Source: Fonticula alba ATCC 38817 (lineage: Eukaryota; Protista; Nucleariida). Taken from it: a stretch of DNA of 31,434 nucleotides. The notes beneath the pieces are model-generated. The model was not told where the DNA came from, did no database searches, and worked only from the letters and a program-made list of their open reading frames with translations. Location of the stretch: assembly GCA_000388065.2 (NCBI GenBank), contig KB932204.1, one strand, 5' to 3'. Shown here piece after piece: positions 1 through 31,434 of the stretch. The translations under genes and the position numbers were made by a program. Every line of letters begins with the position of its first letter. The first letter of the stretch is position 1.

Positions 1-127
1 TGTGTGAGCATGTGCCCCTTTCTCTTGATTCCCTACTAACACACTCATGCACACACGCACGCGCATACATATACACATTTATGTATGTGGATGGGGCTAC
101 ATATGCTGTGCGTCCAAATTACCCTAG

Positions 128-2254
128 AACTATTACCAGTTCAAGGGACGGGTGGCCCTGCAAAAGCTGCTGATCAGCGACGTCGAGGGGCCAGTGGCCT
201 CAAACCGTGGACCGATGGCCAATGTCTTCGAGATGACGCGCTACGATACCTCGCCTCCCAAGAAGTATTACATTTGTCTGCGCTCGCAACAAGAGAAGCG
301 CAAGTGGCTCTCCCTGATTCAGGCTCGACAGGACGCTCTGCCGCCGGCAGTATCGCCGGTAGACGGTGCGCCCTCTTCCTCCCCTCCCCCCTCCCTCCCT
401 TCTCCTCTTCATGTCCCTGACATTTGCCCACACGAACAAAAAAAAACACCTTCTGCCCTGCTCCTTCACATAGTCACTCGGCTTCATGTCGATACGGCCT
501 CCCTATCTCCAGGTGGCCATCCATCGGCCTCGCCGCAGCCGTCGCCCACTCCCGGTGCCGGGCGCTTCTTGTCGGTGGAGGTCTCGGGCCTTTCCGGGAC
601 CGAGTCCGGCTCGCGACCCTCCTCGCCCTCTGGCGGCTTCCATGCGTCCCCCGGGGGCGGCATTGCCAGTGGCACCTCGAGCGACACGCTGGCCAGCGGC
701 CCGGCGGTTACCTCGATCGCCGGCCCGCCCCTGTCCAAGGAGAAGCGCCCGTCCAAGCGTACGGCCGCCATCACGGCCCTCTTCCCCGGGCGTCGGAAGA
801 GCGGTGTGCCGGATGTCGCACAGCAACTCCTGCCTGTGGCGGCCGGGGCCCCTGGTGCTGGGGCTGGTGGCAGTCTCAAAAACAGTCGGTCGGAATCCTC
901 CCTGTCGACTTTGGCCTCCGGAAATGGCACCAACGGCGCCATTCCCGGGCATGACATGTACCACCACCCGGGCAATGATGACTACTCCTTCGCGCGGCTA
1001 CACTCGCCGGGCGACCCTGCCAATGGTGTCCCTCCCAGTGAGCCCCGCGATCTCGAGCTCAATCGCCGCCTGGTAGATCGCATTGATCTGGCCCTGAAGC
1101 AACTTCTGTACGAGGAGGAGCTGGCGGCGAGTGGCGGGTCGTCCAGCAGCAGCCCCGGTGGATTAGTGGCCAGTGGGGGCACCCTGGCCGATTCCCATGC
1201 CAAGTCTTTCTCCGTGCCGATTCTGGTGGTGTCGGACGAGATGGACTCGCAGCCGGCGCCGCGTACCCCGGCGAACAAGGCCCCGGCCGCGGCTTCCCCC
1301 TCGCCGGTGATTGTGGTGACCCCGTCGCCTCCGAACGATGGGGTCGATGGTGCCGAGTCGGCCGCGGCAGCTGCTTCGGATCCGGATCCGAGCACCCCGG
1401 CGGCGGCGACGGCGGCTGCTGCTGCTGCCGACGCCACCCCCAGCACCCCGACATCCCCCATGGCCAAGACATCGGCCCCGGCGCCGGCAATGCTGGCCGA
1501 GCCGCTGCGCTCGCCGGCACGGCGCGCATCCATCTCTGGGCCCTCCTCCGGGACCGGGCTCTTCCCCGGCTCGTCGACCGGCTCCTCTTCTGCCCTGGTT
1601 GCTGACAGCAAGACCGATCGGTCGGTCGAGGGGGAAGCGCGTGCTCCCCCGGTGGAGCCCAACAAGGCGGCCCTCTCTTCGGCGTCCAGTAGCTCGACCC
1701 CGGCCCTTGAAGCTGCTGTCGCCAGGCAGGTTCGGGACTCGGGTGGTACCATTCCCCCGGGGTCCCGGTCCGAGTCCGCCCCGACCGGGGCGCCTCCGGC
1801 CCAGGGGCCAACCCGGCGGAGCCGGCGTATCCCGGATGACGGCCCGCTTCCCTCCTTTGCCGAGAGGCAGAAGCTCTTCAGTGGCGGGGGCCCGGCTCCC
1901 TCTCCCCTGGGGGGGACCGCGCTGCCGACACGCTCGGCTTCCGTCCGGCCGACAGCCAGTAACTCTGGGCTGCGTCCCTCTCCTGGCGGAGTGCCCCTGA
2001 TCAAGGCCCACTCTGCGTCCATTGGCCACCTGTCAGAAAGCACGCTAACCGGGCTTCGGTCAACCTCAATCGAAGCACTGGGGCCTGCCTCCGGCTCGTC
2101 CTCGACGGGTGCGGGTGGCCGGGCGTCACGGCGTGACGAGCGTGCCGATTGGCTTGTCGAGGCGCGCGGGCAGCTCCGCAAGCACCCGGCCGCGGTGTCT
2201 GCCTCCTCTGGCAGCCTTTCCTCATCCACCTCCTCCTCGCTGGGCGGGCGCTAA
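128..2254 (+). CDS. Terminal exon of a PH-domain protein (5' part lies outside the window; possibly a DH-PH RhoGEF), followed by a long Ser/Pro/Ala-rich disordered tail
   Basis: Branch point TACTAAC at 34-40 and acceptor CTAG at 124-127. The frame then reads NYYQFKGRVALQKLLISDVEG...ANVFEMTRYDTSPPKKYYICLRSQQEKRKWLSLIQ, which looks like the last strands plus the C-terminal Trp helix of a PH domain. Open to TAA at 2252-2254. The RhoGEF assignment is inference only, since no DH domain is visible. Confidence 0.72.
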   Translation, partial: NYYQFKGRVALQKLLISDVEGPVASNRGPMANVFEMTRYDTSPPKKYYICLRSQQEKRKWLSLIQARQDALPPAVSPVDGAPSSSPPPSLPSPLHVPDICPHEQKKTPSALLLHIVTRLHVDTASLSPGGHPSASPQPSPTPGAGRFLSVEVSGLSGTESGSRPSSPSGGFHASPGGGIASGTSSDTLASGPAVTSIAGPPLSKEKRPSKRTAAITALFPGRRKSGVPDVAQQLLPVAAGAPGAGAGGSLKNSRSESSLSTLASGNGTNGAIPGHDMYHHPGNDDYSFARLHSPGDPANGVPPSEPRDLELNRRLVDRIDLALKQLLYEEELAASGGSSSSSPGGLVASGGTLADSHAKSFSVPILVVSDEMDSQPAPRTPANKAPAAASPSPVIVVTPSPPNDGVDGAESAAAAASDPDPSTPAAATAAAAAADATPSTPTSPMAKTSAPAPAMLAEPLRSPARRASISGPSSGTGLFPGSSTGSSSALVADSKTDRSVEGEARAPPVEPNKAALSSASSSSTPALEAAVARQVRDSGGTIPPGSRSESAPTGAPPAQGPTRRSRRIPDDGPLPSFAERQKLFSGGGPAPSPLGGTALPTRSASVRPTASNSGLRPSPGGVPLIKAHSASIGHLSESTLTGLRSTSIEALGPASGSSSTGAGGRASRRDERADWLVEARGQLRKHPAAVSASSGSLSSSTSSSLGGR

Positions 2255-2857
2255 GAGCCACGCACACGACATTCACATGCGTATGAGTGTGTCTTTGTGT
2301 GCGCCTCCATAGCTCCTGGTGCGGCCCGATGGCGGACATGGCATTGGGGGTCATTTTCCTTGTCAATATGAGGCCCTTCGTCCCTCTCGAAAAAAAACCA
2401 ACACCTCCTTCTGCACCAAAGGAGTGCACGCATTTGGCGAAAGAGCAAGAAGGGCGGGGGAGGAGGGGCGTGGGAGGGGGAAGATGGGACACGGAAGCAA
2501 GCAGTCCCAGCGGGGGCGGTCCCTGACTTCCGGGTAGAAAGCGGGGGGGATACTCAGGGGGAGGTAATACTTTCCGGTGCAGCACGCTGCTGGGTAGCAT
2601 CCCATGGAGGGGTGGGGAACATGACCCAGGCCAAGACAGTCGGATTTCAAGACCCATCATCAGGAAGAAGACCAAGAGGAAGTGGTGGCAGAGGGGGGTA
2701 TAGGGGTGTGCGTGAGAGAGAGAGAGAGAGAGAAGACGAGCGAGGGAGCAAGGATGGGAAAGACCATCCTCACGAAAGGCAGGCAAGGGGGGGGGGGGGG
2801 TGCTAATGTGGGTGTATGGGTGTTTGTATTCTGAAGAAAAGAGGAGGAGTGGGGATC

Positions 2858-5297
2858 TCAAGGGCTGGGGGAGGTGTCAATCCGATAAACCTGGTGCCGG
2901 GTCCGGCCATCCGGCGACGCGGCGAAAAGGAATGCCGTGCAAAGGAGAACATTGCCGGTGGTATGATCGGCCAGGGTCTGGAGCACGGAGAAGTTGTCGA
3001 GGACACGGTTCTTGGCCTGAAGGTTGTCGACGTTGTTGCGTAACCGCTCCATGAAGTGCACGATGTAGTCACACAGGGGAGCATGGTTGAAGTGGTAGAC
3101 GAAATCATCGCCAATGGCCGAGGGCTCCTCGACCTGGATCTTTTCGACAACCGGCTGGCCGAAGGAGTAGATGGACGTCGAACAGCGGACGGTCAGTCGC
3201 TCGGAGGAGATATACCGCGCGGCCAGGGCATGCGTGCCATGCGGCAGCACAGATGTGGGGGTCAAGTCATCGGAGAAGGCGCCGGTGCTGGAAGACGGGA
3301 GGCTGGTGCTGCCGCCGCTGCCACTGTTGGTGGTGGAGGCCGACGCCGGCGCCGGGGCGCTGGCCTCGGTCCCCGCACCAGGGGTCACCATGGCAGAGGA
3401 AACCCCCGCCGTGACATCGTCCAACATGGCGGAACCCACCGACACGCCGGCCCCCGGGGACGCGGCCGCCGTCGAGGGAAGTGAAGCCCCGGCCGGGGGG
3501 ATGATGCCGCCAGGACCGCTGGCAGAGCCGGACAACGGCGGGGAGGATGACCGGGTGGAGGAATTTGAAGGAGAAGGATCAACGCCAACGGCACTGGCGG
3601 CCGCCCCCCCGCCAGGCACCGGGGAGGAGGTCGAGCCAATGGCGGCCGACTTCTTGGTGGGAGGAATGCCCACACCACCACCGCCGCCGGAGGCCGAAAT
3701 GTCACTGCCATCTGCCGCGTTGCCAGCCACCATCGAAGCAAATTGCGTGGCCGGATTGGACGTCAAGTCCACCCAGAGACGCGCCGCATAGAAGCAATGG
3801 GGCTCGCCATACTCCATCAGGGAGTTGAGGCCAGGGAACTTGGACAGGAGGCTGGTCAGCTTGATGGAGGTGTCATGAATCCCCGGCAGCTGGGAGAGAT
3901 CAGCCTTGCGGGCATACTCATCGGAGGCCAGGCGGGCGGCGGACATTTCCGCCTCACCGGGAATGGTGTCGGAGTGTGTCAACTGGCGCAGGTATTCCGC
4001 CTGTCGAGTGGCAATGCGTCGATCCTGCGCCGCAATGTCCACGGCCGTCGGCGCGCCCTGGCTCATGTGCACATAGTGATGGCGAGTGAGCTGGCGTTCG
4101 GGGGGGGGAGGGGAAGGAAAAGAGGGCTGGGTACGGCACACACACGCGCGCGCGCGCGCGCGCGCGAAGAGGTGCAACAGAGAAAAGAAGCGAAAAAGGA
4201 AGGGACACGGACCACCTCGGACCGCCGAGCGAAGACCCCCCGGCCATTGAGCGGATCAGAGACCTTGGCCAGGACGGCCGCCGGAACGGGCATCTCCAAA
4301 AAGGCGGCAAAAAGGTCGAGAGCCATGCGCGGGGAAGCAGGAACCGTGGGTGGGGGCTGCTGCATGATGGCCAGCACATTGGGAGCCAATGCCTGGTGGG
4401 GGCCTCCAACATCGGGGAAGACACCGGGGGGATTGGCACCCGTGCGGACACGAGCACCTCCATGAGGCGAGAGGGTGCCGGTGGCCGTGGAGATGGCTGC
4501 CGCCGACAGAAGACCGCCCGGCGCCTGGCCAAGGAGGTGCTGAGCCTGGGAGGACGATGCCGCAGAGGAAGACAGAAGATGGTGATGTTGCTGCTGCTGC
4601 GCGGCGGCGGCGGCGGCAGCGGCTACCTGCTGTTGCTGTTGCTGCTGCTGCTGCTGCTGCTGGAGCTGCATTTGAAGCTGCTGCTGCATGTGAAGCGAAT
4701 GTGAACCCGGGCCAGCAGCACCATGAGCACCGGCAATCAGGTGGTGCTGTTGGTTGGCGGCGGTCACCGCCGCTGCGGCCTGCTGCTGCAGGAGGACGGC
4801 CGTCTGCTGTACACCCCCACGGATGGGCACATTTACCAAGCTGGAATTGTGCGGGGAGGAATGGTGAGCGAATGGCTGTGCTCCGCCCCCCGGCAGGAAA
4901 TGACCGCCGCCATGTGGCTGTCCGGAGGAGGACTGTGCCTGACCCGAGTGGTGGGCAAGCTGCGGGACCAGACCCTGGGCACCGGCGCCGGCGCCGGGAA
5001 ATGAATGGCCCAGAAGCTGCTGGCCTGGCTGCTGTTGGCCCGGGTGATGATGGTGATGGTCACCAGTGGCACCCATGCGCGATGCGAAGGCCCCATAAGA
5101 GGCCAGAGATCCGCCACCGGGAGCCTGGGAGTAGGGAGACTGTGGTGATGGGGGCCAGTGGAGAGCACAGGTGGAAGGGCAAAACAAGAAGGTGCATGAT
5201 CAGGGTGTCTCGGAAGGTCAGAAACACGATGACCCGACGAAATGAGAGAGCAAGAGGATTGGGAGGGGGGATGGAGGCTCCACCCGGCCACCCCTCT

Positions 5298-5328
<31 letters not shown>

Positions 5329-6036
5329 CCCCCCCCCCCCCCCCCCCCCCGCTACTGTGAGTCCCACACGCACCTGGCTTTGACCGATGATGTTGGAAAT
5401 GAGAGCCGAGCTGCTGGGAGTGGGGGTGGTCTCAGGGTGACCAGCACCAGCTGAGCCATCGGCCCCGGCTCCGGCCAGGCCACCAATGGAGGCAGGGTTG
5501 TTGACGGCCGAGGCGGCAGCCGCAGCGGCCACAGCGGCAGCCGCATGTGCAGCCTTCTCGGCCTCGTGGGCCTTGCGATTCTTCTTGGAGATGACCTGAA
5601 TATGCGAGGAGACCTGCTTGCGAGTGCGGGTCTTGCCGGTTCGCTGGAAGATGAACTTGGCAATGAGCTCATTCCGCCCGTACATCTTACCACCGTCCAG
5701 CAGCTTTCGACGGCCAATGGGCGGGAAGAGCTTCAGGGCTTCGTGGAAGGCACTGTGACAGGTCGGTGGCGGATGGCGAGGGGAGAGAGAGAGAGAGAGA
5801 GAGAGGTCAGATGAATGAAAGAGAAGCATGGACTGCGGGTGGACATGAAGAAACCGGGGAGGGGGGCGGTGGTGGGGGGAGACGTACTTGTCTACATCCT
5901 CGGGCCAAATGTTATCCTCCTCATCGGGCTTCGGGGTGCCACTCTCGGACTTGCTCGGGGGCGGGCTGGCTGAAGAGGAGGGACCTGGGCTCTCGGAAGG
6001 GGGGCGCCCGGAAGACTTGGCAGGGGTCTTGGTCAT
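2858..6036 (-). CDS. TEAD: TEAD/TEF-1/Scalloped-family transcription factor with TEA DNA-binding domain and C-terminal YAP-binding domain. Exons approx. 6036-5888, 5752-5374, 5139(or 5124)-4213(or 4216), 4090-2858
   Basis: Splicing exons 1-2 gives [61 protein letters not shown], a canonical TEA domain. The C-terminus contains [72 protein letters not shown] and RHQVYRI, collinear with the TEAD YAP-binding domain. All introns are GT-AG with compatible phases. Confidence 0.93.
4136..4166. repeat. Alternating purine-pyrimidine tract with (CG)11, in TEAD intron 3
   Basis: gcacacacac followed by (cg)11 at 4145-4166. Confidence 0.9.
5298..5350. repeat. Poly-C tract (C28-T-C24), read as poly-G on the TEAD pre-mRNA, intron 2
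   Basis: Directly visible homopolymer just inside the donor at 5373. Confidence 0.9.
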
Positions 6037-6773
6037 TGGGTGTTTCTGTGGGAGAGACACGCCGGGGGGGAGGGGGAGGGGGGGCAAGCAACAGGGGATG
6101 AGGAAGGCAGGGTAAGGGAGAGTCCATCGGGAGGGAAAGCCAGCAGGCCCAACAGGGGAGGAAGACATGATGGTGGGACGCACCAGAAAAAGCGGCGATC
6201 AGAAGGGGGGAGGCATGAACGGCACGCGGTCGGGGCGCGCTGCTTCTCTCGCTCGAACTGTATAGCCAACTTGCAGAGACAAGTCAAGGGAGGCGGGGGG
6301 AGGGGAAGGGCTGCCCAAAGGACGTGGTGTGTGTTCTTGGCGATCGACACCACGGTGCGCGGAGAGAATGAGGAGGGGGAGGGATGGCGAGGAGGCGGGA
6401 AGAGGGGAACAGACTCGAGGGGCAAACGGGAGGCGAGGGGACGAGGGGCAGGCGGGAGGGGGGGGGGGGAGGAATCCATTGGTCCCTGCTCGATGGAGAA
6501 TTCAATGAGGAATTTGAAGAATTCACGATCAGGAAACTCCCTCTCCTTGAGAATGTGTTTCCCCAGGCAGCAGATGGGAAATCAACGAAGCCCGTCTGCA
6601 CGGTCCCCGGCCGCGGGAGCTGGAGCTGGAGATGGATGGCGAATCTCCGGGCGGCGTGGGACAGGCTCCAGTCAGCCCGTGGGCGGGTGGCGGTCCCAGG
6701 CCTCCAGGCAGCGGGGGGAAGCCCAGGGGGGGGGGGGGACGCGGGGGCCTTGCCCGCTTTCGGGGGGCCATGC

Positions 6774-6918
6774 NNNNNNNNNNNNNNNNNNNNNNNNNNN
6801 NNNNNNNNNNNNNNNNNNNNNNNNNNNNNNNNNNNNNNNNNNNNNNNNNNNNNNNNNNNNNNNNNNNNNNNNNNNNNNNNNNNNNNNNNNNNNNNNNNNN
6901 NNNNNNNNNNNNNNNNNN
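6774..6918. other. Assembly gap (145 N)
   Basis: Run of N. Confidence 1.
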
Positions 6919-6926
6919 GGGGGGAG

Positions 6927-9183
6927 GGAATGGGCAGACAAGAAGAAAGCACAGAGCGGAGCAAAGCCTATCGAGCATCGAGCATCGGGAAATTTGGCCT
7001 AGCTGCGTGTGTGAGGGGGCAGGAGGGGCCCGCGCGGGAACACCACGGTGGCGAGAACCCCCCCCCCGGTGTCATCAAGTCGTCCTCCATCCCCGGTGCC
7101 TCGCTCGCCCGCTGCCGAGGGGGGGCAGGCCGGGTGTGCGGTGCACAGCGGAGACCTAAACGCCTAGTAGCTACCCACTTGGGATCCGGCGAGAGTGCGC
7201 GGGAGAGGGAAGCGAAAAAAGCCCGCTCGCTCGGGCCCAGCCGGCGCATTCCCGCGCCAGGCGTCTCGCGGGGCGGGGGGCGAAAACGCGAGGAAGAAGG
7301 TCTGAGGGGGGGAAGGAGGTTATGGGCGGGGGGGGGGCGTGGCAGCCACGAACCCCCCCACGCATGTAGGCAAGCCGGGGGGGGGGGAGGTCGGGCGCGC
7401 ACATTCCGCCCGCGCGGGTGCCGAGCCCGCCCAACATCCAGGTCCACCAAGTGAGGGGTCTGCCGCCGGCCTGCGCAGGGTCCGCCGAGGCAACACGTCG
7501 GGGTAAAAGCCGAAAGACCAAGGGGGACTCGCAAGGGCCAAGGAAAGAGGGTTAGAGGGAGCCGGCGCTGGCAGCAACCGTCCCTGTTGGCTGCCCCTCC
7601 GGACAAGCAGGGGGATGCGGAATCCCAGGCAGCAACCATGCTGGGACGAGCACGATCAGCCGGTTGAGAGGGCCTCGAGGGACGGCCTCCATCCGCCTCC
7701 CCCCCTTGCCGAAAGTATTGACGAGGGGGAGGGGCCGGGAGGCCCCGCCGCCTGGAGGCGTCAACACCGAGCACCGTCCAGGGGGGAGGGGGGGGGGGGG
7801 GATCCCCCCATGCCTCGAGGACGAGCAAGCATGTGTCGGCCGGCCGGTGCGCGTTCGTCCGCCCTGCCCCGGGCCCGGCCCCGGCGGCCAGAGAGGTGGT
7901 AGAACAGGGCGAGCGGCTGCCAGCGCTGGAATGTGCCGAGGCCAAGTGCGCTCTCCTCGCCGATCCGTTGCCAATGAACGATCCCCGTCCAGGCCGGGCC
8001 GGACCGGGCCGGGCCTCGGGCTGTCCTCCACACGCACCCCAACACCCCTTTCTTTGGCCGGCGAGCGTGCAAGCTTGCATGCACACTTGTCGGGCGCCGT
8101 GAACGCAGGTCCGCCCAGGGACAGGGGGGGAGGGGGCGATCTGACTCGAGCATGCATTCCGATCTAAGGACAGGACTCGTAAGGCCGGACAGTTGGTGTG
8201 TTTGGGGACATTCGTGCGCGCAGGCTCCCGCGCGCCATGTCCCAAAAATTTGGCTCCGCAATTAGGATGTACGCCGGGCATCCTCTCTCAGAGGGGGGAG
8301 AGGCGCCCAACCGGCCGGCGAAAGAGCGCACCACAGTCCGGTCTTCCGGCCTCACTTTAACTGCACCTCGCGGCACCTTTCGCCCCGCCCCCCCCGGGCG
8401 CTCAGGAGCAGCTTCGCACCCCAATCCCCCATAAATGGCGGGGACAATATTCCTCGCTGTATATCTCTGGTCCTGCGCCGTTGCCTCTCCTGAGAGGAAG
8501 TCCTCCACTCACAGGCGGGTGCTCTGTTGGCCCAGGCGCCCCGCGGAGGATCGCCGAAACCCGGAGCCCAAGATAAGCCCGGGTAGAGGGAGGGGCTTTA
8601 TTTCCGGCCCCGGGCTGCGGCCGTACTGTCCGCCAGGCGCCGTCGCCAAGGGCGGAGGTCCTCCGGGCGAAAAGGCGCGGTCCGCATGCTCTCGGCCATG
8701 TGGGGGCCGGCCCCCCCCCCCCCCCCCCCCCCCCGGTCGAAAGATCGGCGGAAGCCCCAAGCCCGCGTGTGGGTTTCTCACTTCCAGCCTCTTCGGGACG
8801 CTCCGGCACTCCAAGGAAGAGAGAGAGAGACCTGCTGCCTCACTCTCTGCCACCGCGGGCGGTTTTCGCGGTCCTGCCTGACTCGGCTTGGGCGCCCGGG
8901 TGCAGGCAAGTATGCATTCCTGCCTTGGCGCATTCCACCTGTCCGAAAAACTCAATAGCATTCCTTGTCTTGGAGGCGAGCCGCCTGCTCGGCCCCCCTC
9001 CCCCGCCCCCTCGCCCCTTCGCAGTCCGTGTCCCGGACCACTCTTTTGTCACTTCCATTCCGGGTTCCCCATCCTTCCGGACCCCATCGACTTGGTCTCC
9101 CTGGCTCTTGCGGAACGAGGGCGAGCTCCTCCTTCCAAGAATTCACCAAGTCTTGAAGCCTTCCAGATGGGCGCCAGGGAATG
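6927..9183. promoter_or_regulatory. Cluster of 10 TEA-domain (M-CAT/TCS) motifs CATTCC/GGAATG in the divergent intergenic region upstream of TEAD
   Basis: Sites at 6927, 7247, 7402, 7928, 8155, 8915, 8931, 8959, 9056 and 9178. Seven match the extended RCATTCC, and three lie within 50 bp (8915-8964). Function is inferred. Confidence 0.45.
8429..8438. promoter_or_regulatory. Canonical CArG box CCATAAATGG (SRF/Mcm1-type MADS site)
   Basis: Exact CC(A/T)6GG match inside the M-CAT cluster; single site. Confidence 0.3.
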
Positions 9184-10633
9184 GGGAACATTATTCCCCT
9201 TGTCCGGGACCCATGTTGTGGCTGCTCGCCAGCGGTTGACGGAGACTCACCTCTGCAGGGGCTCGGGGGGGGGACAGGAGGCCGGAAGGAAAGTCCTCCT
9301 GTCTGGAGAAATGCACACGGAACGCGGGCGAAGAGGGTTGGTCCTCGGCAGACTCCGTAGGTTCCAGGGTCTCTGATATGGGGTCAGCGCCAGCAAATTG
9401 CATCACACGCCCGGCACGTTCCTACGCAAGTATCGCACATGATTATCACTCACTTTGGTTCGCGATCTTTGCTTCCAGCCTCCCAGGTTGTTGCCCCATT
9501 GAGCCACACGGGGCTGGGTCACGTTTCATCCAGGGCATCCCTTCCAAAAGTGGTATGGTCTCGACTCCGCCCCTCATGGCGGGCGGTGGTTGTTATTTCG
9601 CCAGCCCAACTTCCGGTGTTCGGCCAGCGTGGAACACCTGGGACGAGGGGAGGCCGGAAAGCCTGCGTTCGGCTCCGCCCCGTTGCCGGGACCGGCCCCG
9701 GACGAGGATCGTGCCGGAAAGCTGCGAGCGCCATAAGGCATCAGGCTGGGGATGCGGGCGAGGTCCCGCGTCCCGTCGTGTGGAATCTTGGGCGCAGGCA
9801 TGAAACACCGCGCCAAGTAACTGGTCGCCAGTCGGCCGAGAGTCTCCCACCCGGCCTGCGCCCCGATTCCGATGCCGCTGCTGGGAGCATTGGGCGTTTT
9901 GTGAGAGGCGAAGGGGGCTGGTGCCGGCGTATTATCCGCCCTCGCCAACCACCCATCATCTGCTTGTACTTTTGTGGGGTGCCCAGCGAGGTGGAGGCCT
10001 GGGGGAGGACGTCGAGGGTGTGGGTGCCTGGTTGTTCCTTGTTTTTTTTTTTTGCTATTTATTTGATTGTCCAATGGGCGTGCTTGGTCGGGGCGGGTCA
10101 CTTGCCCTTGCGCGTGTTCCCCTCCGGGCCTCGCACATGGGGGAGTGTCCTGGTCCTCATCTTGTGGGCGGGGGGAGGGGGAGGAATTCCAAGTCACTCG
10201 ACGACCCGAGCCCCTGGTGGATTGCTGGGTGTGGGGACACTTGGGCTGTCCTTCCAGCGGTTGGCTTGTTCCTTTCTCCCCGGGCAATGTCCATCCCGCG
10301 GTCTGTTGGTGTGGGGGCGCCCCTGGCCCGATGTGGCAAGAGAGCCTGAGCTTTGCAACCTGGCTGGCGAGGGGAGCTCTTTCACGCGTTTCGAGCCTGT
10401 TGGCGGGCGTCTGGCCACTGACTGAGGGTGATGCGCTCGGGGCATGATTTCGCGTCCAAACTCTCCTGGAAAGGCGAGGAGGAGATGGGGGGGGGGGGGG
10501 GGCTGAGGACGGCGGCTGCTACTTCGGGGAGGGCCATGTACCCCGGCGATTAGAGGCGTGGGGCTACCTGCCTCGTTGCTTGTCTCCTTCTCCGCCTTCT
10601 GTCCGCCTCCCCTCCCCACCTTCCGATCAACCA

Positions 10634-11077
10634 ATGGTATGCGATCTGGCCTTCACCGATGCCCCCATTCCTCCTTCCCCACCTCTCTCTCTCTCTCTCT
10701 CTCGCCCTCTGCCAATCCTTCTGGCGATTGGATCGCCACCGTCGCCGATCTCACCACCACTGACCGGAATCTCTTCATTTCTCGCGTGCTCTCTCTCTCT
10801 CTCTCTATCCCCCTAGCCTCGTGCTACTGTCACTGTCCACCATGGCGGCGGCCACCACCATGGTGGCCACTACCACCACGGCGGCCACCATCATCACCAC
10901 CACGGCGGTCACCACCACCACCACCACGGCGGTCACCACCATCATGTTGTCCACCACCCCCCTCGCGCCCATGTGCATGTTCACCATGGTCACCATCATC
11001 ATGGCCATCACCATCATGGCGGTCACCACCACCACCACCATGGCCACAATGACCAGGCCTGCTGCGTCATCATCTAA
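10634..11077 (+). CDS. His/Gly-rich 87-aa microprotein with C-terminal CCVII prenylation motif. Exon 1 = ATG (10634-10636), intron 10637-10816, exon 2 = 10817-11077
   Basis: ccaATG|GTATGC donor, then a (CT)n polypyrimidine tract and CTAG acceptor (10813-10816) in phase 0. Translation: MPRATVTVHHGGGHHHGGHYHHGGHHHHHHGGHHHHHHGGHHHHVVHHPPRAHVHVHHGHHHHGHHHHGGHHHHHHGHNDQACCVII-stop(TAA). Synonymous CAC/CAT and GGC/GGT variation at third positions supports this frame. Confidence 0.8.
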
Positions 11078-11483
11078 GGGAGTTGCTTTCTCGCCGTATG
11101 GGTTGAGGTGTGTCCATGACGTGTGTGTGTGTGTGTGTGTATGTGCGCGCGCGCGCCCATGCCTACACACCGCCTGTGGCTGGAATGCCCTATTTTACTT
11201 CGTTCCCTTCTCCCCCCGTTGTCCCTCCCCAACTCCCTTGTTCTCTCTCTCTCTCTCTCCCTCCCTCCGCTCTCCAGTCCACTCATGGTCAGGAGAGAAA
11301 GGGGCCGGGGTCTTTTCATGTACATTAGTTCTCCCCCTCCTTGTGGTATCTTACCCCCCAGCGCGTGCTGGAAAATAACAATAGTCACCAATAGAAACCC
11401 ATCTTTCTTGCGACCCCCCCCCCCCTCTCTCTCTCCCTTCCCCGGTCGGTTTGTGGCAATCCGCAGAGGTATGTGCATTCTCG

Positions 11484-12972
11484 CTAAGTCCCATGTCGGG
11501 GGGATGTATCGTCGCGGCCGCGCAACAATCGATGCCCATACCCAAAGAGGGCATGCACTCCGCCGGAATGCACGACCAGCGAATCTCCCTCACCTGTCGA
11601 ACAGCCGATGGTGTGTCCGGAGGAAATGTCCATCTCGGCGGTCATGAAGAGCTTCCCCGAGTAGATGGGGTCCGTGAAAATCCCCGTGGCCCGAGCCAAT
11701 TGGGAAATATATGCCAGGACACTGGCCGGAGCCGAGCCAAAGGACCGGCCCGCCGGGGGCCGGAGGATTTCCAACTGGTGCTGATTCGCAGGGCTCTCCA
11801 AGGCCGGGGACTCCGAGTGCGGGGGAAAGTGTGCTGTCAGCTGGGCAAGTCCCGCCGTAGCTAGGGTCACCTGTTGGCGGAGTCCCGACGGGTCGCCCGC
11901 CATCAAGACCACCTTTGTGGTGACCGGCAGGCCGAGCCAGTCCATGGTGGCGGCAAAGGCCCCGGCCGAGAATCCCGTCCCGGCATCCATGTACACTGTG
12001 GCTGGGAGGCGGATTTCCCTGGGAAAAAAAAAACGAGACACATGCGGAAGGAAGACCCCGCCCGGACCCCGGCCCCGAGGTGGTGAGTCTTACTGTGCCT
12101 TTTCACGGGCGAGCAGGGGGCAGGTGCATTGGCGTGGCGTACTTGGCCAAAATGTGCTCGGCTACTTCCAGCGGAAGGCTCAGGGCACCCGGCAGGGAGG
12201 GAGCGAAGCAGAGGCCCTCGGGCAACACCTCCACCGGTCGGGGGGCCGAGAGAACGCGCCCGGAGGGATGGCCAGCCGCCAGGATGTTCGGTTGACACCA
12301 AGCGTCCTCCAGTTCGCGAGAAAGGACCCCGCGCTGGGCAAGATCCCGCCAAACGTGGTGCTCTGGCCGGTCGCCCGGCGCAAGATCCGTCAGATCCAGC
12401 ATTCGAGCCTCGGTGGGAAGATCAAAGAGGAGCTCAAGCAGAAGCTCATTCGGGGAGATCCCCCGATCGGGGCGTTCCATGGATGGTGACATGGCCAGAG
12501 GGTACACGCGTGGCCGGAGACCACCGCAAGAGGCTTGGCCCGGCGGGGGGGAGTCCTGGAGGCATGGGTTGGTCCGCCCGGAGTGCGCTTCCAGCAAGTA
12601 GGGAATGAGGACCGGGAAGCCACGCTGGCGAAGGACGGCCGCTGTGGCTGGCAGACTGTTGGACCTCCGGCCACCGATCATTGCGACGGCCGGCCGAGCG
12701 GTGCCCGGGTGGGGGTGGGACTCGAGCCAGCGCAAGCAGGAGGCCAACTTGCGGAGCTTATTGCCACCACACTCGGGCGCGCCGAGGAGATCATCGCGTT
12801 TCAGGAGAACTCGTCCAGGCGGCCGAGGGGAGGCGGACGTCGCGCCCACAATCGGCAGACATGCCGTGCTCAGCGCCTGAAGCGGGGAGGGACCAGCAAG
12901 AAGGGCAGGATCCACCAGGGACGTGACGATCTGCCGCAGGAGGGCGACCTTCTTCGTGATTGAGGGGTGCAT
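11484..12972 (-). CDS. dcyD: PLP-dependent D-cysteine desulfhydrase-like enzyme (ACC deaminase/DCyD family). Exons approx. 12972-12143 and 12018-11484; an additional 5' exon is possible
   Basis: Family motifs LLKRDDLLG..CGGNKLRKL (PLP lysine), IGGRRSN, VYMDAGTGFSA, GIFTDPIYSGKLF and VVHSGG. Intron GTACGC...TTTCCCAG joins AA|G in frame. A CTAA...CGCAG acceptor-like element 12 nt upstream of the ATG leaves the N-terminus uncertain. Confidence 0.85.
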
Positions 12973-13150
12973 CCTCCGGTTGCCCTGCGTTTGGGGGGTG
13001 GCTTAGTTGCTGATCCGCGCGAGATTGGGGCAGAGTCGGCGCGTGTATGTGCGCGAGCCTGTGTCCTTGTATCAGAGGAGGCCAGCGGTCATGGGTTGGT
13101 TGCTGCGAGGGGCGGAGTTGAGGCAGGGGCCGGGGAGAGGAGAGGATAGG

Positions 13151-13151
<1 letters not shown>

Positions 13152-13208
<57 letters not shown>
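13152..13208. repeat. (TG)n microsatellite
   Basis: About 28 perfect TG units. Confidence 0.95.
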
Positions 13209-13209
<1 letters not shown>

Positions 13210-14679
13210 TATGCGTGTATGTGCGTGTTGGTCTTGGACGAGGGCTCTCCGCCCGGTGAGGCCGGCACGCTCCGTAGATCGCCCCGCGCCCAAAAAGGCT
13301 CTGCCGGAGTTGGCAGAAGGCGAGGCACCCGAGCATCACGCGCGCGAATCACGAGAGATCACGTTCGGATGTAACTCCATTTAAAACACCATTCCCAGAG
13401 TACATGAGTCTCGTCAGTTGGTTGTATCCGATGCTCTGGCGATGTCCGGCCCGCCCCGAGCGGGCGGGATGGGTCCCTCATACCTACCCCCCCCCCGCCT
13501 GGCGGTGGCGTCAGGTGGCGTTCGTGCCCTCTCTGTCGCTGTGTTGCCCTGGGTTCCTGTGTTGTCGAGGTGGTCTGTCGGAAGGAGCCTCGTCCCGGCC
13601 TCGTCCCTTGCCAGTCCTCGGCCTGGTGGGGGACCAGATGCGCCCTCATTTAGGTTTACTTGGGAGCCAGGGAGCGATGGTCTTCCTCAACAGGTCCTCC
13701 ACTTCTCCTGTCCCCGCCCCCCCCTGTCCCGGGCCGCGGTCCCCTAGTTCGGACGCAGGACATGTTGGGGGCTGGTCCCACTCAGGGGCCCTTCTGGTCT
13801 TTTTTTCTCCCTTCTCCCTCTCGGGGGAGGGAGGGGGGGCACAACCAACTGGCTCGTGGAGGGTGTCTTGTCTTGGCAGACGCACATGGGTGTGAGGGCG
13901 GTCCGCTCCCGATGGGCTTTCTTGGGGGCGGCGATGTTGCCGACCGCCCTGCCAGTTGGCGGGGGGTGAAAAATTCACCCCCCCGTCCTGGCCCCGGTCT
14001 GGAGGGCCGCGCAACAAGACACTGCCCCCATTCCCTTTTGTGTGTTCCCCTCGCCCTCCTCCTGTCCTCCTTTCGCCTTCCTCTTCCCTGCCACCCTCCC
14101 CCCGTTGCCCCCCTGTTCTTCCTTGCCCACCCTCCCCCCCCCCCCCCGCTCGCCCACCCCCGCCCCTGCCCCCCTGCCGCCAGCACATGCATCTTGTCTG
14201 GGGCGGCTCGCCAGCGTGACGGTGTGACGGCCCATCAGGATGATCTGTTTCCTCGAGGATGTCTGGAAGCCGCCCCCTGAGGCGTCCTTCTCACGGAGTT
14301 CCCGTCTCCCGGAAACCTCGGCCTTCCTTTCCCCCTCTCTCCCTCTCCTCGAGGCCAGCTCCCCATGATGCGGACCGGCTCCCGCTCGCGCCCGGGTCCC
14401 TCTTCAGCACCGGATGGCTGCCGCACTTGTTCCCTCCCAGTGCCCTGGCTGGCTGGTTGGCTGGCTGGCTGGCGGCGGCGGCGGCGGCACTTCGGCCCTT
14501 GCCCGCATGCTCTTGCCGCGGGGTCTGGGCCTTGGAGCAGCCTGCTTGCCCCACTCAGTATGGTCACTTTCACCACTTGCACACTGACACCTTCCCTTCG
14601 TCTGTGTTCTCCCATCCCCGTCCTTCCCTGCCCCGCTTTTCTCCTTCACCAGGGTCCCCTTTGTCTTTACACCTCCAAC

Positions 14680-15526
14680 ATGTTCCGCGTTACTCCCGTT
14701 CTCCGCAAGCAGATGGACATCATGTCCGTTGTCCAGAAGCTCGGTGGCCGCATGACCGCTGTCCAGCGCGCTGAGCTCCTCGAGCTGAGCAAGCAGGTGC
14801 GTCTCCCCCCCCCTCCCTCTCTCTGCCCCTTCTCCCTCTCCGCGCCCTCTCTTTCTCCCAAGGACCATGCCCCGCCTCTGTCTCCGCTGACCCTTCCTCT
14901 CCTTGCACAGTTCACTGAGACCAAGCGCGAGCTTGAGGATCTTTCCAAGGAGCCCAAGCCCATCAACTGGGCCGCTTTCTCCTCCTCCATCAGCGAGAAG
15001 GGTCTGGTCGACTCCTACAAGGCTGCCTACGAGGGCCTCGTCGTCCCCAAGACCGATGTCGCCGCCGCCATTGCCGCCATCAACGCCCAGGAGGCCAGCG
15101 CCCTCAAGCTCGTCAAGGCTCAGGTCCAGGAGTCTGAGGCCCAGATTGCCAAGCTCCAGGCCCAGCTTGCCGCTCTCGACAACGAGGTCCCTCTCGAGAA
15201 GCAGACCGTGCGTATCTGTGCCTTCTCTCTCTCTCTCTCTCTCTCTCTCGCCGTGCACGTGCTGTCAATAGAGCAGCGTGCACGAAGCAGGGGGGCTCGC
15301 CTCATTGGATTCTCGCCACACCTCCCCCTCTTGCTTTCCTTTCTTCCCCTCCCTGTATCCTGGCGCCCAACTCCCCTGTGGAGAACCTCCCTCACTGACA
15401 CCATGCACACCCCCCCCGTGCTCATCTTTCTTCATCCGACAACAGATCGGCCAGATCCTCCGCGACAACCCCGAGGTCAACGCCGAGGTCGAGCTCCGCA
15501 TGCTCCGCACTGGCTACGCCGTCTAA
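14680..15526 (+). CDS. ATP7: Mitochondrial F1Fo ATP synthase subunit d, 164 aa. Exons 14680-14796, 14911-15207, 15446-15526
   Basis: Spliced product MFRVTPVLRKQMDIMSVVQKLGG...FTETKRELEDLSKEPKPINWAAFSSSISEKGLVDSYKAAYEGLVVPK...LAALDNEVPLEKQTIGQILRDNPEVNAEVELRMLRTGYAV matches the subunit d layout as I recall it (P..IDW..Y, ..P.E..T+.++....PE+...+). Two GTGCGT...CAG phase-0 introns; strong GC3 bias. Confidence 0.88.
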
Positions 15527-16441
15527 GTGTGTGTGTGTGCCGTGCTGTGCCTCCCTCCCAGCCATGCGCGCGTGCCTCCCGGTGTAGCTGCGTGTGTGTT
15601 TGCCCGCGTGGCCGCACGCATATGCACGCACGCGCTCGCCTCCCCGCCGCCCTTTTCTCCTCATATTTCCCCAGACCGCGCCGAAAGCCGCACCGTGTAT
15701 GCAAAAAGGAGGGGGAGAGGTCATGCGCCCCTCTTCCATCTGGTTGTCCTCCATGCGGCAGCTCTCGGTTGTCTGGCCTCCCTCCCCCCCACCCAATCAC
15801 CTTCCCTCCCCTGACTACACCAACACACTCCACAGCGCATCCATGCTCCGTGCCTCTGCCCCTCTTCTCCGCACTGATATTTCCCCCTTTTTTCTCTCTA
15901 TCCGGGTTTTTTTTTTTGCTCTCTTCCTCTTCGTGTGTATGTTCGGCAGACGGGGGGGGGGGGGGGGGATGTCTACTGGGGGAGGGGTGGGGGAGATGGG
16001 ATTTTGTCGACCGGTCACCTTTTTGTGACGGTGACTGAGCTCTCCGCCCACACCTCCTGGCCTCTCTGGCCCACTCTCTTCTGCTCGTCTTTGTTCCCTT
16101 CCCGCAGTGACCGAGTCTTGCGTACGGGGAGGAGAGAGGCCATGGATGTTCCCAGGCGCGGGGGCGACCATCTTCGAGGGCTCCGCGGCGTTAGCCGTTG
16201 TTCTGCAAGAGAGGACTCCAGAATAACATGTGTTCAGCCATTTGCGTTGGCATTCGCCGTGTGCTGTAAACAGCTCATCAGATCTCTCGCCGGGTCTTGA
16301 GACGTGTGGGTGTATTCACGTTGGCATGTTGCACCAAGGCCTGTTGGGTTCTCTCTTTGTTGATTAGAGTCTCTATCTTCGAGTTATCCATGGTCCCAGG
16401 GCCTCTCTTTGTCTATTTCTCTCTCTCTCTCTCTCTCTCTC

Positions 16442-16451
16442 NNNNNNNNNN
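16442..16451. other. Assembly gap (10 N)
   Basis: Run of N. Confidence 1.
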
Positions 16452-16581
16452 GGGGGGGGGGAGGCTGCCTTTTCGGCCTCCTCCCAGCTGGCCGGAGCTC
16501 CGGATCCCTGGGAAGACAGCCCCCGGCCATTCTCCCCCGTTTGCCACCTCCCTCCTCGCCCTTTGCTCGCCTCCCATCGCC

Positions 16582-17021
16582 ATGCATCCCCACCTTGCCG
16601 AGTGCATCAACAAGTCCAGCGAGCTGCTGGACCGGTGCCTGAAGGCGATTACCGCGCCGTTTGACGCCAGCCGCGTTGGCGAGGAGGCCGCCTCGCGTAA
16701 CATCACCTTCGGTGTGGTGCGTCCGATGGCCAGCGAGCAGGAGGCGGTCTCGCGGTGCTGTGGCCTGATGCTGGCGCTGTCTGTCTTGCCCTTTGTCGTG
16801 CCTGCTTAATCTGCTTCATGTGGCTGCCGGTGTTGCCGCTGCCGCAGCCATGCCGCGACTCCCTTCCAACGGCATGATGCATGTTTCCTCCAGCACTGAC
16901 CTGTTCCCATTCCCCCTCCGCCCGTCCAATCCCCCCTGGCCGATGTCCCCGCCTCTGGGTCCAGCTTGCCGCGATTGGTGGTCTGCTGCTGACCAGCTAC
17001 TCTGTCCATCGCCGCCGCCTT
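16582..17021 (+). CDS. Small putative single-pass membrane protein. Exons 16582-16716 and 16965-17021; 3' exon unresolved
   Basis: gccATG start, coding-like GC3 bias, and GTGCGT donors after 16716 and 17021 with a CAG acceptor at 16964, all phase 0. The join gives ...ASRNITFGV|[19 protein letters not shown], a hydrophobic helix followed by a basic stop-transfer patch. Confidence 0.5.
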
Positions 17022-17026
17022 GTGCG

Positions 17027-17197
17027 TCTCTCTGTCTCCCTCTGTCTCCCTCTGTCTCTCTTTGTCTTTCTCTCTCTCTCTCTCTCTTTGTCTTTCTCTC
17101 CCTTTGTCTCTCTTTGTCTCTCTCTCCCTTTGTCTCTCTTTGTCTCTCCCTGTCTCTCTCTTTGTCTCTCCCTGTCTCTCTCCCTGTCTCTCTCCCC

Positions 17198-17295
<98 letters not shown>

Positions 17296-17314
17296 GTCTC
17301 TCTCCCTGTCTCTC
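17027..17314. repeat. Compound (CT)n/(CTGT, CTTTGT) microsatellite, with a further (CT)n at about 17459-17496
   Basis: Directly visible; source of the spurious RERE/LSLS ORFs. Confidence 0.95.
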
Positions 17315-17456
17315 GTCCTTCCCCCTCGGAGTTTGAGACATTGCGCAGATTCGCCTCGGCAATTGTGGGGGTGATGGGTTGAGGCATCTGACCTTTTTCT
17401 GGTTCGGTGCAGCCAACATCCCACCTCCAATTTGATCAGCTCTCTCCCTCGCCCCT

Positions 17457-17500
<44 letters not shown>

Positions 17501-17684
17501 CGCTCCCCTCTCTGTCCCTGCCCCTTCTCTCGGGCGCAAGTAGCCTATATTTCCACTCGGGCCTGATTCTGTGCCTTATTTATTCCGGCTCTCTTCGCGT
17601 CCCCGCCCATCCGTGTGCCCGGGAAGCCACCCAGATCAAGAAAGGCCAGCACGCACACACAAACACACGCAACCCTCAAACCTG

Positions 17685-19538
17685 ATGAGCAACTTGCTGA
17701 GCTTCGTGGATCATAGTTCACGGAGTCCGGTCATGGCAGCGGTTGAGCTGCAGGTGTGTCATGCGCTGGAGGTTCTTGCCGTGGCTGGAGATCTTCCCGG
17801 GTCGCTGGAACTACTGTCCCGGTTAGCCGGCGGCCCGGCGGGTGGCCAGATCCGGGGTGGAGTAGCCCGGCTGTCGGCCGGCTCCTTGACGGACCTGGTG
17901 GGGCTCCTGGGCCCAACAGCCCCGAGTCGCCTGCAGTCCTGGTTCGCCTCGCGGGGAATGTCATGTCAGGCAGCCCGTCTGGCCCTTGAGCATGGTCACT
18001 TTGTACTTGGTGCGAGCATTCCTGTCTATCTGTGTGTGTCTGTGTGTCTGTATGTCTGCCTGCCAGTCTGTCTGCCAGTCTGTCTGTCTGTTTGTATATG
18101 TCCACTTCCGTCGGCTTCCCGATAGTTTCCATTGCCCGATGCGAGCGCCTCACCGCTTGGCCCGAACTTCCACTGATCACCTTTCGTCCTTCTGCGCTTC
18201 CCGACAGGGGCCGTGCTCCTTCGTCTGGGTCTCAGCTTCGAGGGGAGTGTTGAAATGCTCAATCGAGACGGCACAACCGGGCTCTTCCGCTCCTCCCTCG
18301 AGGCGTCTCTTCGGAGTGGGGACAGTGTCCTGCCTTTGGCGGCAGACCGGGAGGCCTGGTGGATGGATCGCTGTACCGCCGGCCGGACGGATCTCCTTCT
18401 GATAGATTCTGCCATTCGACCGGCCGGGCCATCCGCCAGGCAGATCTCCCCCTTTGCAGATGGGGTCTTGGCGCCGGGGAGGCCTGGGGCCGAGGTCGAC
18501 AGCACGTCGGAGCCCGAAAAGTCCCTCATCCGATCGTTGGCGGTGTCGATGCATGTGCGACAATTTGCCGCCTCGCCCTACCATGAGCTTCTCCTGAGTC
18601 AGGGCGGCCAGGTGTGGTCGCGAGGGACAGCACTCGCAGCGCAAGTGGCCTATGATGGGCGCCTGGGCCGGATGGAGGAGGCCCGCGGTGCGGATGGCTG
18701 GGCGCCAGTCCCCCTTCCCGAGGGGGAGGCGCCCCTTGTGCAAGTGGCCGCCGGGGTCCGGCACTCGGTCTTCCTCTCGGCCGAGGGGGCGGTCTTCGTG
18801 TGTGGATCGCATGGCTGGGGCCAGCTTGGCCTTGGGTATCCGCATGAAGTCTCGATAGCGGGTGACCCCACTGTTCGGTCATCTGGCGATCCGGGCCCCG
18901 GAGCCCCGGTCAGTAGTCTGGCATGTCCGTCCGTGAGTGGCCCACTGGCAGTGCGGCTGGCGGTTCTTCGCCCGCGGCGGCTACTGGCGGCGGCCTTCCG
19001 CGGTCGCCGCATCGCCGGTGTGGCAGCCGGATCTTGGCATTCGGTCTTCTTTGCCAGCCCCCTGGCCTGTTCGGGGCTTGGGCCCCGGCCGCCGAGCGAT
19101 TCGCATCCGGGGATCTGGGCATGCGGGCGGAATGTCGGGCAATTTGGTGCGCAGTATCCGGCCGCCGGGCAGGGGCCGGGACCTCGAGTTCCAGCAAGCA
19201 CCGTGGCCCCGGTGTCGCTGGCCCTGCCGGCCAATGTGACGGCCATCGCCTCGGTGGCAACTTCCGATGCGGCCGTGGCCGCTACCATCCTGCGTGGTGG
19301 GACTTTCGAGTGGGTGGTCTGGTCGCGACATGGGTCTCGCACGATTCCCCTTCCCGGGGCGTTGTACGGCGCCCCGGCCTGGGTGGCCAGTGCGGCCGGC
19401 GTCCGGTCTGACTGTAACGCCTGCACGCTGGGCAATGACACTCGGTGCACCTGCTCAGGCGAAGGCCCGGGTGTCGGGGGCGACGCGGTGCCCGCGGCCG
19501 CGGGAATCCTCTGTGGAACCGATCGCGGGGTGTTGTTG

Positions 19539-19570
<32 letters not shown>

Positions 19571-22500
19571 GCGATCCGGTGATGCCGAGGGCTTCGGACG
19601 CTTTGGTGGAGGGGCCATCCACCTGGCCGGGCCTCGGGCATGTGACACCTCCGACGAGGAGCCCAGCACGGCCGAGCCTTTGGGCGTCGGTAGCTCGGCC
19701 GATTGCTTCGTGTTCGCGGCGGCAATTGCCCCGGAGGGGGAGGTTTTGCTGCTTGGCTGTGATTCAAAACCCGGGGCCGTGTCTTCTTGCTCGATGAGCT
19801 GCCCGCATTTGCCCCACCCGGGGCCGGATATGCGGGCCTGGTCGCGTCGCGGCGTGAGAGCCCTTCGTGCGAGCGGCTTGACGCATGGTGCTCCACCGGG
19901 CACCGGCAAAGGCATGGGCCTTCCGCGGGTGTCTCCCACGGTGTGGATCTCTGTGTCGGTTCCGGTGACGCGACTGGACGCCGTGGGTCCGATGCACTCT
20001 TTCCGGCGCCGAGGCACCGTGCAATTTTGGGCACGGGCACATACCCCGCCGGCGAAGGCTCCGATCCCGGAGACCCTGCCGCGGCGTTTGTTGTCCGGGA
20101 TCCGCGTGTCCGGAGCCGGGGCACCGGCTGGCGAGGAAAGTGAGGATGATGAGGGCCTCGTGCGGCCGACCGATGCGGCCTCGCTGCTGGATCTCCTCCA
20201 GCAATTGGTTGCCTTCATCCAAGCGCGCGTGGAGTTCCTCCGGCGGCGTGCCGGGATGTGGAACTTACTGAATGCCGATTGGCTGGGTGATAGGAGGCCA
20301 CAGTCGGGCCACTTGCCGCATGGCATCTCCTCCGGGTTGGTGACCCTGCTGGCAAAGGCCCCGGGTGGTCGTGCACGTCCACCTCTGCGGGCACATGCTC
20401 CCTCACTGGGGCTTTTGTCCCCGATCCTGGACGAGACCCGACGCCTGGGCGGCCCTATTCCCCTGGGGCCGGATGGCGTGCCCGTGCTAAATCTTCCGGA
20501 CCTCTCGGAGGGCTCTTTCGCGGTTCTTGTGGCGTACGTGACGGCGCGTCGTTCGAAGCCATTTCACCTCTCTCTCTCTCTCTTGCCCTTTTCACATCCT
20601 CTGCACACATGCCGACACTCGTGCAACTTCCCGCTCTGATGCAATTGGATTTTTGGCAACCCGAAAACAGATTCACCCAGCTGGCGCACGGGCTCTTCCT
20701 GGATCCCGCTCCGCGGATTACACGCGAGGACTTTGATCGGTTCCTGCTCGCGGTGCCCCTACGCCGGCGTCAAACGGGCGACCTGTTGCTCCGGCATTTT
20801 GGCCTCGAGGGCGAGGCTGCTGTGAGACCGTCCAGCGTACTGCATGCTTCTCCGGCTCCGTCCACCTGCGAGGCCCCGGCCTGGGCCATGCGATGTCTCG
20901 ATGATATGGTTGGCGAATTGTCCCGGCCAAGCGAGGCGGGAGTTCCGGCCGTGCGCGCGGCCGCTGCCCAGGTGCCGGAAGCAAGGGGGAATCCTGTTCC
21001 GGAGGAGTCTTTCGTCCGGGGGCTCTTCCTGCGGGCCGAGCAGTTTCTTGGGCAATTCCCCGGGGCTCTGCGTGATGCGGCCCTGAGCGAGTCAGCCATC
21101 TGGCCTCTGGGCGAGGTCGACGGACCGGCATGTTACTTTGGGCGATTTGTCGGCCAGTCGCCTGAAAGTGGTCTTTGTCAATGCGAGGAGGTGTCTCGGC
21201 TGCCGGGGTTGTCGCTGGCTGGGCTCGCTCCCCGGCCGGATGCCACGCCGATGGATGACTTGCTGCTGTTTGCCTTTGACCGGTGGCTGCGTCCGGGCTT
21301 GCTGCAGCTGGCGCGCCTTTCCGGCCTGAGCCGGTGTCTGTGGTGCCATTTGGAGCTGGTACTGCACCAGCTCCGGGCGCTGGGCGAAAAGGCTCCCCCG
21401 ATGCCAAAGGCCCTCACTGTGCACATCCACCCGGAGGACTCCCCCGACGGCGGGGCACCCTTTGATCGGTACATCTTGAGAGGATTTCTTTCCCGCCAAT
21501 CCAACAGGCCATTTGATCTGACTCCGTGCCATCGCCGTGCTCTTGGGGAAGACTTTTGTTGTCGGCAATGGCTCCGGGACTGAGCCTGCATGTGGAGCTT
21601 CAGCCACGCGGTTCCGAGCATACCTGTGCGCCTGGCAATCATTTGCCCCTCCCTGACACACCTTGTGCCCCTCTTCCGACAGCCCATTTATGTGCCTTCA
21701 TCCAGCTCACGGGGCGTGTGACTGACGTCCTCGGTCTCGGGGTCCTTTGTGGTAGATGGGATGGCTTTGCCGGGGTCGATTCTCCAGGCGGTTCGACAGT
21801 TCCTCGCTACTGGTAGGCTGATGTTGCCGTTGGAAAATCTCCTGCCCGGGGATGTTGTCCTGGAGGCCGACTTGCCTGGGGAAATGGGCGCTCTTTTGGC
21901 AAGTGCGCGGCGTGTGTCGGTCGAGCATTTTCTCGGGGCATGGCTGCTGCTGTTGGCGGGAGCAGCGCGAGCGATGGCTTGCGACAGCTTGCTGGCCGTC
22001 TGCGACCGTATCTTGTCGGATTTCTGTGCGTCTGCCCTTCGAGGGGATGTATGCCGTTGATGTTTCCTTTTTTCTCTTCCACCTTCTTTGCTCTTACCTG
22101 CAACATGTCCTTGCTTTTTTCCACCCCATGTGCTTTTTTGTTGGCTCTCTCTCCCCGGCTCCTCTGTCAGGTACCGGGCCCGGGGATTCGCCGATTGCCG
22201 AGGCAGCAGCATTCATTCCGCTGCCGGACACCCGCCGTGCGTGTGTCGGCGCTCTTCCGGCGGCGGTGGCCTGGCAGGCGTTGCAGGGCGATTTGGCGGC
22301 GCCCCTGCTCCTGGGGGTGGGGGAATACCGCGAGGAGATGGACCGCCGGGAACGCATCGGTGCCGAGGCTTTGTCAATGTTGGAGGCCCGGCGACGTGTG
22401 GACCAGCTGGAAACACTGGCTTCGCGGGGGGATTTGTCGGTGGCCGACACAGCACGGGTGCGAAGCACCCTGCTTCGGGCCATCGGCATGCTGATCAGTG

Positions 22501-23693
22501 GTGGGCCCCAGCCACTGGACCGGGAGATCTTTGTCGAGGCCTTCTCCTTGGATGATGTCGGCACTCGCGGAGAGGATGTTTTCGGCATGGGGGCGCGCTT
22601 GCTGACCGAGAGTCGACGGGCGGGCGGGCGATCGGGGGATTTGGCCGCCCGACTACTGGCCCCATTGCCGCTCGTGGGAACACTTGAAGAGCGTGTGGCT
22701 GCGGCCACATGCCACCAGGGTCTCATTTTGCGGGATACCCTGGCCGCGTTGGACTCCCTTGGACAGTCGCCCATTTTGGCCGGGGGCGGATCCCGGCGCG
22801 TGCGGGCTGGCTCCGCACGCGAGGCCCATCGGCCGGCGCGCGAGGCGGATTCAACACCGGCCAAAGTGCCTCCCCTGTCGCGAGCGACTCCCCCGGTGGC
22901 AAGCCAGCCGGAGCAGGTCCCTGCCAGCCGGAGTACCTCGCAATCTCCCTCCCCTCCGCCGGCCGGTGACGTCATGCCGTCGGCCCCTGTGCAGCCTTTC
23001 AAGAAGCTGAGCCAACGTCAGCAAAAGCGCTTACAGGCTGAGGCTGCGGCGGTTGCGGCGGCATCCGGCCCATCAAGCACCCAGCTGGAGGCTCATACCG
23101 GGAGCGATATGGGCCGGCGTTCTCCATGGGCTGCTGCTTCGCGGCCGGAGCCCGGCCCCCGGGGAGTCCCGGTTGTTCAAGGCACCGCCGAGAGCCATGG
23201 GTCCCTGGAGCAGACCTTCCCCTCGCTGGATGCACGCTTGCCGGCTGCTCCCGCACGGTCGGTTCCCCGTCTGCGCTATTCGGCAAACCAAGTGGTCACC
23301 TTCGATGCGCGGGCGGTGCCGATGGCCGCCGCTGGGTCACATGCATGGGCTTCGACTTCGGCGAGCTCAACTTCCGCCTCCTCGGCGGTGTCCTCCTCGG
23401 CCGAGCAATCCCCGCGCATGGTCTCCAACCGTCAATTATTCCCGAGCCTTCAGGAGGCGATCAGTGGGGAGGGTCTGCCGGCGGGGTCCGGCCGGCGTGG
23501 CAGTGCATCGAGGGCGGGCCCGCGCCCGGGGCAGCCTCGTCAGGCTCCTCGGAGTCGGAAATCCCTGGATGATATTATGACCGAAGATCGTGCTCAGCAC
23601 GAACTCCGGCAGTTTTACATCTCCACCATGGAGGCCGGCTCGGGCGGGTATTACTCGATCACACAGCGGCCACCTGGGCAGGAGGAAGACTGA
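17685..23693 (+). CDS. IBTK: IBTK / fission-yeast Btb1-like protein (degenerate ankyrin + RCC1 repeats + BTB; putative CUL3 adaptor). Exons approx. 17685-18009, 18208-20533, 20671-~21560, 21756-22025, 22171-23693
   Basis: N-terminal CHALEVLAV and EHGHFVLG|AVLLRLG segments. RCC1 repeats (VQVAAGVRHSVFLSAEGAVFVCGSHGWGQLGLG; GVAAGSWHSVF; WACGRNVGQFG). BTB-like CHRRAL..F and LPGSILQAVRQFLATG. IBTK-type C-terminal KKLSQRQQKR, SPW and SLDDIMTEDRAQHELRQFY. Three of four introns verified in phase; the start codon and one donor are uncertain. Confidence 0.75.
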
Positions 23694-24193
23694 CGTTCGG
23701 TGGGCGGCCAGACACAGCCGACGGCGGCTCAGAGCGGCCGATGGCTGGCCCTGGATTTGATCCCGACTCCGTTGGTCCCCGCCCTGGCAATCGAGATCGG
23801 CAATCGGGGTTCCCCACTTTCCCGTTCTTCTTCCCTCCCTTTCTGACAGGCGGCCAGTGGATGGTCAGGAGTGTCGGGCCGCTGAAATAGACTAGACACA
23901 GCAACCCCCTTCTCAGCGGGAACAACAGCATAAAAGCCACCCGGGGGGAGGGGCTTGCTCACATGAACCACAGTCTATATATGGGAGGGGAGGAGGGGGG
24001 AAAGAGGGGGGGGAGGGGGGGGGAGAAGGGGGGCGCTGATGCGCGAAAAATCTACAGGATGCATGGGCAACAGGGGAAACGTCATGGCCAGCAAGAGGAA
24101 GAGGAGGATACAATTACAAGGGAGAAGGGCAGAGCGGTGGTGTCCCCAGGAAGAGGACCGGATGCGAGCCAGGCTCGGGTGTTGCCTGTGTGC

Positions 24194-24230
<37 letters not shown>

Positions 24231-24244
24231 CACATGTGCGTTGC

Positions 24245-27200
24245 TTATACGGCCATATCGCCGAGAGATTGGGCAGCGGGGTCAGCTCCGACGGCCCCAT
24301 TGCCAGCTGGACTCGCGCCTGGCTGCCGATGAGGGTGGTGGTGGGGATGATGGACGTGGGGATGGGAAGGGTAGGCATGGTGGGGATGCTGGGCATGGTG
24401 GGGGCCGGGGGAGCGGGTTAAGGTCGTGCTAGCAGGCGCCAGCGAATGGTGCTGGTGTTGATGGTGCTGCTGCTGCTGCTGCTGTGGAGGATGCTGATGC
24501 GACAGCGGCGGGAGGGCGGTCAAGTGACCCCCAATGCTGCCAGCAGTGGCACCGATGGCCGCCGACTGTGAGTACGATAGGCTTGCGGGGGCCGGGGCAT
24601 AGGACCCGCCCACTGGGCTCCCACCACCAGGACCGGACTGCTGCTGCCCCGGGGAAGGGGCCATATGGCCAAAGTGGAGGGGAAGGTGATGCGGGTGCCC
24701 GGCGAAAGCAAAGATGTGCGGATGATGGAGCGAGGCATTGCCGATCGGCGCGCCGGAAACCCCGGTCGGGACCACATGCGAGCGGAGGTGGCCACCTGGC
24801 AGGCCGAGAGGGCCAACTTGCTGCAGGTGATGTAGATGGTGGTGATGCATGTGCGGATGATGGGACCCCAGAACCGCCATCGGGCCATGGCCAATAGGCA
24901 ACAAAACATGGGACGGCCCGCCCGGAGGGGGAACCGACACCATATGTGTGCCACCCGGACTGAGGCCACCAGCGCCATTGCTGCCCACGGGCGACGAGCC
25001 GCCAGGGGCCTGAGAGGATACCGCTTGCTGGCCGGCCGCGGCAGCGGCCATAGCCGCCGCAAATGCCTGGGAATATTGCATGTGCATGTGGGGGAGATGC
25101 ATCCCGGTCCCATTGGGGGCATATGTCTGGTCATGGGGGCTAGTTGATCCGTTGGTCATGGAAATGGAAGGGCCACCTTGAGAAGCGGCTGTAGTTGCGG
25201 CGGCGGCAGCGGCGGCGGCGGCGGCAGCAGCCATGGCGGCCGAGGGGGGAGCCCCGGCCGACGGAGAGGGCGCGCTTACCGGGGACAGGGGCCGACCCCA
25301 CATGTGGCTGTTGAAGGAGGGATCGCTGCCAGTGGTGGCGGCAGCGGCCGCGGCCGCGGCCGCAGCCGCAGCGGCAAGCATCTCCGGACTGGCTTTCATG
25401 AACTGTTGTGAGGCCAGGAGGCCAAGCAGGAAGTCCGAAGAATATGTCGGAATCGGGCCCTACACGACGCTCTTCCGATCTGCAGCGGCCGCGGCCGCGG
25501 CCGCAGCCGCAGCGGCAAGCATCTCCGGACTGGCTTTCATGAACTGTTGTGAGGCCAGGAGGCCAAGCAGGAAGTCCGAAGAATATGTCGGAATCGGGGC
25601 CGAATCGACCGGGGCAATGCCGGGGGCAGGAGAAAGGGGCACCGAGGTGGCTGCTGGAGGCCCATCCTGGACGACTGGCACGGGGTTGCCTCCCGAACTG
25701 AGGGAAGAGGCCGAAGCAGTCGAGGCAGTCAGACCGGATGCCGAGCCTGGACTCGGACTCGAGCCCGAGCCCGAGGCGGCGGTCTGTGCCAAAGATGGCC
25801 CCGGAGCCGCGGCAGCACTCGAAGAGATCGGAAGAGCACACGTCACCGAGGTGGCTGCTGGAGGCCCATCCTGGACGACTGGCACGGGGTTGCCTCCCGA
25901 ACTGAGGGAAGAGGCCGAAGCAGTCGAGGCAGTCAGACCGGATGCCGAGCCTGGACTCGGACTCGAGCCCGAGCCCGAGGCGGCGGTCTGTGCCAAAGAT
26001 GGCCCCGGAGCCGCGGCAGCACTCGAAGTTGAGGCCTGCTCCGGGGAGGAGGACGGAGCCGGATGGGGAGCAGGACCAGGAGCTACGCCAAGAGCAGGAG
26101 TGGGGGTGGAGGAGGAGGAGGAGGAGGAGGAGGAAGAGGAGGAGGTCTGGGATGGAGCCACGGGCATGGGTGTGGGGCCAGAGGCGGAGGTCGTGGCCGA
26201 GACCGAGGAAGAAGGAGCAACCGGAGCAGCCGAGGTTGCGGCACTGGACGAGTGTACTGGGGGAGATGGTCCATGGCCGCGTGAGGCAGGGTCCTCATCG
26301 ACGACATTGCACATCCAGATCCGGGTCTTGTAAACCTTGAAAAGCTCGCGCACGAGATCACGGAAGTCAATTCGACGCTCGGCAATGAAGTAGTATGTCA
26401 GCTTCTTCCGGTCCCACTGGTACTCAGCATTGACCACCTCCATGGGGAGTTTGCGCGCGCGGCACTTGGCCTGGCACAGCATCAGGGCCTTCTGCTCGTC
26501 GGAGGTCTTCTGAGCCAGCTGCTCGGCCTCACTGGGCTGCGCCAGCCGGCAGATGGGCTTGAGCGAGACATCCGGCACTTCGGATCGGGGGAGGCGCTCG
26601 ACAATGCGGCCAAGGTCACACCCGCGATCGGCCTCCACCAAAACCAGATCATCCTTCTGGTAGTGGGGGGTCGTCAGGGTGCCATTGGTGTTGGCGTTGT
26701 TTTGCTGCATCATTTGCAGGAGATTCGCCTGGGCCTGCTGCTGTTGATGCTGGCGAACCGCCTCACCGCGGAGGAATGGCCGCGACCCGGAGAGAAGATC
26801 CGCCGAGTAGGTCAAGCCAATGTTGGATTTGGTTGAGAAGAAGAGGGCCGATCGACCGGACTTGAACTCCACCCGGTAGAACTCCGTATCAGCTGGAAGG
26901 CTACCCAGGGAAAGAGACCCGGCATTGGGGCCAGAGCTGACATGGTGCGGGCCGCCGCCGCCGCCGCCGCCGCCGCCGGTCGGTTGCGAGGGGACCGGTG
27001 CCGAGCCAAAGGACCCTCCCTGGGAGGTGTTGTCTTTTTGGAGATCATCGGCATCGGCCTTGTCCTGATACGGGGGGAGGCTCTCCTCTTCGGAGAAGGC
27101 CGGCTCGGGGGAGGGCCGCTCATGGCCGGCTATGGGCGCATCCATGAAGGGGAAGGGGGTCGCAGACGGTGATAAAAAAAGAAAAAAAGAAAAAAAGGAC

Positions 27201-29424
27201 GGGAGGAGTTAGCACGAAAAATGAAGCACCTCAGGAAGGGAGGGAGGGAAGGATTGGGCATTTGCAAGGCGAGATACATACCAGACACACGGGGGAACCT
27301 GGGAGAACGGAATTTGGCCCGCGCATCGTCGGGCGAGGGCTGAGGAGCAAAAGAGAAAGGAGCACATGTGAGTATTGGATGTGAGGCGAACAGCAGGGCT
27401 GGGATATAAATGCATGAACATATATGTGCCTGCGCGTGCATGTGGGAGGGGGATATGATGGCTTGGCCGGCGCGTACCGAGAAGGCTGGGGAGGGAGAGG
27501 CGGGCTGCTGCTTGACTGGCGGGGCTTCGGCCAGGGTCTCGGTGCTCGGGCCGGCGGAGGCAGCCGAGGCGGGTTGTGCCTGAGATGATCGGGCCGCGGC
27601 GGTGGCAACGGCAGCGGGAGCGGGAGTGGTAGCAATGGATTTTGCTACTTTAAGTGTATGTACAGCCTGGGACGGTGGCGGGATCGCGATGAAGAAGGGA
27701 TCGGACGGCATGTGGTTCGGGTGGTGGGGGTGGAATTGCCCGGCGGCCTGGTGCGAGGAACCCGACGAGGAGGATGGCGGATGGCTGGCCAGGGCATTGC
27801 GAGCCGAGGCACTCTGGGCCAGAAGTGGCGCATCGCTGGAGCTCCGGCTCCGACCGGTGGCCGGGATGTCTGTGCTTTCGGCAAAGAGGGCCAAATCCGT
27901 GGAATAGCTTGACACCAGGGCCGACCCGCCGCCGGCGCTGCTGCTGGCACTCCCCGCTCCGGGGATGGTCAAGTCAAGCACAGCATCCAGGTCGTCGTCG
28001 TCGTCGGTGGTGGTGCACCGGAAGGAGGTGGGCAGGGGGCTGGAGTCGGACATGGAGGATGTCGAGGGGAAGTGCATGGGCTCCTGTTGAAGGGCGGGAA
28101 TGACGCCAGGCCCGGACGCACCCGGACCAGCTCCGGGGAGGAAAATGCGCCGAATGGAGAAGACGTCGCCGAAGGAGTTGGCCGGGTGCCGGGCGCCAGA
28201 GCCAAGAAGGGCATGCTCACCTGGCATGGCCGACGCGGCAATGGCCAGTGGCGGCGAGTGCTGACTCTGCGATTGTGGCGGAGCAAAAGCACCCATCGCC
28301 TGGCCTGCAGTCGAGGAGGAGTCGCCATTTGGCCCGAGGGCCAGACGATGGTGCAAAGTCTCCGAGAGAGAATGAACAGCCGCCGAGGCATTCATGGGCG
28401 AGATGCCGCGTCCTGCGCTGTTGCTGCCGTTGCTGCTGCTGTTGTTGCTGCTGCTGTTGCCGGCACCGGGGGGATTGGATCCATGCAGGCCGCTGGATTC
28501 GCCGGGGAAGTCGCCAAAGTGGCCGACCGGCGGCAGGCGAAGGGCTCCCCCTGGCGACCGGGAAAAGGCACCACCAGAGGGCTCTCCATCGGACAGGGTG
28601 CCGGCGAGATCCGATTGTTCAAGACCCGGGATCGGGACACCGGCACCGGGCCCGGTGCCGACACCGGCTCCAGGGCCCGAGGCAGATTCCGAGTAGGTGA
28701 AAAAGGCCGCTTCCGCAGCCACGAGGAGACTGTCCGAACTGAGGGAGTCATCGGAAACAGGGGCATTGGCCGAGGGGGGAGCATTGGGGCCGCTGACAGT
28801 CCCATCAGAAGGAGGGGTGCCAGCAAAATGTGCGGCCCCGGTGCCCGATCCGGAGGAGAAAGTGGGGGGGAAAGCCCAGTGATGATGGTCAATCCCGATG
28901 GAGTAGCGCCTGCAGGCGGAGCAGCAGAAGGATAAGAGGGGATGGGGGAGGGCGGAGGGTGCAGGGAAAAAAAAAGCCCAAGCGACAGAGGGAGGAAAGG
29001 GGAGACGGGGAGTTGGAGTCTTGGTTAGAGGGTGATGTTGGTTTGGGGATTGCCCGAGACGGGGGGAGGGGCTAAGTACCTGCCGGTAGCTGGATCGGCG
29101 CCGGGGAGAGGACAGGCAGCCGGCGAGCCGACATCATGCTGGGGAGGGGCCACTGAGAAGCCCAAGTAGAAGGAGGGAGCCGAGGAAGACAGAGGGAGAA
29201 CAAATAGAGGATTAGGACATGGAGCCAGAGATGGAGAGAGAGAGAGAGAGAGAAAGAGGCGGATCTCGCATGCATGAGAGGGGCCAGGGATTTTGGGCAA
29301 GACAAACGCACGCTGACAGGAAGAGCACCCGGCAGCAGCATCGGACGAAGTTGGCGGGATGGATGAGCTGGAGAGGTGGAAGGGGCGCGAGTTTTGTTAG
29401 GGAGGCCTGATGGGGCACATGGGG

Positions 29425-29509
<85 letters not shown>

Positions 29510-30194
29510 AAAGAGGGACGGGGCAACGAGGCGAGGCAAGGACGCACTGAGGATGAGTGCCAGCCATCGGAACAGGGAAGAAGACGCCGCCAGTCGGCGG
29601 GGTGGAGCTGTCGGACCCGGGCCCAGAGCCGGCGGTCATGTAACTTCCGGCCGCGGCGAAGGGGAAAAAGTGCCCGGCGGTATTCATCGGCGCGCGACCA
29701 TCCATGTTTGGGTAATTGGATGACAGCGAAACAGATGGAAACCCCAGGTTCGGGGCCGAGGCCCGACGGCCGAGGCTTCCCACGGGAAATCCGGCGCCGA
29801 GGGAGTAGCCGGACCCTGAGGCGGCCGCCGCAGTAGAAGCGGAGGAAGCGGCTGTGGTGGAATCGCCGTTGGAAATGGCCCCGCCATTGGCGGAGGGACG
29901 AGGGCCAGGTGCGTGGGGGGAATTCGGCCCAAGTGAGTGTGGGGCCAGCTGCGACAGAGGCTGATCGGAGACGGGCGTTTCTGTGACGGCCAAGTGGGAT
30001 ACACGTTAGACAGGATGGCGAGGCGAAGAGGGGAGAGGCAGGGGAGGTCGGTGGCTGGCACACGCACCGCCACTGGTGGAGATGGAGATGCGATTGGGCT
30101 TGAGACGGTCGAAGTCCTCCGGCAGGGCTGGGGTCCAGCTGGGCCGGCGACCGAGCGCGGTGGCGCGATGGGTGTGAAAGACATCCGGAGTCAT
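24245..30194 (-). CDS. PSP1: PSP1 C-terminal domain protein (PSP1/YaaT-RicT family) with long disordered regions. Exons approx. 30194-30068, 29980-29548, 29367-29312, 29152-29080, 28909-27478, 27339-27282, 27129-24245 (the last includes 345 bp of artefact)
   Basis: FYRVEFKSGRSALFF, then YQKDDLVLVEADRGCDLGRIV...KPICRLAQPSE...DEQKALMLCQAKCRARKLPMEVVNAEYQWDRKKLTYYFIAERRIDFRDLVRELFKVYKTRIWMC, the PSP1-C signature. Six GT-AG introns join in compatible phases. The frame is continuous to TAA at 24247-24245 once the adapter-flanked duplication is removed. Confidence 0.85.
25458..25481 (+). other. Illumina TruSeq Read-1 adapter remnant
   Basis: CCCTACACGACGCTCTTCCGATCT, the 3' 24 nt of ACACTCTTTCCCTACACGACGCTCTTCCGATCT. 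Confidence 0.97.
25825..25844 (+). other. Illumina TruSeq index-side adapter remnant
   Basis: AGATCGGAAGAGCACACGTC, an exact 20-nt match to the start of the adapter. Confidence 0.97.
29426..29508. repeat. G83 homopolymer (poly-C in the PSP1 pre-mRNA, intron 2)
   Basis: Directly visible. Confidence 0.9.
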
Positions 30195-30413
30195 TGACAG
30201 GGCCGGCTGAGCGGTGGACGAGTAGAGCTCTGGATTCGGGGCAGATTGGGGGAGACGCAGGATGATGGTCAGTCAACTGACGGGGAGATGACCGAGCGGG
30301 AGGTGGCGAGCGCAAGGGGGGAGGAGGGGGGGGGGACAAGTGAATTGAGAAGAGGGGAAAAGAGGTATGAAGGGCCGGGAGCAACGGCGCACCAGTGCCA
30401 CTGGATGCCGAGG

Positions 30414-30444
<31 letters not shown>

Positions 30445-31434
30445 AAAGGAGCGTGGGCTGGCTGGATCGGGGTCCACCGACCGGGGAAGGGAACCAGGGC
30501 CAGGCATCACAGTGCGCCGGCCTGAGGGGTGAGAGGGCGAGGATAGGGGGGAGCCGGGCGATCTGTGCCGCTGCTGGGGCAGGGCTTCGCGGGGGGGGGA
30601 TAGAGAGAGGGGGGAGAAAGGGGAGGAGGGGAGAGAGAGGAGGACTCCTCAACCGGGTGCGTTCACACCGGACCGGCGGAGATAGCAGCGGCGATGGGGG
30701 GAAGATGGGAGGAGGGAGAGGGGGGGGGGGGGGCGGGGGGGGGGAGGGCGCAACGGCGACGACAGTGCAATGGCGGCGGCGATGGCCAGGAGGAAGGGTG
30801 GGGGGGGGCGGGGTGGAGCGGTAGGGGGAAGGAAAGGCAGGGAGGCAAGGAGACAGGGGGAAAGAAGGCGTCGGGAGAGCGGGAGGGAGTGTTGGGTGAC
30901 GCAACGACGAAGAGCCGTCAGGTATTCGAGGAGGGGTGCCGAAAAGGGTGCCCCCGATGTTTCCCAAGTCTCCGTTCGTGGGGCAGCCTCTCCGGCGGTT
31001 GTTGGATGGATGGATGGAAAACCGTTCCAACGGTGGGAAGCGGGGGCGGGCGGGGGAGAGAGAGCCTATTCGCTTTCGCGGCCAAGCGTCCCCCGGCTCC
31101 CGGGCTCGGGACACGAAGACGGAACGGTCGGGGCCTCAACTTGAGACTGAGGCGGGAGGGGGGGCCTTCTCTTCCTGCCTTCCCCCGGCCCTCCGGGCGC
31201 CCCTCCCCCCCCCCCCGGCACCGCCCGTCCCTGAAAGCAGGGGCGTATGAGTGTAGGCTGTGTGCGGGTGGGGGGGGGGGGGGCGGGGGGCGAAATAACG
31301 AACGACAAGCGGGTGAAAATAAACAAACATCGCCCAACGAATGCCACGTATCTCCTCGCCCGGGACTTTCGCGGGGCTCTGCAGAGACATCCGGGACCGG
31401 GGGGACAACCACCGGCGGCCAAGACGCGTCCCCC

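Follow-up and report, generated by a model that had tools for sequence, protein, structure and literature searches.

Gene structure and transcription

The window analysed here, a stretch of 31,434 nucleotides from Fonticula alba ATCC 38817, contains a short gene on the plus strand that encodes an unusually histidine-rich protein (the His gene). The adjacent gene, convergent with it and read from the minus strand (exons 12972–12142 and 12017–11484), has a product that is 100% identical to protein H696_03186 of F. alba, which is carried by KB932204.1, a 3.07 Mb record of assembly GCA_000388065.2. Further neighbours code for an RCC1-repeat protein and for subunit d of the mitochondrial ATP synthase, and no gene nearby hints at a functional link to the His gene. 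We note that the ATP synthase d domain falls in a plus-strand open reading frame of 557 residues (14365–16038), of which it occupies residues 185–282 only. The deposited model at this position is a spliced product of 164 residues, which marks the 557-residue frame as an artefact of high GC content.

Exon 1 of the His gene, to the extent given by the RNA contigs, spans 10598–10636 (+) and corresponds to positions 460–498 of record 1 from run X1. It consists of approximately 36 nt of 5′ untranslated sequence followed by the start codon, ATG 10634–10636, which is the first ATG of the transcribed stretch; the nearest ATG 5′ of the exon is at 10536, beyond the RNA contig. A phase 0 intron of 180 nt follows (10637–10816, +), with GT..AG borders and the sequence GTATGC...(CT)n...CCCCCTAG. 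The coding part of exon 2 (10817–11077, +) contributes 86 codons and a TAA stop and translates as PRATVTVHHGGGHHHGGHYHHGGHHHHHHGGHHHHHHGGHHHHVVHHPPRAHVHVHHGHHHHGHHHHGGHHHHHHGHNDQACCVII-stop, so that together with the initiator Met the product is 87 residues long. The 3′ untranslated region extends from 11078 to at least 11386 (+) in X1 record 1 and X2 record 6. An in-frame TAG (10814–10816) sits within the intron and exon 2 has no in-frame ATG, and as a result the open reading frame list for the window gives only a 34-residue GTG fragment at this place. Simple repeats are frequent around the gene: (CT)n tracts lie inside the intron at 10683–10703 and 10789–10806, the 3′ untranslated region contains (GT)12 at 11121–11145 and (TC)13 at 11242–11267, and a G16 homopolymer is located at 10487–10502, about 95 nt 5′ of the first transcribed base seen.

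The transcript data come from four public runs dating from 2012 which cover the region. These are RNA, as judged from the absence of the neighbour's intron 12018–12141 in all four runs, from zero depth over 8500–10503 (the 2 kb that precede the His gene) and from the fact that the His-gene contig is itself spliced. This contig, X1 record 1, is 498 nt in length with a word depth of about 236. It carries 10598–10636 at record positions 460–498 and 10819–11113 at 163–457, leaving two letters (10817–10818) between 10636 and 10819, and the 180 nt intron has therefore been removed. The joint was not listed by the contig mapping because 10672–10818 was masked as a repeat, and the junction 10636/10817 was deduced from the record positions and the splice-site sequences. 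The splice is present in the contig of one of the four runs (X1), the contigs of the other three beginning inside exon 2. The remaining 162 letters of X1 record 1 match the masked stretch 11114–11275 exactly, and X2 record 6 is likewise collinear through this stretch and extends to 11386. Taken together, the two records show exon 2 as a single unspliced stretch that starts at 10817 and reaches at least 11386.

At both splice sites, a GTATGC donor and an acceptor rich in pyrimidines, the intron resembles intron 12018–12141 of H696_03186, which is confirmed. Contig depth, a rough measure, is 200–290 for the His gene compared with 5–65 for H696_03186. The His gene is a real, spliced gene of F. 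alba, and it is clearly strongly transcribed. A search of 10300–11600 against Rfam gave no match at or near gathering scores, and the intron thus contains no snoRNA. At the 3′ side, between 11276 and 11480, the His-gene (+) contig reaches 11386 while H696_03186 (−), with its stop at 11484, has a contig that continues down to 11276. This suggests, but with directionless contigs does not prove, that the convergent 3′ untranslated regions of the two genes overlap or abut.

The translated frame and the deposited model

Assembly GCA_000388065.2 places a gene at 10842–11394 (+), which from the gene order we take to be H696_03185, with a 91-residue product rich in Thr, Ile, Met and Ala that is read in the +1 frame relative to the His frame. 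A product of 91 residues requires an intron at 11108–11384, which is the only single GT..AG intron giving this length. In two runs the RNA contigs continue collinearly through this supposed intron, from which it follows that the locus is mis-framed in the deposited annotation. The 10842–11394 model is probably a mis-framed version of the His-gene transcript, and the record at this position probably needs correction. Without the intron, the Thr frame would yield 178 residues and would run through the (GT)12 and (TC)13 microsatellites, whereas the His frame stops at 11077, ahead of both. Dinucleotide repeats of this kind mark noncoding sequence and helped us to reject the annotated frame.

The arrangement and codon usage of the transcript also favour the His frame. 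The earliest AUG in the mRNA, which abuts the splice donor exactly, opens this frame, and the AUG at 10842 is the second. Within the repeats, every variation changes an amino acid when read in the Thr frame (T/I/M or A/V). Read in the His frame, the C-to-T variants of CAC comprise 16 CAT (silent) and one TAC (replacement), whereas under neutral decay the two classes would be equally frequent (binomial p = 0.0003). All Gly codons of the His frame are GGC or GGT, and its CAC:CAT and GGC:GGT ratios of 29:16 and 11:5 match those of H696_03186 (11:5 and 17:7, respectively). The amino-acid entropy is lowest in the His frame (1.63 bits; the other frames have 2.5 and 2.19). Two observations point the other way. 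The context of the second AUG (ccaccATGg) is stronger, by the vertebrate-type standard, than that of the first (aaccaATGc), so that leaky scanning is possible, and GC3 is 0.88 in the Thr frame compared with 0.65 in the His frame, a difference that probably led the gene finder to the former. In our view the translated frame is very likely the His frame, and a correct deposited model, whether of 91 or 178 residues, is highly improbable. The remaining frames were also considered: the Pro-rich frame was rejected for want of an AUG in the spliced mRNA, and a minus-strand Val/Met open reading frame (10805–11170) was rejected as lying on the wrong strand, since the intron has its GT..AG borders on the plus strand only.

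We also considered that the transcript is real but that the His frame is under no selection, being either a young frame produced by expansion of a CAC/CAT repeat or part of an RNA with an untranslated role. The coding region is mostly made up of tandem repeats with periods of 18 and 24 nt, other His-rich tracts are present in Fonticula, and no homologue emerged from any of the searches described below, all of which favour this reading. It does not account well for the 16:1 excess of silent over replacement variants or for codon ratios like those of a normal gene. Nor does it explain a start codon placed exactly at the donor whose splicing joins the His frame and removes the in-frame stop, the very high transcript depth or a C-terminal tail that is canonical and nonrepetitive. 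We consider a frame without selected function to be improbable.

The preliminary description of this locus, drawn up from the letters alone, had placed the junction at 10636/10817 and had noted that the gene was missing from the open reading frame list and was liable to be missed or mis-framed by annotation; the RNA contigs and the deposited model agree with it on each point. As a case of annotation failure the locus is instructive: a first exon with a single codon, a coding region of low complexity and an alternative frame with high GC3 have led to a model in the wrong frame. With such a model in public use the real product is missing from the protein databases, and its orthologues are probably missing as well.

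Composition of the protein and its C-terminal tail

The 87-residue protein, with a mass of about 9.9 kDa, contains 45 His, 16 Gly, seven Val, two Cys, two Arg, a single Asp and no Glu, and ends in NDQACCVII. The His runs are one to six residues in length and are separated mostly by G, GG or GGG and otherwise by Y, VV, PPRA or V. Block 1 (residues 9–44; 10838–10945, +) consists of HH, HHH, H, HH, H6, H6 and H4 runs with GGG, GG and Y spacers, while block 2 (residues 53–78; 10970–11047, +) ends in HHHHHHGH directly before the tail; the linker between the two blocks is VVHHPPRAHVHV. Comparable His density is found nowhere else in the 31 kb window. We note a weaker His/Pro-rich tract at 24329–24418 (−), inside an open reading frame of 384 residues (24245–25399), in which 13 of 30 residues are His. 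Low-complexity tracts rich in His are thus not unique to the His gene in Fonticula.

By inspection, the N-terminus (MPRATVTV) and the lack of any hydrophobic stretch indicate that there is neither a signal peptide nor a membrane-spanning segment, and the sequence as a whole is that of a protein with a cytosol-exposed C-terminus. Residue 2 is Pro, which rules out N-myristoylation. A single-sequence AlphaFold model has no secondary structure (pTM 0.17, mean pLDDT 58), a result which fits an intrinsically disordered chain and does not fit the β-trefoil of hisactophilin that is discussed below.

The tail CCVII (11060–11074, +) comprises a CaaX box, C84-V85-I86-I87, and the adjacent upstream Cys83. 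Cys84 is at position −4 from the stop and is followed by two aliphatic residues, as in a canonical Ca1a2X sequence. With Ile as X, the box belongs to the Caa[L/F/I/M/V] class that is modified by GGTase-I, although CVII as such is absent from the main text of the paper that sets out this rule (PMC11304957). As an empirical null we used all stop-terminated open segments of at least 20 residues in the six frames of the window. The ending C[VIL][VIL][LFIMV] occurs in one of these 603 segments, which is the His open reading frame, and a further Cys stands ahead of it in that one alone. In Ras2 and in H-Ras-type anchors palmitoylation takes place on a Cys that adjoins the prenylated one. FTase and GGTase-I are near-universal in eukaryotes.

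Were the CaaX-like end coincidental or unused, the His-rich protein would be made but not lipidated, and would serve as a soluble cytosolic buffer of metals or protons. Many windows were scanned, and one chance CaaX ending is to be expected somewhere among them. Set against this are the rarity of the strict motif within the present window, the second Cys in front of it and the manner in which NDQACCVII breaks from the His/Gly repeat, with the only two Cys of the protein placed exactly at −5 and −4. An unlipidated product consequently seems to us a minor possibility.

A prenylated tail could also belong to the precursor of a secreted lipopeptide signal resembling the fungal a-factor, from which the His-rich N-terminal part would be cut off. 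The comparison is invited by the small size of the CaaX protein, by the high expression of its gene and by the kinship of Fonticula with the fungi, but precursors of the a-factor type are approximately 30–70 residues long and end in a farnesyl CaaX box in which X is A, M, S or C. The protein described here, with 87 residues, is far longer than the known precursors, and its terminal Ile points to geranylgeranyl where the known pheromones carry farnesyl. The extra adjacent Cys suggests a stable dual anchor, and a polyhistidine pro-region has no known precedent. We regard a pheromone-like precursor as extremely improbable.

Comparison with known proteins and possible function

Sequence searches returned no relatives. 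A word-indexed phmmer search of 5.8 billion proteins produced 7621 candidates, none of them at E ≤ 0.001, and an exhaustive phmmer search of 1.84 billion representatives produced no match. Pfam gave no family at E values up to 0.01. In a PDB-wide phmmer search with E values up to 10 the sole match was to a His run in two chains of condensin subunit 2 (query residues 21–43 against chain residues 757–779 of 811), which we read as purification tags. The best result of a feature-based search of the ESM Atlas was an unnamed cluster with a score of 0.70 and the top named lead was CYSTM, which scored a weak 0.56; neither reaches what the tool treats as meaningful. We also scanned metagenomes for a DNA pattern composed of a His run, Cys-Cys within 36 nt, three hydrophobic residues and a stop. 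This gave 52 loci, of which 15 were left after an in-frame filter, with frames of 16–69 codons that contained little beyond one His run and that we judged to be chance or simple-repeat matches. Little should be read into the blank homology searches: HMMER corrects for biased composition, the product of the His frame is absent from the databases and products of 87 residues are usually discarded from transcriptome-derived proteomes. The annotated Thr-frame protein of the same locus was likewise not recovered by homology search. The searchable literature contained no paper linking Fonticula with histidine-rich proteins or with H696_03185 and no description of a His-rich CaaX protein; a 2026 preprint that mentions Fonticula contains no expression data for this organism.

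Hisactophilin from Dictyostelium discoideum is the nearest protein in character. Both proteins are small and very rich in His, both come from aggregative amoebae and both have a charge that titrates near neutral pH; hisactophilin is abundant, cytosolic and anchored by a lipid, as the Fonticula protein is expected to be. The two differ in construction. Hisactophilin is a folded β-trefoil with an N-terminal myristoyl group on Gly2, whereas the Fonticula protein has Pro2, a C-terminal CaaX box and H/G repeats without predicted secondary structure, and the PDB-wide search at E values up to 10 revealed no sequence similarity between them. The 87-residue protein is not a member of the hisactophilin family, and hisactophilin is plausibly a functional analogue.

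Two other groups of metal-binding proteins offer partial parallels. The plant HIPPs resemble the Fonticula protein in joining metal binding, which is putative in the latter, to a C-terminal CaaX prenylation signal. Their metal site, a CxxC, is part of a folded HMA domain, whereas the ligands in the Fonticula protein would be imidazoles on a disordered chain, and no HMA domain (PF00403) was found by Pfam at E values up to 0.01. Hpn from Helicobacter pylori is a short, abundant cytosolic nickel or zinc sponge with approximately 50% His; it is bacterial and soluble and has no lipid signal. It shares with the Fonticula protein a His content of about one half, His6-type runs, Gly spacers and a low number of Cys. 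We attribute the likeness to compositional convergence, homology between the two being undetectable and unlikely.

The preliminary description fared well on the protein itself. Its account of the composition (45 His in 87 residues, one Asp and an NDQACCVII end) is correct in every element and its reading of the tail as a prenylation signal agrees with the GGTase-I rule (PMC11304957). Its remarks that the protein belonged to no recognisable family and was not evidently homologous to hisactophilin or the HIPPs are borne out by the blank Pfam and phmmer searches, the tag-only PDB match, the missing HMA domain and the absence of a predicted fold.

With regard to the anchor, the closest parallels are among the Ras proteins. 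As in yeast Ras2 (CCIIS), a Cys directly precedes the CaaX Cys, and the run of six titratable basic residues a few residues upstream of the box has its counterpart in the polylysine stretch of K-Ras4B, such that KKKKKKSKTK-CVIM is comparable with HHHHHHGHNDQAC-CVII. The Fonticula protein differs from these in having no GTPase domain, in using His rather than Lys and in having Ile as X, which suggests geranylgeranyl rather than farnesyl. CYSTM proteins (PF12734) are also small and eukaryotic; their N-terminal part is of low complexity and the membrane anchor at their C-terminus contains Cys. Their Cys-rich transmembrane module is approximately 20 residues long, whereas only ACCVII follows the repeat in the Fonticula protein; the latter has no Pfam match and only two Cys, and its tail lacks the length to cross a membrane.

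We tentatively propose, as the reading best supported by the composition and the C-terminal motif, that the His gene may encode a lipid-anchored, disordered polyhistidine chain that responds to metals and to pH at the cytosolic face of membranes. Cys84 would most likely be geranylgeranylated, as the terminal Ile suggests, after which the -VII residues would be trimmed and the new C-terminus methylated; Cys83 may in addition be palmitoylated. The lipidated tail would then hold the chain at the cytosolic side of membranes, where its approximately 45 imidazoles would constitute a high-capacity binder or buffer for Zn2+, Cu2+ or Ni2+. His6-type runs bind metals, as in immobilized-metal affinity and in Helicobacter Hpn, and when combined with flexible Gly spacers are classic ligands of Ni, Cu and Zn. 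Sites made of imidazole only may be too weak for Zn at resting cytosolic free-metal levels. Imidazoles titrate at about pH 6–7, and the loading of protons or metals would therefore shift the chain from near-neutral to strongly cationic. The computed net charge is +0.3 at pH 8, +1.5 at pH 7.5, +4.4 at pH 7, +11 at pH 6.5 and +23 at pH 6.

The main alternative, in view of this charge profile, is that the same lipid-anchored protein serves as a pH-gated polybasic switch and has no part in metal handling. The HHHHHHGHNDQAC-CVII segment would then act in the manner of the K-Ras4B polylysine-plus-CaaX anchor, with His replacing Lys, and would bind acidic lipids or actin only once the cytosolic pH drops, a function similar to that of hisactophilin. 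The steep rise in computed charge between pH 7.5 and pH 6, the position of a His6 run seven residues upstream of the CaaX Cys and a chain with one Asp and no Glu are all in keeping with such a switch. Hisactophilin itself is an established pH switch that combines a lipid with histidines in another aggregative amoeba (PMC13405390). None of our tests favours pH over metals, and neighbouring charges within long His runs lower the pKa, so the actual swing will be smaller than that computed. If Cys83 is palmitoylated, the anchor would moreover be stable and a second, electrostatic signal would be unneeded for membrane binding. We think it rather unlikely that pH gating is the sole role. A metal role and a pure pH role are not mutually exclusive and our results are compatible with either; as a metal sponge or as a pH switch, the role suggested for the protein is a reasonable inference from its composition. 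A form in which both would be combined, again rather unlikely in our estimation, is a prenyl-anchored polyhistidine that works like the K-Ras polybasic anchor but is gated by protons and zinc. It would be an abundant, disordered polymer at the membrane surface which, as cytosolic pH or metal load changes, alternates between a neutral and a strongly cationic state and thereby recruits or releases acidic lipids and actin. Such an anchor would be a solution reached without kinship in sequence or fold to hisactophilin.

If it is made and lipidated as we tentatively propose, the product of the His gene would be, as far as the searchable literature shows, the first CaaX-anchored microprotein composed of polyhistidine. 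Fonticula represents the other lineage of aggregative amoebae, next to the fungi, and the 'lipid plus histidines' design of hisactophilin would then have arisen there independently. For metal and pH biology it would provide a minimal natural polyhistidine membrane protein, putative at present but easily tested.

Finally, we note a second His-run transcript in the same RNA data. A contig of 844 nt, present in all four runs at a depth of 12–16, matches the window only at the CAC runs 10909–10927 and 11024–11048 and continues into unrelated sequence, which indicates a separate transcript from elsewhere in the Fonticula genome. It is possibly a paralogue of the His gene.
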